NCBI GenBank assembly: GCA_030949705.1
Contig: JAUZSF010000026.1
Location: forward strand, 53,210-117,209
Direction of reading: 5' to 3'
Length of the DNA stretch: 64,000 nt
Source of the DNA: Robiginitomaculum sp.
GTDB taxonomy: Bacteria; Pseudomonadota; Alphaproteobacteria; Caulobacterales; Maricaulaceae
Positions 1 through 64,000 of this stretch are shown piece by piece. The notes beneath the pieces were generated by a model, which did not search any database, had not been told where the DNA came from, and saw nothing but the letters and a program-made list of their open reading frames with translations. The stretch's first letter is position 1, and each line of letters starts with the position of its first letter. The translations under genes were made by a program, and so were the position numbers.

Positions 1-266
1 CCAATGCGGAAATGCCAACGGCCATGTTGGAAAAACTGGCCAATCCGGACGAGGCCGGGCGACAATTGCTGATCCAGGCGGCCCAAACGATGACCCTGAC
101 GGCCCGGGGCTACCACCGGGTCTTGCGCACGGCACGCACCATTGCCGACCTTGAAAACTGCGATGGGGTTCGCCGGGTTCATATTGCCGAGGCCTTGGGC
201 CTGCGCCGCCCGGTCCAGGCGGCAGATCAAACCGGCATTTCCATACCCGGCGTCAAGGTTTCCTAA
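1..266 (+). CDS. comM: YifB/ComM family Mg-chelatase-like ATPase, C-terminal end only (5' part lies outside the window)
   Basis: The frame of ORF 12..266 is open to the window edge. The tail LTARGYHRVLRTARTIADLENCDGVRRVHIAEALGLR matches the conserved C-terminus of this family. TAA at 264-266. Confidence 0.75.
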   Translation, partial: NAEMPTAMLEKLANPDEAGRQLLIQAAQTMTLTARGYHRVLRTARTIADLENCDGVRRVHIAEALGLRRPVQAADQTGISIPGVKVS

Positions 267-290
267 ACGTCCCTTTGTTATACCGCCCCC

Positions 291-1190
291 ATGGGATATA
301 CATTTGATACATACTTCACGCATATGAACGATTTGGCGGTTTGCCGGGATGCAGAGCGCCGTATCCTTAGCGTCAATCCGGCTTTCACCCGCATTTTCGG
401 CGGTGAACCCGAAGACTGGGTGGACCGTCGCTTTGATGGGGCCGTCTCCGGGGCGCAAATCGGCGCCTTTCATGACAACCGCGCCTATGGCCACGTGCTG
501 GCAGAGGGACGCACCTATTGGATTGAATGGGACGAAGCCCCCTTGCCCCAGGGCGGCTCGATCGCCATTGGCCGTATCAATGCAGACCGGCGAACATCGC
601 ACCGCGCCGCCGCTGCGCCCGAGCGGGACCGTCGGCGCAATAAAAGCTCGGTCATGGTGCCCGCCGACAATTTGAAAAAAAAAAAGGCCAAACCGGCACC
701 GCCACCGGCCAGCCTGTCGACCCCTGAAAACCCGGCAGAGACTGCCCCACCCCCGGCACCCGATCAAACCGCCCCGGTGCCAGCGGCCCCAACGCCCAGC
801 CACACCCGCATTCTTCTGGTCGAGGATGATCCCTTGAGCGCCAAACTGGCCATGGCCTTGCTGGGCCGGGAAAACTGTACCGTCATCCATGTTACGGATG
901 GCAATGAAGCGCTGGATCTGGCCCGTACGCAAATTTTTGATCTGGTCTTTATGGACATGCGCATGCCCAAAATGGATGGGCCCAGTGCCTGCCGTGCCAT
1001 GCGGGCCCTGGGTGGGCCGTGGAAAGACATCCCCATTATTGCCCTGACCGCCAATGCCTTTGAGGAAGATCGCAAGGCCTGTCTGGCCGCCGGCATGACC
1101 GGCTTTGTGACCAAACCCATTGATGCCCAAACCCTGTTGGCCGTACGACAGCGCTGGACCTTGGATGAAAAGCAGGCGAAACTCGCATAA
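291..1190 (+). CDS. Response regulator with N-terminal PAS-like domain, Pro/Ala/Lys-rich linker and C-terminal CheY-like receiver domain
   Basis: The C-terminal RILLVEDDPLSAKLA...FDLVFMDMRMPKMDG...IIALTANAF...GMTGFVTKP is a canonical REC domain. The N-terminal ILSVNPAFTRIFGGEPEDWVDRRF resembles a PAS core. Confidence 0.8.
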   Translation: MGYTFDTYFTHMNDLAVCRDAERRILSVNPAFTRIFGGEPEDWVDRRFDGAVSGAQIGAFHDNRAYGHVLAEGRTYWIEWDEAPLPQGGSIAIGRINADRRTSHRAAAAPERDRRRNKSSVMVPADNLKKKKAKPAPPPASLSTPENPAETAPPPAPDQTAPVPAAPTPSHTRILLVEDDPLSAKLAMALLGRENCTVIHVTDGNEALDLARTQIFDLVFMDMRMPKMDGPSACRAMRALGGPWKDIPIIALTANAFEEDRKACLAAGMTGFVTKPIDAQTLLAVRQRWTLDEKQAKLA

Positions 1191-1214
1191 GTTTTCTCTT
1201 GTTCAGGCCAATTC

Positions 1215-2576
1215 ATGTCTTCCCAAAGCTCCTCTGACGCGCGCCCATCGCTTAAACAGTCTCTATCCATGCTGGGTTGGCGACGATCTTTGGTCATGCT
1301 CGCTTTGGGTTTTTCGGCAGGTCTGCCGATCTTGCTGGTGTTTTCCACCCTGTCGGCCTGGTTGCGCTATGAAGGGGTCAGCCGTTCGGCCATTGGCTTT
1401 TTTGCCTGGGCGGGACTGGCCTATACTTTCAAATTTCTTTGGGCACCGCTGGTGGACCGACTGCCGATCCCGTTTTTAACCCGCCGACTGGGGCGACGCC
1501 GCTCGTGGATGCTGGTCGCACAAATCGTGCTTTTTGGCGCCATTGCCTTTGCCTCGACCACCAATCCCGGCCAAAATCTTTTGCCCGTGGCATTGATCAC
1601 GGTGGTGATCGCCTTTGCCTCGGCCACCCAGGATATTGCACTGGATGCCTGGCGCATTGATGTGGCCCGCGTCGAGGATCAGGCTTTGCTGGCAGCCATT
1701 TATCAATGGGGGTATCGCTTTGGCATGATTGCGGCAGGCTTTGGCGTATTGGCCATGGCCGCGGCCCATGACTTTCATTTTTCCTATCGGGTGCTGGCGC
1801 TTATGATGCTGGTGGGGCCGATCGGGGTATTCTTTGCGCCCGAACCCAAACCGGCCGAACCAAAGAGCGGCGGCGTGGATATTGTGCACAAAATTGCCGG
1901 TCATAGTGCTATTGGCGAGGCCACAACCTGGCTGTACACGGCGGTCATCGCGCCCTTTGCCGATTTTGTACAGCGTTATCGCGGTCTGGCCTTTTTCATA
2001 CTGGCCCTGATCGGTCTGTACCGGCTGACCGATTTTGTGATGGGGTTCATGGCCAATCCGTTTTATCTGGATATGGGATATACGTTGGGGCAGATCGCCA
2101 CCATTTCCAAATTTTACGGCATCTGGGTGATGCTGGCCGGGGCTTTGCTGGCCGGAATTGCCGCCAATCGCTGGGGTGTTTATCCGGTTCTTCTGGCCGG
2201 GGCCATTTTGGGCGCGGGGTCAAACCTGGGCTTTGCCTGGCTGGCCCTGCAAGAGCCCCAGACCACCAAGCTGATCGCGGCGATCACGCTGGAAAATCTT
2301 TCTGCGGGCTGGGCCGGTACGGCGCTGATCGCCTATATGTCCAGTCTGACCAACCGGGCCTTTTCAGCCACCCAATACGCACTGTTCAGCTCATTCTATG
2401 CCTTGCCGGGCAAGCTGTTTGGCGGGTTTTCCGGCATGATGGTGGACAAGCTGGGCTATCCTTTGTTTTTCGTCACCACCGCGGTGATTGGCATACCGGC
2501 GATTCTTTTTGTGTTGTTGGCCATGCGCTGGACCGCGGTGCGGGCGCTGGCCAGTGCCAAACCAAAAATCACGTAA
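1215..2576 (+). CDS. ampG: AmpG-family muropeptide MFS permease
   Basis: 453-aa polytopic ORF. LSAWLRYEGVSRSAIGFFAWAGLAYTFKFLWAPLVDR and ATQDIALDAWRID are AmpG-type motifs. Confidence 0.8.
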   Translation: MSSQSSSDARPSLKQSLSMLGWRRSLVMLALGFSAGLPILLVFSTLSAWLRYEGVSRSAIGFFAWAGLAYTFKFLWAPLVDRLPIPFLTRRLGRRRSWMLVAQIVLFGAIAFASTTNPGQNLLPVALITVVIAFASATQDIALDAWRIDVARVEDQALLAAIYQWGYRFGMIAAGFGVLAMAAAHDFHFSYRVLALMMLVGPIGVFFAPEPKPAEPKSGGVDIVHKIAGHSAIGEATTWLYTAVIAPFADFVQRYRGLAFFILALIGLYRLTDFVMGFMANPFYLDMGYTLGQIATISKFYGIWVMLAGALLAGIAANRWGVYPVLLAGAILGAGSNLGFAWLALQEPQTTKLIAAITLENLSAGWAGTALIAYMSSLTNRAFSATQYALFSSFYALPGKLFGGFSGMMVDKLGYPLFFVTTAVIGIPAILFVLLAMRWTAVRALASAKPKIT

Positions 2577-2581
2577 AAACC

Positions 2582-4852
2582 TCAGTTGTCGCCGCTAAGG
2601 TCATAGGCGGCAATGGCCGCCATATTGACAATATCGGAAACCGTGGCCCCCAGACGACAGATCTGTACCGGGTTTTGCAGCCCGGTCAGCAAGGGACCGA
2701 TCACCGTATTATCGCCAATACTGGCCAGCAATTTGGTTGAGATCGACGCCGAATGCACCGCTGGCATGATCAGCACATTGGCCGGGCCGGTCAGGCGCGA
2801 GAACGGGAACAGGCGCTGGGTGGTCGGGTCCAGCGCCACATCGGCGGCCATTTCACCTTCATATTCAAAATCCAGATCATCCCGGGCATCCAGGATTTCC
2901 ACTGCCTCGCGGATTTTATTGCACCGCTCGCCCCCCGGATTGCCAAAGGTGGAATAGGCCAGAAAGGCCAGCCGCGGGGTAAAGCCCAGCCGCCGCACGG
3001 TGCGGGCGCTTTCAATGGCAATTTCCGCCAGATCCTCAGGGCCTGGAAATTCGGTCACATTGGTATCGGCGATAAACACCGTATGGCCTTTGGAAAGGGC
3101 GATCGACATGCCCATAATCCGGGCGCCGGGTTTGGGGTCGATGGCGCGCAGCACATCTTTGAGCGCAATATCATAATTGCGGGTAATGCCGGTTACCAGA
3201 CCATCGGCATCGCCCAGTGCCACCATACAGCTGGAGAAAATATTGCGGTCATTATTGATCAGGCGCTGTACATCGCGGGTCAGATACCCGCGCCGCTGCA
3301 GGCGTTTATAGAGATAATCAAAATAGTCCGGATTGCGATCCGACAACATGGCATTGCAGATCTCCAGATCGGTGCTTTCATCCAGCCCCACCAGCTTCAT
3401 ATTGCGCCGCACCTGTTGTTCACGGCCGATCAGTATGGCCTTGCCAAAGCCCTGGTTCTGAAAGGAAAAGGCGGCGCGGATCATGGCCGGCTCTTCGCCT
3501 TCGGCAAAGACAATGGTTTTGGGGTCATTGCGCACCACCCCATGGATGCGCTGGATCAGCCCCGCGGTGGGGTCAAGACGGCGCGCCAGCTGGTTCTGAT
3601 AGGCATCCATATCGCGTATGGGCTTGCGGGCCACACCACTGTCCATGGCCGCCTGAGCCACAAAGGGCGGCACAAAGGAAATCAGCCGCGGATCAAAAGG
3701 GGCAGGAATGATATATTCACGGCCAAAGCATGGCCGCGCCCCGTGATAAGCGGCGGCCACTTCATCGGGCACGTCTTCACGCGCCAGACCGGCCAGCGCA
3801 TGGGCGCAAGCCACTTTCATTTCTTCGTTTATAGTGCGCGCGCGCACGTCCAGCGCACCGCGGAAAATATAGGGAAAGCCCAGAACATTATTGACCTGAT
3901 TGGGATAATCGGACCGCCCGGTGGCCATAATGGCATCCCGGCGCACCGCCATCACCTCTTCAGGGGTGATCTCCGGATCCGGATTGGCCATGGCGAAAAT
4001 AATCGGCTGATCGGCCATGGATTTGACCATGTCCTGGGTAATTGCCCCGGCCGCCGACAGCCCCAGCACACAATCGACCCCCTCCATGGCTTCTTCCAGG
4101 GTCCGCAGGTCCGTATCGCGAGCATGCATGCGTTTCCACTGGTCCAGATCATCGCGATCCTTGTGCACCACCCCGTCCTGATCCACCACAATGGCGTTTT
4201 CGTCCTTGACCCCCAGGCTTTTGACCAGATTGAGCACGGACAAGCCGGCCGCCCCAGCCCCCACCAGCACCACTTTCAAGTCTTCCATTTTACGGCCCGT
4301 CAGATGCACCGCATTGATCAGGCCCGCCGAAGCAATAATGGCGGTGCCGTGCTGGTCATCATGAAACACCGGAATATCCAGAGCGTCGCGCAACTCACTT
4401 TCGATGATAAAACATTCGGGACTTTTGATATCTTCCAGATTGATCCCGCCAAAGGAATTGCCAAAGCGTTTGACGCATTCCACAAAGGGCGCAATCTCGG
4501 TTTCCTCGATCTCGATATCAATGCCATCCACATCGGCAAAGCGCTTGAACAGCACCGCCTTGCCCTCCATCACCGGCTTGGAGGCCGCCGGGCCAAGATT
4601 GCCAAGACCCAAGATCGCCGTGCCATTACTGACCACGGCAACGGTGTTGCCCTTGGCGGTATATTCGTAAACCAGATCCGGGTTTTTGGCGATTTCGCGA
4701 ACCGGCACCGCCACCCCCGGTGAATAGGCCATGGCCAGATCCCGCTGGGTCGACATGGGTTTTGAGGCCGCTATCTCGATCTTGCCGGGCTGAGGGTATT
4801 GATGAAAGGCCAGAACCTCTTCATCCGAAAACATATGTTTTTTACGCGCCAT
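2582..4852 (-). CDS. maeB: NADP-dependent malic enzyme (malic enzyme domain fused to a phosphate-acetyltransferase-like domain)
   Basis: ORF 2582..4912. Start placed at ATG 4852 (MARKKHMFSDEEVLAFHQYPQPGKIEI, GGAG about 11 nt upstream). Has the YSPGVA motif, the VLVGAGAAG dinucleotide loop and a long PTA-like C-terminal half. Confidence 0.9.
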   Translation of the reverse strand: MARKKHMFSDEEVLAFHQYPQPGKIEIAASKPMSTQRDLAMAYSPGVAVPVREIAKNPDLVYEYTAKGNTVAVVSNGTAILGLGNLGPAASKPVMEGKAVLFKRFADVDGIDIEIEETEIAPFVECVKRFGNSFGGINLEDIKSPECFIIESELRDALDIPVFHDDQHGTAIIASAGLINAVHLTGRKMEDLKVVLVGAGAAGLSVLNLVKSLGVKDENAIVVDQDGVVHKDRDDLDQWKRMHARDTDLRTLEEAMEGVDCVLGLSAAGAITQDMVKSMADQPIIFAMANPDPEITPEEVMAVRRDAIMATGRSDYPNQVNNVLGFPYIFRGALDVRARTINEEMKVACAHALAGLAREDVPDEVAAAYHGARPCFGREYIIPAPFDPRLISFVPPFVAQAAMDSGVARKPIRDMDAYQNQLARRLDPTAGLIQRIHGVVRNDPKTIVFAEGEEPAMIRAAFSFQNQGFGKAILIGREQQVRRNMKLVGLDESTDLEICNAMLSDRNPDYFDYLYKRLQRRGYLTRDVQRLINNDRNIFSSCMVALGDADGLVTGITRNYDIALKDVLRAIDPKPGARIMGMSIALSKGHTVFIADTNVTEFPGPEDLAEIAIESARTVRRLGFTPRLAFLAYSTFGNPGGERCNKIREAVEILDARDDLDFEYEGEMAADVALDPTTQRLFPFSRLTGPANVLIMPAVHSASISTKLLASIGDNTVIGPLLTGLQNPVQICRLGATVSDIVNMAAIAAYDLSGDN

Positions 4853-4953
4853 GACTGATTCGCTCCGATTCAGTAAGGCACCCACGTTAGGCGCAGCTGG
4901 TTTTGCACGCAATCATACTTGCGTCCAAAAAAACCGCCTCTAGTTTATGCACC

Positions 4954-7638
4954 ATGGTCAAAGCTAAAAAATCCGCGCCCACGCCTATGATGGCCCAGTA
5001 TCTGGCCATTAAGGAAAGCGTCCCTGATGCGCTGTTATTTTATCGCATGGGCGATTTTTACGAACTGTTTTTTGATGACGCCCGCGCCGCCTCGGCGACC
5101 TTAGGCATCGCCCTGACCAAACGAGGCAAACATCTGGGCGAAGATATTCCCATGTGCGGCGTGCCCGTGGCCGCGGCACAAACCTATTTGCCGCGCCTGA
5201 TCGCGCGCGGTCACCGGGTGGCCATTTGCGAACAGACCGAAGACCCCAAAGAGGCCAAAAAACGCGGCGCCAAGGCCGTGGTCCGCCGCGAGATTGTGCG
5301 CATTGTCACCCCCGGCACCCTGACCGAAGACAATCTGTTGGAGCCGCGCCAGGCCAGCCGGGTTTGCGCCCTGCACCGGGATGGCACCGGGGCATGGGGT
5401 CTGGCCTGGGCGGATATTTCCACCGGCGAGTTTTGTGCCAGCCAGACCGACCATCTGGGAGCCGAAGAATTGCTAAGCGCCCTTGGCCCCCGTGAAGTTC
5501 TGGTCCAGGACAGCGCAGATGCGAAGATACGCGAGCGCATAGACCTGGCACTGCCGGGTCTGGCCCCCACCCCCCTGCCCGCCAGCCATTTTCGCCCGCG
5601 CCAGCATTTATCCGCCCTGTGTGCCGCCTTCGGAGTCAGTTCGCTGGACGGTTTTGGTGATTTTTCCATGGCCGAAAAGGGGGCCATGTGTGCCCTGCAT
5701 ACCTATTTACAGATTACCCAGGCTGGCCAGCCCTCGCGTTTGGCACCGCCCGTGCATCTGGACCACAAAGGCTGGATGGCCATTGACCCGGCCACCCGCG
5801 GATCACTGGAATTGCTGACCACGCTGGCGGGCAAGAAAAAAGGCGCCCTGCTGGATAATCTGGATTGCACCTTGACCGCCGCGGGGGGGCGATTATTCGC
5901 CGACCGGCTGACCCGGCCATCACTGGATTTGCAGATCATGGCTCGCCGTCATGATGCCATTGCCTGGTTCACCGAAGAAAGAGGCATATTGGAAAAAGTG
6001 CGTACGGCCTTGCGCCATTGCCCGGACGGGGAACGGGCATTATCCCGCCTGACCCTGGGGCGCGGCGGGCCGCGGGATCTGGCCGCCATTGCACAGGTTT
6101 TGCAAAACGGGGAAACCTTGAACGCCATTTTTCCCACCTCGCCGCTTTCGGCCCCGCCCGAAGAGCTGGCCACCGCCTTGCAGGCCATATCCCTGGCCAA
6201 TGACAGTGCCGCCGGAGTGCTGGCCCGGGATCTGAAAAAGGCGTTGAATGCCGAATTGCCGCTTTATACCCGCGATGGCGGTTTTATCGCCAAAGGCTGG
6301 TCGGCGGCGCTGGATGAAACCCGCGCGCTGGGCCGCAATGCCCGCCAGGTGATTGCCCGCCTGCAAGCCGACTATGCACGTCTTTGCGATGTGGCGTCCC
6401 TGAAGATCAAGCACAATAATGTGCTGGGCTATTTTATCGAAGTGACCCCGCGCCACGCTGATAAATTCATGACCGAGCCACTCAGCACACAATTTACCCA
6501 TCGCCAGACCCTGGGCAGCGCGGTGCGCTTTACCACCAGCGAGCTGGCCGAGCTGGATGCCAAAATCGCCGGGGCCACCGAACGCGCCCACGCGCTGGAG
6601 CTAGAAATCTTTGCCGACTTTAACGCCCGTATCAATGATATGGCCGCCCAGATCCGCAGCCGCGCCGCCGCCCTAGCCGCCATTGATGTGGCCGCCAGCG
6701 CCGCCCATTGGGCCATGGTGCACAAGGCGGTGCGCCCCGTTTTGGTGGAAGAGCCGGTATTTGTCATCGAAGGGGGCCGCCACCCGGTGGTGGAAAGCGC
6801 GCTCAAGGCCGAGGGCGACACCCCCTTTACCGCCAATGATTGCGCCCTGGATGGCCGCGCCGAGACCCATCCGCGTCTGTGTTTTGTCACCGGGCCCAAC
6901 ATGGCCGGTAAATCCACCTTTTTGCGCCAAAACGCGCTGTTTGCCATCATGGCCCAGGCGGGATTGTTCATCCCGGCGCGGGCCGCACAAATCGGCGTGG
7001 TGGACCGGGTGTTCAGCCGGGTGGGCGCCGCCGATGATTTGGGCCGGGGGCGATCCACCTTTATGGCCGAAATGATCGAAACCGCGGCCATTCTTAATCA
7101 GGCCGGGCCACGGGCGCTGGTCATTCTGGACGAAATCGGCCGGGGCACCTCGACCTTTGACGGGCTGGCCATTGCCTGGGCGGTGGCCGAACATTTATAT
7201 CGGATCAACCAGTGCCGCGCCCTGTTTGCCACCCATTATCACGAACTGACAACCCTGACCGGTACGCTATCCGGGGCCGCCAATCTTTCCCTGCGCGCCC
7301 GCGAATGGGAAGGCGATCTGATCTTTTTGCACGAAGTGGTCAAAGGCGCGGCGGATCGGTCCTATGGCGTGCATGTGGCCCGCCTGGCGGGCCTGCCCGA
7401 TGCCGCCATTACCCGGGCCAGCGAAGTCCTGGAACGGCTGGAAAAAGGCAAATCCTATAAAAGCCCGGCTTTGAGTGATTTACCCCTGTTTCAGGCCCCG
7501 CAAAGTGCGCCAACACCGGCAAAACCATCACCAGCCTTAACAAGACTGCAGGAGCTGCGCCCCGACGATCTATCCCCCCGCGAAGCGCTGGATGCGCTGT
7601 ACCAGCTGAAAGACATGCTGGCCGAGGACGGCTCATGA
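4954..7638 (+). CDS. mutS: DNA mismatch repair protein MutS
   Basis: TPMMAQYLAIKE N-terminus, Walker A GPNMAGKSTFLRQ, DEIGRGTSTFDG, ATHYHELT. Start chosen at ATG 4954 within ORF 4903..7638. Confidence 0.95.
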   Translation: MVKAKKSAPTPMMAQYLAIKESVPDALLFYRMGDFYELFFDDARAASATLGIALTKRGKHLGEDIPMCGVPVAAAQTYLPRLIARGHRVAICEQTEDPKEAKKRGAKAVVRREIVRIVTPGTLTEDNLLEPRQASRVCALHRDGTGAWGLAWADISTGEFCASQTDHLGAEELLSALGPREVLVQDSADAKIRERIDLALPGLAPTPLPASHFRPRQHLSALCAAFGVSSLDGFGDFSMAEKGAMCALHTYLQITQAGQPSRLAPPVHLDHKGWMAIDPATRGSLELLTTLAGKKKGALLDNLDCTLTAAGGRLFADRLTRPSLDLQIMARRHDAIAWFTEERGILEKVRTALRHCPDGERALSRLTLGRGGPRDLAAIAQVLQNGETLNAIFPTSPLSAPPEELATALQAISLANDSAAGVLARDLKKALNAELPLYTRDGGFIAKGWSAALDETRALGRNARQVIARLQADYARLCDVASLKIKHNNVLGYFIEVTPRHADKFMTEPLSTQFTHRQTLGSAVRFTTSELAELDAKIAGATERAHALELEIFADFNARINDMAAQIRSRAAALAAIDVAASAAHWAMVHKAVRPVLVEEPVFVIEGGRHPVVESALKAEGDTPFTANDCALDGRAETHPRLCFVTGPNMAGKSTFLRQNALFAIMAQAGLFIPARAAQIGVVDRVFSRVGAADDLGRGRSTFMAEMIETAAILNQAGPRALVILDEIGRGTSTFDGLAIAWAVAEHLYRINQCRALFATHYHELTTLTGTLSGAANLSLRAREWEGDLIFLHEVVKGAADRSYGVHVARLAGLPDAAITRASEVLERLEKGKSYKSPALSDLPLFQAPQSAPTPAKPSPALTRLQELRPDDLSPREALDALYQLKDMLAEDGS

Positions 7639-10334
7639 GTGGGCACAAACCATCCTTAGAAAAACTGACAGCGATCCGCGAGGAAGGCCTGAAAAAGGCA
7701 AAGGAAATCCTGATCGACACTCGGGACGGCCTGTTGGCCGCCCGGGCGCTCAGCGCCACCCAGGATGATATTATCGTTTTGGCGTTTTCGGCGCTGAGCA
7801 CCTCCATACTTGAACATGATACCACGCTCAGCACCGCGCCCTTCTGTCTGTGTGCCACCGGTGGTTATGGCCGCGGCGAGCTGGCCCCGGGGTCCGATAT
7901 TGATCTGTTGCTGTTGCATGATGACAACCCGCCCGCGGCCCTGGAGACCGCCTATACGGATCTGTTATATCTGTTGTGGGATATGGGCTTGAAAGTCGGC
8001 CATGCCCTGCGCCAGCCGGAAGAGTGCGCCAAAATTGCCAAGGATGATCCGGTCAGCGCCGCCGCCATGATGGATGTGCGCATGCTGGTCGGCAATCCTG
8101 AACTGGCCAAAGACCTGCACCGCGCCCTGACCGCCAAAAGCACCGCCAAGGCGGATCGTGCCTTTATTGCCGCCAAGCTGGAAGAGCGGGACGAACGCCA
8201 TGTGCGCCAGGGCTCCACCCGTTATATGGTCGAGCCGAACATCAAGGAAGGCAAAGGAGGCTTGCGTGATTTGCAAACCCTCGGCTGGCTGGCGCGTCGG
8301 CTGGAACCCCAAAGCAAGACCACACGAGAGGCCTTGGCACACTTTTTGGATCGCCAAAGCCTGCGCCAGTATGATCAGGCCCTGCGCTTTATGTGGACGG
8401 TACGGTTCTGGCTACACCTGATCACCGGGCGCGCCGAAGAACGGCTCAGCTTTGATCTGCAACCCGAACTGGCCCGGGTAATGCAATATCGCGATACCCC
8501 GGCAGCGGAACGTCTGATGAAGGCCTATTTTTTAAAGGCGCGCGATGTGGGCATTATGACCCGAGTGTTTTGCGCCCATCTGGAAATGATTGCCGCCAAA
8601 CGGGCCCCGACCGGTCTTAGCCGGTTTTTCCCGCAACGCCGAAAGACCTTGAAAACCCGCGGCTTTGTCACCGAAGCCGGGCGGTTGGATTTTTATGCCA
8701 AAACCGTGGTGCGCAAAGACCCGATCAATCTGTTGCGCCTGTTTGAAACCGCCGACTCCATTGGCCGTGATATCCACCCGGACGCCTTGCGCACCGTGCG
8801 AAAAAATCTGTCACGCATCAATGGGGCGTTTCGCGAAGACCCGGCCGCCGCCGAGGTTTTTCTGAACTGCCTGCGCCAAAGCCGCGATCCGGAAACCCTG
8901 TTGCGCCTGATGAGCGAAAGCGGGGTATTGGGCCGTTATCTTCCAGAATTCGGGCATATTGTCGGGCGCACGCAATTTAACATGTACCACCGCTATACGG
9001 TGGATGAGCATACCCTGCGGGCCATTGGCATTTTGCATGATTTGCTGGCCAAATCCTCGAAAAACGGGCCCGAATGGGTGCCGCCCATCGCCCGGGCCGT
9101 GGAGAACCGTACCGTGCTGTATCTGGCCATGTTGTTGCATGATACCGGCAAGGGCAAAGGCGATCAGCAAATCGCCGGGGCGCAGGCCGCCAGGACCGCC
9201 TGTGAACGGCTGGGCCTTAGCGAGGATCAAACCCGTCAGGTAAGCTGGCTGGTGGGTAATCATTTGTTGATGAGCGATACCGCGCAACGGCGCGATCTGG
9301 GCGATCCGCAGACCATTTTGGATTTTGCCAAGATCGTCCAGACCCCGGAACGGCTGCGCCTGTTGCTGCTCTTGACCATTGCCGACATCAGTGCCGTGGG
9401 CCCAGAGGTATGGAATGGCTGGAAAGACCGTCTGTTGCACGAGCTGTTCGAAGCCACGGAAAGCCTGTTTCGCGGCAAAGCGGCCCGTAATCTGGAAACC
9501 CTGCAACAGGATGCGCAAAACCGTGCCGGGGTGGCACGTCAGGCATTTTTATCCAAATGCAAGGACAAGGCCTTTGCCCGGAAATGGGTCACGGCGTTAG
9601 GCCCCTCATATTGGACCGCTTTTGAAGAACAAACCATTATCCGCCAAGGTCTTTGGGTGGCCCAATTGGCCCGGAATGGCCAGCAAAGCGGCATCTTTTT
9701 AGAAGAACTTCCCTCCAACGCCAGCACGGTAATGCGGGTATTGGCCCCCGATGCACCGGGACTGTTTGCCAAAATCTGCGGCGCGGTGTGCATTGCCGGC
9801 GGCAATATCGCCGGGGCGCGGATTTTCACCACCGATGATGGCCGTGCCTTTGATGTGTTTTACATTCAGGACCGCGAGGGCCAGCCCTTTGGCCATGATA
9901 ACCCCCGCGCCCTGGAACGGTTAAAAACCCTGGCCGATGAAGTGCTGGGCGGCAAACCCTTGCCCAAGGCCCGCCCGGCGCGCACCTCGCGCCGGTCCAG
10001 CGCTTTTACGGTGGTTCCCTCGGTGGTTTTTGACAATGAGGCCTCGACCCACCAAAGCGTTATTGAAACCAGTGGTCGGGACCGGCAGGGCCTGTTGTAT
10101 GATCTGGCGCAGGTATTGTGGCAAAGCCGCCTCAGCATTCATTCGGCCCATATTGCCACCTATGGTGCCCGCGCGGTGGATGTCTTTTATGTTCACGAAC
10201 AGGACGGGCAGAAAATTACCAGCACCCGGCGGCGCAATGCTCTTGGGGCAAAATTAAGAGACATGCTGCAAGATCGCCATCAGGAAAATCCGGCGGGCAA
10301 TTTTGAACCGGCGGTGATGAGCGAGCGCCAATGA
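7635..10334 (+). CDS. glnD: [Protein-PII] uridylyltransferase / uridylyl-removing enzyme GlnD
   Basis: GGYGRGELAPGSDIDLLLL nucleotidyltransferase motif, HD domain (LLHDTGKG) and two C-terminal ACT-like segments. ATGA start/stop overlap with mutS. Confidence 0.93.
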   Translation: MSGHKPSLEKLTAIREEGLKKAKEILIDTRDGLLAARALSATQDDIIVLAFSALSTSILEHDTTLSTAPFCLCATGGYGRGELAPGSDIDLLLLHDDNPPAALETAYTDLLYLLWDMGLKVGHALRQPEECAKIAKDDPVSAAAMMDVRMLVGNPELAKDLHRALTAKSTAKADRAFIAAKLEERDERHVRQGSTRYMVEPNIKEGKGGLRDLQTLGWLARRLEPQSKTTREALAHFLDRQSLRQYDQALRFMWTVRFWLHLITGRAEERLSFDLQPELARVMQYRDTPAAERLMKAYFLKARDVGIMTRVFCAHLEMIAAKRAPTGLSRFFPQRRKTLKTRGFVTEAGRLDFYAKTVVRKDPINLLRLFETADSIGRDIHPDALRTVRKNLSRINGAFREDPAAAEVFLNCLRQSRDPETLLRLMSESGVLGRYLPEFGHIVGRTQFNMYHRYTVDEHTLRAIGILHDLLAKSSKNGPEWVPPIARAVENRTVLYLAMLLHDTGKGKGDQQIAGAQAARTACERLGLSEDQTRQVSWLVGNHLLMSDTAQRRDLGDPQTILDFAKIVQTPERLRLLLLLTIADISAVGPEVWNGWKDRLLHELFEATESLFRGKAARNLETLQQDAQNRAGVARQAFLSKCKDKAFARKWVTALGPSYWTAFEEQTIIRQGLWVAQLARNGQQSGIFLEELPSNASTVMRVLAPDAPGLFAKICGAVCIAGGNIAGARIFTTDDGRAFDVFYIQDREGQPFGHDNPRALERLKTLADEVLGGKPLPKARPARTSRRSSAFTVVPSVVFDNEASTHQSVIETSGRDRQGLLYDLAQVLWQSRLSIHSAHIATYGARAVDVFYVHEQDGQKITSTRRRNALGAKLRDMLQDRHQENPAGNFEPAVMSERQ

Positions 10335-11872
10335 AACTGTTTAAAAATTCCCTTGTGGTTGGTGGCTTTACCCTGATCAGCCGATTGCTGGGTTTTGTGC
10401 GCGAAATGCTGATGGCCAATGTGTTTGGGGCCGGCCCCATGGCCAATGCCTTTGTGGTGGCGTTTCGCTTTCCCAATCTGTTCCGTCGCTGGTTTGCCGA
10501 AGGGGCGTTCAACTCGGCCTTTGTGCCGCTGTATGCCGGCAAGCTGGAAGCCGATGGGCAGGACGCCGCCGACCAGTTTGCCCGCGAAGCCTTGTCGGTT
10601 CTTTTGACCTCCTTGTTGATCCTGATGCTGGTCAGCGAGCTGGCCATGCCCTGGATCATGCGCGTTCTGGCCCCGGGGTTTTTACAGGAACCCGGCCTCT
10701 TTGCCAAAACCGTGCTCTTTGCCCAGATCACCATGCCCTACATTTTGTTTATGTCGCTGACCGCCATGCTGAGCGGGATTTTGAACGCGCATTTACGCTT
10801 TGCCGCCGCCGCCTCGGCCCCCATCATTCTGAACATCGTGCTGGTCTCCATCCTGCTGAGCAGTCCGGCCGAGCCAGCAATGGCTGCCCTGTATCTTAGC
10901 ATCGGGGTCGGCGTATCGGGGCTGTTGCAGGTGTTGGTGGTGGTGCTGGCCTGTCGTCATATCGGCATCAAACTGGCGCTGGTGCGCCCGCGCCTGACCC
11001 CCGGCGTGCGCCGTCTGATCGCCCTGGGGGTGCCCGGCGCCATTGCCGCCGGGGTGGTGCAGATCAATCTGGTGGTGGGGCAGGTTTTTGCCAGTTTTCA
11101 GGAAGGGGCCGTAGCCTGGCTGTATTATGCCGACCGGCTTTATCAATTGCCATTGGGGGTGGTCGGCATCGCCATGGGGGTGGCATTATTGCCCGGCCTG
11201 TCGCGCCAGGTGCGCGGCGGCGATGAAAAGGGGGCCGCCGATACTTTGAACGAAGCGCTGGTGCTTTCCGCCGCCTTGACCCTGCCGGCGGCCATCGCGC
11301 TGGGGGTATTGCCGGTTTATTTTATCGAAGGGGTGTTTTTACACGGGGCCTTCACCGGCCAGGATGCCATGGCCACCGGCCATGCCCTGATGGCCTATGC
11401 GTTCGGCCTGCCATCCTTTATCATGATCAAGGTCTTTGCCCCGGGGTATTTTGCCCGCGAAGATACCAAAACCCCCATGCAATTTGCCGCCCTTTCCATG
11501 CTGGTTAATGTCTCACTGGGGGCGGTCCTGTTTTTCTCCATCGGCTTTGTTGGTCTGGCCATCGCCACCAGTGTTGCCGGCTGGGTGAACGCCCTGGCAC
11601 TGGGCATCGGACTGTGGCGCCATGGACGCTTTGCGCCGGACCGGGCGCTGGTATCGCGCCTGTTACGCCTGTTATTGGCCGCCATGGTAATGGGGATCGC
11701 CCTGGTCATGCTGGCAGAGCCTTTGCGCACCGCCTTAAACACCATGCCGTTTTATCGTCTGTTGAGTGCCGTATCAGTGGCCGTGAGCGGGGTGCTGGTC
11801 TTTGCCTTGGCGGCGCTCATGACCCGGGCGGTCCGCCTGCACGAGATCAAATCATTGCTGCGCCGTTCTTGA
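10331..11872 (+). CDS. murJ: Lipid II flippase MurJ (MviN)
   Basis: 513-aa polytopic ORF. The N-terminus GGFTLISRLLGFVREMLMANVFGAGPMANAFVVAFRFPNLFRRWFAEGAFNSAFVP is the MurJ signature. ATGA overlap with glnD. Confidence 0.92.
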   Translation: MKLFKNSLVVGGFTLISRLLGFVREMLMANVFGAGPMANAFVVAFRFPNLFRRWFAEGAFNSAFVPLYAGKLEADGQDAADQFAREALSVLLTSLLILMLVSELAMPWIMRVLAPGFLQEPGLFAKTVLFAQITMPYILFMSLTAMLSGILNAHLRFAAAASAPIILNIVLVSILLSSPAEPAMAALYLSIGVGVSGLLQVLVVVLACRHIGIKLALVRPRLTPGVRRLIALGVPGAIAAGVVQINLVVGQVFASFQEGAVAWLYYADRLYQLPLGVVGIAMGVALLPGLSRQVRGGDEKGAADTLNEALVLSAALTLPAAIALGVLPVYFIEGVFLHGAFTGQDAMATGHALMAYAFGLPSFIMIKVFAPGYFAREDTKTPMQFAALSMLVNVSLGAVLFFSIGFVGLAIATSVAGWVNALALGIGLWRHGRFAPDRALVSRLLRLLLAAMVMGIALVMLAEPLRTALNTMPFYRLLSAVSVAVSGVLVFALAALMTRAVRLHEIKSLLRRS

Positions 11873-11925
11873 CCTGACCCAAGACCTTGGTTACGCCGCA
11901 TTAAACTTAAAGAAAAGCGGACACC

Positions 11926-12959
11926 ATGAGCACACCATCAACACCTTATCGCGGCCCGGAACGGGTTTTTTTCCGGCGTACAGCCCACCGGGGCGCTGCA
12001 CCTTGGCAATTATCTGGGCGCCCTGAAAAAATTTGTCGCGCTGCAGGACACCCATGACTGTGTGTTTTGCGTGGTGGATTTACACGCCATCACCGTGCCG
12101 CAAGACCCCAAGACACTGGCCGACAATACCCGCAAAATCACTGCTGCCTTTCTCGCCGCCGGGCTGGACCCTAAAAAGGCGGTGATCTTTGTGCAAAGCG
12201 CCGTGCGCGCCCATAGCGAGCTGGCCTGGATTTTCAATTGTTCGGCGCGCATGGGATGGCTGGAACGCATGACCCAGTTCAAGGACAAGGCCGGCAAGGA
12301 CAAGGAACGTGCCTCGGTGGGTCTGTTTGCCTATCCGGTGCTGCAGGCGGCCGACATTCTGGCGTACAAGGCCACTCATGTACCCGTGGGCGAGGATCAG
12401 AAACAACATTTGGAGCTATCGCGCGATATTGCCGAACGCTTTAACCGCGATTATGACGCACCGGGGTTTTTCCCGCTACCGGAACCGCTGATCAAGGGAC
12501 CCGGCGCCCGGATCATGAGTTTGAAAGACGGCACCAAGAAAATGTCCAAATCCGATCCATCGGATCTGTCGCGCATTAATCTGGAAGATGATGCAGACAC
12601 CATTGCCCGCAAGATCAAAAAAGGCCCGCACCGACCCGGACCCGCTGCCCGAAAGTGTGGAGGGCCTGAAAGGTCGCGATGGGGCCGCCAATCTGGTGGG
12701 TATTTATGCGGCCCTTGCCGGGATCAGCGATCAGGCCGTGCTGGACGAGTATGCCGGTCAGGGCTTTGGGGCCTTCAAACCCGCCCTGGCCGAGCTGGCC
12801 GTGCAGTCCATCACCCCCATCGGGCAGGAGCTGGCCCGGGTGAATGCTGATCCGGTACAGATTGACCTTGTGTTAAAAGATGGGGCCGAACGCGCCAGCG
12901 CCATCGCCGAACCGATTATGGAAGAGGTGCGCCGCATTATCGGCTTTTGGGGTGCCTAG
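11926..12959 (+). pseudogene. trpS: Tryptophan--tRNA ligase, split into three frames by two homopolymer indels as assembled (probably intact in vivo)
   Basis: ATG 11926 ([15 protein letters not shown]), then a frame change in the T7 run 11966-11972. ORF 12062..12850 carries HLGNYLGA upstream in frame, plus [13 protein letters not shown] and KMSKS. There is a second frame change in the A6 run 12617-12622. ORF 12588..12959 supplies the C-terminus. Confidence 0.85.
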
Positions 12960-12968
12960 GAGAAAAAT

Positions 12969-13847
12969 ATGAGCCTTTCAGGAAAAACAGTATTTATCAC
13001 CGGGGCCAGTCGGGGCATCGGCCTGGCCATTGCCAAGCGCTGTGCCCAGGAGGGGGCCAATATTGTCATTGCCGCCAAATCGGCCGAGCCGCACCCCAGC
13101 CTGCCGGGCACCATTTATACCGCTGCCGACGAGGTCCGCGCCGCCGGGGGCGAGGCCTTGCCATTGGTGTGCGATATCCGTTTTGAGGATCAGGTCGAAA
13201 ACGCGGTGGCACGCGCCGTCAGCACCTTTGGCGGCATTGATATTCTGGTCAATAACGCCTCGGCGATTTTTCCGCGCGGGGTATTGGATACGCCGATGAA
13301 GCGCTTTGATCTGATGCATCAGGTGAATATGCGCGGCACCTATCTGACCACACAGAAATGCCTGCCGCATTTGATGAAGGCGCAAAACCCCCATGTGCTG
13401 ATGCTCTCGCCGCCCCTGGACATGCAGGAAAAATGGTTTGCCCCACACACCGCCTATACCATGGCCAAGTTTGGCATGAGCCTTTGCGTGCTGGGCATGG
13501 CGGGTGAGTTTCGGGAAGAAGGCGTGGCCTTTAATGCCCTGTGGCCACGCACTGCCATTGCCACGGCGGCCATTGCCAATATTCTGGCCGGGGAAGAAGG
13601 TATGAAAATGTGCCGCACACCAGAAATTCTGGCCGATGCAGCCTATCTGGTCTTTACGCAAAATGCCCCCGCGTTTTCCGGTAATTTCCTGATCGATGAT
13701 ACCTTCCTGTACGAACACGGCGTTACCGATTTCACCCCCTATCTGGTGGACCCGGCACAACCCTTATTACCAGATTTCTTTGTCCCCGAAGAAGGCTATC
13801 CCGCGCCCCCCGGCGTGAAAGTACTGGATGTGCAATTAGGTCAATGA
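12969..13847 (+). CDS. Short-chain dehydrogenase/reductase (SDR) family oxidoreductase
   Basis: GKTVFITGASRGIGLAIA glycine-rich NAD(P) motif, NNAS, and a YTMAKFG catalytic Y-x3-K. Confidence 0.85.
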   Translation: MSLSGKTVFITGASRGIGLAIAKRCAQEGANIVIAAKSAEPHPSLPGTIYTAADEVRAAGGEALPLVCDIRFEDQVENAVARAVSTFGGIDILVNNASAIFPRGVLDTPMKRFDLMHQVNMRGTYLTTQKCLPHLMKAQNPHVLMLSPPLDMQEKWFAPHTAYTMAKFGMSLCVLGMAGEFREEGVAFNALWPRTAIATAAIANILAGEEGMKMCRTPEILADAAYLVFTQNAPAFSGNFLIDDTFLYEHGVTDFTPYLVDPAQPLLPDFFVPEEGYPAPPGVKVLDVQLGQ

Positions 13848-14771
13848 AGACCGCCCTGTTCAGCCATTCTGATTGCCTGAAGCACGTGGAAATCCCCGGC
13901 CATGCGGAACAGCGCGCGCGCTTAAACGCCGTGCTGGATGCCCTGCACGCCGCGGATTTGAACCTTGTGGAGCACGAGGCACCTCTGGCCAAACGTGAAG
14001 ACCTGTTACGGGTACACGATGCGGATTATGTGGATCAGATCCTTGATAACGCCCCCCCTGGAGGGCTGGAAACAACTGGACCCTGATACGGCGCAAAGCC
14101 CGGGTTCGGCCGAGGCCGCCTTGCGCGCCGCCGGGGCGGTAATCGCCGCCATAGACGGGGTTATGGCGGGTGAATATACCCGCGCCTTTTGCGCCGTTCG
14201 CCCGCCAGGTCACCATGCACGCCCAGGTTCCGCCATGGGGTTTTGCCTGTTTAACAGTATTGCCATCGCCGCCAAATATGCCCGCGATGTGCATGGCTTT
14301 GCCCGCGTGGCGGTGATTGATTTTGATGTGCATCACGGCAATGGCACCCAGGAAATGTTTTGGGACGAAACAGGCTTGTTATATGCCTCCCTGCACCAGG
14401 AAGACTTTTACCCCGGCACCGGCAAAGCGGATGAATGCGGCAAGCGGGGCCGCATTATCAATGCCCCCTTGCCCGCCGGAACGGATGGCACCTCTTGGCG
14501 ACAGGCTTATGAAGACCATATCCATCCGGGCTTGCAGGACTTTGCACCGAACCTGATCCTGCTCTCGGCCGGTTTTGATGCCCACCGGGATGACCCCTTG
14601 GCCCAGTTCAACCTGGACAGTACAGATTTTGTCTGGATTACTGACAAGTTGGTTGCACTGGCGAAGGAAACTGCAAACGGGCGGGTTGTATCCGTGCTTG
14701 AGGGCGGTTACGACTTGGCAGCGTTGGGCCGGTGCAGCGCAGCGCATGTAAAAGCGCTGGGTAAGGCATGA
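13844..14771 (+). pseudogene. Histone deacetylase-family (acetoin utilisation / acetylpolyamine amidohydrolase-like) protein, one frameshift as assembled
   Basis: ORF 13844..14086 (SHSDCLKHVEIPGHAEQRARL...RVHDADYVDQI) continues in ORF 13965..14771 (RPPGHHA, VIDFDVHHGNGTQ, EGGY). The frame changes in the C7 run 14052-14058. Confidence 0.8.
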
Positions 14772-14814
14772 GGGGTTTACCGCGTCGGGCAGTAGAGCAC
14801 CCCAGGGAAACAGC

Positions 14815-15444
14815 ATGACACAATCATCAGGTGCCAACGCACATGCATCACCGACTTCGCAGAGGCGAAGCGGCTCCATTGTGCTGGCCCGTCATGGCCG
14901 TCCCGACACCGACAAATCCCATTGGGTCGATTCAAAGGGATATTACAAATGGTGGTGCGGCTATGATGAAAGCGGCCTGGACCTTAGCTCACCGCCACCG
15001 CAAAACCTGTTGGAGGTTGCCAAGAACGCCCAGCATATTTTTGCCAGTGATTTGCGCCGCTCACAGGAAACCGCCGCCGCAGTTGCAAATGGCAAGCCGG
15101 TTGAATACGACCCAGTCTTTACCGAGGCCCCTTTGCCGCCACCGCCATTTCCGTCCTTCATTCGCATGCGGCCACCACATTGGGACATCTGGTCACGCAG
15201 CCTGTGGTGGCTGGGCTATACCGGTGGATTTGAAAGCCGTGCAAGTGCCGAAATCCGCGCCTTTGCCGCCGTGGACAAGATTGATCCGCTGGCCCGCGCC
15301 GGTGACAATGTTCTGGTATGTGCCCATGGATGGTTCAACCGCATGATGCGGCCCGCCCTGGTGGCCAATGGCTGGAATTGCGTATATGACGGGCGGGATG
15401 ATTATTGGTCATTTCGGCGTTATGAACGCGCCGACGGTCATTGA
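14815..15444 (+). CDS. Histidine phosphatase (phosphoglycerate-mutase-like) family protein
   Basis: IVLARHGRPD (RHG motif), LRRSQETA, and VLVCAHGWFNRMM (second catalytic His). Confidence 0.65.
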   Translation: MTQSSGANAHASPTSQRRSGSIVLARHGRPDTDKSHWVDSKGYYKWWCGYDESGLDLSSPPPQNLLEVAKNAQHIFASDLRRSQETAAAVANGKPVEYDPVFTEAPLPPPPFPSFIRMRPPHWDIWSRSLWWLGYTGGFESRASAEIRAFAAVDKIDPLARAGDNVLVCAHGWFNRMMRPALVANGWNCVYDGRDDYWSFRRYERADGH

Positions 15445-15457
15445 TTACGGAGCCATC

Positions 15458-15700
15458 ATGACATCAGCGCAAAAAATTGAAGACCTGAACTTCGAAACCG
15501 CCCTGGAAGAGTTGGAAAAAATTGTTCAGAAACTGGAAAGTGGCGAGGTGGAACTGGAACAATCCATCGCCATGTATGAGCGGGGCGCGGCATTGAAGGC
15601 CCATTGCGAGGGCAAGTTGAAAGCCGCCAAGCTGAAAATTGAAAAAATCGTACTGGATGCCGATGGTACGGCCAGTACTGAACCGGCCAAGATCGACTAA
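15458..15700 (+). CDS. xseB: Exodeoxyribonuclease VII small subunit
   Basis: [50 protein letters not shown] is a typical XseB sequence. Start at ATG 15458 inside ORF 15368..15700. Followed by ispA and dxs, as in the classic xseB-ispA-dxs operon. Confidence 0.9.
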
Positions 15701-15701
15701 A

Positions 15702-16598
15702 ATGGAAACCCAGGACACTTTCAACGATCGACTGGAAAACATTGCCGACAAGGTCACCGTAGCCCTGGATGCATTGATCCCGCCCGTTGCCGGACCGGAA
15801 GGCCAGTTATTGTCCGCCATGCGCTATGCGGCGCTGGGCAATGGCAAGCGGATCCGACCTTTCTTTGTGCTCGAATGCGGGCGTCTTTTTGACATTAACG
15901 AGCGCTCATTGCTGCGGGTTGCCTCGGCGGTGGAATGCATTCACGCCTATTCGCTGATCCATGATGATCTGCCGTGTATGGATGATGATGATTTGCGACG
16001 CGGGCGCCCCAGCGTACACAAGGCCTATGACGAGGGTATAGCGGTGCTGGCCGGTGACGCCCTGCAATCCCTGGCCTTTGAAATCATCAGTGATGAGGCC
16101 ACCCATACCGGCCCCAAAGTGCGCGCCGAGCTGATCCATAAACTGGCGGTGGCGTCGGGGGCGCGCGGCATGGCCGGCGGCCAGGCCATTGATGTATCGG
16201 TCAAAAATAACGCCCTGGAAATGCCCTTGATTGCGCGCATGCAACGGATGAAAACCGGGGCCCTGTTTCAGTTTTCCGCCGAAGCCGGGGCCATTATGGC
16301 CCAGGCCAGTTCCGATGCCTTTGCCGCGCTCAGTGGCTTTGCCCACGATCTGGGACTGGCCTATCAGATTGCCGATGATCTGCTGGACGCTGAAGGCAAG
16401 ACCAGTGAAACCGGCAAAGCGGTGGGTAAGGATGCAGAGAAGGGCAAAGCCAGTTTTGTGCTGGCTTTGGGGCCCGAACAGGCCCGGGCCCGGGCCCGGA
16501 TGCTGGCCGGTCAGGCCAAGGCCCATTTGGAATTTTTTGGGCAAAATGCCTCAATTTTGCGCCAATCCGTTGATTTTGTGATAGAACGGACCGGATAG
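15702..16598 (+). CDS. ispA: Farnesyl diphosphate synthase (polyprenyl synthetase family)
   Basis: First DDxxD motif in [17 protein letters not shown] and second in IADDLLD. Start at ATG 15702, 1 nt after the xseB stop. Confidence 0.88.
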
Positions 16599-16609
16599 AG
16601 CACGTTTAT

Positions 16610-18534
16610 ATGACAATACCACCTTCCATACTGGACCGGGTCAACATACCCGCCGACACCAAGGACTTTAATATTGGCGAATTGCGCGAACTGGCCGACG
16701 CGGTGCGCGCCGAAGTCGTGGACGCAGTTTCGGTCACCGGCGGCCATTTGGGGGCCGGTCTGGGCGTGGTCGAACTGACCGTGGCCCTGCACCATGTCTT
16801 TGACACCCCCAAAGACAAACTGATCTGGGATGTGGGTCATCAATGTTATCCTCATAAAATCCTGACCGGACGCCGGGACCGTATCCGCACCTTGCGTCAA
16901 GGCGGTGGGCTGGCGGGCTTTACCAAACGTGCCGAAAGCGAATACGACCCCTTTGGGGCCGCCCATGCGGCCACCTCTATCTCCGCCGGGCTGGGCATGG
17001 CCGTGGCCCGGGATCTGAAGGGCGATGACAATCATGTCATCTGCGTCATTGGCGATGGCTCGATGAGTGCCGGTATGGCCTATGAAGCCATGAATAATGC
17101 CGGGGCCATGGACAAGCGCCTGATCGTCATTCTGAACGATAATGACATGTCCATTGCACCGCCGGTGGGGGCCTTAAGCGCCCATCTGGCGCGGCTGGTA
17201 TCGGGCGGGGCCTATACCACCATGCGCCGTCTGGCCAAGGATATGGTCAATCATTTGCCGCGCCCCCTCAAAGAGGCGGCCCGTAAAACCGAAGAATATG
17301 CCCGGGGCATGGCCGCCGGTGGCACACTGTTTGAGGAATTGGGTTTTTATTATGTCGGCCCGATTGATGGGCATAATCTGGACCATCTGGTGCCGATTTT
17401 GCAAAATGTGCGTGACCTGAAAGATGGCCCCGTGCTGATCCATGCGGTCACCCAAAAGGGCAAGGGCTATGCCCCGGCCGAGAACGCCGCCGACAAATAC
17501 CACGGGGTTTCGCGCTTTAATGTCATCACCGGTGAACAGCAAAAGGGCAAGGCCGGCCCACCCAGCTATACCAAGGTGTTTGCTCAATCCCTGATCAAGG
17601 AAGCCAAAAAAGACGATCGCATTGTCGCCGTCACCGCCGCCATGCCGGGGGGGGACCGGGCTGGACCTTTTTGGCGATGTCTTTCCCACCCGCACCTTTG
17701 ATGTGGGCATTGCCGAACAACACGCGGTGACCTTTGCTGCGGGGCTGGCTGCCGATGGGCTGAAGCCCTTTGCCGCCATTTATTCGACCTTTTTGCAACG
17801 CGGTTATGATCAGGTTGTCCATGATGTGGCCATTCAGGGGCTGCCGGTACGCTTTTGCGCTGGACCGTGCCGGTCTGGTGGGCGCTGATGGACCTACCCA
17901 TGCCGGGGCCTTTGATATTGGCTATCTGGGGGCCTTGCCGGGCATGGTGTTGATGGCCGCCGCCGATGAGAGCGAGCTGGCCCGCATGGTCGCCACCGCC
18001 GCCAGCATTGATGATGGCCCCAGCGCCTTTCGCTATCCGCGCGGCAATGGCATCGGCATTGAAATACCGCAAAACCCGGCAATTCTTCCCATCGGCAAGG
18101 GGCGGATTGTCCGCGAAGGCACAACCATTGCCATTTTGTCTTTAGGCGGACGTCTGATTGAAGCCCAAAAAGCCACCGACATGCTGGAGGCCCAGGGCCT
18201 TTCCACCACCCTGGTCGATGCCCGCTTTGCCAAACCACTGGATGAAGAGCTGATCTTGCAGCTGGCGCGAGACCACGAAGTACTGATCACCGTGGAAGAA
18301 GGCGCGCGCGGCGGCTTTGGGGCCTTTGTGCTGGAAATGCTGGCCACCAAGGGCGCGCTGGACAAGGGGCTTAAAATCCGCACCCTGACCTTGCCGGATA
18401 TTTTTATTGATCAGGACACCCCCGAACGCATGTATGCGACCGCGGGTCTGGATGCCGAACATATCGCCAACAGTGCTCTGAACGCTTTGGGACGTGATTC
18501 CATAACGGTCATGGGAGCTGGCAAGCTGGCCTGA
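16610..18534 (+). pseudogene. dxs: 1-deoxy-D-xylulose-5-phosphate synthase, split by two homopolymer indels as assembled (probably intact in vivo)
   Basis: ORF 16610..17701 ([33 protein letters not shown]), ORF 17622..17888 ([30 protein letters not shown]) and ORF 17770..18534 ([19 protein letters not shown]). The frame changes in the G8 run 17647-17654 and the T4 run 17853-17856. Confidence 0.9.
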
Positions 18535-18656
18535 ACACATCTGGGTCAGGCGTTATGAATTTGCCCCTGATCACGCTAAATTGTCGCAGGGGGGATGGAT
18601 TTTCATCCTTAACGCCCCTATGTACGGCCCTGAGCTGGAAACCGAGGAATGTCTTT

Positions 18657-19043
18657 TTGTCTTTACTGCCAAAAATAAAGCTATCCTTCGCGATTGTGGT
18701 GTTGGGCCTGATCGGGTTTTCCACCCCTCCTGCGGCGCTGGCCAAAACCGCCGATATACCGGCGATGACCAGTGCCCTGGCCCAGGATGCGGGCTGTATG
18801 CAACACACCAGCCATGCCAATACCGGCAGAAAACACGCTTGCTGTGATCAAAATGCTGATCAATCCTGCCCGGATGATATGGATTGTGATGGCATTTGTA
18901 ATGCCGTGTGCGCCAGTGCCGTATTTCTGACTGCGGCCCCCATGGCAAACCTTCATCAGAGCAAGGCCAGTGTGTATCAGCACAAATCCATACAGTTGTT
19001 TGCCTTTCAAACCACACTGAACGCCCCGCCTCCACGAAGCTGA
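18657..19043 (+). CDS. Small exported Cys/His-rich protein, CzcI-like (putative periplasmic metal-binding or regulatory partner of the cus operon)
   Basis: ORF 18555..19043. Tentative TTG start at 18657, 8 nt after GAGGA (18644-18648), gives the signal peptide MSLLPKIKLSFAIVVLGLIGFSTPPAALA. Followed by HACCDQNADQSCPDDMDCDGICNAVCASA and a C-terminal NAPPPRS. The start is uncertain. Confidence 0.45.
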   Translation: MSLLPKIKLSFAIVVLGLIGFSTPPAALAKTADIPAMTSALAQDAGCMQHTSHANTGRKHACCDQNADQSCPDDMDCDGICNAVCASAVFLTAAPMANLHQSKASVYQHKSIQLFAFQTTLNAPPPRS

Positions 19044-19127
19044 AATATTTATGATATCGCTCTGATAGAGCGTATTGGTACCTTGGTACCCGTCTGAAAA
19101 ATTTTCATTTTCGAGAAAGAGGCAAAC

Positions 19128-20378
19128 ATGACCTCCCTTTTTATCCGGTTTGTGCCGGCCACGATTGCCGCCCTGTGCCTGGCAATTCCCGCCGCCGCCC
19201 AAACACCCCTTAGCCTGGACGAAAGCGTCACCATTGCGTTACAGGCCAATGACCCCAGCGTGGCGCTTTATGAAGAACGCGCCAAGGCACTGGAAGAGCG
19301 CGCCATCGCCGACAGCCAATTACCGGACCCGGTATTTACTGCCCGCATGCAAAGCGTGCCCTTGTCCTCCTTCGATCTTAATCGCGAAGGCATGACCCAG
19401 CTGGCCCTGGGCGCACGACAGGCCTTTCCCAAGGGCAAGACCCGCTCGCTAACCCGCAAAAAGCGCTTAAGCGAAGCCCAGGCGGAACGGCGACGCAAAA
19501 TCCTGACCGAACGTCAGATTGCCCTGCAAACCCGCACTGCCTGGCTGGAGCTGTATTACTGGCAGGGGGCGCGCAAAATCACCGAACAGTCCCAGGCACA
19601 GATCTCTGATCTGGGCGGCATTGCCGAGGCGGTTTTTGCTACCGGACGCAGCGCCGCGCAAAATGTGCTGCGGATCGATCTGGAAACCTCTTTGTTGGGG
19701 GCCCGTCTCATTGAGATCGACCGCAAGGCCGATGTGGCCCGGGCCGACCTGATCCGCCTGATCGGGATCGCCAATGCGGCGCGACCTTTGCCCGAAGCCT
19801 TTCCCAAATTGCCGCCCTTTCCAGACACCAAAACCATGCAGGCCGGGCTGGTGCGCCATCCCAGCGTACAGGTCTTTGATGCCAAAATTGATGCCCGGGA
19901 TCGCGATGTTGATATTGCCGGCGAACAATACAAGCCCGGCTTTACCGTCGAGGGTGCCTACGGCATGCGCGACAGCCGGTCGGACTTTGGCTCCATCGGC
20001 GTGGCGCTCAGTGTACCGCTGTTTACCGCCAACCGCCAGGATCGCCGTTTAAACGCTGCCAAACGCCTGAAGGCCTCCACCCGCCTTGGCCGCGATGCCC
20101 AATTGCTGGAACTGAACCGGGAACTGGGCCGCCAATATGCCGAGTGGGCCCGCCTTGGCGAGCGCATCGCCCTTTATGAAACCGACGTGTTGAAGCGGGC
20201 CAAAGACACCGCCGAGGCCGCTCTGATCGGTTATGAAAATGAAACCGCGGATTTTGCCGAACTGGTACGCGCCGAGCTGGCTGTGCTGGATACCGAGCTG
20301 ACCTTGTTGCGCCTGCGCGTTGATCGCGAAAAGGCCCATGCCGCCCTTCTCTATCTGAATGGAGAGAATAATGACTAA
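19128..20378 (+). CDS. TolC-family outer-membrane efflux protein (CusC-like)
   Basis: Signal peptide, then two repeated coiled-coil/beta halves typical of OMF proteins. AAGAGG lies 5 nt upstream of the ATG. First gene of an OMF-MFP-RND triplet. Confidence 0.8.
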   Translation: MTSLFIRFVPATIAALCLAIPAAAQTPLSLDESVTIALQANDPSVALYEERAKALEERAIADSQLPDPVFTARMQSVPLSSFDLNREGMTQLALGARQAFPKGKTRSLTRKKRLSEAQAERRRKILTERQIALQTRTAWLELYYWQGARKITEQSQAQISDLGGIAEAVFATGRSAAQNVLRIDLETSLLGARLIEIDRKADVARADLIRLIGIANAARPLPEAFPKLPPFPDTKTMQAGLVRHPSVQVFDAKIDARDRDVDIAGEQYKPGFTVEGAYGMRDSRSDFGSIGVALSVPLFTANRQDRRLNAAKRLKASTRLGRDAQLLELNRELGRQYAEWARLGERIALYETDVLKRAKDTAEAALIGYENETADFAELVRAELAVLDTELTLLRLRVDREKAHAALLYLNGENND

Positions 20379-21867
20379 ATCATCCAACCTAATCGTCACC
20401 GCCGTGGTGCTTGGCATCGGCCTGGCAGGCGGCTATGGCCTTGCCAAACTTTCTGGCGGCACCGCGAACACCAGCACGGCATCCAAAAGTGGGGAAAAGG
20501 AAGTCCTCTATTGGAAAGCCCCCATGGACCCCAATTTCAAGAGCGACAAGCCCGGCAAATCGCCCATGGGTATGGATCTCATCCCGGTATATGCCGGCGA
20601 TGACGATGGCGGCAATGACGACAATCTGGTGCGCATTAACCCCAGCGTGCAAAATAATATCGGCGTGCGGCTGGCCAAGGTCGAACGGGCCACCCTGTAC
20701 CGTAATATCGACACGGTCGGCTTTGTCCGTGCCGATGACGACAAGACCGCCATTGTAGATGTGCGGACCGAGGGCTGGATTGAAAAGCTGTTTGTCAAAT
20801 CGCCGGGCGAAGCGGTGCGCAAGGGTCAGCCCTTGTTTGACCTCTATTCCCGCCCGCTGGTCAGTGCCCAGGAAGAATATTTACAGGCTGTACGCATTGG
20901 CAAAGCCAGCCTGATCCGCGCCGCCAAAAGTCGCCTGGATGCCCTGGGCATGAGCAATGCCCAAATCACCCGCATCAAGAAATCGGGTAAATCACAACGC
21001 CTGATCCGCGTATTTGCGCCGCAAGACGGGGTGATCACCATGTTGGGAGCCGGTGAAGGTGCTTTTGTCAAACCCGGTCGCCAGATCATGATGCTGGCCG
21101 ATCTTTCCAGTGTCTGGGTGCAGGCCGAGGTTTTTGAAACCCAGGCCAATTGGGTGAAAGCCGGACAAAGTGTGGACATGCGCCTGGAGGCCATGCCCGG
21201 TCGGATATGGAAAGGTATCGTGGATTACGTCTATCCCACGGTGAATGCCGGAGCACGCACGGTGCAGGTGCGCCTGCGCTTTGAGAATCCTGACGGCATG
21301 TTAAAGCCGGATATGTATGCCAAGCTCAGCATGAAGGCCGACCCTCACACCGGTGTGCTGGTCATTGACCGCGAGGCGCTGATCCGCACCGGTAAATCGG
21401 CGCGAGTGATCCTGGCGCTGGGGGATGGACAGTTTCAACCCGCCAAAGTGGTGGCCGGCATGGAATCCGAAGGCCGCGTGGAAATTCTGGAAGGTTTGCT
21501 GGACGGCGAAGAAATTGTGGTTTCCAGCCAGTTCCTGATTGATAGTGAGGCCTCCTTGCGAGGCACTACCTTGCGCATGTCGCCACCATCGGTGGATACA
21601 GACATTGTGGCGGAAACCATGGGCGTGGTGGAATCCATCATGCCAGACCATGGCATGATCACCATTGCGCATCAGCCGATTGACGCCTTTGGCTGGCCTG
21701 CCATGAGCATGGCCTTCATGACCAAGCCGGCATATCTGGACGATATCAAGGTTGGCGATGCGGTGCATTTCAAATTGAGCGAAAAAGCCAATGAGAACGG
21801 CGATTTTGTCATCCTTGCCATCAAAAAAATGCCGGTAAAGGCTAGTAAGGAAGGAATGAAACCATGA
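20371..21867 (+). CDS. RND efflux periplasmic adaptor (CusB-like) with a C-terminal CusF-like Cu(I)/Ag(I)-binding domain
   Basis: [28 protein letters not shown]-terminal metal motif and an MFP barrel/lipoyl core. The C-terminal [27 protein letters not shown]...GDAVHFKL aligns by eye with E. coli CusF (ITIHHDPIAAVNWPEMTMRF). Start at ATG 20371 after GGAGAG. Confidence 0.85.
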
Positions 21868-24800
21868 TTCCCGCCCTTATTCGCTGGTCCATTGGCAACC
21901 GTTTTCTGGTCATCATGCTGGCGCTTCTGCTGGCCGGGTGGGGGGCTTATACCCTGAAAAACACGCCGCTGGATGCCATTCCTGATCTGTCTGATGTACA
22001 GGTTATCATCAAAACCTCTTACCCCGGTCAGGCCCCCCAAGTGGTCGAAGATCAGGTTACCTATCCCCTGACCACGGCCATGCTGGCGGTACCGGGGGCC
22101 ATCAATGTGCGCGGCTATTCGTTTTTTAACGACAGCTTTGTCTATATCATTTTCAAGGACGGCACCGATCTTTATTGGGCGCGGTCCCGGGTGCTGGAAT
22201 ATCTCTCACAGGTGGCCCCCACCTTGCCGCCAACCGCCAAACCGGCGCTGGGGCCAGATGCCACTGGCGTTGGCTGGGTTTATCAATACGCCCTGGTGGA
22301 TCGCACTGGCGGTCATGATCTGGCGCAATTGCGTTCGATCCAGGACTGGTTTTTGAAATACGAGCTGCAAACCGTGCCCGGGGTTTCCGAAGTGGCCACC
22401 ATTGGCGGCATGGTCAAGCAATATCAGGTGATTGTCGATCCGGATAAATTGCGCAGCTATAATATCCCCCTGTCCAAAGTACGCACTGCCATACAGCGGG
22501 GTAATCAGGAAACCGGTGGCCGGGTGATCGAAATGGCCGAGGCCGAATACATGGTCCGGGCTTCAGGATATATCAAATCCGAAGAGGATCTGCGACTGAT
22601 CCCCCTTAAAGTCACCAAGGATGGCACGCCGGTTCTGCTCAGAGACGTGGCGCAAATCCGGCTGGGACCAGAACTGCGTCGGGGCATTGGCGAGCTGAAC
22701 GGTGAAGGTGAAGCCGTTGGCGGCGTGATCATTATGCGCTTTGGCGAAAACGCCCTGCGCACCATTGATCTGGTCAAGGAAAAGCTGGAGGTGCTAAAGA
22801 AAAGCCTGCCCGAAGGGGTGGAGGTGGTCACCACCTATGACCGTTCGGCCCTGATCGAGCGGGCGGTGGATACCTTGCGCGAAAAGCTCACCGAAGAGTT
22901 TATTGTGGTCATCCTGGTATGCGCCGTATTCCTTTTTCACTTACGATCAGCGCTGGTGATCGTGCTCAGCCTGCCGCTGGGCATTCTGGCGGCCTTTATT
23001 GTCATGAACATGCAGGGCATTAATGCCAATATCATGTCCCTGGGCGGTATTGCCATCGCCATTGGGGCCATGGTGGATGCGGCCATTGTGATGATTGAAA
23101 ATATGCACAAGCATATTGAACGAGAACCCTTAACCCCCCGAAAACCGATGGCGAATTGTTACCGAAGCCGCGGTCGAGGTGGGCCCGGCATTGTTTTTCT
23201 CTTTGCTGATCATCACGTTCAGCTTTGTGCCAATTTTTGCGCTGGAAGCTCAGGAAGGACGGTTGTTCCATCCGCTGGCCTTTACCAAAACCTATGCCAT
23301 GGCCGCGGCGGCGGGGTATTTCGGTCACCCTGGTGCCGGTATTGATGGGGTATTTCATTCGCGGCAAGGTAATGCCCGAACACAAAAACCCCATTAACTG
23401 GCTGTTGATTGCCGGCTATCGCCCGTTCATCAATGTGGTGCTCAAACACCCGGTCATGATGATCGTGGCCGCCATGGTGGTCTTGGGCAGCGCCGCCTTG
23501 CCGCTATCACGCATGGGCGGCGAGTTTATGCCGGACCTTGATGAAGGCGATTTGCTGTACATGCCCAGCGCCTTTCCAGCGGTTTCGGCGGGTAAAATGG
23601 CCCAGATCATTCAGCAGACCAACAAGCTGATCATGACCGTGCCCGAGGTGAAAAGCGCCTATGCCAAGGCCGGGCGCGCCGATACCGCCACGGACCCGGC
23701 GCCGCTGACCATGGTGGAAACCACCATTCAGTTAAAGCCCAAGGATGAATGGCGACCCGGCATGACCACCGCCAAGTTGAAGGCAGAGCTGGACCGCATT
23801 GTGCAGGTACCCAGCCTGACCAACGTATGGATCATGCCGATCAAGAACCGCATCGACATGTTGGCCACCGGGATCAAAACCCCGGTGGGCATCAAGGTGG
23901 CCGGGCCGGATCTGAATGTCATTGGCGACATTGGCATGAAGATCGAAGAGGTAATCAAGACCGTGCCCGGCACCGCATCGGTTTATGCCGAACGGGTTAC
24001 CGGCGGGCGCTTTATTGATGTGGATATTCGCCGTGCCGAGGCGGCCCGCTTTGGTCTGAACGTCGCCGATGTTCAGGACGTGGTACGCACCGCCATTGGC
24101 GGCATGACCATCACCCAAAGTGTCGAAGGACTGGAGCGTTACCCGGTTAATTTGCGCTATCCGCGCGATTATCGCGACAGTCTGGCCAAGCTGAGAACCC
24201 TGCCGGTGGTGACCCCTCTGGGGGCGCAAATCCCGCTGGAACGTCTGGCCGATATATCCATATCCGGCGGGCCGGGGGTGATCCGCAGCGAAAATGCCCG
24301 CCTGAATGGCTGGATTTATGTAGATATTGCCGGCCGCGATATTGGTTCCTACGTTGCCGACGCCAAAGAGGCGGTGGCCAAAGGCATTGATCTGCCGCCC
24401 GGCTATTCGCTGAACTGGTCCGGCCAGTATGAATATATGGAACGGGCCAAGGCACGGCTTTCCGTGGTGGTGCCGGTCACACTGGTAATTATCCTGCTGT
24501 TACTGTTCCTGAACTTTCGCCGGGTGACCCCGGTGCTGATCATCATCAGCACCCTGCCTTTGGCGCTGGTGGGCGGTCTGTGGCTGATGGATATCCTTGG
24601 CTACAATATGTCGGTGGCCGTGGGCGTGGGCTTTATCGCGCTGGCCGGGGTTTCGGTCGAGATCGGCGTTCTGATGATGGTCTATCTGGAACAGGCATTG
24701 CAGGCCCAACGCGACATTGCCGAACGCGAGGACCGACCCTTCACCTTGGAGGATCTGCGCGCCGCCATTATCGAAGGGGCCCTAATGCGGGTACGCCCGA

Positions 24801-24997
24801 TCATGATGACCGTGGCCGTGGTCATTGCCGGCCTGTTGCCCATCATGATGGGCACCGGCACCGGATCAGAGGTGATGCGCCGCATTGCGGCGCCCATGGT
24901 CGGTGGCATGGTCAGCGCCACAATACTGACCCTGTTGCTGATCCCGGCGGTATTCCTGATCTGGAAACGGATCGGGCTTAAACACGCTCTAAAATAA
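21864..24997 (+). pseudogene. cusA: CusA/CzcA-family heavy-metal RND efflux pump, split by two homopolymer indels as assembled
   Basis: ORFs 21864..23345, 23179..23397 and 23225..24997 together give a contiguous ~1040-aa HME-RND protein (...[19 protein letters not shown]... / [30 protein letters not shown] / [17 protein letters not shown]...). The frame changes in the C6 run 23134-23139 and the G4 run 23313-23316. Confidence 0.9.
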
Positions 24998-25611
24998 GGC
25001 AATAATTATTTGCCGGCATTGGTATGGTCGTGCGCAGGGTTAGTCCCTGTGCACGACCCGCCGATACCACATCATCCAGATCGCGCACCCCCCATTCAGG
25101 ATTACGAGAACGCAGGCTGGCATCAAAATCGGCATTGCTGGGGGCGGTATGTTTGCCGTCTATCCGATAGGGCCCGTACAGCACCATCACCCCGCCCGGG
25201 GCAAGGTGGCGCGCCGCGCCTTTCATCAAACCCAGAGTCGCCTGCCAGGGGGAAATATGGATCATGTTGATATTGACGATGGCATCAAAGGCGGGCGGCC
25301 AGCCTGTTGGTTTTTTTACCGTCAAGCCAGGATGGGCTGCATACATCCAATTTCTGCGCCTCATGGATTTGATCGCTCATGCCTTTGTAGGCCCGCCAGG
25401 CATTAATGCTGGCAATATGGTCCGGGTCCAGATCGGTTGGCCACCAGGTCAGGTTTGGCATTTGCCCGCAAAAATGCACCCCGTGCTGACCAGAGCCCGC
25501 GGCAATCTCCAGCACCGTGCACGGGGTTTGTGGCAATACGCTTTTGAGCACTTGTGCGATGGGATCCGCATTGCGCCTGGCAGAGGGAAAATCGAGCCGT
25601 TGATCGGTCAT
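24978..25611 (-). pseudogene. DUF938-type class I SAM-dependent methyltransferase, one frameshift as assembled
   Basis: ORF 25285..25611 (RNADPIAQVL...VLEIAAGSGQHGVHF) joins ORF 24978..25364 (FDAIVNINMIHISPWQAT...LAPGGVMVLYGPY). The frame changes in the T7 run 25311-25317 (A7 on the coding strand). The 3' end overlaps cusA by 20 nt (convergent). Confidence 0.7.
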
Positions 25612-25618
25612 GACATGC

Positions 25619-27343
25619 TCACCCCTGTACCCGTTCTATGGACCATTGGATCAGGTTTTGTGGATCCGTGATGTCGGCCTGTGTATTCATGCTGTGTTGC
25701 ACCACCAATTGTTGGGTGCGTTGCGGCGGCGCCCCGGCGGCCAGATAGACCGAGGGTTGCAATTCGATCTGTCCGGTGGGGCAATGAAAGCGCCAACCTG
25801 TACCATCTGGCAAGATCAACAGCATCTGGAATTGATCACGCGCAAAACTGGCCCGCACCTTGGGATGCAGATGAAACCGCAAGGCGCAATTAAGCTCTAC
25901 TGGCCCGGCCATTTTCTGAATATCCCGGGGGCGAAATACCCGGTCTTCACCTGTAATGGTATTCCCGTCTTCGCTGACCAATACCTGACGATGATGGATC
26001 AGGCCGTAACGGTGCAAATACCCCCCATGGCTGGCCTCCAGGTGGGTACCCTTGCCCGGTTCCAGCTTGCGCCGCGAGGGATTGGCCAGTCCCCGTTGAC
26101 GCAATCGTGGCCCCAGCAAGGCAGAGCGCAGGCCGAACGAGCGAATTTGTGCCGATGAGGTATCATTGATGACCAGGGTTGAATGCGCCGCACTGGTCCG
26201 CACCGCCAGATGCCATTGATCCGGTTGATCCTCGGACCAGCCACAATTGACGATCAGGCGGCCGCCCGGGGTACTTAGCTCCAGCGCCAGCGCCCCGGCA
26301 TGGGCCTCCTGGCTAAACCGTTCCGGCGGGGCCCGCCCCGTATCCATAATCAATACCGAGGCATCGGTTTTCACCCGCTGATAGCCGGAATGCGGGGCAT
26401 AGGTAAACGCACTTTCGGGAATGGATAGCGCCCGTAAAATCCGTTTGGTCGTCAGGGCATGGCCCTCGCCGCCACCATTAAAGGCGCTTAAATGCCCATC
26501 GGCTGCACATAAAAACCGCACCATGGGGGCCAGCCGCGCAAGCGTTTTTTGCAGATCTTCGGGAACTGGCAAGTGTTGGTATTCCAGCAATTGCTTTAGC
26601 GAGACCAGATCGCACAGCGTCAAGGTCGCCATTTCCGGATTGCGCGAAACATGCCCACCATCGGGCAGAATCTGTTCTGCCAATTGTACGCTCAGCAAAG
26701 CCAGTCCGCGTTCCATAAACCGTGCTGCGCCCGGCACCACCGCCCCGGTAGCCACCAGTGCCATGGCAATTTGCAATCGATCCCGGGTGTCCGAAGCAAT
26801 ATCGCTTAGAGAATGCAAATAGGTGATCTGACGGATCAGGCATTCCCGGCGGGTCTGGCCCTGCTGATCCTCGCCCAACAGGCTCGTGCCAAAGGACAAC
26901 CAGTTCAAACACCGTCGGGCGGCAATGCCCGGGGTCCAGGAAAACGGATTCCACTGGCCATAAATCTGTACCCAATGGTCTATATGCTCGCCGGCCAGCA
27001 TCGTGGCATCATGGCTGTCCAGTGCCAACAGGTCATGCAGCCAGCCAAATTCATGCAACCGCGCCGCAAAGCGCCGCGATGGCACCGGCTTGGTCCATAA
27101 TTCGCGGGTTTCATCAAAATGAGAAACCACACCGGCCAGAAAAAAATCGCCATGAGCCAACGCCTGCCCCTTTTGCGGGTCGGCCTCAATCAAACGTGGC
27201 AAATTGGTTGACGGGGCCTGCGTAGTAGGAAAGCGCAATACCAGTTTGCGATAGATCGGCATGCTGAACAGCTCGCCCGCCAGACGGCGGCGACCGGCTT
27301 TCCACGCTGCATTGGCAATTTCAAGAAACTGATTTTCTGCCAC
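25619..27343 (-). CDS. Heparinase II/III-family protein (function unknown in this context)
   Basis: 574-aa ORF. The N-terminal GDFFLAG...LHEFGWLHDL and central/C-terminal AHSTLVIND...HGGYLHRYGLIHHR pattern matches the heparinase II/III-like proteins that I recall being annotated near rsmB in alphaproteobacteria. Confidence 0.65.
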   Translation of the reverse strand: MAENQFLEIANAAWKAGRRRLAGELFSMPIYRKLVLRFPTTQAPSTNLPRLIEADPQKGQALAHGDFFLAGVVSHFDETRELWTKPVPSRRFAARLHEFGWLHDLLALDSHDATMLAGEHIDHWVQIYGQWNPFSWTPGIAARRCLNWLSFGTSLLGEDQQGQTRRECLIRQITYLHSLSDIASDTRDRLQIAMALVATGAVVPGAARFMERGLALLSVQLAEQILPDGGHVSRNPEMATLTLCDLVSLKQLLEYQHLPVPEDLQKTLARLAPMVRFLCAADGHLSAFNGGGEGHALTTKRILRALSIPESAFTYAPHSGYQRVKTDASVLIMDTGRAPPERFSQEAHAGALALELSTPGGRLIVNCGWSEDQPDQWHLAVRTSAAHSTLVINDTSSAQIRSFGLRSALLGPRLRQRGLANPSRRKLEPGKGTHLEASHGGYLHRYGLIHHRQVLVSEDGNTITGEDRVFRPRDIQKMAGPVELNCALRFHLHPKVRASFARDQFQMLLILPDGTGWRFHCPTGQIELQPSVYLAAGAPPQRTQQLVVQHSMNTQADITDPQNLIQWSIERVQG

Positions 27344-27403
27344 GGGTTATGCTCGCCATAAGTCCATAACCTTTAATGGGCGAGAGTGGCAGGAAAATCA
27401 AAT

Positions 27404-27435
27404 GCGCCCGCACCGGAAAATCCAGATGCGGGCAC
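27404..27435 (-). terminator. Candidate stem-loop downstream of the glycine-zipper lipoprotein gene
   Basis: GCCCGCA (27406-27412) pairs with TGCGGGC (27427-27433) across a 14-nt loop. On the minus strand it is followed by a T-containing tail, not a clean U-tract. Confidence 0.35.
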
Positions 27436-27459
27436 TTTGAACTCAGTTAAGGTTCAGGC

Positions 27460-27960
27460 TCAATTATAGGCCTGTGGCGGCATTTGTTTGGGCAATACCC
27501 GGGCCCGTTCGCCATATTCCACCCAAACCGGCGTGCCATTGGCAATAGCCACATCGCCGCCCTGGGTAATGGTAATGATTTCGCCGTCCCGGTCCAGTTT
27601 GATTGTGTAGGCAAAGCCGGTCCGCTCCGTGGCAGAATTTTCGATGGCCGCGCCCAACAGACCGCCAACAATGGCACCGCCAATGGCCCCAATGGCGCTA
27701 TCGCGTCCATGGCTGCCGGCTTCCTTGCCGATCACAGCCCCAAGACCGGCACCGCTAACTGCACCAACGCCGGAATTGCTGCCTTCGATTTTAATAACCC
27801 GGCTGGCAATGACCACACCGGAATCAGCATGGGTAACTTCACCGATGGCGCTGCGTTGATAGTCATTGGCCCCCAGATCCGAGACACAGCCACCAAGCAC
27901 CAGTGTGCCGGCAACACTCAAAGCACCCAGTGTGCGGGTAACCGATCGAGAAATTGTCAT
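27460..27960 (-). CDS. Glycine-zipper (SlyB / 17-kDa-antigen-like) outer-membrane lipoprotein
   Basis: Lipobox LVLGGC after a signal peptide. GVGAVSGAGLGAVIGKEAG...AIGAIGGAIVGGLLGAAIE glycine-zipper. Start placed at ATG 27960 (AAGGA 7 nt upstream). The ORF track starts at 27981. Confidence 0.7.
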   Translation of the reverse strand: MTISRSVTRTLGALSVAGTLVLGGCVSDLGANDYQRSAIGEVTHADSGVVIASRVIKIEGSNSGVGAVSGAGLGAVIGKEAGSHGRDSAIGAIGGAIVGGLLGAAIENSATERTGFAYTIKLDRDGEIITITQGGDVAIANGTPVWVEYGERARVLPKQMPPQAYN

Positions 27961-28106
27961 ACCATTATCCTTACTTGTCATGTTAAACCAACTGTATGTG
28001 CCTAGCCCTTAATTATAGCTCATAATGAACCAAAGCTGAACCGTTGCTGAACGGCGGCTGAACCGCACTTTTATCTCTGGCTCAGGCATGGGGCAGAAAT
28101 AAGGCC

Positions 28107-29405
28107 TTATTGGCGTGTAAAGGCGGCAATATAAAACGCATCCAGGCCACCCTTGTCAGCCCAGGCGCCGGGGGGAATGCGAAGTTCATTCGCCTTTACA
28201 AAGGCTTGAACATAAGACAGCGCCCCGGTTTCTATGGGCAGGGGCGCCAATGGCAATTCTTTTAACGCCCGGCGGGCCACGTCTTCGCCTTCCTCTACTT
28301 GTGCCGAACACACACAATAGATCAGGCGGCCACCGGGGCGCAGCATGTTGGCGGCGGCGGTAAGAATGGCAAATTGCGTATTGGCCATATCGCGCACCTG
28401 CTCAGGGGTTTTTAGCGCCAATACATCGGGATGGCGGCGAAACACGCCCGTGGCGGTGCAGGGCGCATCCACCAAGACCGCATCAGCCAAAATCTCTGGC
28501 TTCCATTGCAGAGCATCGGCACATACGCTTTGCACCTTCAGGCCCAGCCTTTTCATATTCTGGTTCAGCCGTTCCAGCCGGGAGGATGATCGTTCGACCG
28601 CGGTCACCTTTGCGCCACTGGCCGCCAATTGGGCGGTCTTACCGCCCGGCGCCGCACAAAGATCAATAACATTTTCCTCCGCGCCAGCATTCAGGATCAG
28701 CGCCGGTAGCGCAGCGGCAACGTCCTGAACCTGCCAGGCCCCCTCCGCAAAGCCTGCCCATTTGGTAACATCGCCGGCCTGACGATCCGCCGGGGCAATG
28801 CGCAAGGATGGTCCGCCAATGGACGTACCATTGAGTATTTTGGCCCAGATCGCCGGGTCACGAAACACCGTCAGATCGGTTGGCTGGTCTTCTACAAGAA
28901 TCTTGGCCGCATTTTCGACAGCCGCGTCGCCATAGGCTTCCTGCCAGCTTTGGCGCAACCAGTCCGGAATGTTTATGGTGGTGGGAATGTCCTTCAGACA
29001 TTCCGGCCCCTCGGCCGCCACTTTGCGCAAAACCGCATTGGCCAGATGACGAAAGGCGCGGGTTTTTCCCTTGCTGGCAGCCATGGAAACCGCCTCGTTG
29101 ACAATGGCAAAGGCGGGGCTGCGCAGAAATAAAATTTCGGCAGTGGCACAGCGCAAAATCGCCCGCATCAACCCGGCCTTGGAGGGTAGGGGCTTTGCCA
29201 GATAGAGAGCCAAAATGGCGTCCACCTGGCCAAGATGGCGCAGGACCGTGCCGGCAATGGCGCGGGCCAAGGCGCGATCCCGCGGGCTCATGGCCGTAAA
29301 GCCATTCGGGCCGGCAAGGAAATCATCCATGCTCTGGCCATGATCCAAAATGGCGGTGATGGCGTTCGCCGCCCATATCCGCGCCGGTGAGAGTTTTACA
29401 TGCAT
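28107..29405 (-). CDS. rsmB: 16S rRNA (cytosine-C5)-methyltransferase RsmB/Sun family
   Basis: N-terminal NusB-like region, then the SAM motif VIDLCAAPGGKT, DAVLVDAPCTATGVFRRHPD and LIYCVCS (catalytic Cys). Confidence 0.85.
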   Translation of the reverse strand: MHVKLSPARIWAANAITAILDHGQSMDDFLAGPNGFTAMSPRDRALARAIAGTVLRHLGQVDAILALYLAKPLPSKAGLMRAILRCATAEILFLRSPAFAIVNEAVSMAASKGKTRAFRHLANAVLRKVAAEGPECLKDIPTTINIPDWLRQSWQEAYGDAAVENAAKILVEDQPTDLTVFRDPAIWAKILNGTSIGGPSLRIAPADRQAGDVTKWAGFAEGAWQVQDVAAALPALILNAGAEENVIDLCAAPGGKTAQLAASGAKVTAVERSSSRLERLNQNMKRLGLKVQSVCADALQWKPEILADAVLVDAPCTATGVFRRHPDVLALKTPEQVRDMANTQFAILTAAANMLRPGGRLIYCVCSAQVEEGEDVARRALKELPLAPLPIETGALSYVQAFVKANELRIPPGAWADKGGLDAFYIAAFTRQ

Positions 29406-29504
29406 AGGTGCGCATACCATGGGCTTTGGCGCCCTAACAGGTTTATTGCTGCAAGATCACGTGTTAATCTGCACCCATCGTTTCAGGGAGCCTTTTGCCA
29501 GATC

Positions 29505-29690
29505 ATGACCGAAACCCAAAAGTCGCAAACGCCAGCCCCCGAAGTGGCCCGCCGTGCCTTGGCCGAGGCCGAAAAGAGGCGGCAATTGCATCAAAATGCC
29601 GATCTTCCCAAAGAGTATGGCGGCCCCAAGGGGGAGGAACCCACCCGGTTTGGGGATTGGGAACGCAAGGGCATTGCCTCTGATTTTTAA
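29505..29690 (+). CDS. DUF1674 (SDHAF4-like) small protein
   Basis: 61 aa ending EYGGPKGEEPTRFGDWERKGIASDF, the hallmark C-terminus of DUF1674. Start at ATG 29505 within ORF 29400..29690. Confidence 0.8.
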   Translation: MTETQKSQTPAPEVARRALAEAEKRRQLHQNADLPKEYGGPKGEEPTRFGDWERKGIASDF

Positions 29691-29773
29691 TCCCCTTTTA
29701 GGGGAAGTGCTTTCGGCACAGGCCTTGCGTGTCTTAGGTTCTAATTGTTCTGAAACGGGACATGGAGAAACCG

Positions 29774-30643
29774 ATGCGTATGCTTTCCCTGCACACCACC
29801 CTGATTGCCGGTGCCTTTTTGGCGCTTGGCATGGCCCAAGGCGGACAAGCCAGGGCTGGCCAGAGCGGGTTTTGCCTGACCGGTACCGTTAGCACGTCCC
29901 AATCGCGCGTGGATTGCACCGGACGCTGGGTCGCCGCCGATGGCACCCGTCTTGGTCCGCAATACGACGCGCGCAACACCCCCCATACGCCGCATCCCAG
30001 TTTCAGCCATACCGGTTCCACCTATCATTCCACCCAAAACGCCCATACCCCGGCCTCGGTCTGGACACCGCCAGCCCCCTATTATCCCGATGCCGGCCCG
30101 GTGGTGGTGACCCGCGGCAATCAGGACAGCGCCTTTGATGGCAATTACGATGTGTATGTGCCAACCCGCACTCATTTGCCGCCGCCACCGCCCACACAGA
30201 TCATTACCGGCCGCCACAGTGCCTGTAATGAGGGTGCCCATCCCCGGACCAATGTTTATTGCGGGCACCAGGCGCCCCGTCTGCCAGACGAGGGCTGTTA
30301 CAGCCTGGATGATCATGGGCAAACCATCCCGGCACCATGCCCAACCGGTGAGTCCCGGGTGTATTCCAGCAACGCCCACGCTCACGCCAGTGCCAGTGCC
30401 AGTGCCAGTGCCAGTGCCAGTGTAAACATCAGCAATGCAGCCTTTTTCAATACCCTGTCTGGCGGTGTTGGCGGCAATGCCCCCATATTCTTTGGCGGCA
30501 GCAGCACCATTATTACCAGCGGTGGTGGTGGCAGCGTGCTTTCCCGCGCCCCTCTGATCCGTTTTCGCAGTCATAACCGGGGCGGTGGCGGTCATGGCTG
30601 TGGTTGTGGCGGCGGTATGATGAGCATGGGCGGCGGCGACTGA
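29774..30643 (+). CDS. Secreted low-complexity protein of unknown function (His/Pro/Thr-rich, eight Cys, (Ala-Ser)6 run, Gly-rich tail ending HGCGCGGGMMSMGGGD)
   Basis: GGAGA lies 5 nt before ATG 29774. Signal peptide MRMLSLHTTLIAGAFLALGMAQGGQA. Codon choice (GCC, ACC, CTG, GGC with GAT, CAT, TAT, AAT) matches neighbouring genes. The opposite-strand ORF looks like a shadow ORF. Confidence 0.55.
   Translation: MRMLSLHTTLIAGAFLALGMAQGGQARAGQSGFCLTGTVSTSQSRVDCTGRWVAADGTRLGPQYDARNTPHTPHPSFSHTGSTYHSTQNAHTPASVWTPPAPYYPDAGPVVVTRGNQDSAFDGNYDVYVPTRTHLPPPPPTQIITGRHSACNEGAHPRTNVYCGHQAPRLPDEGCYSLDDHGQTIPAPCPTGESRVYSSNAHAHASASASASASASVNISNAAFFNTLSGGVGGNAPIFFGGSSTIITSGGGGSVLSRAPLIRFRSHNRGGGGHGCGCGGGMMSMGGGD
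30386..30421 (+). repeat. Perfect hexanucleotide tandem repeat (GCCAGT)x6 inside the CDS, encoding (Ala-Ser)6
   Basis: Read directly from the sequence: gccagt repeated six times from 30386 to 30421. Confidence 0.95.
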
Positions 30644-30736
30644 GCATTTACCTCTGCCAAACAACCTTAACGAGAATTTCGGGCTTGTTTTGTTCTGAAG
30701 TTAGGAGTAAAATCCTATTTTCTGTGCGCCGAGCCA

Positions 30737-31189
30737 TTGATGAAGTCTCTTTTAATCCCTCTTCTTTTGCTGGAACTGGCTGGATCCAGCCCGGTTTTAT
30801 CCCGCGAAACCCTTAGCGGCCCCATCGCCGCCGAACTGGTGCGGGTGGTCGATGGCGATACATTGGCGGTGCGTGCCCTGATCTGGCCCGGGCAACATAT
30901 CGACATCAAGGTCCGCCTCGCCGACATTGATGCACCGGAACTCTATCGCCCTTCCTGTACGCGCGAACGTGACCGCGCCCGGGCAGCTCGGAATTTTCTT
31001 GTTCAGCGAACCGGCAATACCGTAACCTTGCGTGCCGTGCACCTTGGCAAATATGCCGGTCGGGTCGTTGCCCGCGTACAAACTGACAAGGGCGAAGACT
31101 TATCCATCCTGTTATTACAGGCCGGGCTGGCCCGTCCCATGCATGACCGCACGGGCTGGTGCTCCAAAGATAGCGAAGGCCAGGGTTAG
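30737..31189 (+). CDS. Secreted thermonuclease (staphylococcal nuclease, SNase-like) family protein
   Basis: Signal peptide, then VVDGDTLAV...IKVRLADIDAPE...AARNFL...GKYAGRVVARV...LLQAGLARP, the SNase OB-fold motif pattern. Confidence 0.8.
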   Translation: MMKSLLIPLLLLELAGSSPVLSRETLSGPIAAELVRVVDGDTLAVRALIWPGQHIDIKVRLADIDAPELYRPSCTRERDRARAARNFLVQRTGNTVTLRAVHLGKYAGRVVARVQTDKGEDLSILLLQAGLARPMHDRTGWCSKDSEGQG

Positions 31190-31198
31190 GAGAGAATG

Positions 31199-31885
31199 TT
31201 AGGCACCATCCGGGGCCGGGGTTTTGTCTGTATAGGCACAAAGGTCCGCAATGGAGCACAGCCAGCACCGGGGTTTACGCGCCAGGCACGTATAACGCCC
31301 CTGCAAGATCAGCCAGTGATGGGCATGTTTTGCGTATTTTTCCGGCAGGGTTTTCAATAACGCCTTTTCTACTTCCAGAGGGTTGCGCCCCGGGGCCATG
31401 CGGGTGCGATTGGCTACCCGGAAAATATGCGTGTCCACTGCCATGGTCGGCATGCCATATACGACATTCAGAACCACATTGGCGGTTTTTCGTCCCACCC
31501 CGGCCAGGCTTTCCAGATCCGCCCGGTTTCGAGGCACCTCGCCATCAAAGCATTCCACCAAACGCCGGGACAAAGCGATGACGTTTTTGGCCTTGGTTCG
31601 GTACAGGCCAATGGTCTTGATATATTCGCGCACCTTGTCTTCACCCAGTGCCAGCATTTTCTGGGGCGTATCGGCAACCTCGAACAAGGCCTTGGTGGCC
31701 TTGTTCACCCCCTTGTCCGTGGCCTGGGCCGACAACACCACCGCCACCAACAGGGTATAGGCATTGGTATAGTTCAGCTCGGTCTTGGGTTCCGGATCTG
31801 CCGCCGCCAGACGCGCGTAAATTTCTTCAATGGTTTTACGCGGCAAAGGCCGCGGCAGTGCCTTTGAAGATGATGTTTTTGCCAT
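31199..31885 (-). CDS. nth: Endonuclease III
   Basis: LVAVVLSAQATD, the HhH-GPD motif (LAGVGRKTANVVL...VDTH) and the C-terminal 4Fe-4S cluster motif C-x6-C-x2-C-x5-C (CLARKPRCWLCSIADLC). Confidence 0.93.
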   Translation of the reverse strand: MAKTSSSKALPRPLPRKTIEEIYARLAAADPEPKTELNYTNAYTLLVAVVLSAQATDKGVNKATKALFEVADTPQKMLALGEDKVREYIKTIGLYRTKAKNVIALSRRLVECFDGEVPRNRADLESLAGVGRKTANVVLNVVYGMPTMAVDTHIFRVANRTRMAPGRNPLEVEKALLKTLPEKYAKHAHHWLILQGRYTCLARKPRCWLCSIADLCAYTDKTPAPDGA

Positions 31886-31980
31886 GCCCGTTTGCTTTCC
31901 TGTATTGCGTTTCAGGTTGTCTAGCCCATCCCTCCGTTCTTCCCAAGACTTTCTTTACCTGCCAGTGATAAGCTCTTTCT

Positions 31981-32457
31981 ATGAAAAATTTTAAATTCAT
32001 TCTGATCGGGATTGCCAGCGCCCTTATTCTGATGGCCGGCCCCTCCTATGCCAGCGGTGGTGGCGGGGGCGGCCACGGCAAAGCCAAGGAAAAAACCAGC
32101 GATGAGCCCAGCACCTATGGCACCAAGAAAATGTCTTCCGGCGCAGAAAATTTTCTACAGTTTTACCCAACCGCCGCGACGATATTCTCTGGTCACTCCC
32201 CCGCCGGTCTTATGCACATGGAATATGGGCTGGACATCAAAGACCAGCGCATTCGCGAACGCGCTGCCAAGCTAGCGCCACGCTTGCGCGATGCCTATGG
32301 CCGAATTCTCTCTCAATATGCCGGCAGCCTGTATACCGCCGGCGAGGTACCGGACATGCAATATCTGGCCTCCAGAATGCAGGGTGTAACGGACCGGATC
32401 ATCGGTAAGGGCAATGCCCGTTTTTTGGTTTCCACCCTGATGGTGCGCGACCATTAA
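31981..32457 (+). CDS. Exported protein of unknown function (signal peptide, Gly6 run; weak FliL-like pattern in the C-terminal half)
   Basis: MKNFKFILIGIASALILMAGPSYA signal peptide. The host-like codon usage supports coding. The family assignment is only a loose impression. Confidence 0.55.
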   Translation: MKNFKFILIGIASALILMAGPSYASGGGGGGHGKAKEKTSDEPSTYGTKKMSSGAENFLQFYPTAATIFSGHSPAGLMHMEYGLDIKDQRIRERAAKLAPRLRDAYGRILSQYAGSLYTAGEVPDMQYLASRMQGVTDRIIGKGNARFLVSTLMVRDH

Positions 32458-32802
32458 AGCCAACGAACTCCCCGCAAATGATATGATTGTATGGCCCTGT
32501 TGCCCGCCGGGTATAAATTTCTTTTATCCCCGCTTTTTGGAAGGGGTCATGAGGGATAAAAAGGGATAAAGGAGGGACGTTTCAGGGTCCGTTTTTTCGC
32601 ATTCAGGGATAATTTAGGGGCAAGGGCAGGGACACCCAGGGGTAGCTCTTACCCCTCATTGACCCTCAAGCGTGTTATGCGGGGGATTTCTCCCTCTCCT
32701 TGGGGGAGAGGAAAGAGCTTGTTTCCATGCCGGTACGATGCTTTTGGGGCGGGGATAGCAAAACCTTGTCCCACAGGGGCGCTGGTGGGGTATAGTGCCA
32801 CC

Positions 32803-32920
32803 CATACTTCGAGGCCCTTCGGGCTGCTGTGCACCCCCTCAGGACACCTCAGTATGAGGCGGTCGTTAAAGGAACAAGACCCTTATCCTGAGGTGCGAAC
32901 GCAGAGAGCCTCGAAGGATG
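32803..32920. repeat. About 118-bp imperfect palindromic REP/MITE-like element
   Basis: Outer arms CATACTTCGAGGC (32803-32815) and GCCTCGAAGGATG (32908-32920) match 12/13 as reverse complements. Inner arms are ACACCTCAGTATGAGG and CCTTATCCTGAGGTGC. The core GACACCTCAGTATGAGG resembles GACACGCTCAGGATGGGG at 36620. The only ORFs here are repeat-derived. Confidence 0.6.
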
Positions 32921-32932
32921 AAAACCAGCCCA

Positions 32933-33370
32933 TCAACGAAAGGCACCCAACGCGTCCTGAACGGCATCCACCACGGCCTCAAAGGGCAAAAGCGCCGATT
33001 GATGGCGTTGCGGATAATCCTTGACCGCCGCCAGGGCACCAAGGCCAGCAAAGCGCCCCTTGGGCGGTGGCGCACCCTCTTTGACCATAGCGCGAAAACC
33101 ATCGCGGGCAGCAGTTAGCTCATCCAGATCGGCACCAATGACGTTTTGGCCCAAAATGGCCGAGGCCGCCTGGCCCAATGCACAGGCCTTCACTTCTTGG
33201 GCAAAATCATAAACGCGGCCCTGATCGTCCAGTTTGACCTGAACACTGACCTTGGAACCGCACAGCCGGGCTGATTTTTCGGCAGATCCATCCGGATTGT
33301 CCAGCGTCCCCAGATGGGGAATGCCCGCGGCCAGGGTCAAAATGGCGGTGTTATAAAGATCGTGATCCAT
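32933..33370 (-). CDS. NifU/IscU/SufU-like iron-sulfur cluster assembly scaffold protein
   Basis: MDHDLYNTAILTLAAGIPHLG...LCGSKVSVQVKLD...VKACALGQAASAIL... is a U-type scaffold pattern with conserved Cys residues. Start at ATG 33370. Confidence 0.75.
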   Translation of the reverse strand: MDHDLYNTAILTLAAGIPHLGTLDNPDGSAEKSARLCGSKVSVQVKLDDQGRVYDFAQEVKACALGQAASAILGQNVIGADLDELTAARDGFRAMVKEGAPPPKGRFAGLGALAAVKDYPQRHQSALLPFEAVVDAVQDALGAFR

Positions 33371-33388
33371 TAGGGAATTGGCTTTCAA

Positions 33389-33395
33389 AATACAC
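33389..33395. repeat. Left copy of the 7-bp direct repeat AATACAC flanking the low-GC islet
   Basis: Read directly from the sequence. An identical heptamer occurs at 34212-34218. Confidence 0.8.
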
Positions 33396-33408
33396 TATAG
33401 ATTCTACT

Positions 33409-33425
33409 AGATATGTGGCATATCT
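33409..33425 (+). promoter_or_regulatory. Perfect 7-bp inverted repeat AGATATG-TGG-CATATCT, 5 nt upstream of the islet gene start (candidate operator)
   Basis: Read directly from the sequence. It lies between two TATAGATT(C/G)TAC direct repeats (33396 and 33434). Confidence 0.35.
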
Positions 33426-33430
33426 AAAAT

Positions 33431-34213
33431 ATGTATAGATTGTACGTAGATGAAGTGGGAAACGATGACCTTTCTCACGTAGATGATGATCGCCACCGCT
33501 ACCTTAGTTTGACTGGTGTTGCGATGAAAATTGATCATGCAAGAGATCAACTGAATGTAAAGTTGAACTCACTTAAAGCCAATGTTTTTGCGCATGATCC
33601 TGATAGCCCGCTGATTTTACACAGGAAAGAAATATTACACCGTAAAGGTGTTTATCAATGCCTCAATGAGGTTGAAAAGTTGTCAGTTTTTAACGAGGCA
33701 ATTTTAGATATATTTTGCAACACAGAATATGTGGTAATAACTGCGTTAATAGATAAAGCATGGATGCGAGAGCAAGCGCATTGGGAGCAAAAGCATCCAT
33801 ATCATTATTTAATGGAAATATTAGTTGAGAAATACGCTCAATTTCTTGAAAGAAGAAATGCAATTGGGGATATTATGCCCGAGAGCCGCCAAACTAAAAA
33901 GGATAAATTGCTTCAAAAGGTGTATGAGTTAACCAGAGAGAATGGATCTGATTTTGTTAATGCGCGTAGGATGCAATCCGTGTTGCGGTCTTCAAATTTA
34001 AAATTCCGTACTAAGAAAGATAATATTGCGGGATTGCAATTATGCGACCTTATTGCACATCCAAGTCATATTTATGTACGTCATATAATGGAACATGGTG
34101 TTAATCTGGGAGCGTTTGCTGAACAAGTAATAAATATTCTTAATCGAGATAAATATGATCGGTCGCCTACACGCGGGGAAATTATAGGATATGGGATAAA
34201 ACACCTACCCTAA
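33431..34213 (+). CDS. DUF3800-family protein (uncharacterised)
   Basis: 260-aa ORF in AT-rich DNA. The N-terminal MYRLYVDEVGN (DExG) and C-terminal NIAGLQLCDLIAHP match the two motifs I remember for Pfam DUF3800 (DESG ... LQxADxxA). No Shine-Dalgarno sequence is visible. Confidence 0.7.
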   Translation: MYRLYVDEVGNDDLSHVDDDRHRYLSLTGVAMKIDHARDQLNVKLNSLKANVFAHDPDSPLILHRKEILHRKGVYQCLNEVEKLSVFNEAILDIFCNTEYVVITALIDKAWMREQAHWEQKHPYHYLMEILVEKYAQFLERRNAIGDIMPESRQTKKDKLLQKVYELTRENGSDFVNARRMQSVLRSSNLKFRTKKDNIAGLQLCDLIAHPSHIYVRHIMEHGVNLGAFAEQVINILNRDKYDRSPTRGEIIGYGIKHLP

Positions 34214-34218
34214 TACAC
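34212..34218. repeat. Right copy of the 7-bp direct repeat AATACAC flanking the low-GC islet
   Basis: Read directly from the sequence. It overlaps the TAA stop of the DUF3800 gene. Confidence 0.8.
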
Positions 34219-34243
34219 AAAAGGCGGCACTCGCGCACCGCCC
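34215..34243 (-). terminator. Intrinsic terminator of cysS (hairpin plus U-tract on the minus strand)
   Basis: The minus strand reads GGCGGTG-CGCGAG-TGCCGCC followed by TTTTGTGTATT. There are 5 G:C pairs plus 2 G:U. It lies about 100 nt downstream of the cysS stop. Confidence 0.6.
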
Positions 34244-34346
34244 GATGGATTATGTACCATCTGAATACCAACCGCCGTAGCATTGGGTTATGTAAAATGT
34301 AGTCCATAGAAATGGCTTTGTCAATATTCACACTGCAAACCCGGCG

Positions 34347-35735
34347 CTAGTTTCGGCGCCAGATGCTGTGCCCGTCCTTGTCTTCTATGACGATATTCAT
34401 TTCGGAAAGAACATCGCGAATACGATCCGCTTCGCCCCAATCCTTGTCTTTTCGCGCCTGCACCCGGGCGGCGACCAGCTTGTCGATGGCCTCCGCATCC
34501 AGATCCTTGTCGCCAAGGCCCTTATCGCTTTTGAACCAGACCTCTGGCTCGACCTCAAAAAGACCCAGCAATGCCCCGGCGGCCAGCATTTCACCTTTGA
34601 GCTGTGCTTTTTCACTTTCTTTTTCGGCCTTGTTGGCCAAGGTGGAAAGCGTGGACAGTTTGGCCAGCGCCTGCGGCGTGTTCAGATCGTCGTGCAAAGC
34701 CGCCATAAAACTGGCCGGTGCCGGTACCTTGGCGGCTTTGACATCGCCAAGGCGGCGCAAGGTGCCATAGTAGCGGTCCAGCGTGGTTTTGGCCTGCTCC
34801 AGCAAACTGCCGGTCCAATCCAGCGGCGCCCGATAATGGGCCGAGAGCAGCGCAAAGCGCAGCACTTCGCCGTGCCAGTCTTTCAATAGCTCATGAATGA
34901 GTTTCACATTGCCGAGGCTTTTGGACATTTTCTCACTGTCCATGTCCAAAAAGCCATTATGCAGCCAATAATTCGCCAACCGTTTGCCATCATGAGAACA
35001 CATGGATTGCGCCCGCTCATTCTCATGGTGCGGGAAAATCAGGTCCTGGCCACCGGCGTGAATATCGATGCGGGTGCCCAGCACCGCCTCGATCATCGCC
35101 GAACATTCCAGATGCCAGCCCGGGCGGCCGCGCCCCCAGGGGCTTTTCCAGCCCGGATCATTGTCGTCCGCCGGTTTCCACAACACAAAGTCCGCCGGGT
35201 TGCGTTTATAGGCGGCCACTTCGACCCGCGCCCCGGCGATCATGTCTTTTAATCTACGCCGCGACAGCGCGCCATAACTGTCAAAGCTGGTCACATCAAA
35301 CAGCACATGACCCTCTGCCTCATAGGCATTACCGGCCTCGATCAGGCGCTGTACCAGCGCGATCATTTCTTTCATATGGCCGGTGGCGGTAGGCTCGAAA
35401 TCAGGTTTCAAAACATTCAGCGCCGCCGTGTCTTCACGGTAAATGCGGGTAAACTTGTCGGTGATGACATCAATGGTCACGCCCTCAGCCTTGGCGGCGG
35501 CGTTAATCTTGTCATCCACATCGGTAATGTTGCGGGCATAAACCACGTGGTCCTTGCCATATTCAGCACGCAGCAAACGATACAGCACATCATAGACCAC
35601 CGCCGGGCGGGCATTGCCGATATGGGCATAAGAATACACCGTCGGCCCACACAGATACATGGTCACGCGCGTTTTGTCGGCGGGATGGAATTCGCGTTTC
35701 TGGCGCGAATATGTATCGTAAAGTTGAATGGTCAT
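34347..35735 (-). CDS. cysS: Cysteine--tRNA ligase
   Basis: MYLCGPTVYSYAHIGNARP (HIGH), WHLECS, KMSKSLGN (KMSKS). Start at ATG 35735 (MTIQLYDTYSRQKREF) inside ORF 34347..35825. Confidence 0.95.
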   Translation of the reverse strand: MTIQLYDTYSRQKREFHPADKTRVTMYLCGPTVYSYAHIGNARPAVVYDVLYRLLRAEYGKDHVVYARNITDVDDKINAAAKAEGVTIDVITDKFTRIYREDTAALNVLKPDFEPTATGHMKEMIALVQRLIEAGNAYEAEGHVLFDVTSFDSYGALSRRRLKDMIAGARVEVAAYKRNPADFVLWKPADDNDPGWKSPWGRGRPGWHLECSAMIEAVLGTRIDIHAGGQDLIFPHHENERAQSMCSHDGKRLANYWLHNGFLDMDSEKMSKSLGNVKLIHELLKDWHGEVLRFALLSAHYRAPLDWTGSLLEQAKTTLDRYYGTLRRLGDVKAAKVPAPASFMAALHDDLNTPQALAKLSTLSTLANKAEKESEKAQLKGEMLAAGALLGLFEVEPEVWFKSDKGLGDKDLDAEAIDKLVAARVQARKDKDWGEADRIRDVLSEMNIVIEDKDGHSIWRRN

Positions 35736-35951
35736 GACCTTGGTATTCTCAATTTTGTATCTGGAACTGGCTTCAATACGCATTTGCACCAATTGTGCAA
35801 TGGGGGTGTACAGGATTGCCTTCACGACGTGTTCACGAAACCCTGAAATTTATTGGGGTTGAAGGTACACAAATTCAGCCCTAACTTGAAAGGGTCAAAC
35901 ATGACTTCACAGGGTGGGCGTTAAGCCCGGATGAACCGGCTCGACCCCCTC

Positions 35952-35968
35952 CCCCGCAATCTTCGGGG
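35952..35968 (+). promoter_or_regulatory. Leader hairpin CCCCG-CAATCTT-CGGGG whose 3' arm overlaps the likely folE Shine-Dalgarno sequence (GGGGA)
   Basis: Read directly from the sequence. The folE ATG is at 35976. Confidence 0.3.
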
Positions 35969-35975
35969 ATTTTCC

Positions 35976-36599
35976 ATGGATGCTTACACCAACAAGGCCG
36001 CCACCTTGCGTGCCATAAATGATCAACCCGCCCGGCCAAGTCAGGCCGAGGCCGAGGCTGCTGTACGAACTTTGCTGGCCTGGGTCGGCGATGATCCGAC
36101 CCGCGAAGGCCTTTTGGACACACCCAAACGGGTGACCAAGGCTTTTGGCGAATGGTTTTCAGGCTATCAAGGCGATGCCGAAGAAATTCTGTCGCGCACG
36201 TTTGAGGAAGTTTCAGGCTATGACGATATTGTCATGTTGCGCAATATCGAAGTGCAAAGCCATTGCGAGCATCATATGGCCCCGTTTATGGGGGTGGCCC
36301 ATGTGGCCTATCTGCCCGTGGACCGGGTGGTGGGCCTTTCCAAAATTGCCCGTCTGGTGGAAATGTATGCGAAGCGTTTGCAGACCCAGGAAAACCTGAC
36401 CGCACAGATTACCAAGGCCATGATGGACGCGCTGCGCCCACGGGGGGTGGCGGTGATGATCACCGCCGAGCACCAGTGCATGTCCACCCGCGGGGTGCAT
36501 CATGGCGGGGTGGATACGGTAACCACCCGTTTTGATGGCGTGTTCAAGGATTGCGCCGAAATGCGCGAACGTTTCCTGCGTCTGGCGGAAAACGCCTGA
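35976..36599 (+). CDS. folE: GTP cyclohydrolase I
   Basis: [53 protein letters not shown] are canonical FolE motifs. Start at ATG 35976. Confidence 0.92.
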
Positions 36600-36615
36600 G
36601 GGTTTTTTCTCTACC

Positions 36616-36672
36616 CCTCGACACGCTCAGGATGGGGAAAACCTCAACGCCCTCATGCTGAGCTTGTCGAAG
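36616..36672. repeat. REP-like inverted repeat between the convergent folE and rluD genes (likely bidirectional terminator)
   Basis: CCTCGACACGCTCAGGATG (36616-36634) and CATGCTGAGCTTGTCGAAG (36654-36672) match 16/19 as reverse complements. It translates to the LSLSKHE-type repeat peptide I recall from alphaproteobacterial repeat-derived ORFs. Confidence 0.6.
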
Positions 36673-36701
36673 CATGAAAGGGGCATGAAAGGGGGAAGCG
36701 C

Positions 36702-37721
36702 TTACAGCCCTTCTAGAAAACCGATCAGTTTTTGCATGTCGGCGGGCGGCGGGGTTTCAAAGCGCAAGGTCTCTTTGCTGACCGGATGGGTGAAACCCAA
36801 AATGGTGGCGTGCAGGGCCTGGCGGCTGAAATCTTTTAGGGTCTCGCCGTGCGCATTGGTGATCTTGCGAAAGGTGCGCGCCTTGCCATAAACCGGATCA
36901 CCCAAGAGCGGGCAACCGATATGGGCCATATGCACGCGGATCTGGTGGGTGCGCCCGGTCAGCAGGCGGCATTCCACCATGCTGGCCGCCGGACTGCCCA
37001 CGGGCTGGCCCGGCTCTCGGCCATAGCTGTGTAAAACCTTGTAATTGGTGATGGCGTGGCGGCCGTGTTCGGATCGTGGATCGCGCACCACCGCCTGTTT
37101 CTTGCGATCATGTTGCGAGCGCGCCAGACGGGTTTCAATACGCCCCTCTTTTGGTTTTGGCCCGCCGCGCACCAGCGCCAGATAAGCGCGCTCGACCGAA
37201 TGGGCGGCAAATTGCTTGCTTAACCCCTGATGGGCGCGATCGGTCTTGGCCACCACCATAATGCCCGAGGTATCCTTGTCGATGCGGTGCACAATGCCTG
37301 GGCGTTCCACCCCGCCAATACCGCTCAGCTGGCCGACGCAATGATGCAGCAGCGCATTGACCAATGTGCCGGTCCAATTGCCCGCCGCCGGGTGCACGGT
37401 CATGCCGATCTCTTTTTCCAGCACGATCAAATGCTCGTCCTCATAAAGAATATTCAAAGGAATATTTTCGGCCTCGGGCGTGGCAGCGCGCGGTGCCGGC
37501 AGGTCCAGCACATAACGCGCCCCGGGGCGCAGCTTGACCGCTGGGTCCGTGATGGCCACGCCGTTCAGGGTCAGACGGCCCTCTTCGATCAGGGCTTTGA
37601 GGCGCGAACGGGATACATCCTCCAGCGCGCCGGCCAGATATTTGTCCAGACGGCCGATCGGCTGGTCTTCGGGCACATCGATATACTGTGCGCCGGGCGC
37701 CGTTTTGGGATCATGGGTCAT
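36702..37721 (-). CDS. rluD: 23S rRNA pseudouridine synthase, RluD subfamily
   Basis: N-terminal S4 domain (RLDKYLAG...SRSRLKALIEEG), catalytic HRIDKDTSG, and LTGRTHQIRVHMAHIGCPLLGD. Confidence 0.9.
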   Translation of the reverse strand: MTHDPKTAPGAQYIDVPEDQPIGRLDKYLAGALEDVSRSRLKALIEEGRLTLNGVAITDPAVKLRPGARYVLDLPAPRAATPEAENIPLNILYEDEHLIVLEKEIGMTVHPAAGNWTGTLVNALLHHCVGQLSGIGGVERPGIVHRIDKDTSGIMVVAKTDRAHQGLSKQFAAHSVERAYLALVRGGPKPKEGRIETRLARSQHDRKKQAVVRDPRSEHGRHAITNYKVLHSYGREPGQPVGSPAASMVECRLLTGRTHQIRVHMAHIGCPLLGDPVYGKARTFRKITNAHGETLKDFSRQALHATILGFTHPVSKETLRFETPPPADMQKLIGFLEGL

Positions 37722-37765
37722 GGCTATGGATTAGAGGCGCAAGAACCGCTAAGCAAGGGCAGGTT

Positions 37766-39520
37766 ATGAGTGAGGCCATTGTGCAAAAAGAAAACAATCC
37801 CAAATCCGATGTCGGCAAAATCACCCGGCGCAGCGCCCTGGCCCTGACCGGCGTAGGCGGGGCGCTGGCAGCCTGTGGACAACAAAAGCCCACGGCGCGC
37901 AAAGATGGCACAACACAAGGCATTTTCCGCCACGGGATAGCCAGTGGCGATCCTCTGCAAACCCGTGTGATTTTATGGACCGCCATCGCAGCGGATGGCC
38001 TGCCGGCCACCATCACCGCCGAGGTCAGCACAGATGCAGGCTTTGCCAATATTGTCTGGTCTGGCCTGGTTAAGGTACGCCCGCAATTAGCGGTGAACGG
38101 CATTGTTCCTTTGAAAATCGAGGCCGTGGGCCTTAACCCCGGCACGGATTATTTTTACCGCTTTCGCGAAAAGGGCGGCGAGGTTTCGCCCCTTGGGCGC
38201 ACCAAAACGCTTAGTGATGGTCCGATGGATGAGCTAACCATGGCGCTGGTTTCGTGCTCGAACCATCCGGCGGGGTATTTTCATGCCTATCGTCATATTG
38301 CCCAAAGTGATCCGGTGGATGTGGTGGTGCATCTGGGCGATTATATTTATGAATATGGCCCCGGCGGCTTTGCCACCCAGGACGCCGAGGCCCTGGGCCG
38401 GGTGCCCGAACCCCCTCATGAATGCGTAAATCTGGATGATTACCGCCGTCGGTATGCCCAATATCACCGTGATCCAGACCTGCAGGCGGCCCACGCCGCC
38501 GCCCCCTGGATCATCACCTGGGATGATCATGAAAGCGCCAATGATTCGTGGAAAGGCGGGGCGCAAAACCATCAGCGTGAAGACGGTGACTGGGCCACCC
38601 GCGAAGCGGCGTCTTTGAGTGCATTTTATGAATGGACCCCCACCCGCGAACCATCAGAGGGGCAACCCCGGTCGGCGTTTTGGCGCGAGTTTGTCTTTGG
38701 TGATCTGGCCACTCTGACCATGTTGGAAACCCGCCTGACGGCGCGCTCCGAACAGGTGGATTGGAAATTGTTCCCGGTACCTGCCGATGCCGACCCCGAG
38801 GATCCTGTGGTCAAGGCCAAGGTCGCCAGTTTCGTACATGACCTGGTCGGCGATCCAAACCGGCGTATGCTGGGCGATCAACAGGGCAATTTTGTTGAGG
38901 CCAGTTTCAAACGCTCGGTCGAGGCTGGCCAGCCCTGGCAATTGCTGGGCAATCAGGTCTTGCTCGCCAAGATCAATTCCCCCAATTATATTGACGTTCT
39001 GCCGGGCTGGCTGAAATGGCTGGCCAAAAAGAAACAGCCCTTATTGTTTGAATATTTCCTGCGCTCGCGCTTTCGCCCACCCTTGAATATTGATGCCTGG
39101 GACGGTTATCCGGCAGCCCGCGAACGATTATACAATCGCGCCCGGCGCGCCGGGGCCAGCTTTATCTCTCTGGCCGGGGACACCCATGATTTCAATGCTT
39201 CCCGGCTGCGCGCCGCAGACGGCCAGGTCGTTGGGGCAGAGCTGGGAACCACCGGGGTTTCCAGCCCCGGCAATTTTGCCGATGTGGTGGCCCCCGGAGT
39301 GGATTTTGGCCGCCTGACCGAAGCGGCCAACCCGGATACCATTTTGCATGATGTGCACCATACGGGCTATATCCGCCTGACCCTGCGCCCCGATGAAGCG
39401 GTAGCGGATTATGTTTCTACCTCCAGCGTTAAACAGCCAAATTTCACTACCAAAATTCATGATCGTTTTCGCCTGAAACCAGCCCAAAAAGGTGAGGCCG
39501 TTACCTTGGAGAAAATATAA
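37766..39520 (+). CDS. phoD: Alkaline phosphatase D family protein (Tat-exported)
   Basis: Twin-arginine signal ITRRSALALTGVGGALAAC. GIASGDP, VHLGDYIYEY, ITWDDHE and GDTHDF are PhoD-type metallophosphatase motifs. Confidence 0.88.
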   Translation: MSEAIVQKENNPKSDVGKITRRSALALTGVGGALAACGQQKPTARKDGTTQGIFRHGIASGDPLQTRVILWTAIAADGLPATITAEVSTDAGFANIVWSGLVKVRPQLAVNGIVPLKIEAVGLNPGTDYFYRFREKGGEVSPLGRTKTLSDGPMDELTMALVSCSNHPAGYFHAYRHIAQSDPVDVVVHLGDYIYEYGPGGFATQDAEALGRVPEPPHECVNLDDYRRRYAQYHRDPDLQAAHAAAPWIITWDDHESANDSWKGGAQNHQREDGDWATREAASLSAFYEWTPTREPSEGQPRSAFWREFVFGDLATLTMLETRLTARSEQVDWKLFPVPADADPEDPVVKAKVASFVHDLVGDPNRRMLGDQQGNFVEASFKRSVEAGQPWQLLGNQVLLAKINSPNYIDVLPGWLKWLAKKKQPLLFEYFLRSRFRPPLNIDAWDGYPAARERLYNRARRAGASFISLAGDTHDFNASRLRAADGQVVGAELGTTGVSSPGNFADVVAPGVDFGRLTEAANPDTILHDVHHTGYIRLTLRPDEAVADYVSTSSVKQPNFTTKIHDRFRLKPAQKGEAVTLEKI

Positions 39521-39599
39521 TAGGACCGGCCCCCTAATCTCTTTGGTGCTTTCTTAAAGTTTAGCGTGTCCCATGGGCGTTTAACGCCAGAGGATTGCC

Positions 39600-40436
39600 A
39601 TGCCGGATCGGGACAAGAGCCAACACCTTTTTCGCACTGCCGAGCAAGATCGCGAGATCATGCGCAAGGTGCCGCAAACGCCGCAAACCTGTTCCAGTGC
39701 CTATTGCCTGGCCTTTGATGATGCCGAATTTTTATTGCGCGATGAATTGCGCCCGGTGCGCCTGCAACTGGAACTGATGAAGGCGCAAATGGTCTTCGAA
39801 GAGCAAAACGTGGATTCTACCGTGGTGATCTTTGGCGGCGCGCGCATCCCGGCGCCCGGCACCCAGCCGGTACGCACCGATAATCCGGCCCTGATCAAAA
39901 GTCTGCAGGACAAGGCCCATTATTATGAAGAGGCCCGCCGCTTTGCCCAGATGGTGTCGCAATACTCGCTCGATACCGGCGGGCGTGACTGGATGATTTG
40001 TTCCGGCGGCGGCCCCGGCGTGATGGAGGCGGCCAATCGCGGTGCCGATGATGTGGGGGCCAAAAGCATTGGCCTGAACATCGTCCTGCCTCATGAACAG
40101 GCCCCCAACCCCTATGTGACGCCCGCCCTCAGCCTGCAATTTCATTATTTTGCCATTCGGAAAATGCAGTTTCTCATGCGGGCCAAGGCATTGGCGGTGT
40201 TTCCAGGCGGGTTTGGTACGCTGGACGAAACCTTTGAAACTCTTACCCTGATCCAGACCGGCCGCGTGGCCCCCATGCCGGTACTGCTCTTTGGGGAGAG
40301 TTTCTGGCGACGCATTATTGATTTTGAGGCCCTGGCCGCCGAAGGTACCATTTCACCCGACGATCTGAATTTGTTCTCGTTCGTGGAAACCGGCGAACAG
40401 GGCTGGGGAAAAATCAAACAGTTTTACGGGCTTTAA
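39600..40436 (+). CDS. LOG-family (TIGR00730-type) nucleotide phosphoribohydrolase-like protein
   Basis: VVIFGGAR..., ICSGGGPGVMEAANRGA, and AVFPGGFGTLDETFETLTLIQTG (PGGxGTxxE). Confidence 0.8.
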   Translation: MPDRDKSQHLFRTAEQDREIMRKVPQTPQTCSSAYCLAFDDAEFLLRDELRPVRLQLELMKAQMVFEEQNVDSTVVIFGGARIPAPGTQPVRTDNPALIKSLQDKAHYYEEARRFAQMVSQYSLDTGGRDWMICSGGGPGVMEAANRGADDVGAKSIGLNIVLPHEQAPNPYVTPALSLQFHYFAIRKMQFLMRAKALAVFPGGFGTLDETFETLTLIQTGRVAPMPVLLFGESFWRRIIDFEALAAEGTISPDDLNLFSFVETGEQGWGKIKQFYGL

Positions 40437-41514
40437 AAGCGGTTTTCAGCCCGTTGGCCAACGGTGTTTTATAGGCCAGAGCCGGTTTTTCAATAAAGTA
40501 CCATGAAAGGGCCGCGATCAGCGCGCTTAGGGGCAGGGCCATGGCCATCATTACATAAGCATTTTGCGCATAGCCCAAATGATAGAGGCTCTGCATGATC
40601 GGCCATTGCCAGATATAAATGCCATAGGACAGATCGGGAATACGCGCCAGCGAAGCCCAAGAGGACGGCAATCCAAAGCCAATCAGCAAGATCCCGCCGG
40701 CCAGGGCAAAATTGAGCATGATTTCATAAGAGGCCGTGGGGCCAAACATGAGCGCCAACAGGGCCATGCCCAGGGCCAGTTTTGGGCTGATCCGTATAGA
40801 ATGCCGCCAGGCATAAAGCGTGGCCCCCAAAAGGTAGGCGCTGGACAGGCGCGTCAGATCCATAAAGGGCTTGGAAAACACTTCCGGTATGGTTCGCACC
40901 ACCATGAAGGACAAAACCGACAACATGAACAGCGCCAATACCCGCCCGCGGGACCGGGCCAGGCCGATCATGCCGATCAAGATGCTGCCGCCATAGGCGA
41001 ACACTTCATAACGCAGGGTCCACAGGGAAGCAGAAAACTCACCCGGATAGGGGTTATTGGGAAAAATATGCGGCGGGCCTCCCGAAGTGTCACCAAAGGT
41101 CAGTACATCGCACAGATAACGCCAAGTTTGCGTATCAGTCAGATATGCCATGGGGCTGAGGGGGGTAAAGACCGGGCCGAAGACCAAAATCGCTACCAGG
41201 GACAAGACGATCAGGGCCGGAAACAGGCGCAAGGCCCGCGCCACCACAAAGCGCAGTACATCCGGACGGCGATCAAAAGAACGGGTAATCAGCAAGCCGG
41301 ACAGGATAAAAAACCCGTTCACCGCCGCATAAGACAGGGTGATGTTGAAAAGCATTAGAGGTTCGGGGGCCGTACGACCCAGAAACACCACAAAACTGTG
41401 ACCCAATAACACACCCAGCGCCATGAGAAGGCGCACCGGCGTCAGCAAATTGGCGGATCGGTCCAGTGCCTGGGCAAGGGTTGGGGGGATCGGGTGTATC
41501 GTTTTGGTGCTCAT
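40414..41514 (-). CDS. Acyltransferase-3 family membrane protein (OafA/YrhL-like)
   Basis: Polytopic ORF with VRLLMALGVLLGHSF (conserved His) near the N-terminus. The start is uncertain (41514, 41538 or 41577). The 3' end overlaps the LOG gene by 23 nt. Confidence 0.7.
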   Translation of the reverse strand: MSTKTIHPIPPTLAQALDRSANLLTPVRLLMALGVLLGHSFVVFLGRTAPEPLMLFNITLSYAAVNGFFILSGLLITRSFDRRPDVLRFVVARALRLFPALIVLSLVAILVFGPVFTPLSPMAYLTDTQTWRYLCDVLTFGDTSGGPPHIFPNNPYPGEFSASLWTLRYEVFAYGGSILIGMIGLARSRGRVLALFMLSVLSFMVVRTIPEVFSKPFMDLTRLSSAYLLGATLYAWRHSIRISPKLALGMALLALMFGPTASYEIMLNFALAGGILLIGFGLPSSWASLARIPDLSYGIYIWQWPIMQSLYHLGYAQNAYVMMAMALPLSALIAALSWYFIEKPALAYKTPLANGLKTAFKARKTV

Positions 41515-41611
41515 ACGGGCTTTGCCCGCAAAAGCCATGCCAGAAGAAGGCAGGTTACCACCTGCCTTTCCCATCAATAAAATATAGGGGTCTGAACCCT
41601 AGGAACAGGCC

Positions 41612-42151
41612 CTAGCGCGGAGCCAGCACCATCATCATCAGGCGGCCTTCAACCTTTGGTTCAAACTCCACCTTGGCAGTGTCGGCAAAATCTTCGCGAA
41701 CCCGTTCCAACAGAGCGCGGCCCCGGTCCTGGTGTGCCATTTCCCGGCCGCGAAAGCGGATGGTCACTTTTACCTTGTCGCCCTGATCAAAAAACCGCTG
41801 CATGGCGCGAGCTTTGACCTGATAGTCATGGACATCAATATTGGGGCGCATTTTAATTTCTTTGAGGTCAGCCGATTTCTGCTTTTTCTTGGCTTCGGAA
41901 CGTTTTTTCTGTTCCTGAAAGCGCAGCTTGCCATAATCGAGGATTTTACAAACCGGCGCGGTGGGACTGGGGGCCACTTCGACCAGATCAAGGCCGGCTT
42001 CGCTGGCAGCGTCCAGCGCGGCATGCAAAGGCATCATGCCCTGCTTTTCACCATTCTGGTCAATGAGGAGAACCTGTTCGGCCTCAATATCTTTATTAAC
42101 ACGGGGCCCCTTTTTTTTGGTGGGGGCGGATACGACTGGACGGCGGGCTAT
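41612..42151 (-). CDS. infC: Translation initiation factor IF-3, probable non-AUG (ATA or ATT) start
   Basis: [42 protein letters not shown]...[15 protein letters not shown]...[15 protein letters not shown] is canonical IF-3. There is no in-frame ATG near the N-terminus. The minus strand reads AAGGAG-ATTACC-ATA. Confidence 0.88.
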
Positions 42152-42294
42152 GGTAATCTCCTTTGTGACCGCTAAACTCAAAATATTACAGGCTAAACAT
42201 ACCCAATGCGAGCATGCGCAACCTGTGGAACCGGCTTTATGAAGAAAGGAATGCGGCGGATCAAGCGCGCAGATCACTTTTTGGCCAGCTTAAG

Positions 42295-43257
42295 TCACGA
42301 CCTGGACCGTGCAAAAGCCTTAAACATGCCTAAAACATCGAACACGGAGCGGGCCGACAGCGCCTCCAGCGAGGGGGTGACCAGTGCCACTTCGCCAGCG
42401 CCACGTGGTGCATGGGCGGTGGCATCCTCATGGCCCTGGTGCAAGGTAATGGTTCGCGCCCCGGCCGCGCAGGCCAGCCGGGCTGCCCCATCGGCATGGC
42501 CAACCACGGCGCGGGCATGGGTGCCAAGGGCGGCCAGCTGATAATAATCGGCGCGGGCACACAGGTCTTTGATACGCACATCAATCTGCGCCACTTCACG
42601 GGCATAAACCCGATCCGCAATGGTGCCGACCAGCGCACACCCCATACCGGTTTCAACAATGCCGCGCGCCAGGGCCGCAAATTGGGCGTTTGGCCAGCGT
42701 GGCCCGTTATCATCACGGGTTAGATTCAACAAAATAAAATCCCGCTCCAGGCCAAAAAAGGCGGGCTCCAGTGATGGCGCGCCGGCACGGCGGCGCAACA
42801 GCCAGCGCCCATCCGGTCCGGGAACGGGGGGCGTAATATGACCGCCAATTCCCACCACATCCAACAGGGCTGCATCGGCATCAATGGGGTGTGGCGGTTC
42901 CTGATTCAGTTTCCATTTGGATCGTCTGGCGGCCCCGGCAAAGGGGGGGCCAAACATGCCAAAGGCGTTTTGCAGCTGGCGGGTGCGCTTTGATCGTTCC
43001 AGGTCATAAATCCGCTCAAAGCGGCGTTTTTTCAGGGCTTGGACCAGGGTGCGCAAGGCCGCAGGATTTTGCCACAGCTCCACCGTGCTGACATCATCAA
43101 ACAATGAAGAAGCCTTGGCCAAACCGGCCAGTTTGGGCACGGTTAGCAAAGTCAAACGCTCATGGGTGTTTTGCTGACGCAGGCGCTGTACCGCCGCCAT
43201 GGCATCGACCAGCCTTCCCAGCGGCCCAAAACAGATAATGAGAGCGCCGGCACTCAT
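42295..43257 (-). CDS. Glycosyltransferase family 9 (heptosyltransferase-like) protein
   Basis: MSAGALIICFGPLGRLVDAMAAVQRLRQ...LTLLT N-terminus, and a C-terminal VVGHADGAARLACAAGARTITL pattern typical of GT9. Confidence 0.65.
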   Translation of the reverse strand: MSAGALIICFGPLGRLVDAMAAVQRLRQQNTHERLTLLTVPKLAGLAKASSLFDDVSTVELWQNPAALRTLVQALKKRRFERIYDLERSKRTRQLQNAFGMFGPPFAGAARRSKWKLNQEPPHPIDADAALLDVVGIGGHITPPVPGPDGRWLLRRRAGAPSLEPAFFGLERDFILLNLTRDDNGPRWPNAQFAALARGIVETGMGCALVGTIADRVYAREVAQIDVRIKDLCARADYYQLAALGTHARAVVGHADGAARLACAAGARTITLHQGHEDATAHAPRGAGEVALVTPSLEALSARSVFDVLGMFKAFARSRS

Positions 43258-43260
43258 TGG

Positions 43261-44418
43261 CTAATTTCCTTTACGCGTACAAATCAGGTGACGATATAGC
43301 CCAAGGGTTTTTGCACACATTGCTTTGCGAGAATAGTGCGCAAGGGTGTGTTTGCGGGCTGTTGTGCGGATTTGTTGGTGCGTATCTGTATCCAGCCTCA
43401 GGGCGTTTTTCAATACGTTGGCCAGGTCTTCGGCATTGGCAGGCTGGAAATGAAAGCCGGTTTGCCCGTCCAGAACGGTTTCCAGCGTGCCCCCATGGGC
43501 CGAGGCAACGGTAAGGCGGGCACTGGCCTGGCCTTCTACGGCAACGCGGCCAAAGGCTTCGGGCTCGATGGAGGCAGACAGCACAATATCAGCCCCGCAA
43601 TAAAGTGCCGCCATGTCCTCTACATGGCCGCAAAAATGCACATAGGCACCAAGACTGGCCCGGGCCACCTGTTGGTGCAAGACGGCTACATAATGGTCTC
43701 GCCCTTGCGCATCCCCAGCCAGCACCAGATGGGCCTTGTGGCCGTCTTGATGCAATCGGGCCACCGCGTCGATGGCACTTTCCTGTCCTTTCCAGCGGGT
43801 CAAACGGCCTGGCAGAACAATCAATGGCTCGTTCGGGGCGCGGTTTATCCTCACTTTGGTGCCGGGTATGGTCGAACCGGCGGCATCCATGGTCATGGGT
43901 ATGTCAAAATACACAGGCGCAACCCCCCGGGGGATCACCGTAAGGCGGCTTTCCTCTATGGCGTGCTCGTCAATAATGCGCCGTGCAATAAAGCCGGAAT
44001 TGGCAATCACCGCGTCCCCGGCAGCCATAATGCTGTTATAATACCGTTTCAGCGCGGATCTGGCATTATAGGTGCCGTGATAGGTGGTCACAAAGGGCAG
44101 GTTCAGGCGCTGGCACGCCGCCTTGGCGCTCCAGGCCGGGGCGCGAGAACGCGCATGCAGTAAATCAGCCTCAAAGGCACTGGCGATTTTGACAATCTGC
44201 CCGACATTGCGCCACATCACATATGGATTTTTGGAATGCACCGGCAAATGCGCAATGACCCCGCCTGCCGCGATCACCTCATCCTCCAGCCGCCCACCGG
44301 CGGTTATGCACAAGGCCTGCCCCCCGGCTTTGCTCACGGCACGGGTGATCTCCACCACGGTGCGTTCAGCACCTCCGGCATCCAAAGCGGGTATGATCTG
44401 CACGATTTTTAGAGACAC
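43261..44418 (-). CDS. Glycosyltransferase family 4 (GT-B, group 1) protein
   Basis: LKIVQIIPALDAGGAERTVVEI N-terminus, and a C-terminal EPEAFGRVAVEGQA...GGTLETV (E-x7-E region). Confidence 0.8.
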   Translation of the reverse strand: MSLKIVQIIPALDAGGAERTVVEITRAVSKAGGQALCITAGGRLEDEVIAAGGVIAHLPVHSKNPYVMWRNVGQIVKIASAFEADLLHARSRAPAWSAKAACQRLNLPFVTTYHGTYNARSALKRYYNSIMAAGDAVIANSGFIARRIIDEHAIEESRLTVIPRGVAPVYFDIPMTMDAAGSTIPGTKVRINRAPNEPLIVLPGRLTRWKGQESAIDAVARLHQDGHKAHLVLAGDAQGRDHYVAVLHQQVARASLGAYVHFCGHVEDMAALYCGADIVLSASIEPEAFGRVAVEGQASARLTVASAHGGTLETVLDGQTGFHFQPANAEDLANVLKNALRLDTDTHQQIRTTARKHTLAHYSRKAMCAKTLGLYRHLICTRKGN

Positions 44419-44484
44419 AACTCGACTTTCCTGTTTTCTTCGTGCACGTCACAATGGTGTTCAATGTGCATTCCGGCATAGCAT

Positions 44485-45252
44485 ATGGCAAATGATCTTA
44501 CCTTTATAAAGCGCGAAGGCGGCGAGACGCTGGCCTGTCGTGTGCGCCCCGGCAAAGGACCAACCGTCCTGTGGCTGGGCGGTTTTCGTTCTGACATGGA
44601 TGGCACCAAGGCCGAGGCCGTGGATACCTGGGCCAAAGAGAGCGGCCGCGCCTATGTGCGTTTTGATTATTCAGGCCACGGCCAATCGTCGGGAAAATTT
44701 GAAGAGGGCACCATTTCGCGCTGGCGCGATGATGCCCTGTGTGTTCTGGATGAATATTGCCCGGGCGATGTCATTGCCCTGGGTTCATCCATGGGGGCAT
44801 GGATTGCCTTGTTGTTGGCCAAGGCCAGACCGGAAACAATCAAGGCACTGACCCTGATTGCCCCGGCCCCGGATTTTACCGAAAAACTGATGTGGCAGGG
44901 CTTTGATCAGGACACTCGCCGTCGGATTGTGGAACAGGGGGTGTATTATGAACCATCCGATTACAGTGACGAGCCAACCCCCATCACCCGCGCGCTGATC
45001 GAGGACGGACGGCAAAATCTGGTCATGGATGCCCCTATCGCCTTTACCGGGCCGGTCCGCATTTTACAGGGCGTACAGGATGAAAGCGTACCCTGGTCCT
45101 ATGCGCTGGAACTGATGGGATGTCTGCAAAGCGAGGATATTGTTTTCAGCCTGTCCAAAAGTGGCGATCATCGCCTGTCCACCCCCGCAGACATTATCCG
45201 GCTGACCACGACGCTGGATTTGCTTTGTCAATCGCTGCAAAAGCCTAAATAG
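44485..45252 (+). CDS. Alpha/beta-fold hydrolase
   Basis: VLWLGGFRSDMDGTKA, nucleophile elbow GSSMGAW, and C-terminal GDHRL (catalytic His). Confidence 0.75.
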   Translation: MANDLTFIKREGGETLACRVRPGKGPTVLWLGGFRSDMDGTKAEAVDTWAKESGRAYVRFDYSGHGQSSGKFEEGTISRWRDDALCVLDEYCPGDVIALGSSMGAWIALLLAKARPETIKALTLIAPAPDFTEKLMWQGFDQDTRRRIVEQGVYYEPSDYSDEPTPITRALIEDGRQNLVMDAPIAFTGPVRILQGVQDESVPWSYALELMGCLQSEDIVFSLSKSGDHRLSTPADIIRLTTTLDLLCQSLQKPK

Positions 45253-45361
45253 GCGAGACTGTTTTGTAACACTGCCAAGTTATTTCAGTTTTTACACTGG
45301 TTTGTGACTTGTTTTGCTCACTTTCACCCCTCACAAAGGAAGGGTGGACAAGAGGTGTGTT

Positions 45362-46015
45362 ATGCGTAGCGTATTTGTAATCATGGTCTTCATGCTTGGT
45401 ATGGTCTTGATGACCCCCGGCGCACACAGTCGCAGCATTGACGAAAGCCAGCGCTATCGCATCTGCCTTGCCAAGGCGCACAGCACCCCCTCGGCCGCCT
45501 ATGAAGATGCCATTATCTGGAAAAATGAAGGCGGTGCCGGCCCGGCCCGTCATTGCATCGCCATGGCCCTGTTGGGTCTGGGGGCCTATGCCGAAGGGGC
45601 ACAAAAGCTGGAATCTCTGGCCTATGCCCCCGATATTGGCGATGAAAGCCTGCGCACACAGGCCCTGATCCAGTCAGGCGAGGCTTGGCTACAGGCGCAC
45701 AAGCCAAGAGAAGCTTTGCGGGTGCTGGACCGGGCGCTGGAGCGCGATCCGGATAATACTGAGGCCCACATCAAGCGCGCCCGCACGCTGATGGCCATGG
45801 AAAGGCCCATTGAGGCCCATATGGATCTGGATGCGGCCATTCGCGCTCAGCCTCAAAATGCCCTGGCCCTGCGCTTGCGTGCGGCGGTATTGCTGTTCAA
45901 AAAAGACCTCGATGGCGCCCAAAAAGACATTGAGGCGACCTTGGCCCTGGAGCCGGATAATGTCGAAGCCCTGTTGGTGCGTGGGCAAATCCGCGAGGCC
46001 AAACGCCTGCAATAA
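45362..46015 (+). CDS. TPR-repeat protein with signal peptide
   Basis: AGAGG precedes ATG 45362. MRSVFVIMVFMLGMVLMTPGAHS signal peptide. Repeated A-x-x-x-L/A-L-x-x-x-P-x-N TPR-like units (ALERDPDNTEAH, AIRAQPQNALAL, TLALEPDNVEAL). Confidence 0.7.
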   Translation: MRSVFVIMVFMLGMVLMTPGAHSRSIDESQRYRICLAKAHSTPSAAYEDAIIWKNEGGAGPARHCIAMALLGLGAYAEGAQKLESLAYAPDIGDESLRTQALIQSGEAWLQAHKPREALRVLDRALERDPDNTEAHIKRARTLMAMERPIEAHMDLDAAIRAQPQNALALRLRAAVLLFKKDLDGAQKDIEATLALEPDNVEALLVRGQIREAKRLQ

Positions 46016-46017
46016 GG

Positions 46018-47151
46018 TTATGTGGCCGGATCGGCCCATTGGTTTTGGACCATTTCATTCTTTTCATTGGGCCGCATTTTGACGGCCAAAGCATGAAATT
46101 CATCCGTTGGCAGCAGGCATTTTAGTGCCCACACCGCCGCATCGCGCACCTGTATGCTCTCATCATCAAGACGGTCTTTGGCCGCCGGGATCAATGCCGG
46201 GTCCTGACTGTTGCCAATGGCGATCAGCACATTGCGGATAAAACGATCACGTCCGCTGCGTTTGATCGGCGAGCCGGCAAACAGCTCGCGAAACGCAGTA
46301 TCATCCAGGGCACAAAGGGCCGCCAGATCCGGCAGGATGTTTTCCGCCCGGGGCCACAACAGGGCCTCGCGCCCGGTTTGGGCATATTTGTTCCACGGGC
46401 AAACTGCCAGACAATCATCACAGCCATAAATGTGATTACCCATCAGAGGGCGCAGCGCATTGTCGATCGGGCCGTCATGTTCAATGGTCAGATAGGATAT
46501 GCACCGCCGCGCATCAATTTTATAGGGCGCGGGAAAGGCCTTGGTCGGGCAGATATCCAGACAGGCGTGGCAGGATCCGCAATGATCCTCGCTATGGGCA
46601 TCCGCAGGCAGGTCCGCATCGGTCAGGATTACCCCCAGAAACAGCCAGGAACCAAATTCCCGCGAGACCAGATTGGTATGCTTGCCTTGCCAGCCAAGGC
46701 CCGCGCGCGCCGCCAAAGGCTTTTCCATCAAAGGCGCGGTATCGACAAACACCTTCACGTCAGCCCCATAGGTTTTGGCAAACCAGCCGGCCAAGGCTTT
46801 GAGGCGTTTCTTGACCAGCTTGTGATAATCCCCACCCTGGGCATAGACCGAAATAACGCCATTACTGGTGTGTTGCAGAGCGTGCAAAGGGTTTTCCGCC
46901 GGGCCATAATTGATGCCCAACACCATGGCGCTGCGGGCCTCGGTCCACATATGGGTGGGGTGGCGACGGCGCAACAGCGTGTCCTGCATCCATGCCATGC
47001 TGCCATGGTGCCCGGCCTCTACATAGCGCTGCAGACCGTCTCCGGCATTCCAGGGGGTGTGGGCATCGGCAATCCGGCAGACGTCAAAGCCACAGGCGCG
47101 GGCCTGGGAACGCAGGGCCGCGATATCGGATTCAGAAATCGAGATTGGCAT
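46018..47151 (-). CDS. queG: tRNA epoxyqueuosine(34) reductase
   Basis: CGSCHACLDICPTKAF and GCDDCLAVCPWN ferredoxin-type motifs, RCISYLTIEH, and a C-terminal HEAT-like tail. Start at ATG 47151. Confidence 0.9.
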   Translation of the reverse strand: MPISISESDIAALRSQARACGFDVCRIADAHTPWNAGDGLQRYVEAGHHGSMAWMQDTLLRRRHPTHMWTEARSAMVLGINYGPAENPLHALQHTSNGVISVYAQGGDYHKLVKKRLKALAGWFAKTYGADVKVFVDTAPLMEKPLAARAGLGWQGKHTNLVSREFGSWLFLGVILTDADLPADAHSEDHCGSCHACLDICPTKAFPAPYKIDARRCISYLTIEHDGPIDNALRPLMGNHIYGCDDCLAVCPWNKYAQTGREALLWPRAENILPDLAALCALDDTAFRELFAGSPIKRSGRDRFIRNVLIAIGNSQDPALIPAAKDRLDDESIQVRDAAVWALKCLLPTDEFHALAVKMRPNEKNEMVQNQWADPAT

Positions 47152-47811
47152 AATGCGGAGCCGGGGGAATCCCCGGCAAGGTATCGGCAAGAAGCGGGCG
47201 AAAGGCCGGGCGGGATTTCAGCCGCATATACCAGGTTTTTGCCAGCGCAAATTCTTCCCAGGGCACTTCGCCCAGATAATCAAGACAGGATAATTGTGCC
47301 CCGGCGGCAATGTCCGCATGGGTAAGGCTGGTACCGGCCAGCCAGTCACGGGTTTCTACCAGATGATTGATATGGGCCAGATGCCAACGCAAATGTGACC
47401 GCCCCTGGCGTATGGCGCTATTGTCTGGGGCGCCGCCGCCGGTCATGGGCTTTTCCAGCCGTTCGTACAAAATATAGGCATTGACCTCGGCATGAAATTT
47501 TACGCAAAACCATTCCACCAGCCGGCGCACTTCGGCGCGTCCGGGCAGGTCTGGCGGCAATAGGGGGGGGCCGCTTCGCGGGCTTCATCAAGATATTCCA
47601 AAATTGGCCGGGCCTCGGCTACGATAACGGTGGTTGCCCCGCTTTCATCGCGCAAAACCGGTGTCGAGCCAGCCGGGTTTAACGCCAACAAGGCCGCCGG
47701 GTCATCGGTAAATTCCACCCGCGAGAGCTTGAAGGTCAGGCGTTTTTCCGCCAGCGCGAGGCGGGCCATGCGCGAAAACGGATCCAGCGGCCAATGATAT
47801 AAAATACGCAC
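47132..47811 (-). pseudogene. Glutathione S-transferase family protein, one frameshift as assembled
   Basis: ORF 47500..47811 (thioredoxin-like N-domain MRILYHWPLDPFSRMARLAL...STPVL) and ORF 47132..47560 (helical C-domain) join at the G8 run 47563-47570 (C8 on the coding strand). Confidence 0.7.
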
Positions 47812-47814
47812 GGC

Positions 47815-48778
47815 CTAATGCTCTCCGCCATGGGGGCTGAAATGGGCAATGCCGTGGGCTTCCGCCTCACCCTTGGGGTCCGGGTGGATCAGAATATCGG
47901 CGGCCGGATAAACCTCCAACAGGCGTCTTTCCACCTCAACCACAATTTTATGCGCTTCGGCCAGGCTGATTTTGGGGTCCAGATCCACATGGAACTGGAT
48001 ATGCACAAAAATGCCGGCAGCCCGAGTGCGCAACTCATGCACCGAAAGAACACCTTCGACCTCCAGCGCCAGTTTTTTTAATCTTGCGGCGTTCCTCGTC
48101 GGGCAGCTCGCGGTCCAGCATCTGGTCCAGTGCCTTGCGCGCCACGCCCCAGGCGGTCCAGACCAGCCACAGGGCAATACCCAGCCCGACCAGTGCATCG
48201 GCCCAGCCAAGTCCAAGATACAGGGTCAGGCCAATGCCCAATATGACCGAAAAATTAGCCGCCAGATCAGAAACATAATGGGCCCGGTCCCCGGTGACTG
48301 CCACCGATCCGCTCTGGCTGATAGCCTTGCTCTGCCAACGCACCAGCATGACCGTCAACACTATGGACAGCCCCATCACCGCCATCGCCAGGGGACCGTG
48401 TTCAACGATACGCGGATTGAATAGGCGCGCCACGGATTCACGAGCCACCAGGGCCGCCGAGATCGCCACCAGCAGGGCCTGAAACAGCGAGGCAAAACTT
48501 TCGGCCTTGCCATGGCCATAGCGGTGTTCACGATCCGCCGGGGCAGCGGCATAGCGCACCGCATAATAGGTGGTCAGTGAGGCGGCCAGATCCAGTGCCG
48601 AATCTGCGAAAGACGCCAGCATGGCCACGGAATGCGAAGCCGCATAGGCCCACAGCTTGGCCCCGACCAGAACACTGGCCACCAAAACCGACGCGCTGGT
48701 CGCCAGGCGCACCGAACGCATGGCCTGTTCGGGGTTGTGCAAACCGGGTCCGGAAGAGTTTGAAGCATCATGAGGCAT
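47815..48778 (-). pseudogene. Cation diffusion facilitator (FieF/CzcD-like) transporter, one frameshift as assembled
   Basis: ORF 48035..48778 (six-TM domain; SVAMLASFADSALD, HYVSDLAAN) and ORF 47815..48216 (cytoplasmic domain VEGVLSVHELRTRAAGIFVHIQFHVDL) join at the T7 run 48073-48079 (A7 on the coding strand). Confidence 0.85.
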
Positions 48779-48910
48779 GGCATGAGGACTTATCGTGAAG
48801 CGTTTTGCCGGTCAAACGCCAAAGACTTCCAAAGTTTAATTTGCTCATATTTGTAAATGGCCTATACCCGCCAAACGGCGGGGGCCGCGTTCATTAAACG
48901 GGAGGGAATA

Positions 48911-51628
48911 ATGCGCATACTTTTTACAGGTTTGATGGCGGCAACCTTGCTTTTGGGGTGCAGCCCGGCGGGCGCACCCAAGGAAAAAACCGGGGCGGTC
49001 AAGCATGACGAGACGTTAAAAGAGGCGCAAACCCTGCCCTTGATTACAGATCCACCGGTCGGCAAATTACCCGCCGGTATTTCCCCTTTATCCTATGCGC
49101 TAAATCTGGTGATTGACCCGACCGCCAAGGATTTTTCCGGCAATGTGGCCATCAAGGTAGATTTGCAAAAACCATTGCAGGGGTTCTGGCTGCATGGCCA
49201 AGGGCTGAGTGTTGATCTGGCCTCACTGACCCTTTCCGATGGAACGGTCATTGCCGCCGATTATCAGGAATCCAAGGAGCCGGGGGTATCTCTGGTCACG
49301 CTGGAACGCAAGGTCGGGCCAGGTACCGGCACCTTGCAGTTTGAATTTCACGCGCCGTTTAACCAGTCTCTGGACGGGCTTTATCAGGTCAAGCGTGATG
49401 GCAGTTCCTATATCGTCAGCCAGTTCGAAGCCATTGCCGCCCGCAAGGCTTTTCCCGGCTTTGACGAGCCGCGTTTTAAGGTGCCCTTTGATATTTCGGT
49501 GACCGCCCCCAAAGGCGATGCAGTGATTGCCAATACCCCGCAAACCGGGGCAACCGAACTGAACAACGGCATGGTGCGCTATGACTTTGCCCGCACCAAG
49601 CCATTGCCGACCTATCTGCTGGCCTTTGCGGTGGGTCCCTATGACGTCAATGAATGGGCGGCCATGCCCCCCAATAGTGTGCGCGATTATCCGGTACCCT
49701 TGCGCGGTGTTGCCACCAAAGGCAATGGCGGCCAACTGGCCTATGCACTGGAAAATACCGCCGGCATTGTCGCTACCGAAGAGAAATATTTCGGCATCCC
49801 CTATCCCTATGCCAAGCTCGATCTGATTGCCGCGCCGGACTATGCCTTTGGAGCCATGGAAAATCCGGGTGCCATTGTCTTTACTGAATATTTGCTGCTG
49901 GTGGGCGACGAAGCCTCCTTAAATCAGAAGCGCGCCTATGCCTCGGTCAATGCCCACGAACTGGCGCACCAATGGTTTGGCGATCTGGTGACGCCCAAAT
50001 GGTGGACCGATATCTGGCTGAACGAAGCCTTTGCCACCTGGATGGGTAATAAAACCCTTGGCCTGTGGAAGCCGGACGGCGAATTTGGCCGCTCTACCTT
50101 GCGCGGGGCGTTGGGGGCCATGAGCCAAGATGCCCTGGCCAGCACCCGGAAAATTCATGAACCAGTCACCCGCAATGCCGAGATCTGGGATGCCTTTGAT
50201 GGCATTACCTATCGCAAGGGCGCCGGGGTTCTGGCCATGACCGAAAGCTATGTAGGTGAGAAGGCTTTTCAGGCCGGTGTGCGCGAACACATGAAACGCT
50301 TTGCCTTTAAAACGGCCACGGCGGATGACTTCTTTACCTCTCTTGGGGAAGGCTCCGGCCATCCAGAAATCATTGCGTCCTTACGCTCATTTGTGGACCA
50401 GCCCCATGCGCCTCGTGTGGATGTGCGTCTGGATCAGGAAAACGGCAAAACCGTTTTGCGCCTGCACCAGCGCACCTATGCGCCACTGGGCTCGACAATC
50501 AAAGGCGATGGGCGCTGGAATATTCCGTTCTGTGTATCCGGCCAAAGCGCCGGATCGCCATTCAAAACCTGCATGATGATGACCAAAAAGGACGAGACCC
50601 TGGCCCTGGAAGGCGCGCAGGCGCCCGATTATGTCATGCCCAATGCCGGTGGCGCGGGGTATTATCGCTTTACGCTGGATGAAGCCGGTTGGGACAAGTT
50701 GATTGCCAATGCCGATGCTCTGCCGGCCAGCGAAGCGCTGGCTCTGCGCGACAGCGCCACGGCGGCCCTTCGTGCCGGTGGCATGAGCGGTGATCAGTGG
50801 TTCAATGTGATTGAAAAACTGGCCGCCCACCCCGCCTGGGATGTGGTGTCGGCAGCAGTCAATGCCGTTGCCGGCCTTCAGGGGCAGACTTTTGACTGGG
50901 ATGATCCGGCACTGGCCACCTATGTTCGCCAGGTCTTTGCGCCGCGTTACAAGGCAATTACCGGCAACAGCCGTGGGGATGCTCTGCTCAGAACCGCCCT
51001 GAAACGTCGTCTGGCCCTTACTGGTCATGATCCGGCGGTGCGGGGGCCTCTGGTGGCGTCAGCCAAAAAATTCATTGGCATGGATGGTGCCGATGATGCC
51101 GTCGCACTGACCCCCGAAGATATGAGCATGGCCTTTGCCGCCGCCGTACAGGATGAAGGCGCGCCATTTGTCGAGGCCTTGCGTACCCTGCTGGAAAAAG
51201 AGCGCAACCCCGCGGTTCGGGGGGCGGCCCTGGGGGCGTTAAGCGCCACCCGGGATGCCGCCATTGCGTCTGATCTGCGCGATTGGGCCATGGGAGATAT
51301 CCTGACCGGGCGCGAAGCTATGGGCCTGATCGGGGGGTTGATGTTTGGCCCGCTCGCCGATGATGGCTGGGCATGGTTTACAGCGCATTTTGATGATGTA
51401 CTCTCGCGCATGCCCGATGTTCGCAAATCAGCGGCCCCTGGTTTTGCCCGCGGTTTTTGCGATACGGGCAAACGTGATGCCGTAAAGGCTTTTTTCACCG
51501 CGCAAGCGGCTAAAATACCTGGCTATGAACGCTCGCTGGCCCAAACGCTGGAGGGCATAACCCTTTGCGCCGCCTTCAAGGAGGCCAAGAGTGAAGAACT
51601 GGCCAGGGCACTGGAATCAAGAGGCTGA
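48911..51628 (+). CDS. M1-family zinc aminopeptidase (aminopeptidase N-like), probable lipoprotein
   Basis: GAMENPG exopeptidase motif and HELAHQWFGDLVT...WLNEAFA zinc motif. GGAGGG precedes ATG 48911. LLLGC lipobox. Confidence 0.88.
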   Translation: MRILFTGLMAATLLLGCSPAGAPKEKTGAVKHDETLKEAQTLPLITDPPVGKLPAGISPLSYALNLVIDPTAKDFSGNVAIKVDLQKPLQGFWLHGQGLSVDLASLTLSDGTVIAADYQESKEPGVSLVTLERKVGPGTGTLQFEFHAPFNQSLDGLYQVKRDGSSYIVSQFEAIAARKAFPGFDEPRFKVPFDISVTAPKGDAVIANTPQTGATELNNGMVRYDFARTKPLPTYLLAFAVGPYDVNEWAAMPPNSVRDYPVPLRGVATKGNGGQLAYALENTAGIVATEEKYFGIPYPYAKLDLIAAPDYAFGAMENPGAIVFTEYLLLVGDEASLNQKRAYASVNAHELAHQWFGDLVTPKWWTDIWLNEAFATWMGNKTLGLWKPDGEFGRSTLRGALGAMSQDALASTRKIHEPVTRNAEIWDAFDGITYRKGAGVLAMTESYVGEKAFQAGVREHMKRFAFKTATADDFFTSLGEGSGHPEIIASLRSFVDQPHAPRVDVRLDQENGKTVLRLHQRTYAPLGSTIKGDGRWNIPFCVSGQSAGSPFKTCMMMTKKDETLALEGAQAPDYVMPNAGGAGYYRFTLDEAGWDKLIANADALPASEALALRDSATAALRAGGMSGDQWFNVIEKLAAHPAWDVVSAAVNAVAGLQGQTFDWDDPALATYVRQVFAPRYKAITGNSRGDALLRTALKRRLALTGHDPAVRGPLVASAKKFIGMDGADDAVALTPEDMSMAFAAAVQDEGAPFVEALRTLLEKERNPAVRGAALGALSATRDAAIASDLRDWAMGDILTGREAMGLIGGLMFGPLADDGWAWFTAHFDDVLSRMPDVRKSAAPGFARGFCDTGKRDAVKAFFTAQAAKIPGYERSLAQTLEGITLCAAFKEAKSEELARALESRG

Positions 51629-51637
51629 TCCTGAACC

Positions 51638-52444
51638 ATGGGTGTGTTGCAGTTCGTTGTCCTGGCGATCATTCAGGGTGTCACTGAATTTTTGCCGATC
51701 AGCTCTTCTGCACACCTGATTTTGGTGCCCCAGATCATGGGCACGGTCGATCAGGGGCCTTTGATCGACCTGATGGCCCATGGCGGCTCTCTATTGGCGG
51801 TGATGACCTATTATCGCCGCGATGTGGGCAAGGTGCTGATTGGCATGGGCGAAATGATCCGGGGGCGCTTTGGTTCCGATAATGCCCGGCTGTTCTGGCT
51901 GATTGCCATTGCCACCCCGCCGGGGCTGGTGGTGGGGGCCGCCCTGTACCTTACCGGCGCGGAGGATATGCTGCGCGATCCCAAAATCATTGCCTGGGCC
52001 AGTCTCGTTTTTGCGCTGCCCCTATGGGCGGCGGATCGCTGGGCCAGCCAGAACGGCAGTGTCGAGCAAAAGGGTTGGCACGCGGCGGTACTGATTGGTC
52101 TGGCACAGGTATTGGCCTTTGTTCCCGGCACTTCGCGATCCGGCATTACCATGACCGCGGCCCGTGCGCTGGGGGTTTCGCGCACCGAGGCGGCGCGTTT
52201 TTCCATGCTGATGTCCATTCCATTACTGGCGGCCATGGCGCTGGCAGCGGGCGCATCGCTTTTTGTCCATCCGCCGACAAACGGCGCCGGCTTTGGTGAT
52301 GGCCTGATTGTCTTGGTGCTTTCTGCGCTGGTCGCCTATGGGGTGATTGCCATTTTCATGCGTCTTGTGGAACGCATCGGCCTGTTACCCTTTGCGCTGT
52401 ATCGCATTCTTTTATCGGCCTTGTTGTTTCTGACCCTGACATAG
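51638..52444 (+). CDS. uppP: Undecaprenyl-diphosphate phosphatase
   Basis: GVTEFLPISSSAHL and PGTSRSGITMTAA are canonical UppP/BacA motifs. Confidence 0.92.
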   Translation: MGVLQFVVLAIIQGVTEFLPISSSAHLILVPQIMGTVDQGPLIDLMAHGGSLLAVMTYYRRDVGKVLIGMGEMIRGRFGSDNARLFWLIAIATPPGLVVGAALYLTGAEDMLRDPKIIAWASLVFALPLWAADRWASQNGSVEQKGWHAAVLIGLAQVLAFVPGTSRSGITMTAARALGVSRTEAARFSMLMSIPLLAAMALAAGASLFVHPPTNGAGFGDGLIVLVLSALVAYGVIAIFMRLVERIGLLPFALYRILLSALLFLTLT

Positions 52445-52450
52445 GGTCAG
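52430..52450 (+). terminator. 8-bp stem-loop spanning the uppP stop codon (weak terminator candidate)
   Basis: CTGACCCT-GACAT-AGGGTCAG, read directly from the sequence. No immediate U-tract follows it. Confidence 0.3.
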
Positions 52451-52555
52451 ATGAAAAAATAGAGGTTTTTGGCGCGGCTCAGCGTCCTATCAATGAAGCA
52501 TGTCTTGCAATGAAGACTGCGAAGTGATGTCAAACTTCATTCTCAGAGCCGCCTT

Positions 52556-54055
52556 ATGAAAAAAGATGTTCAATATTTTGAAACGGTCATTATCGGCACC
52601 GGGTTTTCCGGACTGCTGGCGGCGATCCGTCTGAAGAAAAAGAAAATAGAAGATTTTGTCTTGCTGGAACGCAGCGCTGAACTTGGCGGCACCTGGCAGC
52701 AAAATTCCTATCCCGGGGCCGAAGTGGATGTGCCAACCGCCCTCTATTCCTTTTCTTTCGTGCCCTACCCCTTCACCAAAAAATACGCCCCGCAAAGCGA
52801 ATTGCTGGCCTATACCAACCATATCATCGATAAATTTGACCTTCGCCAATATGCCAGAACCAATCAGGCGGTAACCACGCTAAGGTTTGAGGAAAGCGAA
52901 GGACTGTGGCATGTCGAGACCGCCTCTGGCGAACAGTATACCGCGCGCTTTATCATTGATACCAGCGGCGTGCTGGCCAACCCGAAAATGCCTTATATCC
53001 AGGGTGCAGAAACCTTTGAGGGTACACAGTTTCATACGGCACAGTGGGACCATTCGGTCTCTTATGAAGGCAAACGCGTGGGCGTTATTGGTTCGGGCTG
53101 TTCCGGGGTGCAGGTGGTAACCGCCATTGCCGACAAGGTAGACAGGCTCAGCGTGTTTATGCGCACGGCCGAGGGGATCATTCCCCGCTCGGATCGCACC
53201 TATGGTGCCATCGAGCGGTATTTGATCACATTGCCGGGGATCCGTCATCTGAACCGCTTACTCACGTTTTGCGTTCATGAGGCACGTTTTATCGGCTTTC
53301 GCCGCTATCCGTTTACGCAAAAACTTAGTCAGTTTTTCAAGCGCGGCTATGCGCGCACGCTCAAAAAAAACCTTGAAAAATATATCGATGATGAAAACGT
53401 GCGCGCGCACATGATGCCCGATTACGAGCTGGGCTCCCGGCGGCTTATCCCCAACAATAAATTTTTGCCGGCCTTGTCCCGCGATAATGTGGATGTGGAC
53501 ATTAGCGGGATCGAGCGCATTACCCCCACCGGCATTCGTACCAAAGATGGCAAGGACATTCCCCTGGACATTATTGTCTATGCCACCGGCTTTTATGCCT
53601 ATTCAAATGCCAAAGAGCTGCTGTCCTTTCAGGTCTATGGCCTGAACGGCCGTCATCTGAACGAGGAATGGGAAAGCAATATCGTTTCCTATAAGGGTAT
53701 TACCGTTTCGGGTTACCCAAACTATTTCAAGATCAATGGCCCCAATACCGGCACCGGTCACAGCTCGCAAATTTCGTATATGCAGACCATGGTCGATTAT
53801 ACGGTGAAGGCCATCTGTGCGGTAAGGCGTGATAAAACCATCAAGGCGATCAATCCCAAAAGCGAAGCGCAAAGCGCCTATGTGGCTCGTGTGAAAAAGG
53901 CCATGCAATCAACGGTCTGGCAAAATGCCACCTGCAAATCGTTTTACCGCAAAGGCATGACCGGCGACGTGACCAGCCTGTCGCCGGAATCGGTGGTTCA
54001 CTTTATCTTTTCACGTAAACGCCTGCGCCTGAGTGATTATCATCTGATCAGGTGA
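52556..54055 (+). CDS. Flavin-containing / Baeyer-Villiger-type monooxygenase (FAD and NAD(P)-binding)
   Basis: VIIGTGFSGLLAA (FAD GxGxxG), ERSAELGGTWQQNSYPGAEVDVP, a second dinucleotide motif VGVIGSGCSG, and ATGF near the C-terminal third. Confidence 0.8.
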   Translation: MKKDVQYFETVIIGTGFSGLLAAIRLKKKKIEDFVLLERSAELGGTWQQNSYPGAEVDVPTALYSFSFVPYPFTKKYAPQSELLAYTNHIIDKFDLRQYARTNQAVTTLRFEESEGLWHVETASGEQYTARFIIDTSGVLANPKMPYIQGAETFEGTQFHTAQWDHSVSYEGKRVGVIGSGCSGVQVVTAIADKVDRLSVFMRTAEGIIPRSDRTYGAIERYLITLPGIRHLNRLLTFCVHEARFIGFRRYPFTQKLSQFFKRGYARTLKKNLEKYIDDENVRAHMMPDYELGSRRLIPNNKFLPALSRDNVDVDISGIERITPTGIRTKDGKDIPLDIIVYATGFYAYSNAKELLSFQVYGLNGRHLNEEWESNIVSYKGITVSGYPNYFKINGPNTGTGHSSQISYMQTMVDYTVKAICAVRRDKTIKAINPKSEAQSAYVARVKKAMQSTVWQNATCKSFYRKGMTGDVTSLSPESVVHFIFSRKRLRLSDYHLIR

Positions 54056-54086
54056 GGGAATGGAATCCCCCAAAACAAAGCCAAAT

Positions 54087-54185
54087 TGTCATTACCGGGC
54101 TTGTCCCGGTAATCCATCCTTCGGGCGCGCTCAGGGTGAGGGCTTTTACCAGAACTGGATTGCCCGGACAAACCGGGCAATGACA
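54087..54185. repeat. About 99-bp MITE/REP-like palindromic element between convergent genes
   Basis: Terminal arms are TGTCATTACCGGGCTTGTCCCGGTAATCCA (from 54087) and TGGATTGCCCGGACAAACCGGGCAATGACA (ending 54185). They are imperfect reverse complements. Confidence 0.7.
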
Positions 54186-54216
54186 CATATTGGTATGACG
54201 GTATTGCTTGTTGCCG

Positions 54217-55434
<1,218 letters not shown>

Positions 55435-55623
55435 TCACAAAAAGGCTTTGCCCGTTCATGAGTTCTGCCCCCGCCTTCGTCAAGTGGTCAATCGTCGTAT
55501 TCCTGCCGTCTTTGCACGCCTTGCGCCACAATTGCGCTTGGATTTTCCCCAAATGGCCTCAGCCCTGCCCTATGGCGGCCTTTAAGGGCAGGCAAAAGAC
55601 AGAGGCTTAAGGGAGGAAAAACG

Positions 55624-55767
55624 ATGTCGATCAACATGCCAAGGACGATCCGCCGGACCCTGACATTCATCTTGCTGACCGCGGCCAGTTTCTGGCTGTT
55701 TGCCTGTCAGGCCAGCGCTATGGAGACACAGCGCCTGTTCGGCTCACCCCCCCAGGAGAGTATCTAA
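55624..55767 (+). CDS. Unannotated 47-aa mini-ORF with signal-peptide/lipobox-like N-terminus
   Basis: GGGAGGAAAAACG precedes the ATG. MSINMPRTIRRTLTFILLTAASFWLFACQASA... The TAA stop overlaps the next ATG (TAATG). Below the 60-aa cutoff of the ORF track. Confidence 0.35.
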   Translation: MSINMPRTIRRTLTFILLTAASFWLFACQASAMETQRLFGSPPQESI

Positions 55768-55871
55768 TGCCCGATAAACTTTACGATGGTGGTTTGCGGT
55801 TATTCACCCTGTGTATCGGCACGCTGGGGGTTTTATTTCTGATCCGGGCGGCCTTTGCGCTGTTCGGGTAG
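55767..55871 (+). CDS. Unannotated 34-aa single-TM mini-ORF, translationally coupled to the preceding mini-ORF
   Basis: CAGGAGAG lies 6 nt upstream. MPDKLYDGGLRLFTLCIGTLGVLFLIRAAFALFG has one clear hydrophobic helix. Confidence 0.35.
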   Translation: MPDKLYDGGLRLFTLCIGTLGVLFLIRAAFALFG

Positions 55872-56073
55872 GCGGGTATTTAAAAAAACCAGACCCTAAT
55901 TCTGCCATAAAAAACATCAGCACCACCGGCACGCCGGGCATATTGATGGAACGCGCCAAGGAACTGGAAAACCTGCACAAATACAAAGACCCGGTGTTTG
56001 GCGATTGATGGCATGTTCACCCTGTTTATGAGCGTATAGCCTAGGTCCATCTGATTCGTTTGGGAGAGCGCAG

Positions 56074-56697
56074 ATGGGCAAGGAAACCGAACAGGAACAA
56101 TTCTGGCGCGGCAATTTTGGTGATGAATATGTCGAGCGCTGTCGCGGCGAGGCGGCGCTGGCGGCACGGCTGTTCCTGTGGGGCAATATCCTGCGCGCCT
56201 GTGGCCCGGTTGAAAGCGTTACCGAATTTGGGGCCAATATCGGCCTGAACCTTCAGGCCCTGCACAGCCTTTTGCCGCGGGCGGATTTACGCGGGGTGGA
56301 AATCAACGCCAAAGCGGCGGCGGAACTGGCGGCTCTTGGCTATGTGGATGTACATGAAGGCTCGCTTTTGGATACCGCTCCGGCGGAAAAAAGCGATCTT
56401 TCCTTTACCTGCACGGTGCTGATCCATATCAACCCCGACGAATTGCCCCGGGCCTATGGGCAAATTGCGGGCGCCACCCGGCGCTATGCGGTAATTTGCG
56501 AATATTATAATCCGACTCCGGTGGAAATTGGCTATCGCGGCCATACCGAGCGCTTGTTCAAGCGCGATTTTGCCGGCGAGTTTATGGATGCCCATCCGGA
56601 ATTTCATTTGCGCGATTATGGCTTTGCCTATCACCGCGACCCCAATTTCCCCATGGATGATTTTAGCTGGTTCTTGATGGAGCGGAATCCGGCATAA
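56074..56697 (+). CDS. Methyltransferase resembling the pseudaminic-acid-biosynthesis-associated methylase family (TIGR03587-like)
   Basis: EQEQFWRGNFGDEYVERC, VTEFGANIGLNLQAL, VLIHINPDEL, ICEYYNPTPVEIGYRGHTERLFKRDFAGEF, DYGFAYHRDPNFPMDDFSWFLMER. This matches the family pattern as I remember it. Confidence 0.65.
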   Translation: MGKETEQEQFWRGNFGDEYVERCRGEAALAARLFLWGNILRACGPVESVTEFGANIGLNLQALHSLLPRADLRGVEINAKAAAELAALGYVDVHEGSLLDTAPAEKSDLSFTCTVLIHINPDELPRAYGQIAGATRRYAVICEYYNPTPVEIGYRGHTERLFKRDFAGEFMDAHPEFHLRDYGFAYHRDPNFPMDDFSWFLMERNPA

Positions 56698-56760
56698 ACC
56701 TTGTATCATGCGGCAATCCGCCCCTTTACGACGCCAACCGGGCATGATGTGTACAACGCT

Positions 56761-57216
56761 ATGAGTAATCCAGTTGCCATCACCATGAAGAACACCACCA
56801 AACGCCAAATTCTGGCGAACCTGGCGCTGTTTTTGGTGCTGGCCGCTTCGCTGTGGCCCATCGCTCAGGGGCGCATTCTGGCCCAAAGCAGCGGGCCGTT
56901 GAGCCGTATTTTATGTTCCGGACAGGCCCGCACCGCGCTAACCCCGGAGGCCCGTGAGAGCCTTGAACGGCTGGCGAGCTTGACCGGCAATCGTGATTTG
57001 CTGCCCGCGGCCCAAACCCCCATCTGCCCCTGTCAGGGGTGCTTCACCCATGGTCATGCCATGGTGTCGGTCTTGCCAACCCCGGTTTTGGTACCGGTAC
57101 GGCTGGCGCGCCTTTATGTGTACAAGCAAGGCATGCAGGCCCGCCTGCGCCCCAGCCAGTCTGTGGCGCGCGCCCATGGCGCCCGGGCACCACCGTCCTC
57201 TCCTTTCTTCGCCTGA
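56761..57216 (+). CDS. DUF2946/CzcI-like exported Cys/His protein preceding a TonB-dependent receptor
   Basis: TM/signal segment ILANLALFLVLAASLWPIAQG, the CPCQGCFTHGH cluster, and C-terminal GARAPPSSP. The start is uncertain (56761 or 56785; the ORF track starts at 56701). Confidence 0.5.
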   Translation: MSNPVAITMKNTTKRQILANLALFLVLAASLWPIAQGRILAQSSGPLSRILCSGQARTALTPEARESLERLASLTGNRDLLPAAQTPICPCQGCFTHGHAMVSVLPTPVLVPVRLARLYVYKQGMQARLRPSQSVARAHGARAPPSSPFFA

Positions 57217-57281
57217 ACCCAATTTTAAGTTGAAGAAATTGCCCCCGTGCCTTTGTGCGCGCGGTGCCAGAGGGATACCCC

Positions 57282-59393
57282 ATGAAAACGACCTATTATG
57301 CCAGCGTGGCTACGCTGGCCCTCCTTGGCCTTGCCGGTACGGCAATGGCCCAAGATAAACCTGAAAACGATCTGTGGACGGATGTGATTTTGGTGACCGG
57401 CCATCGTGCGCAAAGCAGGCCAGACACCCTGGTCATCAAAACCGACAAGGCCCCGCTTTTTGCCGCCGATGCGGCGGCGCTGGCGGTGCGCATTCCCGGT
57501 GGGGCGCTGAACAATAATGGCGCCATTAGCGGTCAGATACAGTATCGCGGCCTTTATGGGTTTCGCATTGCCACCACCATTAATGGCCAGATGATCGGCT
57601 CTGGCGGGCCAAACCTGATGGACCCGCCTTTGCATTATGCGCCCTTGCCCCTGCTGGACCGGCTGGAAAGCGCCCGCGGCATTGCCCCGGTCTCCAAGGG
57701 GCCGGGTCTTGGCGGCGCAGTCAATGCGGTGCTCAAACGCGGTCAGTTTACTAATGGTCCGGATTATGAAACCCAGCTGGATGTGGATATGGGCTATCGC
57801 TCGGTAAACCATAGCGGCTTTGCCGGTGGTCTTGGGGCCATTGCCAATGAACACACGGTGCTGGAGGCCTTTGCCTCTTATGAGACAGGCGGCAATACGC
57901 GCTTTCCCGGCGGTAAAATTGCCGACACGGGGTTTGAGCGCCAGGTTTACGGGGCGGGATATGGCTATCGCGGCGCGCCCGGCAATGAGATGTTTGTAGA
58001 ATATCGCCATCAGGATACCGACCATACCGGCAATGCGCCTTTTCCCATGGATATCCGGTTTTTTGATACCGATATTGTTAATGCACACGCCAAGGCCCAA
58101 TGGGGCGATACCGTCCTGCAATTACGCGCCGGATACAGTTTTGTTGATCATGCGATGAATAATTTTGCCTTGCGACCTCCGCCGGCAGACAGGGCAAAAT
58201 ATCGCGAATCCCTGGCCCAGGCCTTAACCTGGACCTATGGCGGCGATGTTAGCAGGCCCATGGCGGGCGGGATGTTATCTGTGGGGGTGGATGGCACGTC
58301 CGAGCGCCACAATACCCGCATTATCAATCCCAATAACGCCAATTTTATTGTGCAGAATTTTAACCGCTATGAGGAAAACCGCCTTGGCGGGTTTGCGCAA
58401 TGGTCTGGTGATCCACTGCCGGGCCTCATGGTTGAGGCCGGCGTGCGGCTGGATACCATCACCACCAAGGTTGGCAATGCCAATGCCAGTTTTGTGTTTC
58501 CGGCCCCGGTGCAAATGCTGGCCATGCGCTTTAATGCCAAGGACCGCAAGGTTACGGATCACAATGTGGATGTGGTATTACGCACCTCCTATACACTGAA
58601 CGATCAGACGACCCTGCGCCTTGGGCTGGCGCGTAAAGAGCGCACCCCCATGTATGTTGAGCGTTATGGCTGGTTGCCCATCCCGGCCAGCGCCGGCCTG
58701 GCCGATGGTAATATCTATGTGGGTGATGTGGGCCTGAAGCCGGAAAGCGCCAAGGTATTGGATATGGGCGTGGACTGGCAGGGGCGTCATGGCTATTTTC
58801 GCCCTTCCGTTTATTACCGGCGGATCCATAATTACATTGCCGGCGTGCCCTATGATGATACGCCGGGCCTGATCAACACCGCGGTGGAAATGGTATCGGC
58901 GGCCAATGGCGATCCCACGCCCTTGCATTTTGCCAATGTGGATGCGGAACTCTATGGCCTGGATGCGGATTTTGGCTTTGCCATCGCCGGGCCATGGCGC
59001 ATGGATGGGGTGGCCTCTTTTGTGCGCGGTAAACGCCGCGATATAAAGGATGATCTTTATCGCATTACCCCGCCCCGGCTTTCCACGACGCTCAGCTATA
59101 TGGGCACCAACTGGTCCAGTGGCGTGCAAATGGTGGCGATGGACAGCCAAAATAAAGTCTCGCTTAGCAATGCCGAACAGGCCACCGGGGGCGTTGTGCT
59201 GATCAATCTGATGGCGCGCTGGGAAGTGAGGCCGGGTCTTAGCCTTTCCGGCGGGGTCGAAAACCTGTTTGATCGGACTTACCAGGAGCACCTTTCGGGC
59301 TATAACCGGGTGATGGGTTCTGGTGTTGCGATGGGGGATCGTCTGCCCGGTACCGGGCGCGGGGTCTATCTTCGCCTTGGCCTGAAAACATGA
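57282..59393 (+). CDS. TonB-dependent outer-membrane receptor (context suggests copper uptake)
   Basis: Signal peptide MKTTYYASVATLALLGLAGTAMA, a plug region (VILVTGHR..., IQYRGL), and a C-terminal beta-barrel ending GRGVYLRLGLKT. AGAGGGA precedes ATG 57282. Confidence 0.88.
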   Translation: MKTTYYASVATLALLGLAGTAMAQDKPENDLWTDVILVTGHRAQSRPDTLVIKTDKAPLFAADAAALAVRIPGGALNNNGAISGQIQYRGLYGFRIATTINGQMIGSGGPNLMDPPLHYAPLPLLDRLESARGIAPVSKGPGLGGAVNAVLKRGQFTNGPDYETQLDVDMGYRSVNHSGFAGGLGAIANEHTVLEAFASYETGGNTRFPGGKIADTGFERQVYGAGYGYRGAPGNEMFVEYRHQDTDHTGNAPFPMDIRFFDTDIVNAHAKAQWGDTVLQLRAGYSFVDHAMNNFALRPPPADRAKYRESLAQALTWTYGGDVSRPMAGGMLSVGVDGTSERHNTRIINPNNANFIVQNFNRYEENRLGGFAQWSGDPLPGLMVEAGVRLDTITTKVGNANASFVFPAPVQMLAMRFNAKDRKVTDHNVDVVLRTSYTLNDQTTLRLGLARKERTPMYVERYGWLPIPASAGLADGNIYVGDVGLKPESAKVLDMGVDWQGRHGYFRPSVYYRRIHNYIAGVPYDDTPGLINTAVEMVSAANGDPTPLHFANVDAELYGLDADFGFAIAGPWRMDGVASFVRGKRRDIKDDLYRITPPRLSTTLSYMGTNWSSGVQMVAMDSQNKVSLSNAEQATGGVVLINLMARWEVRPGLSLSGGVENLFDRTYQEHLSGYNRVMGSGVAMGDRLPGTGRGVYLRLGLKT

Positions 59394-59404
59394 GGAAAAA
59401 GACC

Positions 59405-59860
59405 ATGATCAAATTGAACCGACGCCATCTACTGGGCCTTGCCGGGGCGGGGCTGGCCCTTGCTGCCTGTGGCCAGAGGGCGGATATGGCCACCCCCAAA
59501 ATCACGTTGAGCAAGGCCTGGATGCGGCCGCCGCCCGGCCGTCGCGATACCAGTGCGGCCTATCTGATCATCCAGAATGAGGGGGGGGCAGACACCTTGG
59601 TGTCTGTCTCTTCGCCGCTGGCCGATGAGGTACAAATGCATATCAGCGAAATGAAAGATGATGTGATGAGCATGCGCCGCGAGGAGAGTGTACCCATCCC
59701 GGCCCATGGCACGGTGACCTATGCGCCCGGCGGACGGCACTTAATGGTGTTTGGCATCCATGATGGGGTCAAGGCCGGGGATAAACTCACCCTGACGCTG
59801 ACCTTTAAACGCGCCGGGACCATGACGGTCGAAGGCGTGGTGGGGTCCGGCCCGGCTTAG
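59405..59860 (+). CDS. Copper chaperone PCu(A)C (DUF461)
   Basis: [18 protein letters not shown] signal/lipobox. [13 protein letters not shown] ... GGRHLMVF fits the H(M)x10Mx21HxM Cu(I) motif. GAGGA lies 8 nt before ATG 59405. Confidence 0.85.
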
Positions 59861-60816
59861 GCACGCGCTTTCAGGCGGCGCTCGATCGCATCCCAAAAAG
59901 GCACCATGGTATCTATGCCGGTAAAGCGTTTTAACTCCTGCACGCCGGTGGGCGAGGTGACGTTGATCTCGGTCATATACTGGCCGATCACATCAATGCC
60001 GACGAATAAAAGCCCACGCCGTTTCAGCTCTGGCCCGATGGCGGCACAAATCTCGCGATCCCGCGCGCTCAGCGCCACCGGTTTGGCTTCGCCGCCCACA
60101 TGCATGTTGGATCGGGTCTGGCCCTTTTGTGGCACCCGGTTAAACCCGCCGACCAATTCGCCATCGACCAAAAGGATGCGTTTATCCCCGTCCGCGACCT
60201 CAGGCAGAAAGGCCTGTGCCATCACCGGCTCGCGATTAATGGCAAAAAACATTTCCAGCAGGGATGCGTAATTGCTGTCGCCCTCACGCAGCAGAAAAAT
60301 CCCGGCCCCACCATTGCCATACAGCGGCTTGATGATGATGTCCTTGTGGCGGTCCCGAAAGGCGCTGATCGCCGCCTCATCCCGGCTGATCAAGGTGGGG
60401 GGCATCAGATCGGCATAAAGCAGCGGGAACAGTTTTTCCGGCGAAGAGCGCACCCATTCGGGATCATTCACCACCAGGGTATCATTGCTGATCAGCTCCA
60501 ATAAATGCGCCGCGGTAATATAAGCCATGTCAAAGGGCGGATCCTGACGCATCAGCACCACATCCACATCGGTGCGCAAATCCAGCTCTACCAGATCACC
60601 TTCCCGGGCATGGTTGCCGCGCTCGCGACTGACCTTTACGGGACGGGCGCGGGCAAATATCCGCCCTTCGTCATAACTTAAGTCCGCGGGGCCATAGGTC
60701 CAGACCTGCGCACCGCGGGCCTGTGCCGCCTCGATCATGGCAAAGCTGGTATCGCCATCAATATCCACACTGGCAATGGGGTCCATCTGCACCGCAACCC
60801 GCAAGGTTCTGGCCAT
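59857..60816 (-). CDS. gshB: Glutathione synthetase (prokaryotic ATP-grasp type)
   Basis: [48 protein letters not shown], and NVTSPTG. Confidence 0.93.
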
Positions 60817-60899
60817 TTTTTATTCCTTTATTCAGCGCCGGGATTTTCCCGCGAGGCCAAGACTTAAGGGCCTAGGCAGCCCCTCGCAAGGTAGGGAAA

Positions 60900-62201
60900 T
60901 TACTTATCCGTGATCGGCATGGCGAGAGGGGCCATGGCGGGGTTCAGATCCTTGGCCCCCATGCGCAATTGTGCCGCCTTCCAGCGCATGGCCATGGCCA
61001 CCCGCGCCCGGCCTGATGGATGGTCATAAAAGATGATTTCTTCCCATTTTCCCGGTTCCAGCTTGCGATAACTGGCCAGCTTCATGGCCACGGCGGCAAA
61101 GCCATCGGGCGCGCGTGCCGCATCCAGCCCGAAAATATCGGCCTGGGCCTCGTTGGTGCGCACCATGGTATTGGTCAGCGGCGTGGCCAGCAGGAAATAG
61201 ACCGACATCAACACCATGAGTAACGGCAGGCCGGCAATATCAGCAATGCCGTCTATGCCCCAGCCCTTGCCCCAGATACGCACAATTGCCGGATAGAGAA
61301 AATGCACAAAGGCAAAGCCCCCCATCAGGATCAGCCCGAAATTGATCATCAGCGAAAAACTGTGCCCCAGCACATAATGGCCCATCTCATGGCCCAACAC
61401 GGCCTCGACCTCCTTGTCCGTGGCTTCGTTCAACAAATTATCGCCAAGAGAAATACGGGTGGTGCCAAAAAGGCCAGAAACATTGGCGGTAATGCGCCCT
61501 GATTGCCGCGACGTATCAAACACATAAATATTATCCGCGGGCACCCCATTGGCATCGGCCATGGCCAGGATACGCTCTTTCAGTGACCCGTCTTTCATCG
61601 GGGTATAGTCATTAAACAAGGGCGAGATAAATACCGGCGATACAAAAAATACCAGGGCCAGGAAGACAATACTCAGCCCGGTGCCCCACAGCCACCAGGT
61701 GCGCGGGGCGCGGCGCAAAATGGCATAAAAAAGCGCGGCAAAAGGCGCGCCAAAAAGAACCCCGATCAGCAGGCTTTTTACGCTTTCGCCAAACCAGGCG
61801 GCAAAACTCTGGTTGGAAAGCGCATAGGCATGCTCGCGCAGGAAATTTTCATAAAAGCTAAGGGGGAATCCCAGCACAAAAACCACCAGCGTATAGATGG
61901 CAAAAAACCCAATTACCACGGCCCAGCGCCATCGCAACGTCTTGTTTAAGCGATCCCGGATTTTGCGGGCAAAGCCGCTTTGCAACAGAACCCAGGCAAT
62001 CAGGATGGCCGCCAGCACATCCACCAATTGCAGCCCGTACCCCCCGGTGAAATAGGCATCTGATCGGGCCCGGGCTTCACCGGCCACCGTATCCAGATAG
62101 GCGCGGGTGGCGGCCTCGGGCTCAAAGGGTGTGCCATGGGCATGGCTGGCGATGGCCAGCAATCCCAGAGCCATAAAAATCAATCGTGCGGCCATAGCCA
62201 T
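60900..62201 (-). CDS. M48-family (Ste24/HtpX-like) membrane zinc metallopeptidase
   Basis: Multi-TM N-terminal half, the HEMGHYVLGH zinc motif and a downstream NEAQAD. Confidence 0.85.
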   Translation of the reverse strand: MAMAARLIFMALGLLAIASHAHGTPFEPEAATRAYLDTVAGEARARSDAYFTGGYGLQLVDVLAAILIAWVLLQSGFARKIRDRLNKTLRWRWAVVIGFFAIYTLVVFVLGFPLSFYENFLREHAYALSNQSFAAWFGESVKSLLIGVLFGAPFAALFYAILRRAPRTWWLWGTGLSIVFLALVFFVSPVFISPLFNDYTPMKDGSLKERILAMADANGVPADNIYVFDTSRQSGRITANVSGLFGTTRISLGDNLLNEATDKEVEAVLGHEMGHYVLGHSFSLMINFGLILMGGFAFVHFLYPAIVRIWGKGWGIDGIADIAGLPLLMVLMSVYFLLATPLTNTMVRTNEAQADIFGLDAARAPDGFAAVAMKLASYRKLEPGKWEEIIFYDHPSGRARVAMAMRWKAAQLRMGAKDLNPAMAPLAMPITDK

Positions 62202-62219
62202 ATCTCCTGAGACCTGGCG

Positions 62220-62804
62220 TTAATTTTGCGCCGTCGGCGCATTTTGATAGCGCTTGGCCACGGTCAGATAACTGACCACTTTCTTCACGCCGGGAACCAG
62301 GCTGGCATGGCCGGTGGCGCGCTTGATCTCGCCTTCGGTGCGCACCAGGCCCAGCAGAAAAACTACTTTGTTGCGGGTTTCAATATTGATATTGACGCTG
62401 CGTACCGACTTGTCAGCCAGAATGCGAGAGCGCACCTGGGTGGTAATCCAGCGATCCTTGGCATTGCCAAAAAAGCCGCGATGCCCGGCCACCTGAATTT
62501 CATTGGCCACTTTGATCACCTTGGGGGCGGACCAGGCAATGCGTTCGGCCTCCAGGCGTAATTGCGGGGTTGGTACATTGCCCGACAATAAAACCAGCCC
62601 GTCTTCAACGGCAATGCGTACCCCGGATAAATCCCCATCGGGATAGCGGCGCATGCGCGCGCCAATGGCAATCCCGGCGCTGGTATCATCAATGCTGCGC
62701 CCCACCGATCGTTCCTGACTGGCCGCGCCGGTCACGGTGCTGACCACACATCCGGTCAGGCCCATCATCAAAGCCAGCAGCACAATTTTGTGTATATAGC
62801 TCAT
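62220..62804 (-). CDS. Dual-BON-domain outer-membrane lipoprotein (YraP/DolP-like)
   Basis: Lipobox LTGC after a signal peptide. Two BON-like units (VRIAVEDGLVLLSGNVPT and VNINIETRNKVVFLLGLVRT). Adjacent to yraN and rsmI, as in E. coli. Confidence 0.72.
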   Translation of the reverse strand: MSYIHKIVLLALMMGLTGCVVSTVTGAASQERSVGRSIDDTSAGIAIGARMRRYPDGDLSGVRIAVEDGLVLLSGNVPTPQLRLEAERIAWSAPKVIKVANEIQVAGHRGFFGNAKDRWITTQVRSRILADKSVRSVNINIETRNKVVFLLGLVRTEGEIKRATGHASLVPGVKKVVSYLTVAKRYQNAPTAQN

Positions 62805-62839
62805 GGGGATCTCCAGCACTTAACCATCCGAATCAGTTT

Positions 62840-63235
62840 TTAGAATACCGCAGTTTTATGGTCACTGTCCGCTATCCACGCCGATTTGATATGGCGAGGC
62901 CAGAAAAATCCGCCGGTGAGGATCACATCAAAACGAATGTCAAAATCGGTAAAGTGGGGATTTTGGGCCAAAAAGGCATTACCGGCCCGCACCAGCCGGG
63001 CAGCCTGCGCCGGGTGCACCGCCTCAGTGGTGGCGCCCCGTTTTCGGCTTTTGACTTCGGCAAAAACCAGCACCCGGCCCCGGCGGGCAATAATGTCGAT
63101 CTCGCCCGGACCGGTGCGGACGCGTAATTGCACAATCCGATAGCCCTTCAGGGTCAGCATAAAGGCCGCCAGGCGCTCGCCCCACAAACCGCGCCAATAG
63201 GCCAGTCGGCGGGCTTTGCGCGAACGGGGCATCAT
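62840..63235 (-). CDS. yraN: YraN family (UPF0102) endonuclease-like protein
   Basis: GERLAAFMLTLKGYRIVQLRVRTGPGEIDIIARRGRVLVFAEVKSR is the PD-(D/E)xK-type YraN signature. Confidence 0.85.
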   Translation of the reverse strand: MMPRSRKARRLAYWRGLWGERLAAFMLTLKGYRIVQLRVRTGPGEIDIIARRGRVLVFAEVKSRKRGATTEAVHPAQAARLVRAGNAFLAQNPHFTDFDIRFDVILTGGFFWPRHIKSAWIADSDHKTAVF

Positions 63236-64000
63236 GATTGTTTTTGTAAATCGAGCGCCCGGCGATAGACCAAACGGCGGGGCTGGCCAGACATTTTGGT
63301 GATCTCATCCACCGCACTTTTCAGGCGCTGATGGGCCAGGGCCTCGGTCAGGGCGGCATCGATTTGCGCCTCATCCCACAGTTCCTCATCATCCGGCGGG
63401 CCGATGACCAGCACCATTTCGCCGCGCAATTCACTTTCGGGAATTTGTGATGCCAGTTGGTCCAGCGGGGCGCGATACAGGGTTTCAAATCTTTTGGTCA
63501 GCTCCCGGGCCAGCACGGCATCGCGCGGCCCCAATACCGTGTTCATATCCTCCAACACGGCCAGCACCCGTTTGGCGGTTTCGTAAAACACCAGACTGGC
63601 CGGGGTGGATTTCAACGCCTCCAGCGCGCGCCGGCGGGCGCTCTGGCGCGGCGGTAAAAACCCGGCAAACAGAAACTTGTCCGTGGGCAGGCCCGAGACG
63701 GTCAGCGCCGCCAGCGCCGCGCTGGGGCCCGGAATGGCATAAACCGCTACGTCCCGCTTGGCGGCCTCGCGCACCAGCTTATAGCCCGGATCCGAGATCA
63801 GTGGCGTGCCGGCATCAGAGATCAGAGCAATCTTACTTCCCTGCTCCAGAGCCTCCAGCACGCTATCGCGGCGCTGATCGGCATTGTGTTCGTGATAGGC
63901 CTCGCACTTTGGGCGCAGGCCATAGGCATCAAACAGACGGCGGCTCATGCGGGTGTCTTCGGCCAGCACCCGGTCAACCCCGCCCAACACATCCAGCGCC
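63232..64000 (-). CDS. rsmI: 16S rRNA (cytidine1402-2'-O)-methyltransferase RsmI, 5' end outside the window
   Basis: AEDTRMSRRLFDAYG, ALISDAGTPLISDPGYKLV and FLPPRQSARR are tetrapyrrole-methylase-fold RsmI motifs. The frame is open to the window end. ATGA overlap with yraN. Confidence 0.9.
   Translation of the reverse strand, partial: ALDVLGGVDRVLAEDTRMSRRLFDAYGLRPKCEAYHEHNADQRRDSVLEALEQGSKIALISDAGTPLISDPGYKLVREAAKRDVAVYAIPGPSAALAALTVSGLPTDKFLFAGFLPPRQSARRRALEALKSTPASLVFYETAKRVLAVLEDMNTVLGPRDAVLARELTKRFETLYRAPLDQLASQIPESELRGEMVLVIGPPDDEELWDEAQIDAALTEALAHQRLKSAVDEITKMSGQPRRLVYRRALDLQKQS

Follow-up and report, generated by a model that had tools for sequence, protein, structure and literature searches.

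The low-GC islet that separates cysS from an Fe-S scaffold gene on a Robiginitomaculum sp. contig is very probably a two-gene cassette, made up of a gene for an RNase H-like DUF3800 protein and a convergent gene, complete with promoter and terminator, for a structured RNA of ~75 nt. The islet was studied within a stretch of 64 kb, here called the window (Table 1). In many genomes, the same pair is the cargo of transporter IS of the IS1595 family, and in the window it is an insertion relative to five congeners. As the best explanation overall, we favor, at slightly better than even confidence, the combination of this cassette anatomy and origin with a protein-RNA role of the toxin-antidote or abortive-infection type.

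The base composition changes from 0.55-0.62 GC in the flanks to 0.35-0.39 inside the islet, which is the sole stretch below 45% GC in the window (300-nt windows). A preliminary description of this DNA, made from its letters alone, had reported the abrupt drop, and its hand counts (36/60, 21/60 and 19/60) are exact; the 260-aa ORF that it listed at 33431..34213 (+) exists as well. The extent of the insert follows from five congeneric Robiginitomaculum MAG loci (L001-L005) that lack it and in which 19 nt separate the cysS stop from the ATG of the scaffold gene. Homology of the window to these loci breaks at ~34353-34354, within the last cysS codons, and is back at the ATG at 33370. Since the two genes lie 19 nt apart in all five congeners, the insert comprises 33371-34353, and not 33389-34218 as first proposed. 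The DUF3800 ORF, rightly suspected to be foreign, is foreign to this genome because the five congeners have an empty site.

The same comparison places the start of the scaffold gene at ATG 33370 rather than TTG 33388, a start kept in L001-L005 and in two further loci, L018 and L022; the TIGR01994 SufU score of this gene lies under the cut-off. Given the short distance between the cysS stop and the scaffold-gene start, both genes are probably co-transcribed in the relatives, and the insertion splits this probable operon and puts a terminator between them. At the left end of the insert, no Shine-Dalgarno sequence was found before the DUF3800 ATG (33371..33430), and promoter-like sites lie on the minus strand at 33428-33401 and 33421-33394. 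This stretch probably holds a DUF3800 promoter as well as a minus-strand replacement promoter for the scaffold gene. The right junction contains a GGCGCC...GGCGCC hairpin that is also present at the empty sites, with a different loop.

Table 1. Features of the insert and its flanks (window coordinates).
Feature	Coordinates	Strand	Details
NifU_N/SufU-like Fe-S scaffold gene	32933..33370	-	Pfam NifU_N, E = 1.2e-9
Inserted segment	33371..34353	.	983 bp, 38.5% GC; ~26 bp of the ancestral cysS/scaffold-gene junction replaced
Left end of insert	33371..33430	.	AT-rich, 60 nt; aligns in part with the corresponding stretch of L022
DUF3800 gene	33431..34213	+	260 aa, predicted RNase H-like nuclease; Pfam PF12686
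Small RNA gene	34214..34289	-	~75 nt, ends approximate; convergent on the DUF3800 gene
Terminator stem of the RNA	34243-34222	-	followed by a U-tract abutting the DUF3800 stop codon
P2 hairpin	34261-34244	-	GAUGG-UACAUAAU-CCAUC
P1 hairpin	34286-34268	-	7 bp plus bulged G, UACG tetraloop
Sigma-70-type promoter of the small RNA	34296..34324	-	TTGACA 34324-34319, 17-nt spacer, TACATT 34301-34296
Right junction	34325..34353	.	new last cysS codon and stop, N-TAG here vs Q-TAA in relatives (junction alignments)
cysS (cysteinyl-tRNA synthetase), maximal ORF	34347..35825	-	Pfam tRNA-synt_1e, E = 4e-119, plus DALR_2 and CysS_C

The DUF3800 gene had been described as a lone gene, and the hairpin at 34222-34243 as the terminator of cysS. 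It is not alone, because a small RNA gene belongs to the insert, and the hairpin is part of the insert and forms the terminator of that conserved gene. A conserved element lies 3' of the DUF3800 stop in every locus that has downstream sequence. The covariance model R1 matches 34212-34296 (-) with 81.8 bits and E = 1.8e-20, its sole match in the window. Across loci, it yielded 56 + 4 matches (34-90 bits); each of these 60 loci has a single one, invariably on the strand opposite the DUF3800 gene, while 17 loci without DUF3800 gave none. Near DUF3800 genes of <30% identity, located on plasmids and a phage, R1 likewise found no match, and the RNA is therefore specific to this subfamily. The promoter of the RNA is the best promoter-like site of the region (10/12 matches); its -35 TTGAC keeps the same register in ~30 of 40 loci, and 33 of the 40 score at least 8/12.

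The structure of the RNA is strongly supported by covariation in the alignment. Of the cells, 96.7% are paired (shuffles, 87.0%), and double-sided changes occur in 74 of them (shuffles, 16); such changes affect 11 of 20 pairs, with GACGG/CCGTC and CATGG/CCATG as compensatory variants of P2. None of 500 shuffles reached any of the observed covariation measures, slid registers collapse, and the G-U pairs fix the RNA strand. All three hairpins recur in the MFE fold (-29.8 kcal/mol, z = -2.3). Tandem repeats were not found in 33300-34420, and ARAGORN detected no tRNA-like features. Rfam returned no match to the RNA (156-nt query, E up to 10) or in the related loci scanned, and a positive-control scan of distant DUF3800 loci was likewise without a DUF3800-* match, so that this control adds no weight to the Rfam result. 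Rfam 15 includes at least DUF3800-I and -IX, and presumably all eleven DUF3800 motifs.

The IS1595 link emerged from the neighborhoods of the homologues, where a transposase is found at 20 of 37 loci and a small ORF at 20 of 37. More specifically, in more than 20 loci the DUF3800-RNA pair is part of an IS1595-family element, flanked by its transposase on one side and by a 50-aa ORF on the other, in the order IR, small ORF, DUF3800, RNA, transposase, IR. Seven complete elements have inverted repeats of 22-25 nt and perfect 8-bp duplications. The transposase combines a Zn-ribbon with Pfam DDE_Tnp_IS1595, and the 50-aa ORF has no Pfam family. Going by ISfinder end sequences, the elements may belong to the ISNwi1-like subgroup. 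The same IS lineage also occurs without the cassette (L084), and there R1 has no match. Transporter IS are known from two families, of which IS1595 is one, and the homologue loci share their features, namely transposase, IRs, 8-bp duplications and internal passenger genes. The window copy, in contrast, is bare cargo with none of transposase, IRs and duplication. No transposase was found in the 64-kb window (tblastn, DDE_Tnp_IS1595), no IR-like sequence even when 3 and 6 mismatches were allowed, no integrase or tRNA with the insert, and no target-site duplication in alignments of the true junctions at 33370/33371 and ~34353; the earlier statement that the insert comes without an integrase, a transposase, a tRNA or inverted repeats was thus borne out in the window. 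A candidate IR remnant at 34310-34340 was rejected, as its likeness to an IS end is confined to the TTGACAAA -35-like core. A search of the literature on PF12686, IS1595 passengers and ISNwi1 gave no description of a DUF3800 and RNA cargo or of this RNA.

The protein and the RNA may form an obligate pair in which the RNA would be recognized in trans by the putative nuclease. Intact DUF3800 genes without the RNA number zero, and the two loci that lack the RNA carry 5'-truncated genes. Five damaged DUF3800 genes sit beside an intact RNA. This asymmetry of decay was considered as a way to tell the toxic partner from the other and was discarded, because a nine-fold difference in target size predicts the same outcome by chance. 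Despite protein identities of only 40-70%, the P2 loop and the bulged G do not vary, which points to recognition in trans rather than to antisense pairing alone.

The RNA could also act without a protein partner, purely in cis, either as a convergent antisense transcript and terminator that limits DUF3800 expression by overlapping its 3' end and by transcriptional interference or, in the IS copies, as the 3' UTR of the transposase mRNA. Its position would suit such a role. The terminator directly adjoins the DUF3800 stop, and no U-tract follows the hairpin on the plus strand, so that DUF3800 transcripts would continue across the RNA gene and be complementary to the RNA over its full length; in the IS copies, the RNA is encoded on the transposase strand, ~50 nt beyond the stop of that gene. 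However, antisense pairing needs no set sequence, yet the loop and the bulged G are invariant and the stems covary, and solo copies, which lack a transposase, also keep the promoter. A pairing of the P2 loop UACAU with an AUGUA mRNA start also failed the covariation test; it spans 4-6 nt only, is within background, and shows no covariation in L033, L041 and L086. We therefore consider an exclusively cis-acting RNA improbable.

The protein partner is a DUF3800 protein, as its terminal motifs had suggested at the outset (PF12686, E = 7.6e-11, 43.3 bits vs a cut-off of 21). The match spans profile positions 2-145 of 149 and is the only Pfam domain in the protein. The motif definition of the family, an N-terminal D-E and a C-terminal QxxD (PMC7736814), applies here at both ends. 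The subfamily invariants include D7, E8, D108, E133, D147, E151, D206, H210 and H213 (alignment A1), and in the Q203-L-C-D206 motif D206 is invariant and Q203 at least 90% conserved (39 sequences). The AF2 model (pLDDT 90.4, pTM 0.89) confidently predicts an RNase H-like fold. Its best PDB match in Foldseek is RNase HII 1eke (E = 5.8e-4, probability 1.0), and among viral structures a phage DUF3800 protein matches best (TM 0.80-0.86), ahead of RNase H proteins. The model thus agrees with the nuclease-like character proposed earlier. With a dN/dS of 0.08 relative to L018, the sequence comparison indicates that the gene is under purifying selection.

Searches with the window protein found 950 homologues and nothing significant in PHROGs, NCBIfam or the PDB by sequence. 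The phage and plasmid collections hold only relatives of <30% identity, and IMG/VR, with 2.9 million viral contigs, has 2 matches to the subfamily; a phage or plasmid origin was rejected on these grounds. An enrichment in prophages and defence islands, which had been anticipated, fails for this subfamily, whose neighbors are mostly housekeeping genes. PADLOC-DB 2.0 gave no meaningful match, the sole one being a noise-level match to Cas12b (E = 0.012, 12 bits).

A role in defence, abortive infection or addiction, as proposed in the preliminary description, is a reasonable guess. The pair would form a toxin-antidote or abortive-infection-type module, in which an abundant RNA restrains, or is processed by, the putative nuclease, and such a module would also stabilize its carrier element. 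By analogy with type III toxin-antitoxin systems, the protein may be the toxin and the RNA its antidote, a polarity whose chances we put somewhat below even. The more complete reading, a hitherto uncharacterized class of two-component module with an RNA-controlled or RNA-cofactored RNase H-like nuclease of toxin-antidote or abortive-infection type that travels as addictive transporter-IS cargo and persists as a bare cassette after loss of the IS, is possible but on the unlikely side. Counted in favor of a toxin-antidote or abortive-infection role is the effector precedent, DUF3800 being the effector of retron type VII and a CRISPR accessory nuclease. Counted against it are the RNA, which is single copy and convergent, unlike the known type III layout, and the missing PADLOC match together with the mostly housekeeping neighborhoods.

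The polarity could also be the reverse, with an RNA that is harmful or regulated and a DUF3800 nuclease that serves as the antidote by degrading or processing it, a type V-like arrangement with an RNA target. In a Legionella Tn-seq study, a distant, strain-specific DUF3800 gene scored as essential and was listed alongside antitoxins, which would fit the protein as antidote. Furthermore, the near-consensus promoter and strong terminator are consistent with an abundant, stable RNA, and an RNase H-like fold fits an RNA-processing enzyme. Four loci, however, combine a frameshifted gene with an intact, well-scoring RNA, a state that should be harmful under reverse polarity, assembly errors being possible. 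In retron type VII, DUF3800 is the effector and not the antidote, and the Legionella protein is distant and its Tn-seq result could be a polar effect. On this evidence, we give reverse polarity a small chance.

With regard to the origin of the window copy, the cassette may derive from an IS-borne copy or from an illegitimate event and would then have been passed among Robiginitomaculum lineages, with cysS and the scaffold gene providing the homology for recombination. The mode of arrival had been left unexplained in the earlier account; close homologues are IS1595 cargo with IRs and 8-bp duplications, and the window copy itself looks recombination-borne. L018 carries the cassette at the same site, and its insert is 94% identical to that of the window, as opposed to 81% for the scaffold gene, with a step in identity at ~33330-33370. 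This difference suggests that homologous recombination probably spread the cassette.

Alternatively, the cassette could have resided at the cysS/scaffold-gene junction for long, with vertical inheritance and several losses instead of a recent exchange. In L022, too, this junction carries a cassette, with 67% identity to the window in DUF3800 and a similar 70% in the scaffold protein, which leaves room for old vertical residence with losses, and the missing IRs and duplication would fit such an age. This reading concerns the origin only, and we judge it to be rather improbable: apart from the unequal identities between the window and L018, the nearest relative of the window, L001 (93% in the scaffold protein), has an empty site, the empty spacer is conserved across L001-L004, and a GC content of 37.5% in a genome of 57% shows little amelioration.

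A further possibility is that the pair serves the transposon itself, as an RNA-cofactored nuclease for retention, homing or regulation of IS1595, analogous to TnpB/IscB and omega RNA. The cassette lies between two native IS genes in the loci described above, an RNase H-like fold is common to RuvC-type nucleases, and the HEARO and IS605-orfB RNA motifs, once found beside IS genes, are listed in Rfam. Both motifs later proved to be guide RNAs. In the RNA studied here, a guide was rejected, since variable single-stranded stretches never exceed ~8 nt and the predicted 5' leader measures 4-6 nt, which leaves no room for one. The occurrence of the same IS lineage without the cassette and the persistence of solo cassettes under purifying selection without a transposase also speak against service to the transposon, which we regard as very unlikely.

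Scarcely credible, finally, is the original model of a lone DUF3800 gene at 33389-34218, delimited by a 7-bp AATACAC target duplication, between the scaffold gene and the cysS terminator: the heptamer does occur at both coordinates (33389-33395 and 34212-34218) and the GC drop roughly coincides, but at least one shared 7-mer arises in ~10% of shuffles of the two 60-nt edges, the second copy falls in the 3' tail of the small RNA, which is conserved and reads ...UUUUGUGU at most of the homologue loci, the hairpin belongs to the RNA gene, and the empty sites of the five congeners lack the hairpin and 130 nt beyond. The reconstructed empty site TTCAAAATACACAAAAGGCGGC occurs in no relative, and the model is refuted by the actual empty-site alleles.

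DUF3800 is an RNase H-fold family that recurs beside ncRNAs, retrons and CRISPR effectors, and eleven linked RNA motifs have been recognized since 2017. The islet looks like a minimal natural unit of this kind, a protein of 260 aa and an RNA of ~75 nt, each apparently under a promoter of its own, within less than 1 kb and with no other mobile-element genes. This small size, the purifying selection and the natural empty-site controls in sister genomes make the question of function directly testable. The RNA is absent from Rfam and paired with a DUF3800 protein of a known family, and the cargo is not described in the literature searched. The IS1595 link offers a concrete example of transporter-IS cargo and a possible reason for IS retention. 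If the pair is an RNA-controlled nuclease module, this explanation would probably extend to the eleven other RNA motifs linked to DUF3800, as well as to the accessory DUF3800 proteins that accompany retrons and the Cas12a2, Cas12a3 and Cas13 systems.

Among known systems, the DUF3800-I to -XI RNA motifs, which adjoin DUF3800 genes (Weinberg et al. 2017, PMC5737381; RF02969, RF02968 and others), are likewise structured ncRNAs beside a DUF3800 gene with an intrinsic terminator and are not 5' UTR elements. The window RNA shares with them the UAA trinucleotide noted by the authors of the motifs (PMC5737381). Different DUF3800 clades have different RNAs, and the window RNA, set apart from these motifs through Rfam models only, has a specific fold with its P1 tetraloop and bulged G, the P2 loop UACAUnAAU and the terminator. 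The likeness proposed to type III toxin-antitoxin systems (ToxIN, CptIN, TenpIN) would consist of a structured RNA paired 1:1 with a nuclease, a location on mobile DNA and a strong RNA promoter. There, the antitoxin RNA is a tandem repeat array upstream on the same strand, whereas the window RNA is single, downstream and convergent, and the window protein is predicted to have an RNase H-like rather than a ToxN-like fold.

Retron type VII combines an RT with a DUF3800 effector (Mestre et al. 2020, PMC7736814). There, a member of this protein family partners a non-coding nucleic acid in the role of effector, and the N-terminal D-E motif is common to both. The Q of QxxD is missing from the retron-linked clade but present in the window protein. 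In addition, the window gene has no adjacent or fused reverse transcriptase, its neighbors being cysS and the NifU_N gene, and the RNA is not an msr/msd. CRISPR-associated proteins of the family, TPR-DUF3800 with Cas12a2/a3 and Csx32 with Cas13, have the RNase H-fold domain in common with the window protein and there belong to RNA-centered defence contexts; the window protein lacks a TPR domain, and neither cas genes nor a CRISPR array lie near its gene. The DUF3800 family is reported to show a catalytic rearrangement. RNase HII (1eke) resembles the window protein in the acidic residues at the start of strand 1 (D7 and E8 in the window protein), at 9% identity and a TM-score of 0.41-0.47, and the window protein differs from it by extra helical insertions.

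The low-GC insert between cysS and the Fe-S scaffold gene carries two convergent genes, a DUF3800 gene and a small RNA gene of about 75 nt, and this protein-RNA pair is the constant core of the loci compared here. The preliminary description had taken the DUF3800 gene to stand alone in the insert. Its three hand counts of GC proved exact on recount, and the 260-aa ORF it reported is present. Between about 33350 and 34250, GC content falls from 0.55-0.62 to 0.35-0.39, making the islet the sole 300-nt stretch below 45% GC in the 64-kb window.

A search with the scaffold protein against contigs of one genome per species returned five congeneric Robiginitomaculum loci (L001-L005; DNA identity 74-93%). 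All five are empty at the junction, where 19 nt separate the cysS stop from the ATG of the scaffold gene (...TGGCGCCGCCAATAA-TTGCGCCTATATCTTGGTG-ATGGATCAC...). Since homology with these empty sites stops at about 34353 and picks up again at the ATG at 33370, the insert comprises 33371-34353 (983 bp, 38.5% GC) and replaces about 26 bp. The last cysS codon and stop are CAA-TAA in the relatives and AAC-TAG in the window (Q to N). The AATACAC direct repeat, proposed earlier as the boundary, does not mark the ends: its right copy lies inside the insert, within sequence conserved among homologue loci, and a shared 7-mer occurs in about 10% of shuffles of both edges. Likewise, the hairpin previously read as the cysS terminator is missing from the empty sites. 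In the relatives, where they lie 19 nt apart, cysS and the scaffold gene are probably co-transcribed. Because the terminator of the small RNA now stands between the two genes in the window, the scaffold gene probably relies on a predicted promoter at the insert's AT-rich left end. Downstream of the scaffold gene, about 470 nt are poor in ORFs and contain a weak whalefall-1-like Rfam match (32690-32756, plus strand; E = 0.24, 18 bits where the gathering score is 37) that includes the hairpin CUCUCCUUGGGGGAGAG.

Features of the insert and its flanks in the window
Feature	Position	Strand	Remark
Scaffold gene, NifU_N/SufU-like	32933..33370	minus	flank of insert
Promoter-like site TTTAGA-16-TAGAAT	33428-33401	minus	AT-rich left end of insert
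DUF3800 gene	33431..34213	plus	260 aa
Small RNA, covariance-model match	34212-34296	minus	81.8 bits, E = 1.8e-20
Intrinsic terminator of RNA	34243-34222	minus	terminator scan
Predicted RNA promoter TTGACA-17-TACATT	34324-34296	minus	region's best promoter-like site
cysS	34347..35825	minus	flank of insert

The protein is a member of DUF3800, with every tested feature of the family present, and the earlier assignment was borne out by Pfam (43.3 bits against a cut-off of 21). Searches of PADLOC, PHROGs and NCBIfam with the 260-aa protein gave no significant match. Its homologues number 950 proteins, mostly of 260 aa and 55-70% identical, and we fetched about 70 loci encoding them from alpha- and some gammaproteobacterial genomes as well as metagenomes. 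The alignment contains both family motifs and the invariant residues D7, E8, D108, E133, D147, E151, D206, H210 and H213. The AlphaFold model is confident (pLDDT 90.4). Among PDB entries it is closest to RNase HII (1eke; E = 5.8e-4, TM 0.41-0.47), weak matches to RNase HI coming next, and in a viral structure library a phage DUF3800 protein ranks first (TM 0.80-0.86), with RNase H proteins next; a PDB sequence search returned no relative with a solved structure. The nuclease-like enzyme considered possible earlier is upheld by the RNase H-like matches, in line with the RNase H-like fold assigned to DUF3800 in published work. Judged by its sequence, the gene evolves under purifying selection (dN/dS = 0.08 between the window and L018, a contig carrying the cassette at the same junction).

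In the homologue loci, the DNA directly past the DUF3800 stop is conserved more strongly than the protein. Read 5' to 3' on the strand opposite to the DUF3800 gene, it opens with a -35/-10 promoter and a short leader, which are followed by AAUCC and by hairpin P1, 7 bp with an invariant bulged G, capped by a tetraloop (UUCG, UACG or GNRA). A linker of 3-5 nt separates P1 from hairpin P2 (GAUGG-UACAUnAAU-CCAUC), and a terminator comes last; its GC-rich stem varies in sequence and its U-tract reaches the DUF3800 stop codon. RNAalifold gives the same three helices, with compensatory double changes in 11 of 20 pairs. Paired cells make up 96.7% compared with 87.0% in shuffled controls, and 74 cells versus 16 show double-sided changes; none of 500 shuffles attains any observed pairing measure, and every slid register collapses. 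P2 is invariant in the tested alignment and elsewhere shows the compensatory forms GACGG/CCGTC and CATGG/CCATG. The strand of the RNA is fixed by the frequency of G-U pairs. The idea that the P2 loop pairs with the start codon did not pass the covariation test. The P2 loop and 3' arm (GUACAUAAUCC, window 34244-34261) resemble the outer end of the IS inverted repeat (GTATATAATCG, e.g., locus L036, 6909-6930) at 9 of 11 positions, a likeness without significance once the many alignments that could be made are taken into account.

A covariance model made from the RNA alignment was run on DUF3800 loci, isolate genomes and control loci. It yielded 56 matches of 34-90 bits plus four in isolate genomes, one per DUF3800 locus, always antisense and immediately 3' of the gene. 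No convincing match was obtained in 17 loci lacking DUF3800, in one same-lineage IS without DUF3800 or around distant DUF3800 genes (<30% identity). For the single match in the window, the predicted fold has the same three hairpins (-29.8 kcal/mol, z = -2.3), and the -35 element of the promoter keeps its register in about 30 of 40 loci. An Rfam 15 search with a 156-nt query (E up to 10) found no match, and Rfam contains DUF3800-linked motifs of Weinberg et al. 2017 (PMC5737381). That study described eleven unrelated RNA structures adjoining DUF3800 genes, several ending in terminators, and offered no functional hypothesis. The window RNA fits a known phenomenon, that of DUF3800-linked RNAs, but matches none of its curated models.

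Clustering of neighbouring ORFs across 37 loci revealed two recurrent partners, each in 20 loci. One is an IS1595-family transposase (Zn_ribbon_IS1595 and DDE_Tnp_IS1595 domains), convergent and 125-250 nt past the DUF3800 stop; the other is a divergent ORF of about 50 aa (...QLDKFKEAARELE.DDDE..F...) that lies back to back with the start of DUF3800. Seven loci retain both terminal inverted repeats (consensus GGCGATTATATACTTGACAAAC), which span 2.17-3.18 kb and are flanked by a perfect 8-bp target direct repeat in every case. Isolates of Erythrobacter and Henriciella have the same layout, as does the locus of the closest homologue from outside the genus (70% identical). On a Pseudosulfitobacter plasmid, a same-lineage IS of 1,869 bp (L084), with identical inverted repeats and a transposase of 71% identity, has the small ORF and neither DUF3800 nor the RNA. 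Because such an IS exists, the pair is, on sequence comparison, a discrete cassette between two native genes of a transporter IS. Transporter IS are known from the IS1595 and IS66 families only; the carrier in other genomes is an ordinary IS1595 member, and our literature search for an IS1595 transporter IS with DUF3800 and RNA cargo found no report. About 40% of loci hold the bare cassette, including the window, L022 (a contig with the same junction), a Parasphingorhabdus isolate and locus L092.

Several individual copies deserve mention. In L084, two long palindromes (...aatgtagtatgtcgagccatagtcgacatactacat... and ...gtgtgtcgagctatggtcgacacac...) in the transposase/small-ORF spacer (3967-4180) occupy the position that the cassette holds in other copies. 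Unlike the usual composite, locus L019 (4109-6783) has a P63C-domain gene ending 10 nt ahead of the DUF3800 start, and a similarly oriented IS1595 transposase gene lies upstream of the P63C gene. The Erythrobacter composite (L086, 1860-5141) adjoins portal and large-terminase genes of a prophage or gene transfer agent cluster. In L048, an unrelated L2-Alphaproteobacteria ribosomal protein leader (5960-6033, plus strand; 61.5 bits, exceeding its gathering score) is found at a distance of about 1.2 kb from the IS element. The DUF3800 mRNA may be leaderless, because many solo copies (33415-33430 in the window) lack a Shine-Dalgarno sequence and show a -10-like hexamer 5-7 nt ahead of the ATG, and in IS copies the 50-aa ORF and DUF3800 start back to back or with overlapping start codons (CATG; e.g., L020 5839-6001, L027 4850-5002).

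In the 64 kb of the window there is neither a transposase nor the small ORF nor an inverted repeat, which confirms the earlier statement that the insert comes without transposase and inverted repeat, and the real junctions show no target duplication. The cassette occupies the same cysS/scaffold junction in L018 (protein 96% identical) and L022 (67%). The scaffold protein of the window is 93% identical to that of the empty L001 and 85% identical to that of L018. Window and L018 DNA share 81% identity over the scaffold gene, 94% over the insert and 92.5% over the final 200 nt of cysS, with the step at about 33330-33370. Host and cassette relationships, as read from these alignments, disagree, and the simplest reading of this mismatch is that the cassette would have passed between lineages by homologous recombination through conserved flanks. 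Two further options, an old insertion at this junction with later losses or a preference of the cassette for the site, both draw on L022, whose scaffold protein is 70% identical to the window's.

With regard to function, we favour a protein-RNA toxin-antidote or abortive-infection-type module, in which the small RNA would be recognised in trans by the DUF3800 nuclease. This reading is suggested by the strict 1:1 linkage of gene and RNA, the separate strong predicted promoter of the RNA, invariant loop and bulge nucleotides on covarying stems, retention of exactly this pair once the IS parts are gone, and purifying selection on the gene. It also builds on DUF3800 being the effector of type VII retrons (PMC7736814) and an accessory nuclease of Cas12a2/a3 and Cas13 systems. 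The module lacks the tested defining features of type III toxin-antitoxin systems, retrons and CRISPR accessory sets. As to polarity, the type VII retron precedent would point to the protein as the harmful partner, whereas a Legionella Tn-seq study, which scored a DUF3800 gene as essential, would point to the RNA instead. A purely cis-antisense role is less likely than recognition in trans, as it leaves the sequence invariance unexplained. A guide-RNA role is unlikely because no variable single-stranded stretch exceeds about 8 nt, and so is a role in transposition because IS and cassette each occur without the other. In practical terms, the protein-RNA cassette is useful as a minimal system in which the question of function can be tested.

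The pattern of decay was considered as a polarity test and rejected. In five cases a damaged gene is accompanied by an intact RNA, intact genes never lack the RNA, and the two RNA-less loci have 5'-truncated genes; this is expected by chance because the target for mutations is nine times larger in the gene than in the RNA. The RNA-less loci, L060 (436-1179) and L065 (135-713), are the only two among the homologue loci and are both wrecks of an L058-type gene. In L060 the N-terminal MRYRLFLDEVGNDD is gone, and with it the catalytic D-E, and of the RNA only the terminator hairpin is left. L065 is truncated at both ends. Frameshifted DUF3800 genes occur in four metagenome loci (L051, L056, L066, L070) and, C-terminally, in Phenylobacterium hankyongense (L088, 7001-7858). 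These five copies may be real pseudogenes or assembly errors, and the RNA gene is intact in all of them (72-84 bits). Finally, only one neighbourhood among those seen resembles a defence or mobile-element context: in L092 (553-3457), genes for a TIR-domain protein, a DUF2726 protein, a serine recombinase and ParB come after a solo cassette whose protein is 67% identical.
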